Notes under the pieces: generated by a model
Database searches by the model: none
What the model was told of the DNA's origin: nothing
What the model saw: the letters and a program-made list of their open reading frames with translations, nothing else
Shown: in pieces, positions 1-48,382 of the stretch
Layout: every line of letters starts with the position of its first letter
How positions within the stretch are numbered: position 1 is the first letter of the stretch
Assembly: GCA_013115125.1 (NCBI GenBank)
Contig: JABANN010000240.1
Location: 1-48,382 of the forward strand
Length of the DNA stretch: 48,382 nucleotides
Direction of reading: 5' to 3'
DNA from: Perkinsus olseni
Taxonomy: Eukaryota
Program-made: the position numbers and the translations under genes

Positions 1-744
1 GCTACCGTCGTGAGGTCCTGTCGACCTTTCTGACGCTAGCGCGGTACCGCGCCTTGCCCCATCTCGGAGACCACAGGTTTTATACGACATTTCTACTGAC
101 GATCATGATCTGCGGTCCGTATTACCGTATGGACGACTAGCCTGAGGTCAATTGATAAGACTGATGGCGACGCCTGGCAGCTTTCCAATGCTACGCGAGT
201 GGTACATGAGTGGGTGATACCGTAAGAAGCCATCATCACCACTGCTCCCTTGCTTCACGCATTTTTTGGGTCCGATGCAACAGAGTCCGCGTGTTCATTA
301 GATCTCCCCTGATTTTCAAAAACGCTCGCAGAATCGCATTACACATAAAATCCAATCCTGGGAGCGCTCCTGACATTCAGGAGGAATCTATTGGACACTC
401 CCAGTGCTTTTCGCCATTACAGTTCGTATCATCCTCACTATACCACCCCTGTTGCATTGGTCTCCATGTTCCTCTTACGAGTTCACTCGCCGATATGGTT
501 CGACATTGTAACGCCGGAATCTATTCTGGGTTTTGCTGTGAAGATTGTAGCCGATACCGCAACTTTCGCGCTTTTTCGCGAATCGGGCTGACCCAGTTCC
601 CGGCTGCTGTGACCTTGCCGACTGAGATTATTGTGTTCAAGACAGGCCTATGCTCGGTATATCTTCCAGTGCATCAACCCCGAAAGCCTGTGGTAGCAAC
701 GTACGCTACAGGCTGGGTGATACTAGACGTGAGAATAGTGCTGA

Positions 745-3374
745 GTGCCTTCGAAATGTCTTTCGAACTGCGGTAGGAGCATTCTCCTATCCGATGAGGA
801 TCGCTGCTCTACAGTTACTCTTGTCATGTCCCTTTACTCCTCACTATCTCTAACAGGAGCCCAATTACTTACGGGCATTGTGGGTGCCTTTACCATTGCC
901 GTTGGTGCTATACCCTTGATGGTGCCGATCGATCAGTCCAAGCGGGAGATACTCATCTACACGGTAAGTATATCCTCCACCACCACTACTGCTGTGAAAC
1001 ACTATTTTTCTCAGATGCAAGGACCAGTATGGGCCCTGTTCTCAACCCATCTCATCTTCCAAGCGACAGCCTCCCACTGTTTGCGTTCTCTCTTCGGGAC
1101 ATGGTTTGCAAGCGCCGTTGGCTGCTTGTATTACCTCATAGTGCAGGCCATGTGCGGAGGAACAATCGAGAACTACCAACGAGAAGCGGCCATCGCCTTC
1201 GCTATTCCCTTTACTTTTGTCATCGCGCTCTGCCATCGGTCTTCGGCCTGCAAGCTCCGTAAGGTCATCGGCTTCGAGGCGGCGGCCAGTAGTTTTTTCA
1301 CCCCTGTTGCCTTGTTCTTGGGCAAGCCATACGAGGAAGCTCTGTGGAACTCGATTTTCGAAAGTTACGGTATTATCGTGTCTTTGGTTACTATAGCGTT
1401 GCTTAACCTATTCGGATTGCTGCCACAGGCTGGCACGTCGCCACTCAGAGATTTCGATCTCGCCACGAGTGATTTCTTCGACGTCCTCTGCATGAGTATG
1501 ATGTCGGGTAACAGGCATGCTTCGACCTTAGATGCCGCCCAGAGTCGGTTCGAGAAGGCTCTCAATCGTGCCAGTGCGTCTTCCAGGTCGGCTAGGGTGC
1601 GCAGTAGGCTCTGGCGGATGGCCAGCTTCCTGTACTCGCTGCGGAAGTCTGTTGCTGAGGGCGTCTATCCTGAACTCATTTTCGACAAGTTGTGGAAGCC
1701 TACGGCCGCGGACCTCCTAGAGCTCCGATCTGAGATCAGGGCTGCACTGCTGAGCGAAGATGGACATGACACCCGCGAGGCCATTGGCGTGAGGGAGGAG
1801 GCAGCGTCGTTCAAGGCCAGCTTGAGGGGTGCCTCGGTGACGGCTAGGCAGGCCATGCGTGAGCATAACGGTATCATATCAACAGAAGAGATGGCAAGGT
1901 TCAACTTTGCAGAGGAGGCTGTGCTGCACTTCGCCTACATCATAGCGGATTACACCGCCGCCCGGAACGAAGAGATGGCTCCTGGCAAACTCGATAAGGT
2001 GAGCTGTCTTTGACTGTCGTTGAAGCATTCTCCTTGTGTTCTTGTCAGGGATGTCGCCAGTTCAAGGTGGTGCGTTGGTGCAACGACTTGACCGAGTTTT
2101 GCGTCAACTGGTGGCAGGAGCCCTTCTTCGAGTCCAATGGGATGACTCTGTGGGAGAAGCTCATCTACCCTGCTAAGATCACCCTCACCGGTACCCTTAC
2201 GTCGATCGTCCTTCTCCTCTGGGGCCGAGTCTATCCGTATATGATGAGCCACGTCTTCTGGGGCTTCATCGCGGCATTGTTCTGCATGCTGCCCAATACT
2301 GGTGCCACCTTCAATAAGGTACTGAGGAGGATAGGCGGGACACTTTGCGCACTCGTAGCCGCTGTTGTGTGCATCTTCGCCAACCCCTTCAATAAAGCAG
2401 CCTTCTTCGTCGAACTACTCATCGTTGCCTTCTTCGGGAAGGTGGGTTCAACCTTCCACGTTGTTGGCTACGGTGGACCAGTGTTCGTTCTAACTTGGAT
2501 TATAGTAGCCTTCCAGCCATCAGTATCGGTGCCGCAGCCGGAAGAAGATACCCTTTGGGGTGTGGGTTGGCGTATGGCTCTCACTCTAGTCGGCGTGGGG
2601 ATGACGTCGGTCCTGTCCTGTGTGGTCTTCCCCGTCTTTGCTAGCGTCCAGCTGGATACAGTCTCAGAGGAGACGTTGAAGGAGCAGGCGAAGCGTGTTA
2701 CTGATGCTGTGAGGCAGCTGATACGGTTAAGTGATGGTGACAGCAAGTCGTCTATCGTGGACGAACGGGAAGAACTCGGGGAGTTGTTGTCACGCACGTC
2801 CAACACCCGAGCTGCTCTGAAGGAGGACGCCTTCGCTGAGGTAGTTGTATTCGGGCAGTGGGTGATGTCTGGTAAGGAGAAGAGGATTCTACAGGCTCAG
2901 AAAAGTCTCGATTCTCTGGCAAAGTCCACAGTATGTGCTTATGGTGCGTGCATCACCTGTACTTTCGAGATCGGTCAGCCTGCTACTACGGAACTCCTCG
3001 CAGCTACATCCCCTCATTTGGAAGCTCTTGCAACGGCCTTGGAACGTTCCATCGCTCAGCTGGAGATTTGCCTTGAGGGCGGTGAGGACGGCGAAGCCAT
3101 TATGTTGGACGACGAAGTCCATCTGCAGATGATGCGCTGTAAGGACAGCTTCAATGAGAGGAGGGAAATGTTGGTATCAAAATTTAAAGAGGGTTCAGAT
3201 CGCTTTAATGAAGTCGTTGACTCTGGTGGATCTATCCTCTATCACGCCCTCTATGCTCTCTATCTTTTCACTGAGGAATGGAACGCCCTCGAGATCTTCC
3301 TAGCCGGCAGGAAGCACGCAGTCAGCTATCCCCTAGAGCCTGCGGCTCAGCTCGATTCCATCAGCAGGGGTTAG
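745..3374 (+). CDS. ALMT/FUSC (aromatic acid exporter)-like multi-pass membrane transporter; spliced; true start probably further upstream
   Basis: ORFs 745-2013 and 2010-3374 join in frame across GT-AG intron 1999-2048. An in-frame 51-nt intron probably lies at 964-1014. Motifs 'WGFIAALFCMLPNTGATFNKVLRRIGGTLCA' and 'WRMALTLVGVGMTSVLSCVVFPVFAS' are typical of ALMT/FUSC_2 TM modules and are followed by a helical soluble domain. Confidence 0.7.
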
Positions 3375-3684
3375 TCGTATTAGACAGGGTCCTTCGTTCA
3401 GGGTTCATAATCGCGTTTGCGCTCATCTTAACTTAGTGACGTTCTACCATTCAGTTTTCTCTGTTGTGTTGAATATCCAGTCGGGACTCGTCGTCATGTC
3501 GCCCATTTTCTACGTTTTTTCTCTCAACATGTCATGTTTCCTGCGTATGATGATGCTCCAAGTTGGGGTGGGGTATGTCTAGGTTTCACTCAACTCCGTT
3601 AGTTCGTCTGAATCCTTCGCTGGTCCCCACGGATATGGATTTTATCTCTTCAGCATTCTAAGGGCCTTTGTTGTTATTTCTCCC

Positions 3685-4709
3685 ATGTCATCTGATTTAG
3701 ATCTGTGGAAAGGTCTCGCCATCGCGATCAACGTCATCGTATGTTTTATTGGTATCATCCTATCAAGGTGGATATCTCGTACTAAGATGTATGAAATTAG
3801 TTGTGCCTTGGTGGCTGGAGTGCTGCTCGCCACTGGACTTGTCCATCTCTTGTCGGACTCTGCTGAGAGCTTGGCTGATTTAACCGAGTCCATGAACGGT
3901 TACCCTTTCCCCTATACGCTTTGTGGTATAATGTTCATAGTACTATTGATAATTGAACAATCAGTTGACGCCTATCAAGTTAAACGGAAGGATCAGTCAC
4001 CAAAACTTGTCAAAAACGATACTAACATCAACTCTGATATCGAAGGCCCGTCATCCTCCCAACTCTCATCAACCTCATCCCAGCTAACTTCGGCAGATGA
4101 TGATGCCAAAGATATGCACTCACATGATGTTAATATGTCCGAAGCTTCTGCAATATTCATTTTCCTGGCTCTTTCGGTGCATTCCATATTCGAAGGCCTT
4201 TCACTGGGTGCGAGTGACAATGCATCCCAGATCGCCTCCACTCTCATCGCCATTGCAGTGCACAAAGGCCTGGCTGCATATGCATTGGGAGCATCTTTCA
4301 TGGAGGCCAAGGTCTCCAAGTGGCGAATGATCGTCTTCAGCGTCATTTTCGCGTTCATGACTCCGGCTGGCATTGCCATTGGTTGGGGTCTCGAATCGGC
4401 CGAGAGCGATACAGGTAGTAAGGCTGCGGGAGCCCCTGCATGTCTCGTGTCATCAGCTCTTGGGGAACTTGTGACTTTTTTCAGAGGTATTAAGCGGTGT
4501 CTGTAGTGCCTTAGCAGCTGGCACGTTCCTTTATGTCGGCGCCCTTGAGTTCGTTCCAATGTCATTCAAGCCTGGTTCCTCATATATCATCTGGAAGGTA
4601 CTAGCGGGGACCTGAGAGGTGCAACTTGTGGGTAAACTGTTGTCTTCTTCAGTTCATCGCGGTACTTGTTGGCTATGGTGCAATGAGTGCCTTGGCTATT
4701 TGGACGTGA
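3685..4709 (+). CDS. ZIP (Zrt/Irt-like) zinc/iron transporter, 3 exons
   Basis: Motifs 'AGVLLATGLVHLL', 'ALSVHSIFEGLSLG' and 'AIAVHKGLAAYALG'. Introns 4415-4484 and ~4598-4652 restore 'ALAAGTFLYVGALEFVP...GYGAMSALAIWT*'. Confidence 0.93.
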
Positions 4710-6120
4710 TTACTATCAGTTCATTTGCCGTGACGGTGTCATGGTGATGCTGATGCTGTTTGATTGAGTTTCTACCTCCAGCGAACTTGGTGAAATACTA
4801 CAACTCTGATAACCACTCGAGTATTTTTCCTCTGGTGGTAATGCTTTTGGTTGTGCCTGTTTGCTTCACTATTTAACCCGAAATAGCTCATCCTTTGGTC
4901 TATTGTTCTTGTACGCTTCTCTTCTTACTCTTCCGCCAAACACCCATCCAATGTTGAGTTGTCAGTTCTCGCTGGCGAGGCCTCAGCCAGCGAGCCAATA
5001 GACCTCGGAAGGACTCAAACGAAGAGCCTCAGATCTTCGACTAGATGGAAGGTTTTTGACGAACCGGTCTATCCTCGCATGCTCCTGTGGAAAAGACACC
5101 CGGCGAATACTCCGCGGGTGCCGTTCCCCGCTTTATCACTCAAGTGGGTATGATATGTACTATCGTCAAGGAGACGTCCTCTGTTGGTTCCCGAGTGCTT
5201 TTTCGAAGCTTTAATGAGAATTCTGCACACACGTGACAGCGGACGACGCCATGGACGGGATGATTCATTGTTGGTGGTATCACAATCGATGACATCCATT
5301 CTCGCAACGAATGGACAGTCCACAAGTAATGATCCCAAGGCGCAGAGGCTGGGACTGGTGGTAGCATTGATAACAGCGATGCTGTTATCGCGATGTTATG
5401 TGATAACAGCGATAACAGCGGAGGCGATAATGTTGACCAGTGGGATCACTGCCTTACCAGCTTCCTGCAGGAGAACTTGCATGCCTGTTATCTTCCGTAG
5501 CACTTAAGGATGGTACTCCACCCTTGCCACTGCGTCAGTCTGGCGTCATCGGCTCTCGTCTACTCGTCGAGCGAAGCTTGCGTGAAGTTAACCAGCCTAC
5601 CTCCCGTCTGGTGGAAGAGGGTGGGTTGAATCGTTAAGAAGTCTCGGACCGCTGGCAATCGCGGTATTTGGACTCGAGAGTTACGCAGGAGTTAGATGGA
5701 TCGAAAACGGTTATGCATGTCCGGCGAGCGAGATATTGGGATCTTTGCCAGTGCCGGTAGACTGCCACACTGCAGAGATTGACTTGTGTACAACCTCTCG
5801 CTCGGTCATTTCGCTCTCGTCAACAGCGCTTGTCACCACTTCCGGGAAATTTAAATCAGAGAAAAAAGCATTCTCGGAGTTACGTCGACAGCGGAAACCT
5901 GCACCGCAAGGTTCCTCACGTTAAAGGTTGAATGTATGATTCTCACGAAGAGTGCGAGCTCACTGACTCTGCACAACAAAAGATTGGCGCGTCATTGAGA
6001 CATTATGTAAGCCCACTGCTTCTGGGAAAACAACTCTATGGTTATAAATCCATGTAATAAGGATGAGCGCAACCCCTGGCGCAGTAAAAAGTCTTCAATG
6101 AGAGGTCTTCAATCACTCGT

Positions 6121-7220
6121 CTACAACAACCACTTTTTGAAGAAGTTAATAAGCTCAGCCATGGCCTGAAAGGGTGATGACATCGATCGTCCGTATGGCA
6201 TAGAACAGACTCTGTCGCTGATTTCCTTCTGGTCGGGCTGCGTCCAGTCGCCCCTGCCAGCCATAAATCCGTGGAAGGTCTCTTTATATTTAGATACCGT
6301 AACATTCTTCACTCCCGCCTCGCGGACACCTGATACCACCTCTACGCAGTTATTCTCAAACTCAGAAACTGACCTTCCTCAAAATCAGCGAGATTGTCGT
6401 CCTTAGTTTCCAGATAGAGAGCGGGCAGTTTAGCCTGAGGTCCATCAGCTCGGAGAAAGGCTCAAAGGGATTCTTACATTCATTCCGTCCTCCTTGGTAA
6501 GAAAGCTCGGGTGAGGGCCAGCGTGAGCGCGTAATTCCGGCGGGTTGGTCCCCATGAGAACCCCGACTTTAGCACCCCAACAGTGACCAATAGTGCCAAG
6601 CTTCTTGACTCCCCGATCCTTGATCATGTACTTGGCCACGGCTCCTGAGAAAGCTCTAGCACAAGTACAGCCCAGAGGGATACTCACTAGCAGGCTCGAC
6701 ATGGTTAGTAGGGGCAGCAGCACCACCCAGCCATTCACCGATCTCCTTCTGTAGCTGAGGGAGCGTGATAAGAGGGCGGGCGCTCATGGAACACTCACAG
6801 CGGGTGTGTTGGGAGGGTACTTCTCCGCTGGCCAAGGCTTGCCATGGAAGAAGTCTGGCGCGACCACGAGAGCACCATCGAGGCCTGAGGGTGGTGGGGA
6901 ACTGGTATTCACTTCCTACTGCCTTGCTACCCTCAGACAAACGATCGGCCTCCTCACAGGTATTACTATGCATACCAAAAATGTCGTAGATGGCGAGGAT
7001 CTGAGGACCATGACATCGCGTGAGAGGGAGTAGAAGGTTAGGTCCTCACGCCAACACCGTTGTTACCACTTCCCACAGTGTAACACTTGAGTCCAGCAAC
7101 GGTGGCCTACAATGCGCACCACGGAAGCAATGGTGACAGTGCGAAGGGGCTTACGAAGCTGCCTTTAGGCTGGTAACCAGACCCCGGGGCCTGGGTCTTA
7201 TCAGTAGGGCAGCAGGACAT
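6121..7220 (-). CDS. Dienelactone hydrolase family protein, multi-exon
   Basis: Spliced reading MSCCPTDK...YQPKG, 'ILAIYDIFG', nucleophile 'GHCWG', 'GPHPS', 'TFHGFMAGRGD', ending 'INFFKKWLL*'. Confidence 0.9.
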
Positions 7221-7395
7221 GATAGCGCTTGTTGAACGAGTGTATCGGCAACCGTAACGGAGCTTGGATACTCGGATGAGATACCCCGCCCGTATCGAGT
7301 AACCCCCCATTTTTCGGCTTAAGAGTGAATTTTGATGAGACCACAGGCAACACGTGATTGATGCCGCACCTCGACAGGAGAACCCTCTAGCTGTT

Positions 7396-7396
<1 letters not shown>

Positions 7397-7441
<45 letters not shown>
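7397..7441. repeat. (CAG)15 microsatellite
   Basis: Perfect trinucleotide run upstream of the dienelactone hydrolase. Confidence 0.97.
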
Positions 7442-7442
<1 letters not shown>

Positions 7443-7906
7443 TACAGAGTGTCGGTAAAAGTAGTGCACAGAATCCTAGGCCTAGTGACGTCGAAGGATT
7501 TTATCTGCTGCAGAAGTTCGAAACTTTCACGCAGTCGAGTGTAGGTATCCCTAAGTTCAGAGCAAATGATTGGTGCCTCCTATAAGGTCTCAGGACCCTC
7601 GCAGCTGGCCCTTGAGTCAAGGGAAAACTGCGTGGTCTCGCCTCACAGCGAGAGGCCATAACAGCATCACCGAGCCGACCGAAATGAACCACGGCCTGTC
7701 AATTACTGCCTGAGTGCCGGGACCCCTGCTAAAGGGGGGAGAGGTGAAAGAATCACGACAGTACGGCATACAGCGAGGCAGCAATAACGATTATCCCTGA
7801 TGACTCGGCACTTAACGCAATGTGTGATGTGCATTCGAAACTCCTTGGCTGGTGACGCTGAAGGGCACAAGTAAAGTTGATGATGATGATGCTGTAAGGA
7901 ACGCAT

Positions 7907-8257
7907 TTATACAGTAACGCCAGGGAAGCACTGGTCAAAGGTCTGCTTGGGGTGCTTACTGAACAACAGGAAGACCAGGTCAGTCGGAGTGGGTCTCTGA
8001 GTGGATAATTACCTCTCGGCATGAGAAGGGAGAAGCTTCTTCTGAGTACACATGAACGTTTGCCTGCAGACACTGCACATAAGGGTCTGGGACTGAAAAG
8101 AAAGAGGACATTCCACCAAAGTCGAAGGATCTCCTGCAAAGCCTACAGCGGCATTGTTCTTCAACTGAGACTCTCCACCCTTGCCAGAGTGCTTTGCCTG
8201 CCTTTTTGCGTTGTCAATGCGCTTACGCTGAGCTTCACAAGCGTTAGTTCTTCCCAT
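7907..8257 (-). CDS. Small C2H2 zinc-finger protein, ZNF706/At2g23090 (4F5 + zinc finger) family, copy 1; 3 exons
   Basis: MGRTNACEAQRKRIDNAKRQAKHSGKGGESQLKNNAA / QTLMCSVCRQTFMCTQKKLLPSHAE / KHPKQTFDQCFPGVTV*, with CxxC...H...KHP...CFP pattern. Confidence 0.85.
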
Positions 8258-9050
8258 ACTGAGTTCGGAGGTCAAGAGAGACTTTAAACTGACAGCAATG
8301 ACGTTAAAACCCTGTGACGAGGAAAGGTAAGATGAAGTATCGTAGCTTGACCACTGTGAGTGGCACAAATCACACAGGGACCTCAGCGTGGCCCAGACAG
8401 GAGAGGACAAAACACTATAAAGTGCTGTCTAAGGCGATCTCAATCCCCCCAAGGGGAACTACTCTATGAAGGGAGTGCTTGTAGGGAAGAAACATGGGGA
8501 GAGCTTCCTTTTTCACAGGCTAAGGGTGAGCGATGTGAGCGATTGAGCACGCGCGAAAAAGTTCGGTTTATGAGCGATTGAACGCGTGCGAAAACGCTGA
8601 GCGGTAGTACGAGACTGTAACCCTCCGTATCGGTAGTGAGAACAGGCGGGATCATACCTCGCGGCGGCGCCTCCATGCAGAGACTGATGCTTTAACAATG
8701 AAGGGAAGGATGAATGTGTAGAAGTATGTAGGTAACACGGATTATTCATCCGGGATGAACATGCAAAACATGAGCAGGCAGTATCCTGCTCAACCCACCC
8801 GCAGCGGTGATGCTGCATGAAGATCATGCGTTACGCCAATGGGAGTCAATAAGCGGCATCCGAGCAATAAGAATATCTGACAGATGCACCGCCCTCTTTA
8901 AGGCCTACTGAGCTCCTATAACGATAGATTCTGCCACTGATGATTAAGATGATCAACGCTAGGCTCCTCTGCCCCCGCCGCTGTCTTATCTCGTTATAAG
9001 TAAGGTAACCCGTCCCCGATTCGGCAGTGTGACTTTCTTGTCCTTTCCCT

Positions 9051-9851
9051 ATGACCGTGACTACCGGGCTCCAACGTTCAGTTCTCACTACAGCTCTCCT
9101 GACTGTGGGCGTCCTCAGCAGTGCTAGGAGCCCTAATGATCGCTCCCCGGTTGGGTCGAACGAGATCACTGTTGGTACTTACCGCACCACTAGTGCCAAC
9201 TGTTCCGTGGGTGATGATGCTGACAAAACGCTTTTCCTTACGATTAAGAGCTCGAATGGTGCCCTGAAGGGACAGATTGGCACTTCTCCCGACTACTGCA
9301 GCTCCGGTGTGTGTGAAGCACTTCCCCTTACGTGGAAGCCTCCCAGCCAGAAGTCTCCGATCAAGTTCGGCGATTTGGGGCCGATCACGACCAACGCGTG
9401 CCTTGGCTTCCAATTAGATGAGTCCGACAGAACATTTTTATTGAATCTTCAAGCAGTTTTATTCGTTGGGGCCAACCTCCAGGATCTCATCTTCTGCAAA
9501 ACTCGAAATGGGTGGATAGTCGCACAAGAAGACGAGAATAAGCGTTTTCCGAAAGCCTGCTTCATGTCGGCGATTCCTGAAACAATCAAAAGCACTCACG
9601 TTGCGGTAGTCCCGCAACCCAATAGTGGCAAGAACGTCCGAGAGACGAAGAAGCAACTGCAGCAGAGCGCACCTCAAAGGCCGCTTGTACTGGCTGAGGC
9701 CCTCAAGAGGCGTACACCCATGCCAACCGACGTGTTGTGGGAGCCGCCAACAAAAAAGAAGGCCCAGACTAAAAGTATCCTACAGCAAGCGTTCGAGATG
9801 GCGGTGTTGGATCCTCAGCCAGAGGATGTCATAGATCTCACCTATTTCTGA
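9051..9851 (+). CDS. Intronless hypothetical secreted protein, 266 aa
   Basis: ATG-to-TGA ORF with a signal-peptide-like N-terminus (VLTTALLTVGVLSSA), a Cys-containing middle domain and a basic/low-complexity tail. Confidence 0.75.
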   Translation: MTVTTGLQRSVLTTALLTVGVLSSARSPNDRSPVGSNEITVGTYRTTSANCSVGDDADKTLFLTIKSSNGALKGQIGTSPDYCSSGVCEALPLTWKPPSQKSPIKFGDLGPITTNACLGFQLDESDRTFLLNLQAVLFVGANLQDLIFCKTRNGWIVAQEDENKRFPKACFMSAIPETIKSTHVAVVPQPNSGKNVRETKKQLQQSAPQRPLVLAEALKRRTPMPTDVLWEPPTKKKAQTKSILQQAFEMAVLDPQPEDVIDLTYF

Positions 9852-10356
9852 GGAGTTCCCCGGGGACGTGTCAACACGTGATCAACACCCGAGCTCCACC
9901 TCATGTAAGTCGCTGACGGAGATATGCTCTTGTTGTTGTTATGAATCCGTGCAGATTGAACCACATCTTGTTGGTCCACGTTACGCTCCCTGCTATGCTA
10001 GGATGTCCCTTTATTCATCAATTGATCATGTATATCGTACTTGTGCTCCGAGGTGTCTGCCCAATTTACTGCGTTTAGTTCAGTACCAGATGCATAGTAA
10101 TGTCACGAGACCTCGGTGAGACTCATCAGAACACCTCTTTGGGGCCCGGAGACGGCACGATGGAGGCGATAGTGCGGACCATTGGCATGGGCATTTGTTG
10201 AACGAATCATGTTCGAGTGCTACAGCTGACCTTTAACCCGGTTAGCAGCTCGTCGCACCCACACCCCCAAAGAACTCAAGTGACAACCTGTTATATACTA
10301 CAGCTTATGTAGGAACCCATTCTATCTCTGCTGCCGAGGGAGTAGGAGTAACGCAT

Positions 10357-10714
10357 TTAGACGGAGACGCCAGGGAAGCACTGGTCGAAGGTCTGCTTGG
10401 GGTGTTTACTGAACAGGAACGGAGGTGTCAATCCGAAGCCTCAGATGCTAGGGATGATTACCTCTCGGCATGGGCAGGGAGAAGCTTCTTCTGAGTACAC
10501 ATGAATGTCTGTCTGCAGATGCTGCACATAAGGGTCTGGGACTGAAAAGGGGGAAGAGAACAAAATATACGATGGAACGTTGAAGGCCCGTTCCTAGTGT
10601 TACGGCCGCGATGTTCTTCAACTGAGACTCTCCGCCCTTCCCAGAGTGCTTGGCCTGTCTTTTTGCGGCATCGAGACGTTTGCGCTGAGCTTCAGAAGCG
10701 TTGGTTCTTCCCAT
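10357..10714 (-). CDS. Small C2H2 zinc-finger protein, ZNF706/At2g23090 family, copy 2; 3 exons
   Basis: MGRTNASEAQRKRLDAAKRQAKHSGKGGESQLKNIAA / QTLMCSICRQTFMCTQKKLLPAHAE / KHPKQTFDQCFPGVSV*. Intron positions match copy 1 but intron sequences have diverged. Confidence 0.85.
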
Positions 10715-11866
10715 AGCTTGAGACAGACTGTAGACTGAAAACAATAGTCCACGCTGTTCCGCTTCACACAGTCAAACTCGACGCTGGCAGATTATGGAAG
10801 GCGAAGAAAGAATTTAATCTCAAGAATTTGACCCCTGTTTCGAAGCCCTTTAATGAAGTATTTGATAATCACTCTACGTCGGTTGGTTCATGAAGTCCAC
10901 AGTCTTTGAGCATCCAAGTAAGCCGGTACTAACGGCGATGGGCTATAGACTCACACACACCTTGGTTTATACAAAAGCTATCTCGTCGCACTCGCATGCA
11001 TGCACACAGCAGCGCCACTAGCCATAGCAGCTGGATAGGGCTAGAAGCCTCCCATGATCGGCAGACGATCAGCAAGCAACACTCAACAAGCCAAGGACAC
11101 TAACAGCTGGACGTCTACTGCGACAACTGCCCGGAATGAGAGCACCAATGACAAACGTACCGGGGGAGAGTAGGGGAGACAACGGTTGTGACGCCAGACC
11201 AGAGTTACTGACGGTGGAGGCCGCGCAAAGGACTTCAGAAAGGCTACACGCGAGCTCCGTCAGATTCGGGGATCACTCCGCGGCTCAAACCAAACTGTCA
11301 CCGTGAGTGGCACAGATCAGGCAGGGACCCACAGTGTGGCTTCAAGTCAAGACTTGAAGAATTGCGCCGAAGCTGTCCATAAGCTGCACGATGGCAACTG
11401 CGCGAGGTAAGCAGCATTCGACACTCAAAGCGTATATCCTCGAAGCCTGTGGGGAGCTAGCGATGCAATTCATACTCTCAAGAGGAGCAAAAGAGACGAA
11501 TCAGAAGGCTGGCTAATGCACGGGTGAGCCCTGTGTGTTGTGTTCCTCTAAACGACACTATGCGTAGGCAACCCGGTGTTGCTTCTCCGTTGATGTTAGT
11601 AAGCAACGCAGGTTGGCGGGGGTGTAGAGGTCCATTCCGAGAAGGACGGAGTACTAGCTATGCACGCATGCACAAGACGATCAGCGCATAATAAGTGACA
11701 CACGGAGACATTGAGTTAGTATCATTGACGAAGCTGATCAAGACAAAAGGTGTAGCGCGAAGTACCTCCACCATTGATCACACCTTGCCCATGGTGTGTT
11801 CGAACGACCTCTCTCCATAGCAAATGGATCAAAAACACAAACAGCTGAGAGTATGATCAGAAACAT

Positions 11867-13755
11867 TCATGTTCTCGAGACCCGCATGAGTCTCGGAGGT
11901 AACCGCGGCAACTGTATTCGATCTTCAGAGGACGGCCTAGCCGTACTGCAGGCTTTTAGTGCCTGCCTAGATCCCAGTGTAGGAGTAGTAGGGTGCCTCA
12001 CGTCAGAGTCGAATATCCGGGCCAACGACTCAGAAGGGACGAATGCTCGGCCTGAAGCATCCGGGCGATGTTGTTGAGAATGCAGAGCCCCGATAATACT
12101 CACATGCACTATGTACTTTACGCTGTAGCGACACGTGGACATGCTGAAGGTGCTCGAGGAATACCATCCATTGCTGTGCGCTCAATCCCGAGCTGTACTG
12201 CAACAAGGCTTCCACCAGCGTAGCGCTGTAGAGGTCATCAGTGTATCTGACTCCAACATCCCCATGAGAAAATAGCTGAAGCAAAGCTCACTTGATTGGC
12301 TTAGACCATAGCCCAGAAGATATTATGATGAGTTGCTCAGCACTGAGAGACCTTAGTCTTGGATACGTCTCTCGTACTAGTAGGAGGACCAGCCGGACCG
12401 CATACGTTGGTAATGCTGTAGCCTGAACGGTAGCCTCATACTACCGAGTAGCACTGTGGTGTAACAGACGGTACAAGAACTACGACTGACGAAGGAAACT
12501 GACGGCCCGAGCAGGGGCTTAGAAGTAGATTCTTCCGAGATTTTATATCCGAGTTTCAAGTGTACAACCCGGCGCTGTTAGTGAGGGCCCACGAGGAACA
12601 TATCGCGGAGCGGATGACGTGCAATTCTACGATGATGTCAGTACATCGTGCCGATGACCCGATCGCCAGGCCCGGGATGTTACCGAAGTGTTATTCCCCA
12701 CAATGAAGCCCAAATTGGACGCGAGCTGGACCCAGTCGTCAACGTCAACGTTAGCTGCAATGCTGGAAGATATCCGCTGTGATGCAAGGAAACGGAGGAA
12801 GGCTTGAGACTTCGGCGTTGTTCCACCAGGCGCTCTGGCGAAGAGGTTGAGAACCCGCACTGGATTGGTATCGATGGTGATGCTGACGGGTGATGAGAGT
12901 AACTACGACATAACAATATGTACACTGCACGGGTCCAGCAGGAGGAGGAGGAGCTCACCAGCCTGGTCTGCGCTCGAAGATCATCGACAATAGCCTCGAG
13001 ATGGTCGGAAACATCCGCTCGGGGCAGCGCCATCAGAGTATCAAGGCAAAGTGCCAGAGTGCTTGGAGAGAGCCCCTCTCCTCTCAGCAGCGATAGGAGC
13101 TCAAAGCTGGTACAGCCGAGCTTGCAGGTGGCGATTACGAACCTCACACTGATGTCAGGATCGCTGGCGAGAGATGCCGAGCACTGCCCGAGGCGAGTAA
13201 GAAGGACCTTTTCTAGTGCTTGTGTAGTGATAGGCGATAGAGCACCGATGGCCGCAGGTTGGGCAAGAGCCTCCACCAGGTCCAGGAGCTGAAATGCAGT
13301 TGTAGAAAGACCGTCACAGTGATGATGATGGTACTCACTTGGTGAATATCAGAGTAGATTGCCTGATATTCCACAGCACTCTCCGCTAGAGCCTTAGCTC
13401 TAGCAGGGTATAGGCGGTATCTAGCAACACCAGCCGCGCCGTCAACAGGGATGAAGTACTCTGAGAAAGCTACTGTGCGTCTACGGCGACCAGGGTAGTA
13501 CTCACTGCACAGTCGAGCGAGATGAGGAGGCTCTAGCTGATTCAGTTGTCTTTGACCATCATCATCATGTAGCAAATCACCCTTCTGAGCTCTACTAAGT
13601 ATGCTCATCAAATCCCCTCTCGACGTATAAGCTACCACAGAAGGATCGAACCTGGAGGAGAGGTAGGATGATGATGCTGAGGTAGGATACCAACTGCGCT
13701 ACCTTCGTCGGAGCTTCACAATCGATGGACACCGTACTAACGACGCTGCAGTCAT
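11867..13755 (-). CDS. Multi-exon hypothetical protein, helical and Leu/Ala-rich; possible organelle transit peptide; 3' end uncertain
   Basis: Chain of - strand ORF segments separated by short GT-AG introns. Start MTAASLVRCPSIVKLRR splices in frame to FDPSVVAYTSRGDL. Confidence 0.5.
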
Positions 13756-13912
13756 CGCTCCTGAAAACTGCTCTCACTGCACCCGCTGCCTGCCCCTGAG
13801 CCTGTGCCACTACGAACGCAAAAATTCGCAATAAAAGGGAGAAACCAGTGATTACAGCACAGCCGTTCAAGAGTAGACGGAGCGGTGCGAGATCAGCAGA
13901 TCAGGATGATAA

Positions 13913-15229
13913 TCAGTCCAGGTGGCTCTCTTCTACTGGAGCCACCACATTGTAGCGCCTCTTCCAGTCGGCAACTTTCTGACGAAGGTTCAATACCGCA
14001 GGATGGTTCTCCGATTCACGCCTGAGAGCAACTAGCTGCTCACATAAGAACGAAGACAGGAGAGGTCTCACATGAAGTTGGCGTAATTCGGTTGATTGCC
14101 GATGTCCCGGAGGACAGCCTGTGAGGTACCGATGCACTCATCGAACAAGGCAACTGAGAGCATGGCCAACGTAGGGCTACATCAGAGGCAACAAGGGGCG
14201 TCGCTTACTGAACTCCTTGAACTCGGGGCCATCAAAGTCAGCCTGAGGGCCGAATTGGATGGCAAGCCGAAGAGCATCGATCTGGAAGCAGCTGTCTCCT
14301 TTAGTGAACGGCGTTATGCCGTCCACGCCGAAGTCCACCAAATCAACCACACGGTTGACCATATAATCTGAGCTCACAGCCGTCTACTCTCCAAGAGCAG
14401 ACAAGGAAAAGGGGGCCTACTTTGAACGCCATACTTCGTCAACCAAGTGATCATGCGCATGCTCCCCACGTGGTAGCCCGCGTCGATGCCCCTGGCCTGC
14501 AAGTGATTCGCAAGGGAACTGCGAACAAGGGTGTATCCGCAACTATACCAATGGACCGTGCACCGTGGCTTACTCTCCAGCGTTCTTGACTCGTTCTCTG
14601 AACTCTACACTGAGGCTAGATCGCACCATGTTGGCATCAAACCGTGATACATTGGTGTAGACCGAGAGATTGTGCACCTCATCACGAAGCTCTCTCAGCT
14701 GCTGAGCCATATCACTTCCATTACCTGCGGGATGATGATGGACAACAGAGGGAGAAGTTATAAAGGAGGAAGTAGAGGGCGTACTGGCAGCAGCATCTTC
14801 GGCTTCCACTCTGTACCCTGATTTCAGGATCTGTGATTTTACAGTAGTCCTGAAGAGCATAGCAGTGCTTGGACGCACGTGAACGATCAGCAGCTCACAG
14901 TCGGGAGTTCATCATCGACGCCTGTATCAACGACCCCACTCCAACTGCCAACATCAAGCCAATTATCGCCATCAGGAAGAGAGTCACCTGAATAGCAACC
15001 TAACCGCATGCTACTCGAATCTAGCAGATGCGACTAAGAAGGAATCATTTGGAAACGGCCAGAGGATATCCCGTCCACAGCTGGTAACGATCACAATGCA
15101 TCCTGAGGCTACATGTGTATGGGACGGCCATGGCTGCGCAGTTGTAGAGGCCACACGGTCGTTGCTCTCCGTTTCGCTGGTTGAGGATGTTGATGTACTC
15201 GGGGGCGGGTTACTGGCGGAACGGGCCAT
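13913..15229 (-). CDS. Multi-exon hypothetical protein
   Basis: Segments MARSASNPPPS..., MLFRTTVKSQ...RERVKNAG, SDYMVNRVVDLVDFG...EFKEFS and ...KVADWKRRYNVVAPVEESHLD* are bounded by GT/AG sites. No family recognised. Confidence 0.55.
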
Positions 15230-15405
15230 GATGGGAAGAATGAAAAAACTGGCAGTTCTCCCAGCAGGTCCGAAGGAACTCAATAGCAGCCTGGCGAAGA
15301 CAGATCCAAGTAGACATGTGATATTAGGGCATGAAACGTTCATAGGGGTAATGGTACGTGTGACCATCATGAGGGCCTCGCTGGGCCACAGCACACGGAC
15401 AGATG

Positions 15406-17300
15406 TCAGCAAAACCGTTGCGACGAGAGTCACTAACAACGTCTAAAGGCTCGTACTCTCTCGGGTTCGAAGCCGAAAGTAACTAATGGAAGCCATTACC
15501 ATAACAGGCAATGGCAGGCGGACTCACCGTATCCTGAAAGGCAGAGATTTCTGCGTCACTGGTGGCCATGCCCCCTCGTGGGAGATAGAGGCCCTCGAGT
15601 TGATCATGATCCTCATCATCATGACGGTATCGAGGCTTGTAATAGCCCGCCCGAACGTCTGCTCTCCACATGCACCGCAATTGACTAATATTGAGATGGT
15701 GTACCGCCCAAGTACGGTTGTGCAGTCTCGAAAACTGATGCTCGCAATAAGGGTTCAACGCTATGCGATTTTCATCTCTATCGTCGATTTGCACAAAAGT
15801 TCGTCGCTCCGCTACTAGCTGGAACAAGTAAGTGCCAAAGGCAGGGTCATCAGGGTGGGCAGAATGCAGTCCTCCCTCAGTCTCCCTCTGCACCACCATC
15901 CTCACAAGGTCCATCGATGCAACGTAAAGATTGCCTCTCACGTACAGTGGGAATCTCTCTGCTAGGGAGTAGTCCACCCGAGGGTCGTTGTAGTCTTTCT
16001 TATTATCAGGATCTCTCACAACAACACTAGCATAGTCATAGAACCCCCAAAGGTATCGCACAGGTACTCTATGCTCTACGATTTGGTCAAGTAATGGTAT
16101 GGGACGAAGATACACATCATCATCCACCCGGAGGAAATATACCGCATCCGACCAGCGTTCAGTAACATACTGGAACATCCTCAGAGACTTCAACGTCACA
16201 TTCCTGTACGTGTCCCAAACGTCTAGCTCCGCCAAGTCACCGTAAGCTGCCTGTTCCCTCGAGACCTCCTCGGGACCCTTACCGACAAAAAAGCGATAAT
16301 CAACTCGACCCGAGTCGAACGTCATTCGCCGCAACAACGACACCCATGTTTGCCGCAACGTCTGCCTCAACAGAAAATTCCTTCTAGCGCTGAAAATACC
16401 AACAAAAACAACGCTTCGCTCCGCTAGACCTTGCCTTCCCTTGTGGATTTGACAGAGAGTGCATACATGAGCATGAAGCCTCGTCTCTATAGGAAGGTGG
16501 TATCGATATTGAAACACATCTTGCGTCATTCGCTGAGTCTCCAACCGATAAAAGACGTTCTCTTCCTTCTTCTCGTTCGTCATCAAATCTTCCAGCATCA
16601 CGATGGCGGCAGGAAGCTCAAGACTGTAGATGCCCCACACCGCCTCCCCCATGTGAAAGTGGAAGGGAATGACTTTCTTCATTTCCCCTACCGGTACCAA
16701 TGGTATGGTATGATGCGCCATAGCTTCGACCAGTACCCTCGGCGGGAACTCGCCATCATCGAGGCCGCCATAGAGAAGGGTGAAGCGATACCGTTTGAAC
16801 ATTCTACTGTAGGACGATGAACCCTCCACATAAACATGATCGGGCATAATCTCAGTAGCATTAACAACCAGGTTCTGGAGATGTTGCTGCGCCATGAAAT
16901 CCCTCGGCAGCACCACCGACAGCAAATGGTCCTTCTCTAGTAGCAGCTGGATGTTCTTCTCCTCGTAGTGGGTCGGGTCGAAGTAGTAGACGTTACCCTT
17001 TCTCTCCATGAAGGGTACAATACTACGATTGCTCGTCAGGATGATATCATAGTCCCCTTCTACTCTACCACCACTAGCGTTAGAGTACAGAACTCCACAG
17101 CTGGTCCGAGGCAGCGGATTGCTGGGCCCCTCGAGCACCAGGAAGGCATCACAATCTTCCATACGCCTTGTCCAACCACTGCCCTCACTAAGTGCCGCGC
17201 TGAAGATACGATTCAGCCGATTGATTCTGTCACCAATCGAAGGAACGCCAGCAGGAACTACTGAGAAATGGACGAGAGTGACCACAAGGGTTAACAACAT
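15406..17300 (-). CDS. GT31 (beta-1,3-galactosyltransferase-like) glycosyltransferase with an extra N-terminal domain; last exon uncertain
   Basis: 605-aa ORF with signal/anchor, 'FVGIFSARRNFLLRQTLRQTW', 'DTYRNVTLKS', DxD 'FLRVDDDVY', 'PLYVRGNLYVASMDLV' and 'PDDPAFGTYL'. A GTGAG donor near 15527 implies a short terminal exon. Confidence 0.85.
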
Positions 17301-17454
17301 CTAACACCAATGATATAAAAGCACTTCAAGTGCTGCACTTGTTGCTGCACTCTAACTCAACCCTCAGGGACTATTATACGTTGGGAGGAACAATCTACAG
17401 TCATCAATAATACTATAGTGCAGGGTTGCATCATCATCAAACTCAAGCATCAGG

Positions 17455-19635
17455 CTATACTATGGTGGTCATCTGATCAGACCAGCACCTCTCGAGGAGG
17501 TCGATGCCGTGATCTTTCCCGACGACTCGAACGACGACTGCAGCGTTATTGGCGAAGTGCTCGATCTCCTCATCGAAGCCCATCTCGACAGGCTCTCGGA
17601 ACCCTACCACATTCTCTACTGCTAGTGTCTGGAAAAGACTGTCCATGTATCTGACAAAAATGTATTCGGACTCGACGGAGCGATGCAGCACTCGGTGGCA
17701 CCCACCTCTGAACAGCTTTCTTCAGGTCTATCAGGACTTCACTTGCGGAGCGCGGATACTGACAAGGAAGGCGTGACGGTGTACTCATAGAGGAAGTGTC
17801 CAGTTACATGCATTGGCAACTGGGCCTCCTTTTCCTCAGCGTACAGTCGCTTTACTGGTGGCCCATGACCCCACAGGGGGTTCGATTTTGCCGGAAAATC
17901 TATGTAGGCGATGTACGTCAGAATCTGGGCGCCGGCATCACCAACAGGACCAGTGAGGAAGGGGGTAACGGGACGTATCCGGACACCTGAGGAATGAAGG
18001 TTGACCCGAGTCAGCCACGGTTGAAAGATACTCACTGTGTTCAGCCTCGAGTTCCCTTATGAGACCATCGTCGTTCCTGAAGCCTACGTGGTAAAAACCA
18101 TCTATCAACTTGGTCGACGCCGTCATCAATCGGACGACCAGCCAGCAGCCAAAGGGGCCGCCCTTGGGCAACATGAATCTGACCAGAACAGGCGTCCTAG
18201 CAAAGCAGGGTTCGGCGCCGCCACCCACTTCTGTGTTAAGGAGGGCGGTATCGAGCATCCTGCCTCGATGCTCGTTAGTAGCCTATCAGCTCGGTATGCC
18301 TCCGAAACGAACACCCTCCGGTGCGTCTCCGTCATACCCACTAGAAGGTTCAACTGGGGGTAGCTCGGCGACAACACTGGCATGACATCTAGCTGGTCAT
18401 AGGGGTAGTCTGGCAACCACTCGAGGAAGGCCTAAGAGCCAGCGAGAGACGAGTGGAGAACACCAGCAACAGCAGCAGCAGGAGCCAGGGCACCAACTCA
18501 CCTCATTGGAGGCGTGCTCGAGGACCTGCGTGTGTGTGGCCTTTCCTCTCGAGGTCATCTGTTTCTTCTTATCACAGTAGGCAGGGGGCGGTTCATTGCA
18601 GAGGTCGAAGCTGGTGAGGCCAGCGGTGGTGGGGCACTCCAGTAGTAGAGCAACGGGCTGCGCTGAGAGGGAGGAGGACAGTCATTGCCCGGTAACGACT
18701 CCTAAACGGTACCTGGCTCAGGTAGGGCTAGTGACTCATCAGTTTGGCCATTGGTATCAGGGCATGGGGACGTCCCTGAGAGCTGCTGTATCGACTTGTA
18801 CGTCTTGAAGAACTTCCCCGACAGCTGTATCCGGCCCTCATCCACATTCCTGGTACGGACCTGAGTATGGCGGGCTCTACTACCACTACGGACTCGAAGC
18901 CGAGGCACATGTGGCCAGGTAAAACGAGGGCAAAGTTTCTATGTGAATAACAGCAAAAAGCCCGGTAAACTGAGTAGTCAGCGCGTAACACTACTCCGTT
19001 ACTCCAGCATCAGCGGCAGCAGTACTACCTGTGCTTGGATACTTGATACCGCCTTGGACCCTCGCCCAGCTCTCTTGGCTTCGGTATGGACGTCCAATAC
19101 ATCAGGCAACTGGGAGCTTACCTCATACCCACCAAAGGGCCACTCAAGGGAATACCTGCACCACGACAACAACAGTGATGGGGATGCTATAGCCATGACC
19201 ACCATCAGCATCGATTGCACTTACAGCCGAAAGAAGGTGGAGACTGTGAGCTGCCATGGCCAATCTCTGTTAACGGGTTGTTGGTCCCCTCCAGCAGCCG
19301 AAGTCCTCCCCTCGCCGTAATTCTTGTTATAAAACACATGCTGCCATGCCCTCCCAACCATCACTGCCAAGGCCAGTGGTGAAGGGAACGGGCCGGGGTC
19401 ATCTTGAGTGCAGCACCTATCACTTCAAGTCATAGCACAGTCGCCACACCCAACCCACATACACTCTTCTATTCTCAGCCCACGACCTTATGAACTCGAC
19501 AGCCTCTACAAAGTTGTCGGGCAGTTCCTCCTGCTCCGTACAGGCAGCCCAGGTACATATAATACTACGGAGCCTTGTATAACTCTGTGCTAGCACCAGG
19601 GCCTGAGGGAATGGTGATCATCACAGCATGGCTCT

Positions 19636-19687
<52 letters not shown>

Positions 19688-20869
19688 GGACTATTACCAC
19701 TGCACTGGCAGGGTCATCCCGGCTAACTGCCTGTTTATTCATCAGGAGCCCTGTCGCGTCGGAGAGCACTTGAGAGGCATCAGCAGGGAAGGGAGTGAGC
19801 TGTAGGAAGCAGCAGCGCACCCTCACCAGACACCCGTTAGGATCGGACCCTGGCATGGGGCGGAATCTGAGGAGACGTCTACCCAGAGCTTGCGTATACG
19901 CCATAGCCTACTACCTCACTTTAAGTACTGTACCAGGGGTATTGGAGACGTATGCCTCCGACAAAGAGGGCCCTTGGTACCTCCTCAAGAAGTGCCTGAA
20001 TGTACTCATCCTAGTAGTAGTGGCGGCATGGAAAGGCTACGAGTACTACTACTACAACTGCATCGAAGTAGGGGTTACTGTTATAACATTCACCCGCGAG
20101 TGGGAGACTATAAAAAAGCTTCAATCATCAGGAGCATCATCTCGATTTAGTGACGGCTCAAGCTGCCACTCCCGGTCCGCATCTCCATTCAGAAAACAGC
20201 TGACCGAATTCCCAAATCAATTCGAAACATTCTCGAGTCAATCCCATACACAACCGAAAGCTAAACGGATAACCCAACGTGGTAGCTCTCCCCGAAGGCG
20301 ATGCCAACCAGCGTGCGAACTCCCTCTTCCCAAGTAGTACAATAAGTCAGTCGAAAGGTCCTGCGCCATCGAAAGCTCTGTGTCATCTAAACCATTGAGG
20401 CCCTGGGAGTTACACTCTGCCGATGTCGTCAACTCCCCCAGGAACATATTAGACGTCCACAGTACGTGGGGCACCAGCCACAACTACAACAACAGAAGCA
20501 TGAACAACGTCTAACACACTGAGTACTCATAATACAGCATCAAAGCCATTCTGCCACTTGGGCTGATAGATAGAGTCGCTATACGGTGCCGTTAGACTAC
20601 CTGAGCAGGCCATGCACATCAGGACACAACAGCAGATGAGTATCTTACAAGTAGTTGGCAGGCCTAACAGTATACGCTGACTGTGATTAGTAAACCAGGA
20701 CGATATTATACCTGAGCCCCTCGATGATGATGACGGTGCGATGGCAGTAGCGACGATTGTCACTACTTGATAGCTCCTCAATAAGTTGATCTCGGAGGGC
20801 CCCATCAGCCGAAGGGCTGACGCTAGCGGCCACCATCAACAACAACAACACCCAACCTAGATTGAACAC
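17455..20869 (-). CDS. Large multi-exon hypothetical protein or proteins, probably secreted; boundaries uncertain
   Basis: Continuous series of - strand exons flanked by short introns. Hydrophobic N-terminus [16 protein letters not shown]; terminal exon ...[14 protein letters not shown]. Confidence 0.45.
19639..19686. repeat. (CAG)16 microsatellite, probably intronic
   Basis: Perfect trinucleotide run. Confidence 0.97.
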
Positions 20870-21151
20870 TCGAAGTACTCCAGTGAACTCAACTCCAACT
20901 TCAACTCCACTACGACTGTCTGTGTGGTCATGGTAAGAGGGGGGCGGCCCAAAGGAGCATCATCATGAAGATGTGCATCACCACTGACGGAAATGCGAAT
21001 GAGGTTGGTATAAATCCCAGTCGTCCACTAAATGGAACTTTATTAAATTGGCAGGATGAATAAAATGCTTCGGCTTCTTCCACCACAGTTCGCCAAGCTG
21101 CTTCCGATACCTACTCGAATATCCCCTCGCGGAACCCCATCACAAGAGATC

Positions 21152-24100
21152 CTACAGAGTTTCTATGACCTCCCTGAGATCATCACAGCCCTCCAAGTCC
21201 TTCGGGGCCAGCGCTGGCTTCGGCGCCAGCGGTATCCACTCCACAACTTCGTGCTGCTTCCCAGAGACACCAGCTGTAACGATGCATACACCCAAGCGGG
21301 ACCTTGATCACCAACCTGCTGCTTCCTTCTCCTGTGCTTCAATCTCTATGATCTTCCTCCTCGACAGCTGCGTCGCCGCTGCCATCACAATATCACATAG
21401 AATCTCCGGATCAACCTACGCCGCGAGTGCTACCAGCCGTATTTCTACTAGGAAGGACCGAGCTCACCCCTTTAAGGAACTTCTTAAGCTGAACGTTTGG
21501 ATCCGTTGCCATTTTAGACATGGCCCTCCTAGCCTGGGCCGTTAAACGTAACTCTGACTGCAGCTCCGTCTGTAGATGAGCTAACATGCGCTTCACGTGT
21601 ACCTGCCGCATCGGCTTTGAGTCCCCTACCCCATCCAACTGACTACCTGTCGTTTAGCATACTCAGTATACCCATCTATCAGTATAGCGGACACGATCAG
21701 CCAGAAGACTATACGCTGAGGAAGGAACACCTGAGGTTGAAAGCACGGGATAAAAGCGCCGAGAAAGGGTAGTCGGCAGTAGTATCATTACCGCTAGACA
21801 CAGTACCAGTATCCCCAGTACAACTATGATATCGGTCATCCAGGACACCTTCCATGCTACGATATTCCGGAACTGCTCAAGCTTGGATATAGCGTCGAAT
21901 ATCGTCATCTGTATCTACGCACACAGAAGATTCCGACCCCTTCCCCTTCCCTGCTCTTTCTACCTTCGAGCCCTCCTCCATAACCATACGGTACTTGGCC
22001 AACAACCCAGCATTACCATCTCTACCCCCTTCAGAATCAACATATGCCTGATCCCGATCTTCCGTCTCCTCCGACAGCTCATGCAGCGTGAGCTCAACCT
22101 AGCACAGTACCGCATGGACAGACTTTAGTGTAGTCGGCCACCACCATCAACATACATCAGCACTAGAGGCCTCCCCGACCAATACTCCCTTCCATAGCCT
22201 TCGTCGTACCCAATGCTTATGAACTTGAAAGGATGAGTCCCACTTCAAGCCTTCCCTCGAGAACGACTTGGCATATCTGCCAAATGACCAGCAAGTGGCC
22301 GCTTCAAAGCACCTCCATCGAGCGCCCTCACTGCCAGCCATAGTGATCGCACTCCTTACGTTGCACGTGGATACGCCAGGAGTATCTAAGGTCGACCCAT
22401 GCATAAGGCAAGTCGCCGAGGTAGGGTAGTAGTACTTAACACCGCCTATTATGGTAGAGGGGGCGCCAACTAGTGGTATCAGCTCCGTCATATTGTCAGG
22501 ACGGCATTCATCTGATATATGCTACAAATACTACTGCAACCTCTCCTCGGCATCCCCTTACACCATCGGGCCTCCCCACCCTTGAGGTATTCATGTGAGA
22601 ACGTCTTCAACGCCCCACCGAAGCCTTGTATAACTACCACAACACCACCACCTCGCCGGTTTACCCCCCTCTCCTCAGTCGTACCCTGAGCGGCTGCATC
22701 ATACCCCATGTTGGCTACTCCTGATGAGTCGCCTCTACGACTAAATCGGAATGGAGGAGCAGTGACCTTCCGGCGTTCGCACTCGTACACATGTATACAA
22801 CTGAAGGGGGGACAGGACACACAATGGAGACCCTGGCTGCCACCACCACCCTCTTACATCTCCTGCTGCTCAGAGTCATCATCCTCATCCGACTCATCCG
22901 GGTAGCCAGCGGCTGCACGACTGAAAATGAAGCTGTTAAATGGATCGAGAACACATGAAGGCCTTACTCTAGGAGAGAGGCCCGACCGGAGGTGCTTAGC
23001 ATGGACATCCTCGACGGTGGGGAGTCCTTCATAACTACCAGAAAAAAGAGATGACTACCATACAGGAGCTCTCATCATACCTCTAGACGCTCTTTGATTA
23101 TTATACTGGTTACGTCCCCCCTGATCTAGGGCGTGCTTCCAGTCGAAGTCGTCCTTCGCCAGGAAGGACAGTCGTAGTGGGCGGAGATACCTGGCGGTGT
23201 TAGTACCAATGGTAGTACCATTGGATGGTACTGTACCATCATCAAGAGAAGTACCACAACTTACTTAATATAAAAGCGAGGGTACTGAGGATGGGCTCTG
23301 AGGATGGCATAGAGGATTCCAGCCAGCACTAGACATAGCAGCCAATCAGTGAGGAATAGTATACATACAGTGTAGACCACATAAAAGCGTACCGTACCTG
23401 ACTGGCAATGCCCAGGGACAGCCCTAACCCCTGTACCACTACTTCTCGGCTTCCTCCACTGCAGTATCTCCGCTATACCAGCCAGCCATGGCTTGCACAC
23501 CGCCATGAAGTGCTTCAACCTACCACCGAGATGCATGCCCCTCTCCCATCCTGACCAGCGTCCTGATCACCTCTGGACTTGTAACTTGAACATATCAATG
23601 CTAAACTCCGGGCGATGGGTGATACATACATTCCGAGAACGGTCAGAGGATATACAAAACATCTACAAATTACAACAATAACAGCCGACAGCAGGATGGT
23701 GATGGTGAGTCGTTCTCGTCACCTGCGTCCATTTCTGTGTCTTATAGTACGTCCTCACCAGCAGCTCTCCACGGTCAAGCTTGTCAGTTACCTTGGGCTT
23801 CTCACTTCTCAACTTGAGCTTCCATACCAGTGAGGTGTTTTGCCTGCATGGCCGCACGAGACGACTAAGTAGAGAGGACGAGATGCTACCTTAGGGCGTG
23901 GAGGGGTAAGGTGGCCACCCCGAGGAGATCATCAGCGGATAATTCATCCTCATCATAAACGTAAAAGGATAACGACCAGGAAGGGTCATCGTGGAAGACC
24001 GGCAGCTGAAGTATCTAACAATGAGGTAAATCGTGGGCGCACATACTGGACAATCTGAGCTATTTCGTATCTTCCTCGCTGCAACCTAGGATACTACCTG

Positions 24101-25562
24101 GCGATATTCTGGATTAAGATCCTCATAGACCGTCCGTGTGCTGCACTGACGATTATCAAACTCAAGCACAACATAAGGATCCGAGTTGCCACCCCAGTCG
24201 GCCGCCATCTATACATACAAGAAGAATCCCCTACGCACTCCACAGAAGCCTTACCAAATTCTTAGCCGATATCACATCCACCAGAATGAGGCCACTCAAC
24301 CTCAATCCAGGCTGCGTCGTGCATCGAGGGACCGCCTGAGACCCATCATACGTACCAGCAACGCTACTTCCCAGTACCACCCCATTGCCCCCTTCATCCT
24401 TAGACGCTGGCACTCCACCACCACTGGCCGACATTGCCAGAGGCAGCCGATCAAAGTACCTGATGATCACCAAGTCCGGAAAGCAGCACAACCAGCATGC
24501 GTCCTACTTCCAAGACGTAGCTCTGAGGAATGCCCTAATCCACTGAGGGCGCTCATCGCTTCGAGGGGTAGCAAACACCAGTGGCTCGATCTTCAGCCCT
24601 ACTAGATGCCTCACCGATGCGACGATGGGGCAGACGCCTTACCAGGTCTCTTCGCCAGGTATACGGTAAACATCGACAGCGCTCTACCCTTTTTGGTCCT
24701 CCTACCGCTGCCCAATACCAGCGACTGAGGTAAGTGAAGAGCTAAGCTCCTCACTAGACAGTGACGCGTGTTCCTCCTAGCTGTAACTACTAGTAACGTG
24801 CCATTCTGTTCCGGTCGATTGTTTTTTATTTGGTCAGCCGAAGGGCGATCAGGGCCATGTCCTACTGAACCTCGCGACACCGACCGCCCTACTTACAGAG
24901 ACACCATTCCTCTCATCGCCTAGAGGAAGCTCCTCTTCCTGTGGACAGGCTTCGGCAGCCACTATAGTCGCTCCCGCCAAACACCGTACCTGCTACCATT
25001 CATCATCATAACCGTGTACTGCCAATGACATTACACTGGCTAGCTGATGCTCCTTAACGTCCATTAGTTTGAACCATATCACCATACCACCCCTGACCTC
25101 CACCCATCGTCTGCTGAATATACCCGTCCTCGGACGCCTCTTGAACCTACCCAGCTCAACACTCCGTCCCCCACGTGCAGGTGGGGTACTATTACAATGT
25201 CCCGCTCTTTATCAAGCCCGAGGGAGGCGCCAATGTCGAGTAGTCCACAGCAGCCTGCTGCTGTTGCTGCTGGTCCTCTCGTCGGGCGGGTGGTGATGGT
25301 GAGAGGGACCGAGTCGAGACGAGTGCCGTCAATCCCGATCGATGCTGTCCTCGCATGCCTCAAAGCTACACGGGTACTACTAATTCATTAACCTCCACGC
25401 GCACTCTTCGAACCCAAGACAATCCTGTGTTAAATGTCGAGTTCTCGCTTCGACCTTGGATTCCACTCCTATATACCAAACCCACCTCCGCAGGGCTGCT
25501 TGCAGCCTCATATTACGCCGTCGAAAAAATATAGATAAAACGAATGACTCTCGAGGCATCAT
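21152..25562 (-). CDS. C2-domain and C-terminal transmembrane protein (MCTP-like) with a possible PH-like domain; many exons
   Basis: C2 pieces 'GLILVDVISAKNL', 'TRTVYEDLNPEY' and 'SFYVYDEDELSADDLLGVATLPL'. MCTP/PRT_C-like 'DAISKLEQFRNIVAWKVSWMTDIIVVLGILVLCLAVMILLP'. PH-like end 'LVFATPRSDERPQWIRAFLRA'. Confidence 0.65.
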
Positions 25563-25759
25563 CACCGATGCGGTGAATTGAACGACCAAGCGATAGTATG
25601 AACGACATGCATGGACCCCAGCAGCAAAGAGTAGCGGGAAAAATTATGGTTCCCGTCGAGAGGAACACCACAGGATGAAAGAGCCATCCAAAGACAACTC
25701 TAATGGACAGTGTGAGGGCTTCCTTCTGCTAAGGGGTGCTGCTGCTACTACTTCTACTA

Positions 25760-28465
25760 CTACAATGCAGAGTACCCGTCGTTTATTTTACTATAGCTTC
25801 GATAAGCATGGCGCTTCCCAAAGAAGGTACCAAGCCAGAAAGTAACTATACACGCAGCCAGCGTTACCGCCAACGATATCCAAAAACTGTGACTAGGCGA
25901 AGCGACGAGGGGAGATAGCAGCGCGCCCGCCTTAGCCTCCTCGTATGCATCCTTCCCCGCTGGTCTAACGTAATGATCGGCAGGTCTGTAAAAATCATCG
26001 GTGAAACCGATCATCCTCATATACCAGTCAGGCTGAGGAAGGCCCCCTTGGAAGTCCATACGACCATCCGGAAAGTTGTAATAACCGTCATTATACCGGA
26101 CCTGTCATGGTGATCTAGTACCACCTCCACGACTCCCGCCCACCCCCTTACTATGAGCTCATCAGCCAACTTCCACCACTCCTCAGTGACTCGCCTCTGC
26201 ACTCTGAGTTGCAGACTATTGAGCATCCTCGTTTGCTCCTCTGGGTCCGTCAACTTAGCGGCCTCATCCTCTACACGTTGGGCCTCTGCTAGAACCCATC
26301 TGATGATAGTCACTCGGATACCAACTATCACCATCATCACTACCTTTGCAGCTCGTCACGCTTCGGATATACCATCTCCTGACTCATATTCTGATAATTG
26401 ATATTCATCCAGTTAGCGACAAAGTCAAATGCCCAGAAGGCTGTGGACCGATTGAACACCTGACAAAGGGTATTCAACTTTCGACCAAGGCCCCCCCATC
26501 AGAGGCCAACACCACCGCCGCCACCACCACCACCACCCACCTGCAAAGCTGGCCCGTACTGTGTGCCAAAACTCGGGTCTACAGCGTTTGCCTGGGAGTA
26601 AAACGGTACGAAAACTGAAGTGGCGGGGGCGTCCAGGGCATACCAAACCTGACGGCTGCAGTAGAGGACAACAGTACACAGGAAAAACATTACCTTGGGG
26701 AAGGGCTTCTGACTAGTAGCGACCATGGTGTAGCTTGTACGATGGAGGGATATCGCCCTGGGGATCTGACCCTTCACCTTCTTCATCAAGTCACCACCGA
26801 TCTCATAATTAGGATTACCGTACATGCCTGAGGGAAGGAGAATCTTTGACCTCTGCGTTGTCCTCACTGCTGCTGCTGCTCACCCGCTAGGATTCCCTTG
26901 GTCATGTCGTATTCGGTACCCTCATAGTGATCACGATGGAGGTCAAAGATTTCACTGATGGTGACTGGTCTGTCCACTGGGACAGAAAAAGGATAATCGA
27001 GGGGGTCCTCGTTATTGGGTACCTACAACAAGCGTTGAGGAATAGCAAGAAGACCAAGACGAAGCGGCAGAGAAGCCGAACGCCTACCTTCTGTGAATGT
27101 GCAACTCTATCAAAAACTCTCCATTGCCTTAGCGAAGCGTAGCGAGGTAGTGGAAGAGGAGCTCCCACGACCCTAGACCAGTCAAACGGACCCACACCTG
27201 CCAGAGAACGTTCAATCAATACCACACCAGACGCTGCGCTCGTCGCATCGCTCCAACTCCTGCTAAACCCCTTCTTTATTACCATCCCACAAGCCAAGCT
27301 CCTTCGTCTTCTCGAAAAGATTCTCCGAGTAGATGAACTCATCAGGGCTATCAGGCTTGACCTCCTTAATGATAACGTTGTTGGCTACTACTGCAACATG
27401 GTCATCCGGCACCTGCAGAGTGAGGCAGGTGACACACCAATATGACTATTAACAACATCTGCCACCCTCTGTGCAACCCAAAAGGCTCCCTTGTTGCCAT
27501 CGCCCTGGATCTCGAATACCCAGGCCTCGGTATCATCGATGATCGTGATGGCTTCACTAGAGCCATACCTGAACCAACCCATCCTGCCTCTGGCTTCCCT
27601 TCGACCACCGTTACTACTCCTCTCCGGCAAAGCCGTACTGCTGTGCGAGAGTGCCTATCTTATTGATAGCACAGCGGGCAGTCTCGCACCTCTCCATTGC
27701 TATAGCCATCAAGGGGGCGATGGTGAACAGAGCGGGGCCTGAGGGGTCGAGACTAATCCGAAGCCAGCAGCAGCGACGGTGGACGCGACCGACCTTCCTT
27801 CCCGTTGACCTCATCTTTGTGGAAGAGCTCTTGGATGGCTAATGACTTCTTAGCAGCAGTAGTGCTCTCACCAATCGCCAAACCCTAGCAGCCCATCATT
27901 CATACAGGACCACCTAAGACGCCCCTATACTCACCTTAGAGTTGATAAGGGGGTAAGAGGACTCCCATAACGCATGCGTCGGCCCCTCACTGGGTACGTA
28001 CCCCAATGCCATGGATTCGTTTTGACCTGAACTGCTACCATCGCCCTTCGCTTTAATTATGCGCATCGCCTACCAGGCAAGGGCTCGTAGATGTCCGATC
28101 TACCATTGGTAACAACTCTAGGGTAAAGGGCTTGGATATTATCAAAGACAGGCCTCGGAGCGGTGCCGTTACCCCGGGGAACGTAGGCCATGCGATTGTC
28201 ACAGTTGTTGCAGTCGTTAGCATGAGTAGCTACAGGATACCCAAAGGTAGTTGCCTTCCGTCCGAAGATCATACTCGTGCATTTATCGCTGTTACTGTCA
28301 AGGTACTCAGCGCGCCTGAGGGAAGGAGAAAGGTGGGAGCGGTGAAGAGGATAGAGGTCCCTACTTGACAGCCTCTGGATCAGCGTCTGAAGACGCATTG
28401 GTGAGGACACCAACAGTAGCCAATGCCACGGCCGCAGAAAGAAGAGGGCCGGAAAAAGTCATCAT
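25760..28465 (-). CDS. Peptidase family C69 (dipeptidase/secernin-like Ntn hydrolase) with signal peptide and C-terminal TM helix
   Basis: 'CTSMIFGRKATTFGYPVATHAND', 'IAPLMAIAMERCETARCAI', 'SEAITIIDDTEAWVFEI', 'WVAQRV', 'YASLRQWRVF', 'RAISLHRTSY' and 'WYALDAPATSVFVPFY'. Confidence 0.9.
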
Positions 28466-28928
28466 GTCGAAAGCGGATGCCACTTACGGGTGGCGCGGTT
28501 CAACCTCGGATATGCACGCATGCACAGCACGCATGCCCAACAGAGTGAGTGGAGACTAGTCCCTCTAGGGTGATGAGAAAGCGGAGGGTGGATCAACGAG
28601 GGGAAGAAGGGAAACCGATGTTACCGTCCCACTATAGAAAAACTCATCGAGTGGACGCTGCTGGAAGGTGGAATGCCGCGCTGAAGATCTCGCTCGCCCA
28701 GGCTGAGCGCACGATCTGAAGACCCCCTCGGCGACCCTGAGCCATCCACTTCTCGTCTGATTATGTGTACGTAGTGAGCGAGTGATGACCTCCAGTCACA
28801 TCCCAGTGAGCGTTTCCCATCCCCACTGTTTACTCAACCATCGCAACATTGCGGTAGCGGTGATGGTGATGATGATAATGAACTACAGTTAATAGTAGCA
28901 AGATGATTGTGAACCAAGTGACCTCAGC

Positions 28929-30817
28929 TCATTCAGAATGGTACCGGGCAAGATACCTCTCCACCTTGTCCACATCATAGCCCTCTGCTTCCATCCATAA
29001 CACGATCCAGTCATACTTCACACCAACCGCCCGTTGATGTACTTCCTTTATAGCCTCTACCTTCTCATGGGTCCGCCCTACGTTCCCGCTACGCGCATAG
29101 ACCCTCATAACTACCCCCTGCGGAACGCCCAGCTCCTCACCGATCTCTCGTAAGGCTCTTGCCACCTCCACCGTCCTCCTCGACGACCCTTTCTCCCAGG
29201 CCAGGATATCTGCCACCCATTGCGCCTCGAACTCATTCTCCTTCTCTATTTCCTCCATAAAGTGTATCAGCTGGTGGGCCCGAGGGACAAAGTCGCCCTC
29301 ACTCGCATGCGCTCGATGCTGATGGCCTCCATCACCCAAGCCCGGGGGTAGGGTGGAGTCAGACCTACTACCGTAGTAGTTCCGGTCTCCATTTCTGACA
29401 ACGGACCCATTGCTAGTAGCGGAAGATGCCGGTCCCCCGTACCTGTGCTCGGTACCCTCAGCCGCCTGCGTTGCTCCGATATCCCCAGCAGCCCCTCTCT
29501 GGGCTTTGTGTCCCTCCCCCATGTCTTCTGGTGGGGTATCGCATATGATACTCTCGTAGACGCTGCTAGAAGGGGATGATGACGAGGAGGAGGAGGAGGC
29601 CTCTTCTCGCGCCGCCCTCCGCCTAATAACAGGCTCTCCGTCAGCATCCTCAGAAGACCTCGAGCCGGCCGATCGCCTCTCTGGGTGTGCTCGCGGCCTC
29701 TCCTCCCGCCTGGGGCGCTGTACCCCATCCCTTCTACTCGACACACCCCGCATCCCATTCTCAGCAGCGGCCTCGGACAGGCCGCTGACGACATCATCTT
29801 CCCTCAGAGACACGAAAGATTCGCTCACTCTTCGGTTATCAAAGGGCTTCTCCTGAGAGAACCTCCCTGTACGACTCTTCTTAGCGACTGGCCTCCCCCC
29901 TCCATCTCTCGCCGAGGGGACTGCACGATCTCCTCCTCGGTGCTGAGCCCGACTCTGGTGGCTCGAGGTGGAGGCATCCGCACTCCCACTGCTGCTGCTG
30001 CTGCTGCTTGATGCTGCTGCTGCTACTGCCGCCGCATGCCTTGCCTTCCTCTCCTCGGCCAGCCTAGCAGACAGCTCCTGATACCTGGGTTCGATGAACT
30101 TCAGCCACCTCGTCCTCATACTCTCATGTGGGTGAGGTGCGGCTATACCTGATGTCAGGAGGTGAACACCCATCAATAGCAGGCCTTGTTAGAATCACAC
30201 CTTTCTCCTCTGCCTCGATCCATATCTTGTTCCCCCTCACCGGCACTTTCTTCCCCCTTCTGGTGAACTCCGGAGGTTTATCAGCAATGAACCGAAAAAT
30301 GGCGAAGTCGTCCTCCTCGGTGAAGTTGGTATGCGCCAGTGGCGCCACACAGCGTCTGCTGGCGAAGTTGACTTCGTACGCTAAGGGCATCGGCCTAGCG
30401 TTTGTAACCTGCTCTCGAGCAGGTAATAACACCACCGGCCACCATGGAAGACCTCACCATGTAGTCGCTAAGCCTCTCGCAAATCCCACGCGCTACAGAG
30501 TTGGTGATGAATCTAACGTCGATGGCAGTACTCTGAGGGAAAGAGGCCTCCCTGAAGCAGAACGGTTGAAGGCTGGCCTACCTTGGACAAGGGAGCATCT
30601 TTGATGACCCCGGGGTCCATCAGTACCATATCCTCTTCCCTTTCCCTACCATCGGCCTGAAGGACTGTAGAGTGATGATAGCCATGGCAGCGAGCCCCAT
30701 CCCCATAGCACCCACCCTTCGTTTTCTCTCTTTACCGCCATTATCTTCGAGCAGCCTTCTTATCCGACTCCGATCCTTGAGACCCGCAGAGAGGATGAAC
30801 TCCATCCCTCTGAACAT
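28929..30817 (-). CDS. RAP1: Rap1/TERF2IP-like telomere protein (BRCT - Myb - disordered linker - RCT-like); start may be further upstream
   Basis: Spliced BRCT-like 'MFRGMEFILSAGLKDRSRIRRLLEDNG...MVLMDPG...AIDVRFITNSVARGICERLSDY'. Rap1-type Myb 'NFTEEDDFAIFRFI...RGNKIWIEAEEKGIAAPHPHESMRTRWLKFI'. C-terminal 'LREIGEELGVPQGVVMRVYARSGNVGRT'. Confidence 0.72.
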
Positions 30818-31432
30818 TGGTAGAGGCAATGCCGCACAACCTGTCTGAAACAGCCGATACAGGCACACGGAAGTGAACCCGAATCTTCGTCCACAGCGCA
30901 TAGGAGGGGTGTTATGTGCCTCAGTTGACTTTAACACAAGAGTGAGGAGAGGCGCCAAGAAGGCCTTGAGTATGCGTGCAACTGTGAAGGCAGCATAGCT
31001 AATGGCAAAGCCGCGCAACTGTAAGGACAACACTAAGGATGCCATTCTCAGCCCTCAGCATTATCATGCCTAAGAGACACCAAAGTAGCAATACTCAGTA
31101 GCTCAATCAATCATCAGAAGCCTATAACCAACTTGAAGTCATTTCTTCTATGTTCCACTGGCGGTGATCAGGAATGAGATTCGGGGACAACCGGGGATTC
31201 AGCTGCCTCCAAGGTATTCAGCCCTCCTAGAGAGAAATACTACACGCTCCAAGGCAAGAGCGGCGGCACCCTACCTGGCCCCCGTTACTGCAGCTACTAC
31301 GCCTTTAGCGAGGCCGTTCAAACCCACTGTGGCGTCCCTTAACGAACCCCCTCCCTCCATTGGGCAACTCCACCGCGGAACTTGGAAACAAAGAAAGTGA
31401 AACTGCACTGTTAGTAGTGTACTTTGAAGACT

Positions 31433-34400
31433 CTATTCTGAAGTCACATCTTTGAGTTCTTTCTTGAGGGGAGTGTTGACGAATTTATGAAAAGTCTTGG
31501 CCGCCGAGGGCCCCTAAAACAGCAGCACTCGGCCTCATCGCCGGAGGGTTGAGCCTATCCTACCATCAGTTCAGTCATCGTTTCCACGTCCAACTTGACC
31601 AGCTTCTTCAGAGTATTAGCCTTTGGTGAATTACGCAGTACCGTCAAGATATGGGGTGTTATCCCAGGGCAGCTGAGGAGCAACTACATCGCAACACCCA
31701 CCTGAGGGACGGGGCTTACTTCAAGAGGATCTCGGAGGCGGCAGTCCTAGTGGAGGCCGGATTGGCACTCTGGGCCTTCTTCGATGCCAGGTCGAATTGG
31801 ACTACAGTAGAGAGACACTCAGCAGTGATGAGCAACTTCCTCCCGGTCATCAGCACCTGGCCCTCCTTCCTCGATGGTCTCATCAGCCATACTGCCCTCA
31901 ACTTTCTTCTTCATAGCCTCCACTGGATCTGGCTGTTGGACGGCCCTCACCTGCGCCATCTCCGACTATGGCAGCGCCATCACCATCGCCATCCACCCCA
32001 CCTTGAGTGCCACGAAGAGGTTGGCAGTGCTTCTGTCCGACAGGGACCACATGAGGCGAAGACTGGGGAAGTGCAGTACCAGAGCAACTGAGCAACATCA
32101 AAGAGAATGGGTGGAGGCGCAAACCTCCCCAGCAGCCCACGAGTACCAAGTCGTGATATATTATCGCTGTCGCTGATCCTGGCCGAGTTGCCCCTCATCA
32201 GAGCCCCGGCCTCGGTCTCCTGTACCTCTACTAGAAGGGAGGGCATACGGTAGTTGAAGGACATGCTCACTGCCTGACGATACCTAATGATAGGAGGAGG
32301 GCTAGTGCAGCAGCGGTGCCACAGAAACCGAGGAGGAGAGGGCGTACAGTCGGCCACTGGCAAGACTGCCTATGAGGTCCGGTAGAGCCTTCCTCTCAAT
32401 ACAGATATCCCGGGAGAGGATGAAGTCCCCGACTGGTAGGGTGTACTGGACAGAGTAGACGATAGAGATGATGTTCACCAATAGGAGCCCCTCACTGGTA
32501 GGAGGGTAAGGCCCTTCCGATGCAGCTCCAATGGCAAGTTGCTTCGCAGTTCCCTAACATCAACAATGACTGTCTGCCGCATCTCCTCCTCCCGCTTCCT
32601 CTTCCGACCGCCCGCCCGTGACGAAGCGGCTGCAACCCCTCCCACCGGTGTCTAAAATACATGGAATAATCGAACCCTCCTCGAGGTTTGTCTGACCGTG
32701 AGGGGCACCCATTCGTCCTTGGGCTTGGACGTCGCCACAGTCTTCTCCATACTGATGAGCTCGTGGAAGGCCTGCTGCTCCTGCACGCCCGACTGGGCTA
32801 ACCGTCGCGATTCATGAGAATTCAGCACTTGTATGATGACGGTGTGGACCAGTGGATCTGAAAGAGGTTATCCGAGGGAACGACTTAGGCCACTCGGGCC
32901 TACCTCCTCGGTTCTTCACGTAGGAAGTGTATCGCTCCGCTACCCTTATTGGCAGTATGGTGGGCGCATCGTATAAGAGTATCACATTCGGCTGGAACTC
33001 TGCTAGGCGGGTGGTCATATACCCGTCCCCCTTGAATGCATCCACCACGTTGATCATAACACTGAGCAAGGGGAGGAGTAGCTCAGATATGCCTGCCTCG
33101 ACAGCTACGGCGACTGACTACGGTACTGTACTTTATCAAGCTCTTCCTCAGTACGGCTTCACCGTTCTCCCCATTATCCACGATGACATCTCTCACCCCT
33201 TCCAGGGAGCGACTGCAGACGTTAGCACACCGGTCGGGCATATTATAGAGCTCCTCCTTGAGTAGGTCAGCCTCTTTCTTGAGAATGCCTGCCATAGTAC
33301 ACCATAGTACACCGGCAGAGGGTGTGAGGGGGCCGCACAGGAGAGCCTCACCGAGATTCGATCCAGCTTGCTTAGGTCTGTAGTAGTCATTGCTGCGCAT
33401 CTCGTAGAGGAGGCTTTGGAAGGACTGCAGCAGGGCTGCCTCGGGGCCTACACGACAGTGCTGTACTCTCCTCAGCCCACTGGCTGTGTCCTCCTCCCCT
33501 CACCCCGGTCCACCAATGTTTTAGTCATGTAGGAGGAGGTTTGAGCGTGGGTCACGACGGCTACTCTGATCTCGGGTAAACTAAAGGATGATGGCCCCTC
33601 CTTGAGGACTCGGACCGCTGAGAAGACATGCGTGGGGTGGAAGGGACGGAGCGTAGCTGGTAGAGCAGCATCATGATCAGCACCTTCATCGTTGATGGCC
33701 TTCTGGAGCATAGCCCATTTAGGAGGAGGGTCCATGTGTAGGTGTAGGCCTCGGGCATCGAAGTTGTACCTGCTCAAAGATCTCTGCCATCAGTACCCCG
33801 AGGTGGTACTGATGACCGCAGCGCCCTGGTGCGGTCTAGTACGGTAAGATTGCCGCGATGACCGCCCTGAGCGCTCTACCGAAAAGCGGCTCAGACCACC
33901 AACAAACCGCGCAGGATCAACACCCCCACGAAGGACTTGAGAGGAGTCCGGAGCAGACAACAACAGGAGTGAGAGCCTCGAGGTGGCCTACAGTCTCTGG
34001 CGTGCTTGGCTAATGAGCTTATAGGTAGCCCCGGCGTTCACCCAGGGTGAATCAGGATGGGCTGATATAGCATCCAGGAGGGATACGAAGAACTGCAGAA
34101 CAACAGCGTCGAGGATAAGTAGTGTAGGGATGCTTACCGCAGTGGCATCACCCGAGCGCAGCTTGTAAGTGAGCCTCTCCAACACGTCAGCGTCCCTGAT
34201 CATATTCTGTGTCCGTCGGCCCAGCTGGTCCCATACCTACTATAGAGGACTCCAGTGCACTCCTGCAGCTGTTGAGCACCGACCAAGGACAGCTGTGGGC
34301 GGAGTGTAAACCACTCATCGATGGCAGCTAGGCCACGGAGGGCACCTTTGGGCAGGCCTTGAGGGAAGATCGGTATACCTGAACCCAACAGGGAAAGCCG

Positions 34401-35699
34401 CATACGAAGTGGTGACGGGAATGCATTTCTTCCTGCCATCTTGGATGCAATAAAATCAGAGGGTTAACAATGATTTAGGACATACCGCACTTCACGGAAT
34501 TGAAGGTAATGGATGAGAAGATGGGAAGTGATTGAGGAAAATAATACCACCTCACCAACCAGTACTCAGACACCTCACAGGCCGCCTCCTATAATAATTG
34601 CTTGCGAAGGCTTATTACCAGCATCGATGACTCCTTTACTTTTGGCTATATCCTCAAAGTTAGCCTCGAGTATCGTATTCAAAGTCTTCTCAGCCTCCGC
34701 GATTTGGGCAGGGAGCGGTACTGGGAAAAAATCATACCACAGAGATCGATGCGATAACGACCACAGAGCCAGTGACGGTGCTCTTCGTACTGCTCAAGAC
34801 TCTGACGCCAGTAGTATCATCCTGAGCAGCTCGTTGCTGTCCATCCGCTGCCGTCTCGTCCTTCTCCTGCTTGAAGGACTCCATCACTTCAACTCGGAAG
34901 CGCGGCACCAACACTATCGATGAGGACCCTATCTGGAGCTCTCGAAGGAGGCCTGACCATCACCATGCCTAAACCAGTTGAATCTGCTATCGCCACTGCT
35001 ACTTTCAACGTTCATGAGGGTTCGACATCTAACGGGATTGTCGGTGAAGGCCGCAATGAATCCTCTCCCCTTCTGTTTCCTCTCACGGTAGAGTTCACAG
35101 GCGAACTGCTCACAGTGGGAAGTGGTGTGGGCGTTGAGGACCACCATACCGGCCACGATCTCGGTCGTAAGTCTATTGGTGAGGAAATCCGTTACCAGTA
35201 TCCTACTCGTTATCGCCAGACACCCACCGGCCAAGTACCTGGAGGATGCCGCCTCCAAGCACGTGACGAAGGAAAGTTGGTAGCAATCTTGGTGGTATTG
35301 AACAAACAAAATATAAGGGCTGTGATAACGCCTACATCTCATCCCTCTGCGTTGGTGCTACATCCGCTGTGACTGGAGTAGCCCCGATACACTCAGCCTC
35401 TCCCTCTCGAGCATTTATAACGAGTACCAAGGGCTCACCAACAGGACGGCAAGATTGGAGGCGTCGTAGTAGCGCCGATACCTGTCCGGACAGTGAAGGG
35501 TAGCTACCGAGGATGAGATATCCCCTACCAGCTCACACGCTCCGAGACCCTGGCCCATCACCACTAGAGCTCCTCCGCCTCCTCGGAGTTTGCCTTCTAT
35601 GTGCTCGGCGATTCGGGCGTGGTATGGTAGTGGCAAGAGTGCAATGCGGTTGCCAGAGGTGGTGGCAGGGTCAGCGACGGGAGACGAAGCAGTGGACAT
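31433..35699 (-). CDS. ERCC4: DNA repair endonuclease XPF/ERCC4/Rad1, many exons
   Basis: 'LVVMGQGLG', 'YLAGGCLAITSRILVTDFL', 'GFIAAFTDNP' and 'LVPRFRVEV'; nuclease 'VIVDVRELRSNLPLELH', 'LPVGDFILSRDICIERKALPDLIGSLASGRL'; HhH 'LLSCPGITP'. Confidence 0.93.
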
Positions 35700-35949
35700 G
35701 GTAACGCATCAGCAATGAGGACAATTCTCCACCGACACCCAAGGAGCGGACAGCGAGGCAACACAAAGGCTCAATGGGCTACTCTGATGATGGGGACTCC
35801 TTCGAGCGAGCCACCGCAGTCACTGAGTCGATCTCGACGCCACGCCCTCCTGCGATGTCCCTTATCCACTCGTACAGCACCAATCGGCCCTGACAACAAC
35901 ATGGGCTCCAGCGAAGGGGCAGCAGCAGCTGCGTGAATACACAACACGA

Positions 35950-36544
35950 TCATAAGTCCGAGTCTGAGTACCAAGCCAAGGGCCTCCCTACCGGGCACTT
36001 GTCCATCTGCAGGTAGAGTAGTACTGCCACTTTACATATATACCACAGAGGGAAGTGGAAGAGTAGAGTGCTGAGGCTCACTGACTCTACTAGAAGGATA
36101 CCTCCCAGGCAGACCCAGTACCTGAGAAGGAGTGCCAGGGAGAGGGGCTGGGGTGGCCATCACTGAAGCCATCGCTCAAGCTGCTTTCCATTGTGCTCAG
36201 GATCAGCCTCGAAGTCTCGGATGGCCTTCATGCTCCTCCTCGCTGGGTTCACCACTGCCACCGCCGTGCTAACAGCAATGGCTTCCACCACACTGAAGGC
36301 TGGAAACGCACCTTATCACGAAGGCCCCCCAGCCGACAAGAAGGCCTCCGCTCACAACAGCGAAGAGCACTGAGGTCAACAGACCCGGCTCAACACCGAG
36401 GAGGCCGGAGAGCTGGCAGAGGACGGGGACTTCGCGGCAACGTTCGTCCAATGCTCTGAAGGTGTCCTCTAGCGAGCCTTCGTCTACAGTCTTGCTACTA
36501 CCGACGGAAGCTGTCTCTGGCATTGGGGCGAGAACAAACACCAT
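35950..36544 (-). CDS. TB2/DP1/HVA22 (REEP/Yop1) family ER-shaping protein, spliced
   Basis: Hydrophobic hairpin followed by 'VAVVNPARRSMKAI...LERWLQ / YWVCLG / WYICKVAVLLYL'. Confidence 0.8.
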
Positions 36545-36629
36545 TTCGCGTGGAGAGGTGATTACTACACAACAGTAAGAGGGAGGGATGGAAAAGTGAC
36601 AGTAGAGGGTGATGGCACGATGACTATCA

Positions 36630-38174
36630 TCAACTGGGGCTGATGATGAGCTCGACACCCTGATCTCGAGATGGTGTGGTAGTAGCCCAGAGCACGGCAG
36701 CGGCAGCACAGACGATAGCCCCGAGGCAACCGGCTGCCACAGGAACAGCCTTCCTGATGTCTGTAGTGAAACCAAAACACTTGGAGCCTTTACCTGACCA
36801 CAGGCCAGATAAAGTCAACGAGCAGACATAGCGCAATGTCTTCTCACCTCCAGGCGGAGGGGTGACGAACCTCCGTTGGTCCTTCACAAGCTCCTTGTCC
36901 CTTCTCTTCTGGATGTTACCCCTCTCCTTCTCATCAGCTACTTGACACAGCAGTCTCTTGCTGAATATGCAGCTACACCGGGGCATCCGTTGGGCTGCCT
37001 TCAGCCTCAAGAGCCTCGGCAAGGGAAACGCGTCCCTTACACACAGCCATACCATGTCTATCAGGCGCTCTAGCGAAGGCATATCCAAGGTCGAAGGAAG
37101 GTTTTGACAGAATTGATGGACATGGGGCATATCGAAAGGCTCCACCTGTAGTATGTCGTCTCGATGCATGATGAGGAGGCAGGCTACATAATAGTAGATA
37201 ACGGCCGGATGGCTCGACAGCAAGGAGTCCATCAGCCTCTGGGACATCTCCAGTGTTGGCAAGTTGTGGGCCATCCAGGTGAGGACCCAGGGGACGGCGA
37301 AGTGGGGGGATTGGATATCGGCCTTGCTGAGGGCTCGATAGAGGTCGGGGTCGAGGGCCTCTAAGAGGGCAAAGGAAAGGTCTAGTCCTGGTAGGAGGGC
37401 GTATTGGAAGGGGTAAAAGCACAGGTCCGAGAGGTAGAACAGACAGAGGCGATCCAGCATAGCACAACAGCGAGAGGTACCTGATGATGATGAGTTGGGG
37501 GAAGAGCGGTAGGCAGGGGATAGCCTACTGGGCTCCACTTCAAGGAGTGCCAACGCTATATCATGAAGGCCTTGGTAGTAGTGTAGATGGCCTTCGTGTC
37601 TGCCAACTACGTCCACCAATACCGCAGCCAAGGCCCGCTGCTTCCTCTTCCGTATACTCAGGCGCACGACCGAGCCCTGACCCCTCCAGGAGTTGCCGCT
37701 CCTCGCAACGTCTCTACTGATGACAGGGTAGGACTTCTCTACCTCCTGTAGTGAGGGGAGCTCTCCCTCCTCTTGCTGTGCCGGTGAGGACTCTGCCGCC
37801 GCCGCCGAGAGCCCAAGCAAGGCTGACCACACGCTACGACGTATACTGGAGTTGACGAACCCGAAGGGGGAGTGGGCCAACATTTGGAGCTCATGGAGGT
37901 CGATAACAGGCTCAGCTGCGAGGGCACGGAAGATACGCTGTATCTGTAATAAGAGGGAATCTTTGGACCGCAAGGTCTGCCCTTGTTCAACCTGTTGCTG
38001 TCGGCGTTTCTTCACGGTTCCCGGGCCAATGGCAGCGTGGGAAGCCCTACTGGAGCCTCGCAGGAGGGCCTCGTAGGGGGGAACCTCTGCCTTGGGGGAG
38101 GCTGCTGTGGAGTCGCTGCTGTCGTCCACTGCCGCATAGCGTCGTCTACGAGGTGGGGACATGGCGAAGGGCAT
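36630..38174 (-). CDS. TBC-domain Rab GAP, TBC1D20/Gyp8-like, with C-terminal membrane anchor
   Basis: 'GFVNSSIRRSVWSALLG', 'VISRDVARS', 'LHYYQGLHDI', 'HFAVPWVLTWMAH' and 'RLMDSLLSSHP'; hydrophobic tail AVPVAAGCLGAIVCAAAAVLWA. Confidence 0.88.
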   Translation of the reverse strand: MPFAMSPPRRRRYAAVDDSSDSTAASPKAEVPPYEALLRGSSRASHAAIGPGTVKKRRQQQVEQGQTLRSKDSLLLQIQRIFRALAAEPVIDLHELQMLAHSPFGFVNSSIRRSVWSALLGLSAAAAESSPAQQEEGELPSLQEVEKSYPVISRDVARSGNSWRGQGSVVRLSIRKRKQRALAAVLVDVVGRHEGHLHYYQGLHDIALALLEVEPSRLSPAYRSSPNSSSSGTSRCCAMLDRLCLFYLSDLCFYPFQYALLPGLDLSFALLEALDPDLYRALSKADIQSPHFAVPWVLTWMAHNLPTLEMSQRLMDSLLSSHPAVIYYYVACLLIMHRDDILQVEPFDMPHVHQFCQNLPSTLDMPSLERLIDMVWLCVRDAFPLPRLLRLKAAQRMPRCSCIFSKRLLCQVADEKERGNIQKRRDKELVKDQRRFVTPPPGGEKTLRYVCSLTLSGLWSGKGSKCFGFTTDIRKAVPVAAGCLGAIVCAAAAVLWATTTPSRDQGVELIISPS

Positions 38175-38369
38175 TCTTAGAAAAACTGTGATACCAGAAC
38201 AACGACCCGTCAACTAGACTCGAGACGATGATTCAGGCTGGCCTACAAGACGGTTCAAGAAAGGTGCAAGCTGTGGTAGTTGATGATGATAATGACGACC
38301 TGGGCGGCCTCGCATGGCCCAAGAGTACAGTAGAGGGGCCAGCCCTGACACTAAACGTGGTGGTTGTCG

Positions 38370-40034
38370 TCAATGCCACTGATACAAAGTTGATGATGAT
38401 GGCCTTGAATTAACAGCCTTGGCAACCATCTTCATGTAGTCCCATCGTAGTAGTATTTCGCCATGGTCTATGCTGTCCAATATGATAGTCTTGACCCCTC
38501 CTCTCACAGTACACTCGGCATAGACATCCTGTACCGGCACCACATGATCTCTTTCGGAGAGGAAGACTACCGACCCCTCGGGGAGCTCACAGGGGAACAT
38601 TACGCACTGCATCCAGAAGAAGTTACGGAAGAGGCAACAGGCTATGCCCACCTCCTGAGAGGCTATGTACCGGAGGAACTTGGCAAAGGGACGAACAGGC
38701 CTCTTATAGAGGAAGTTGGCGCAGACGTCAGGTAGCTGTAGATGGATACTCACTGGATCCACCAATACCACACGACAGTGGGAATACAGCTCGGGGCAGT
38801 AGTGCCTGAGCCATGCTATAGTGAAAGTGCCGAAGGAGTGGCCAGCCAAGCAGAGGCGTTGATGACCTTCAGGCACGCCATGCTGTCTGAGGGCACACTC
38901 AACGCCCTTAGCGTACTCCTCTGCAGGGATGACCTCAGCCCAGGGGTCCATCGATACCCAGGGCAACTCGAAGAGGAAGTGCGTCCCTGCTGTGAAGGTG
39001 GGTAGGAAGGGCATGTAGGTGGTGAACCCAATGCCCAGACCATGAAAGAACACCAAGGCCTCCTCGCCTGCCTTCTCAGTACGGCTTCTCTTGTACCAGT
39101 AGGTTACCTTACCCATACGATAGTGACGGTAACCCAGCAAGCGCAAGCCTATGGACCCCAGGAGCTTCAACCCTTTAATGGCGAGGTAGAACACGAATGG
39201 TCTGTGGACAGCCATCACCGGATCTAGAGTCTGACGATTGATCTTAACCTGAGGGGGACCTATCGAAGGCCGTCGACGGAGAAGATACTACATCGCCCCT
39301 GCCTGGCTTTATAGGGAAGCTATGATCCCTCGTCACACGCTCCTTTACAGTCTCCACCCACTGTAGCTCAGACGAGTCCAGTGCCTGGGAGAAGGCCACC
39401 ATGAGGTACTTTGTGCGAGGCTGGTGATGACCTCCAAATGCTTGTAGTAGAAGGCCCAGGCGAAGAACTCGGATATATTCTCATCTCGAAGGTCCTCCTG
39501 CTCCACCCCTGGCTCGAACCTGCAGCACCATCATCAGCCTCGAGACCAGTACTACCGACTATCGACGACAGACTATGGACGAATTTAATAGTCGAGAGAG
39601 CCCAACCTACGTAAGGCCATTGATTCGAAAGTCTTACTGTTCTCAAGACAACTTAAGCCGAATGTACGAGTAGTTTAGCGACTCTACACTTTCCCTAAAA
39701 TTCCCAATTCTCCCATAGCTGCCAGTAGAGTGTTCCAGCCGTCCTCGCTACTACTACCATCCCTTCAAGAGGCGCCACAGCCCTTCAGGATGCCGCTTTA
39801 GCATCTCAGTCACCTTCTCCAGCACATAATCTCGACGGTCATCCGGTACTTCAGGCACCACTGCCGGGGTCTCACTCTGCCTGGCTACATGCCTGCGGTA
39901 CCTACCTACCCGATACCACACCAACCTACCCACCACTACTACTACTACCAGATATAGAACAACACCTCGACCAGTGCCCAGAGAGCCCCCATGAAAGGCA
40001 GCAGTGTACGCTTCCAGGAAGAAGCCACTACCAT
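38370..40034 (-). CDS. Membrane-anchored alpha/beta hydrolase, tandem paralogue 1
   Basis: 'VFFHGLGIG', nucleophile 'AGHSFG', 'LVDPV', 'SERDHVVP' and 'IDHG'. Exon 1 reads MVVASSWKRTLLPFMGALWALVEVLFYIW. Confidence 0.85.
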
Positions 40035-40289
40035 CGCCACATTGATGATGATGATAGACTAACTACTTACTAGGTTTAGCAGCTGTAACGAATCCCCAGC
40101 CCCTGTGACGACGACTGCTCAACACGACAGAGTTATTCGATAGTAGAATAAAAATGGCAACTACTCCTACTACCAATAGTGACGGATGCTGCTGGTGGTG
40201 AAACTGCTAAGGGAAATTCACAATACAAAAGGCAGCATATAAAATGATGAAGGGAAGGCCGATTGTTACACATAGTAGACAGTGAGGAT

Positions 40290-42064
40290 TTACTGCGCAT
40301 TCAGGACCTTAGTGACCTCTCTAAGATACTCAGGCACACCAAGATACCATCCATGGTCTATACCCTTCAACAGCCTAGTATCCACACCAGCTCGTTGGCA
40401 CCCAGTATAAACATCATGTACTGGCACCACATGGTCGTACTCTGATAGGAATACAGTAGTGTCCTCCGGTAGTTCTTCAGGGAAGATAACAGACTGCATC
40501 CAGAAGAAGTCTCTATGCAGGGAGCAGGCTATGCCCAGCTCCTCAGAGGCAATGTAACGTAAAAAGCGCATGAAGAAGCGACGAGGCTTACGGTAGAGGA
40601 AGTTCAAGCAGACATCCGGCAGGTTGAGGTAGATGCAGACAGGGTCCACCAATACCACCCTACTACGATCGAAGACGTCAGGGCAGTGACGCTTGATCCA
40701 TACAACAGGCAAACTGCCAAAGGAATGGCCAGCCAAGCACACCCTCTGGGTGTCGGTTACGCCGCGATCCTTGAGGGCCATCTTAACATCAACAGCATAC
40801 TCATCATCAGGAATAACCTCTGCTAGAGGGTTCATCGATATCCATGGCATCTCGAAGAGGAATTGGGTTGGCTGGTGCAACTTGAATAACATGGTGAGAT
40901 AGGTGACCAAACCGATACCAATGCCATGGAAGAATACGAAGACCTCTTGGGAGCTCTCACCCTGGTCCAACAACGTCTCCTCTAAAGCTGGCTGAGACCG
41001 GTACCAGTACTTTACCCTACCACTACTGTAATGGTGATAGCCTCTAAGACGCAGTATAGCAGCACCGAAGGCCTTGGCTAGGTACACACCACAATAGAAC
41101 GATAAGGGATGGTAGTTGGACACTATTGGATCGATGGTGTTACGCACAGTCTTAACCTGATACCATAACAACAGCTGTCGCGGGGAGGGAATGATCAGTG
41201 AATGATGCTACATCAGCTCTGCCTGGCTTAGGACTGTATCCATACTTATCATAGATCTTGCCCTTAGCCTTCTCTACCCAACGCCACTCCGATGCAGTGA
41301 GATCCTGAAGGGAAGTGCCTTTCGGGTACACGACGCGACTGTGGTTGTTACAGCAGTGTCCTTATAACAAAAGGCCCACGCTAGCATCTCATTCAAGTTG
41401 TCTTGTCGTAGATCTTGCTGTGCTATACTTGGATAAAACCTGAGAATGATAATCAGACAACCGAAATCATAATGAGAGTCTCGTAGCGAGTTCAAGTATC
41501 TCCCTCAGCACTACTCCTAGTGGACCATCGCTCCCAAAGGTATGAGCTGGCTTCACAGTGCCACCCGTAGCGAACGTTAGCTAACCAAGAGTCCAGCTGC
41601 CTTCTTTTACTACCATCCCTTCAGCAACCGCCACACTCCATCTGGGTAATACTGCCCCAGATCCAATACATGATTGAAAACAAAATCTCGTTGCTCGCTC
41701 GACACCACGGGTATGACAGCGGGTGTAGCATTACGAAGAGCTAAACGACGTCGGTACCTTACACAGGAGGGGGCTCATGTAGAGGAGGCGGTAGTAGTAG
41801 TTAGGCGAGGAGGGGTACCATAAGAGGTAACTGCCCTCAGCAGCTGCAGCCCAGAGTGGGAGGAATTTAATAACGTAACCCATAGTGAAAAGAAGAGCAC
41901 TGTCACTACTATTACCAGATGTAGGCCATCCCTTCGGCCAGGGCCCATAATAATATGAACCCAACTACCATAGTAGGTAGGAGTGTATGTTGATGGTAGT
42001 CAGAAGGAAGTACGCCCTCCTCCAGGAGTTGCTCATCTCCCAGTTGACCTTGCACGTCTGACAT
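40290..42064 (-). CDS. Membrane-anchored alpha/beta hydrolase, tandem paralogue 2 (two candidate first exons)
   Basis: 'VFFHGIGIG', 'AGHSFG', 'LVDPV', 'SEYDHVVP' and 'IDHG'. Exon layout is colinear with paralogue 1 (both have ...WRLLKGW). Confidence 0.85.
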
Positions 42065-42160
42065 TATTTCCGTAATATACTTATCTATCACAAGGCACTC
42101 CCCTACCACAACACCCTCCCAACGCCACATCCATCACTCAATAGAAACGTTCCGAGGACA

Positions 42161-42830
42161 TCAGCCATCACTACGGTTAGACGTCCGGCGTGGCCGCTTG
42201 GCCTGGTGGTCTTCGGTATCCTCAAGGAGCCCCATAGGTCCAACCATGTCCTCCTCCTTAACCTCATCGGAGCCGAGCACAAACTTAACAACATTATGAG
42301 CCGCCTCCAGGGTCTAAAATGATAAGACGAGCGTAGCACCCAGCTGTATCCACTTGGTAGTAGTACCTCCTCACTAACGTTAGGTACCGACTCAATGGCA
42401 GTGTATACGTATACATCACTATTAGCGCATAGCTTGGTGTTGTTGAGAAGCTCACAGGAGCACTGATGAGGCAGGCCGTGGCTGTTGAGGAGATCTAGGG
42501 CCTACGATGAGAGATGAGTGAGGGGACATGATCTCGGGCTATTACCTTGGGTATCCGATCTTGCCGAAGGTTACTAGTATGCAACTCATCCACAAGATAC
42601 GAGCTCAACCTCTTGAAAAGATTCTCCCTGAGAGGATACTCAGTGGCAACTCCCTAGAACCTGTCCCCGTACATTCTCAGTTTATCATGTGAAGGTTCCT
42701 CCTCCTCCACAGGCCCCACTGCAGCCCTCGGTGAGCCGCCGCCCTCAGAGCTGCCTGGACTCGAGGGTGAAGATGACGCTAGTGCAGCTGCCTTGTCCTG
42801 GCTAGCAGCATTAACAACTCTGTCCCTCAT
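42161..42830 (-). CDS. Small 4-exon hypothetical protein
   Basis: MRDRVVNAASQ... splices through three GT-AG introns without a stop to ...HQAKRPRRTSNRSDG*. Confidence 0.6.
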
Positions 42831-43054
42831 GCCTTTACTACCTCCTCTAACCTCTTCCTCTCCTCATTAAGAATCTCCATCACCTCCCAGTTCAACAGTT
42901 CATGCTCGCAGGCGTCCAATACTCGCATGCCAATAACAACAACAACGACAAGGTTGTGGTTTGAGAAAGTTGGCACTCTTGGCTCAACTTGCCTATCTTG
43001 CGTTTCCTCAACGCCATCATCTCCTCTGCATCTTGCATCCCTATTCCTCTTACC

Positions 43055-44427
43055 ATGCCTTACAAGCCCCGTAACAGTCGCGGTAAGAAGGGTGAGGAGG
43101 GCAGTAGTGGCTCATCATGGGACAAGGTTAAACAGAACATCAAAACACGGCCAGCCAGACGACAACAGCATGAGGTAGACGCTCTCGTTATACCAGTGAT
43201 GCCACCGTCATTAATATAGGTTAAGGTCGCTAAGGCTCCTCTGAGGCCTCGTCAACTGATGGCCTCTAGTACATTCCCTTCCACCAAGGATATAGTCGCT
43301 ATTGATTGCGAAATGGTTGGTACTGGCCCTGAAGGAAAGGAAAGTATCCTAGCTCGAGCCAGCATCGTCAACTACTTTGGCAAGGTACTAGGAAGGCAAT
43401 CGTCCACTGGCAGTAAGTTCTCTCTACAGGTGCTACTGGATGCATTGGTAAGGCCTACTAAGAAGGTTACCGACTATCGTACTCAAGTCACGGGGTTAGA
43501 TGAGGCTACTCTTAATAGACTTGGGCAGCCGGCGGAGGAAGTGAAGGCCAAGGCTGCTAGTATACTACTCAACCAGAAGGTTGTTGTTGGCCATGCTATA
43601 CATCATGATCTCGAGGTCTGTGCTAGGTGGTGCCACTCGTGTCACCCCACTCTGGTCCGCGTCAGATCCTTGATTTGAAAGACAAGATAGACTCTATACT
43701 TATACGTGATACCAGTATATACCCTGGCCTTCGACCAGAGGGGCTAACCACGAAGGTGCCGAGCCTGAAGAAGTAATGGTGTGGTATGAGTGCCTTGTCT
43801 TCATCATCAACCTAGGTTAACTGAGCTTTACCTGGATCGTAAGATTCAGACTGGAGCACATAGCTCTGTTGAGGACGCTCGATGTACATTGATGTTGTAT
43901 AAGTTGAAGAAGGATAGATGGGAAGAGGAGGTAGTAGACAGAAGGGGGAGGGGTTTGAAGGGTGGTTTTTAGGTTAAGAAAATCTATCGGATACGAGTCC
44001 ACGATAAGTCCAAGGACTCTCGGAGCAAGGTGGAGGCGAAGAAGGAGGCGCCTACCACTAAGCCGCAGCAGACGAATAAACGACGGCTGTCCATTGACGA
44101 TGAGGTTGTGAAGGAAGAGGAAGGAGATGAGGAGGGAGAGGAAGAAATGGATGATGATGATGTGGGGTCAGAGGGCAGTGTCATTGAGGAGAGGGCTGGA
44201 GGTAGGGCGTACCGGAGAGGTCTGTCCTAAGTTGCCCCCCCTCAGTTGTGGACTCTGATGAGAGCCCCGAGGAGGTGGCCAGGATATGTGGGAAGAACTG
44301 TGACGAGGAGGCGGAGATCTTAGCAGCCTTCAAGGACCTTGCTAGCATGCGAGAGGAGTTCGCCTTCCAGAAACCCAAGGCTAGCAACAACAAGAGGAAG
44401 AAGCGGAAGCAAGGAGATGAGCAGTAA
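43055..44427 (+). CDS. REX4: RNA exonuclease 4 (REX4/REXO4-like DEDDh exonuclease), multi-exon
   Basis: 'VAIDCEMVGTGP', 'LARASIVN', 'VTDYRTQVTG', 'VGHAIHHD', 'IRDTS', 'PSLK' and 'IQTGAHSSVEDAR'; acidic/basic tail. Confidence 0.88.
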
Positions 44428-44558
44428 CGCTCTCCGCAGAGCCTTCAAAAACGTACTTGTTTCTTTCACGCATCGAGTACTTGCGCTCATGGGATGCATA
44501 ATTAAGTGGCGCGTGACGGAGCTCTCAGTTTTGTGAGGTGCTCCTTTCCCGACTGTCA

Positions 44559-45193
44559 ATGTCAACCTCCCAACGTTTTGCCTTCTCCTTCCTTCGGGAT
44601 GGCCTCAAGTTCCGGGCGGGCAGACTGTACGACACCTTCTGGTACTCCCAGAGTAACCTGAAGTGGGTACTGGTCTTCGGTTACCCAGGTAAGCAGCCCC
44701 TCCCCCTTTTCCTCTCACTCCTGCTGTCCCTCAGCCCTCCTCTTCTGGGTGCGTTGGCGTGCTGATCATCAGTATAAGTACCGGGTGTATGTAGCTGATA
44801 GTAATGTTACCCCCGACACAACTAAGAAGGTGCCAGTGTGGGGTAAGGAGTATGGTGCATGGAGCAATGGTAAGCCTGTGTACCAACAGGCCACAGCCAC
44901 GGTTCAGGTCAGTACCACTCCTCTCCCTACTCATCCATTGTAGTGTTCATCTTGTATAGGACCTAAAGGCTGCTGTGTATGGGGGTAAGGATAAGGTGCC
45001 AGAATCAGTCAGGGCCGGCTGCCATGGTCGCATGTTCGAGGATACCGATAACCTAGCCCTCGCTGTAATACCACCACCACCATCCACATCACTGAGCTCT
45101 GTACTATACTCGTCTCAGGTCCGATCCTTCTGTAAGCGAGACCCCATGGTTGTTTTCTGGGATGAGGTTACCGCACAGAAGCAAGTGGCGTGA
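44559..45193 (+). CDS. Small single-TM protein, 4 exons; possibly a myzozoan-specific mitochondrial respiratory-complex subunit
   Basis: Clean splicing gives MSTSQRFAFSFLRDGLKFRAGRLYDTFWYSQSNLKWVLVFGYPALLFWVRWRADHQYKYRVYVADS...EVTAQKQVA*. The gene model is good; the functional guess is from memory only. Confidence 0.65.
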
Positions 45194-45363
45194 GCTGCTG
45201 GAGGCATTGGACGAGGCCTCTTAGTCTATCAAGACGACAGCGGGCGAATAGTAGCATTATTGATGCTGATCCACCGGGATGCTCTTTTTCTTCGCGCTCC
45301 TTATAGTTGTTGTGTTTGTAACTTCTCCATACGGGTGAACTCTTCTCGTGCAGCATTGCTGTC

Positions 45364-46082
45364 ATGCCGATTGTGAAAGAAGAGAAACTGCACAAAAACC
45401 CGAAGTCGTTCGATGCCGTCAAGAAGGAGGTAGTATGATGACACCGAGCTGGAGCCTGGAGAGGTCCGATCGTTAGGTAGAGGCAAGCAAGTATGCCGAT
45501 TGGAAGCATGCCACTGTGGATGCTGCTAAGAAGCGTGCCATATACAGCAGTGGCTCTTACAAGGAGTTCCAGGATATAGTAGCGACGTGTGAGCTCAACC
45601 CAATAGCGAGGAATGAGTTTAGTAGACCAGCCAAGCAACAGACTAATAATAGAGCTCTCAACGGGAAGGAGAATAGACGAGGGAAGGCCTCGCCACTTGT
45701 GGACGCAAATGGGCCTAGAATCAGAGCTCGAGACTTTGAGAGAAACCTTAGACGAGCGAGGACTGATGCTGAGCGCATGGAGCTCCTGTGTGAGCTGGGG
45801 CCTGCCCGGGTGGTTGAGGCGTTGAAAGGCTCCGGTAAGGCGGAGTATGTTGACGCAGAAGTGCTACTGTGCATTCTAGAGGCTTTACGGAGTGCTGTGG
45901 AGGCTGGTCATCACGCTGGTGATGAGGGAGTGTTGAGAGGAATCGTGGAGGCGCTCCTTCGAGACCCTCCCGTGGCCCGGACTATCAGCAGATTCTTAAC
46001 GCCGGAGGAGCGGGGATGGATACGCGAGACTGGGGTGCTGGCTAGAGTGGACTTTGCAACCCTTCAGCTCATATCCAAGTGA
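45364..46082 (+). CDS. CCDC103: CCDC103/PR46b-like dynein attachment factor, 2 exons
   Basis: 'VDAAKKRAIYSSGSYKEFQDIVATCELNPI' fits the Dynein_attach_N pattern. 'ARDFERNLRRA...RMELLCELGP' fits RPAP3_C. Confidence 0.78.
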
Positions 46083-46515
46083 TCCGAGTGGATTCGCATG
46101 TTATGAACCCGCATTCTCCTGTTGTGTTGAAGTAACCATACCGTCGGAGGTGGGGCTCCCGCTGGATGCGTCACAATGCGTTCTGATCAAGTACTAGTCA
46201 CCCGCGGGTACCTTTCGATACAACGGGTAGTCGCCTCGACATCCATCATCGTTTGTGACCTCAACGGAGGTAATTTGGTGGAGCTACCTTAGGGTAGGTT
46301 GAAACACCACCAGCACCAGCACCAACTGCTGCTGCTGCTGCTGCCGCTCGCTGGGACTCCAAGGTGGCACGTGTATAGTTGCATGGTGCCCACGTTTTTC
46401 GTGGTGCCGCACCTGTGTTCTGAGTGAGTATCAGATTCCGTTGTAAGAATTACACTCATGTAGTAGCCGTCGGTATCTTCCTCTTCGTGGTTTCCCCTTT
46501 TCCCTCTCTTTTCCT

Positions 46516-48382
<1,867 letters not shown>

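What the first reader, a model, noticed from the sequence alone, without database searches (positions are those of the whole stretch)
28929..30817. Apparently complete Rap1/TERF2IP (shelterin) homologue in an alveolate-like genome
Seen: once short introns are removed, three modules appear in Rap1 order. They are an N-terminal BRCT-like segment, a Myb with Rap1-type features (FTEEDD.AI..FI, GNKIW, H..ESMR.RWLK), and, after a long disordered linker, a helical C-terminus resembling the start of the RCT domain. Known: BRCT-Myb-RCT defines Rap1 in fungi, animals and trypanosomes, and trypanosome Rap1 silences subtelomeric antigen genes. To my knowledge no Rap1 is characterised in apicomplexans or dinoflagellates. 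Inference: a shelterin-type Rap1 was retained in this lineage. The ORF track hides it because the BRCT and Myb are split by introns.
Basis: partly seen in the sequence, partly recalled or inferred. Interest (0 to 1): 0.8.

Follow-up and report, generated by a model that had tools for sequence, protein, structure and literature searches.

The report
Perkinsus Rap1-like telomere protein gene
An expressed, six-exon gene of the mollusc parasite Perkinsus olseni encodes a protein with the BRCT and Myb domains typical of the telomere protein Rap1; it is a real but modest addition to a known family, is already auto-labelled in public databases, and its C-terminal domain is still unassigned.

Summary
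On the minus strand, 30817..28929, lies a six-exon gene with five GT-AG introns of 48-59 nt. All five appear as joints in spliced RNA contigs with no mismatches. The 543-aa product is identical to residues 29-571 of Perkinsus olseni KAF4660554.1. UniRef already names that protein 'TERF2-interacting telomeric protein 1 Myb domain-containing protein'.

- **Myb:** passes Pfam Myb_Rap1 (38.6 bits against a cut-off of 27.1).
- **N-terminus:** a Rap1-type BRCT. Pfam BRCT_2 is below its cut-off but aligns end to end, and hhalign against the BRCT of 34 fungal Rap1 proteins gives 97.2% probability, P 3.8e-11.
- **C-terminal helical domain:** not shown to be an RCT. There is no Pfam Rap1_C hit. hhalign is weak (P 0.003; 4 of 170 block shuffles reach its score). 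AlphaFold models were low-confidence and gave no significant fold match.

Verdict: a Rap1-family member in Perkinsozoa, present in three Perkinsus species. It is a new member of a known kind, and its telomere function is inferred, not tested. An HMMER scan of 1.84 billion proteins found, apart from Perkinsus, two fungal Rap1 proteins and four proteins without a source name, so no other alveolate can be named among the hits.

The parts
28929..30817 (-). Whole coding region, ATG 30817 to TGA 28929. Six exons: 30817-30716, 30656-30582, 30532-30458, 30408-30201, 30148-29443, 29394-28929. Product 543 aa.
   Evidence: Exon joins taken from RNA contig joints. Translation is open, 1632 nt. Identical to residues 29-571 of P0052 = P. 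olseni KAF4660554.1.
30397..30817 (-). BRCT domain (aa 1-88), split by introns 1-3
   Evidence: Pfam BRCT_2: 17.6 bits, E 0.0049, profile positions 1-85 of 86, below the 27.3 cut-off. The P. chesapeaki orthologue scores 23.2 bits, E 8.5e-5. hhalign against the BRCT of 34 fungal Rap1: 97.2%, P 3.8e-11, 80 columns.
30078..30324 (-). Rap1-type Myb domain (aa 113-177), split by intron 4
   Evidence: Pfam Myb_Rap1 PF08914: 38.6 bits, E 1.5e-9, cut-off 27.1. Exon 4 alone scores 20.1 bits. hhalign against fungal Rap1 Myb: 96.3%, P 1.5e-9. Best PDB profile hits are the human RAP1 Myb 1fex_A (E 0.025) and 8rd4_D (E 0.059). The AlphaFold model of the P. marinus orthologue has pLDDT 75-85 here.
29307..30011 (-). 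Low-complexity, probably disordered linker (aa 200-418). It contains the 48-nt intron 5 (29442-29395) and a CAG/GCA-rich stretch (about 29974-30059).
   Evidence: pLDDT is 26-35 in the orthologue model. Identity to P. marinus is 47%, against 64-78% in the domains. The repeat was skipped by the read layer.
29793..29846 (-). Conserved linker motif 1 (aa 255-272, PFDxRRxSESF..RE[DE][DE])
   Evidence: Conserved in P. olseni, P. marinus and P. chesapeaki within an otherwise divergent linker.
29523..29561 (-). Conserved linker motif 2 (aa 350-362, YE[ST]I[IV]CDTPP)
   Evidence: Conserved in the three Perkinsus species.
28932..29306 (-). Acidic helical C-terminal domain (aa 419-543). It sits where an RCT would, but RCT identity is not shown.
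   Evidence: Seven predicted helices at mean pLDDT 52.5. 67% identical to P. marinus. Net charge -7. No Pfam Rap1_C at E<=10. hhalign against fungal RCT: 10.4%, P 0.003. Shuffles reaching that score: 0 of 170 (column) and 4 of 170 (block).
28851..28928 (-). 3' untranslated region covered by the RNA contig
   Evidence: X2 contig record 5 begins at 28851.

Best explanation
This is the Perkinsus olseni orthologue of the Rap1/TERF2IP telomere-protein family. It is an expressed six-exon gene. Its 543-aa product has an N-terminal Rap1-type BRCT domain, one Rap1-type Myb domain, a long disordered linker with two conserved short motifs, and a compact acidic helical C-terminal domain.

Shown here: the gene structure, its expression as spliced RNA, the homology of the BRCT and Myb domains to Rap1, the domain order, and conservation in three Perkinsus species.

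Inferred: like the single-Myb Rap1 proteins of mammals and fission yeast (recalled knowledge), it most likely acts as an adaptor at telomeric chromatin. It would be brought there mainly by protein-protein contact through its C-terminal domain with an unidentified duplex-telomere-binding protein. The BRCT and the linker motifs would be further docking sites. The basic Myb insertion loop (TRRGKKVPVRG) may add weak DNA contact.

Whether the C-terminal domain is a diverged RCT or a lineage-specific replacement is open; I put it at about even odds.
For: Gene and expression:
- Five GT-AG joints in RNA contigs with 0 mismatches, and BRCT and Myb exons on one contig.
- Identical to KAF4660554.1 residues 29-571.

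Myb:
- Pfam Myb_Rap1 38.6 bits against a cut-off of 27.1, with no other Myb family listed at E<=10.
- All 9 relatives scanned also exceed the Myb_Rap1 cut-off.

BRCT:
- BRCT_2 aligned over profile positions 1-85 of 86, but below the cut-off.
- hhalign of 3 perkinsid N-termini against 34 fungal Rap1 N-termini: 98.8%, E 7.9e-17 over 152 columns.
- BRCT alone 97.2%, P 3.8e-11; Myb alone 96.3%, P 1.5e-9; cross-domain controls P 0.013-0.62.

Database scan and PDB:
- phmmer of the P. marinus orthologue against 1.84 billion proteins gave 12 hits at E<=1e-3.
- Six of the 12 are Perkinsus or near-identical to it, and two are annotated fungal Rap1 (P0008, P0012), each matched across both BRCT and Myb.
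- The other four are unnamed proteins that carry Myb_Rap1.
- The best PDB profile hits are human RAP1.

Conservation against P. marinus: BRCT 64%, Myb 78%, C-terminal domain 67%, linker 47%.

C-terminal domain: its best local hhalign match to fungal RCT falls on the RCT core helices. That score (23.1) exceeds 170 of 170 column shuffles and 166 of 170 block shuffles.
Against: - No Pfam Rap1_C hit at E<=10 for the whole protein or for the C-terminal domain alone.
- An HMM of the fungal RCT gives only 3.5 bits.
- hhalign probability for RCT is only 10.4%, and one cross-domain control reached P 0.018.
- The AlphaFold models of the C-terminal domain are low-confidence: mean pLDDT 52.5 alone, 35-53 within the whole protein.
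- BRCT_2 stays below Pfam's cut-off in both species tested, and the BRCT model has pLDDT of only 32-66.
- No telomeric localisation, DNA binding or partner was tested, and no TRF-like partner could be sought because no whole genome is held.
- The window holds no telomere-type repeats, so position gives no hint.
Confidence: 0.75

Rival explanations
1. A Rap1-derived protein whose C-terminal domain is a lineage-specific module unrelated to RCT. Its main role would be away from telomeres, for example transcription regulation or the DNA-damage response through the BRCT. The family name would then say little about what it does in Perkinsus.
For: - Every direct RCT test was negative or weak.
- The C-terminal domain has relatives only in Perkinsus: one search found 3 hits, one search found no C-terminal match outside Perkinsus, and the metagenome scan confirmed none of 414 pattern matches.
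- Its weak Pfam hints are to ARMH5, sigma-70 region 4 and EF-Ts.
- Rap1 proteins have non-telomeric roles in yeast and mammals (abstracts listed).
Against: - A structured domain at the extreme C-terminus, after BRCT, Myb and linker, is the position of RCT in the two fungal Rap1 proteins scanned (P0008, P0012).
- The best local profile match falls on the RCT core and beats 166 of 170 block shuffles.
- RCT domains are highly divergent (recalled), so a negative sequence test is weak evidence.
Confidence: 0.2
2. A generic BRCT plus SANT/Myb chromatin protein that resembles Rap1 only by shared, widespread domain types and is not a Rap1 homologue.
For: - BRCT and Myb folds are common.
- BRCT_2 is below Pfam's cut-off.
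- Single-sequence phmmer against the PDB found nothing relevant.
Against: - The Myb passes the Rap1-specific Pfam model, and no general Myb model is listed at E<=10.
- The two named non-Perkinsus hits in 1.84 billion proteins are annotated fungal Rap1, matched over BRCT and Myb together.
- hhalign over both domains gives E 7.9e-17.
Confidence: 0.04
3. A gene-prediction or assembly artefact, or a pseudogene.
For: None found.
Against: - Spliced RNA contigs in two runs of two studies with 0 mismatches.
- An open 1632-nt frame.
- Orthologues in P. marinus and P. chesapeaki whose domains are more conserved than the linker.
Confidence: 0.01

Closest known systems
Human TERF2IP/RAP1 (shelterin subunit; PDB 1fex Myb, 8rd4 chain D, 3k6g RCT-TRF2)
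   Same: Single Rap1-type Myb after an N-terminal BRCT, then a long acidic or low-complexity linker and a C-terminal helical domain. The best PDB profile hits of the Perkinsus family are 1fex_A (E 0.025) and 8rd4_D (E 0.059).
   Different: - The Perkinsus Myb has a loop about 6 residues longer and basic between helices 1 and 2 (alignment).
- The C-terminal domain has no detectable RCT signature.
- 543 aa against the 399-aa chain 8rd4_D.
- Partner unknown.
Pezizomycotina Rap1 (e.g. P0008 from Coleophoma crateriformis, P0012 from a Hypoxylon species)
   Same: BRCT_2 and Myb_Rap1 in the same order. These are the only named non-Perkinsus hits of the phmmer scan (E 4.5e-6 and 2.5e-4), each matched across both domains. 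hhalign gives 98.8%.
   Different: The fungal proteins are 750-880 aa. They add Rap1-DNA-bind and ARID domains (P0012 also a second Myb_Rap1 stretch) and a clear Rap1_C of 75-82 bits. The Perkinsus protein has none of these.
Trypanosoma brucei RAP1
   Same: A protist Rap1 with BRCT, Myb and a divergent C-terminal region. According to passages of the review PMC10813129 and the abstract of PMC7045384, it acts in telomere stability and subtelomeric silencing.
   Different: TbRAP1 has an additional Myb-like domain (figure legend in PMC10813129). Silencing of subtelomeric antigen genes has no known counterpart in Perkinsus.
Schizosaccharomyces pombe Rap1
   Same: A Rap1 that is an adaptor in a shelterin-like complex linked to the duplex binder Taz1 (passage of bioRxiv 10.64898/2026.01.29.702503). 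This is the working model proposed here.
   Different: Not compared by sequence here. The Perkinsus partner is unknown.

Membership tests
Rap1/TERF2IP | Rap1-type Myb domain (Pfam PF08914 Myb_Rap1) | tested here: met
   38.6 bits, E 1.5e-9, against the curated cut-off of 27.1 on P0052, which equals the window's product plus 28 N-terminal residues. P. marinus scores 38.8 bits and P. chesapeaki 30.0 bits. hhalign against fungal Rap1 Myb: 96.3%, P 1.5e-9.
Rap1/TERF2IP | N-terminal BRCT domain (Pfam PF16589 BRCT_2) | tested here: met
   Below Pfam's cut-off (17.6 and 23.2 bits against 27.3) but aligned over profile positions 1-85 of 86. Profile-profile match to the BRCT of 34 fungal Rap1: 97.2%, P 3.8e-11, 80 columns, with cross-domain controls at P 0.013-0.29. 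The structure model is low-confidence here, and Foldseek BRCT rows are all E>1.
Rap1/TERF2IP | C-terminal RCT domain (Pfam PF11626 Rap1_C) | tested here: inconclusive
   - No Pfam hit at E<=10.
- Fungal-RCT HMM: 3.5 bits.
- hhalign: 10.4%, P 0.003, score 23.1 on 39 columns of the RCT core. Reached by 0 of 170 column shuffles and 4 of 170 block shuffles; the reversed query scores 14.8.
Rap1/TERF2IP | Domain order BRCT, Myb, linker, C-terminal protein-interaction domain in one polypeptide | tested here: met
   One spliced RNA contig carries all exons in this order. The P. marinus orthologue has the same order. The P. chesapeaki model shares it through the linker, but its C-terminus does not align.
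Rap1/TERF2IP | Association with telomeres, directly or through a TRF/Taz1-type duplex binder | not testable with these tools
   No localisation or interaction data. No whole genome is held in which to look for a TRF-like partner. 0 papers hold rap1 + telomere + perkinsus.

The most novel reading that the evidence does not exclude
Perkinsus kept an ancestral Rap1 that other myzozoans lost or changed beyond recognition. In Perkinsus it exchanged the RCT for a lineage-specific acidic helical domain and gained a basic Myb loop. This would give a new way of tethering Rap1 to the unusual candidate TTTCGGG telomeres reported for P. marinus (passage of PMC3622300). At least two further Rap1-Myb paralogues in P. 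olseni (P0005, P0006) would hint at a small family with divided roles.
Probability: 0.2. Interest if true: 0.55.

Novelty: new member of a known kind. Interest (0 to 1): 0.35.

Why it matters
The reviews I read cover Rap1 in opisthokonts and kinetoplastids, and the full-text searches found no paper on a Rap1 in Perkinsus or any other alveolate. A clear BRCT-Myb Rap1 in Perkinsozoa, a parasitic relative of dinoflagellates, adds a data point within SAR for the view that Rap1 dates back to early eukaryotes.

It also gives a concrete handle for finding the unknown duplex-telomere-binding proteins of myzozoans, by pull-down with the C-terminal domain.

It is not a surprise. [quoted passage not shown]

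Tried and rejected
- **Intron 1, first guess.** My first hand-built model used 30735-30665 for intron 1 and no linker intron (555 aa). The RNA joints replaced it. Two of the short-exon Pfam queries used those wrong borders.
- **Single-sequence phmmer of P0003 against the PDB.** One irrelevant hit, mL68 at E 0.48.
- **Word-indexed search with the N-terminal 185 residues.** Only P0003 itself and P0002 among 332 candidates.
- **ESM Atlas on the C-terminal domain.** No usable hit.
- **AlphaFold.** Whole P. marinus orthologue with a 12-row alignment: mean pLDDT 44.4, only the Myb confident. C-terminal domain alone with 3 rows: 52.5.
- **Foldseek against the PDB, whole-protein model.** No match at E<=0.001. 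The top rows were C. elegans TEBP-2 Myb-containing domain (E 0.44), 15 rows with BRCT domains at E 1.8-5.8, and yeast Rap1 6ldm_A and 3ukg_A at E 4.3-5.5, all non-significant.
- **Foldseek and VIA-wide, C-terminal model.** Nothing above background. A low-confidence model makes these uninformative.
- **Metagenome scan for C-terminal relatives.** 414 pattern matches, none confirmed.
- **Raw-read RNA runs X23 and X24.** 0 reads laid, so no test.
- **Whole genome.** Not held, so TRF-like partners and the paralogues' loci could not be examined.
- **Earlier findings of this scan.** None.
- **Rfam around the 5' flank.** Only a sub-threshold snoRNA-like match, 23 bits against a cut-off of 50.
- **Telomere-type repeats in the window.** None of six patterns present as two or more tandem copies.
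- **Complex prediction.** Not used, because no partner is known.
- **Supplements of PMC3622300.** Its table S5 on telomere candidates could not be seen.

Full report
**What is in the sequence**

The finding's interval lies on the minus strand. A stop-to-stop ORF list shows a 419-aa frame (28929..30188) and a 109-aa frame (30124..30453). The 109-aa frame carries the Myb-like motifs, and shorter frames lie upstream. My first hand-built splice model got intron 1 wrong and missed an intron in the linker.

**RNA evidence**

Of the 24 public runs listed, 20 hold the stretch, and 2 of those are on record as RNA. I laid four runs.

- Run X2 has one 1745-nt contig covering 28851-30846 with 0 other letters. 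It skips 29395-29442 (48 nt), 30149-30200 (52), 30409-30457 (49), 30533-30581 (49) and 30657-30715 (59).
- All five skipped parts end CT..AC on the plus strand, which is GT..AG on the gene's strand.
- Run X13, from another study, shows 4 of these 5 joints and does not cover the first.
- The raw-read runs X23 and X24 laid no reads, so they are no test.
- Because the contigs lack the introns, they derive from spliced RNA.
- X2's contig and X13's 564-nt contig each carry BRCT exons and Myb exons together.

The resulting coding sequence is 1632 nt, 543 aa.

**Whose gene it is**

The last exon found three relatives: P. olseni, P. marinus, and an unnamed near-copy of the P. marinus protein. A cluster look-up returned P0052, which is P. 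olseni KAF4660554.1 of 571 aa. Its residues 29-571 are identical to my spliced product.

The public model starts at an upstream in-frame ATG (30901). The P. marinus and P. chesapeaki orthologues start at the position of ATG 30817, and the RNA contig ends at 30846. I therefore prefer 30817.

P. olseni belongs to Alveolata, Perkinsozoa. UniRef names P0052 'TERF2-interacting telomeric protein 1 Myb domain-containing protein'. It gives the P. marinus protein a name beginning 'TERF2-interacting te' and calls the P. chesapeaki protein 'BRCT domain-containing protein'. Automatic annotation has thus already seen the gene and its Myb.

**Myb domain**

- On P0052, Pfam Myb_Rap1 scores 38.6 bits (E 1.5e-9) against a curated cut-off of 27.1. 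No general Myb/SANT model appears at E<=10.
- P. marinus scores 38.8 bits and P. chesapeaki 30.0 bits.
- A profile of the perkinsid sequences finds human RAP1 as its two best PDB hits (1fex_A at E 0.025, 8rd4_D at E 0.059). These are weak but specific.
- The Myb is the only confidently modelled part of the P. marinus orthologue (pLDDT 75-85).
- Relative to human RAP1, the loop between helices 1 and 2 is about 6 residues longer and basic (alignment). The domain has net charge +2.

**BRCT domain**

- Pfam BRCT_2 aligns over positions 1-85 of 86 but stays below its cut-off of 27.3. It scores 17.6 bits in P. olseni and 23.2 bits, E 8.5e-5, in P. chesapeaki.
- The decisive test was profile against profile. 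Three perkinsid N-termini against the first 100 residues of 34 fungal Rap1 proteins gave 97.2%, P 3.8e-11 over 80 columns. The fungal set comes and is mostly Xylariales, so it is a narrow sample.
- BRCT plus Myb together gave 98.8%, E 7.9e-17 over 152 columns.
- Cross-domain controls gave P 0.013-0.62.
- The structure model is poor here (pLDDT 32-66), and Foldseek's BRCT rows are all E>1. The structural support is therefore only suggestive.

**Scan of 1.84 billion representative proteins**

phmmer with the P. marinus orthologue found 12 proteins at E<=1e-3.

- Four are named Perkinsus proteins (P0001, P0004, P0005, P0006).
- Two are unnamed near-copies of P. marinus pieces (P0002, P0007).
- Two are annotated fungal Rap1 (P0008 at E 4.5e-6, P0012 at E 2.5e-4), each matched across both BRCT and Myb. 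Both carry BRCT_2, Myb_Rap1 and Rap1_C by Pfam.
- Four are unnamed proteins with Myb_Rap1 (P0009, P0010, P0011, P0013).

Nine of the nine scanned pass the Myb_Rap1 cut-off. No hit is named as apicomplexan, dinoflagellate, chromerid or ciliate. This is not proof of absence, because single domains of about 60 residues rarely reach E 1e-3 in so large a library.

**C-terminal domain**

The domain (aa 419-543) is well conserved, 67% identical to P. marinus against 47% in the linker. It is acidic, with net charge -7, and is predicted as seven helices. The tests for RCT went as follows.

- Pfam Rap1_C is not listed at E<=10 for the whole protein or the domain alone.
- An HMM of 34 fungal RCTs gives 3.5 bits.
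- hhalign gives 10.4% probability, P 0.003, score 23.1. The alignment pairs the segment around ELGVPQGVVMRVYARSGNVG with the fungal RCT core helices.
- That score was reached by 0 of 170 column shuffles and 4 of 170 shuffles of six-column blocks. The reversed query scored 14.8.
- One cross-domain control, Myb against RCT, reached P 0.018.
- The AlphaFold models are low-confidence, 52.5 alone and 35-53 in context.
- No further relatives were found to deepen the alignment.

My reading is that the position and the faint core match are what a diverged RCT would give, but membership is not demonstrated. I put it at about even odds.

**How it probably works (inference)**

By analogy with single-Myb Rap1 proteins, the protein is most likely an adaptor on telomeric chromatin, recruited by a duplex-telomere binder through the C-terminal domain. 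The analogy rests on recalled knowledge, on a passage on S. pombe in bioRxiv 10.64898/2026.01.29.702503, and on a passage on TRF2 recruiting RAP1 in PMC9498494.

The BRCT and two conserved linker motifs would serve as further docking sites. These motifs are PFDxRRxSESF at aa 255-272 and YE[ST]I[IV]CDTPP at aa 350-362. The basic Myb loop could add DNA contact.

None of this was tested. The window carries no telomere repeats, and no genome is held in which to search for a TRF-like partner. P. marinus has an unusual candidate telomere repeat, TTTCGGG (passage of PMC3622300; its supplementary table could not be seen).

**Comparison with what is known, and novelty**

A review states that RAP1 homologues are known 'from kinetoplastids to mammals' (passage of PMC10813129). 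My full-text searches gave the following.

- 0 papers hold rap1 + telomere + perkinsus.
- 2 papers hold rap1 + shelterin + alveolates. In the one I opened (PMC7658794) the terms stand in unrelated places. The other I judged from its title and abstract in the listing only.
- 6 papers hold rap1 + telomere + dinoflagellate. In the one I opened, PMC9498494, the two topics are unconnected.
- None of the 15 listed Rap1 domain papers holds 'Toxoplasma'.

The protein is therefore uncharacterised, but it is a member of a known family and already auto-labelled. I rate it a new member of a known kind, with interest 0.35.

The boldest reading that remains open is lineage-specific retention of Rap1 in Perkinsus, with a replaced C-terminal module and paralogue expansion (P0005, P0006).

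**Context**

Neighbouring long frames encode ordinary eukaryotic proteins. They include an ALMT/FUSC-like transporter, a ZIP transporter, a galactosyltransferase, a RabGAP-TBC protein and an alpha/beta hydrolase.

Noticed in passing
window 29793-29846 and 29523-29561 (minus strand): Two short motifs in the otherwise divergent linker are conserved in all three Perkinsus species: PFDxRRxSESF..RE[DE][DE] and YE[ST]I[IV]CDTPP. HMMER placed the second opposite a 'CDDDPPTPEE' stretch of human RAP1 (8rd4_D). That alignment scored -2.3 bits, so the resemblance may be chance.
   Followed up: partly
proteins P0005 (KAF4680755.1) and P0006 (KAF4736738.1), P. olseni; not in this window: P. olseni has at least two further gene models with a Rap1-type Myb (47.7 and 29.1 bits). 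They are only 57% and 48% identical to the P. marinus protein, so they look like paralogues rather than alleles. tblastn finds no second copy in this window. Whether they carry BRCT or C-terminal domains is unknown.
   Followed up: partly
window 30818-30901 (minus strand): The public P. olseni model starts at an in-frame ATG 84 nt upstream, adding 28 residues that the P. marinus and P. chesapeaki orthologues lack. The RNA contig ends at 30846, beside a CAG, with 6 further unaligned letters. That would fit trans-splicing of a leader there (the leader is recalled knowledge), but the letters were not visible.
   Followed up: no
window 30887-31100: RNA contigs of much higher depth (37-102 against about 14 in run X2) lie just upstream of the gene. 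The two listed pieces (31026-31100 and 31038-31100) carry 4-6 differences in 63-75 nt and run on beyond the laid stretch; further contigs have loose ends at 30910 and 31026. They probably come from a related, abundant transcript elsewhere. Rfam finds no RNA family in 30600-33000 above threshold.
   Followed up: partly
proteins P0009, P0010, P0011 (unnamed, Logan/ENA): Proteins of unknown origin with two to four tandem Rap1-type Myb domains and no BRCT or Rap1_C. This architecture is unlike canonical Rap1.
   Followed up: no
protein P0013 (unnamed, ENA, 218 aa): A small protein with one Rap1-type Myb (40.2 bits) and a C-terminal stretch that aligns with the fungal RCT core. It may be a minimal Myb-RCT Rap1 from an unknown organism.
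   Followed up: partly
window 1998-3374 (+), 3583-4506 (+), 15483-17300 (-), 36630-38213 (-), 38370-39287 (-): Long open frames with Pfam hits: ALMT/FUSC_2 transporter, ZIP zinc transporter, galactosyltransferase, RabGAP-TBC and alpha/beta hydrolase. This is ordinary gene content and not obviously subtelomeric.
   Followed up: partly
window 29974-30059: A CAG/GCA-rich repeat encodes the Ala/Ser run after the Myb. The read-laying tool skipped it as a repeat. The stretch is much shorter in P. marinus.
   Followed up: no
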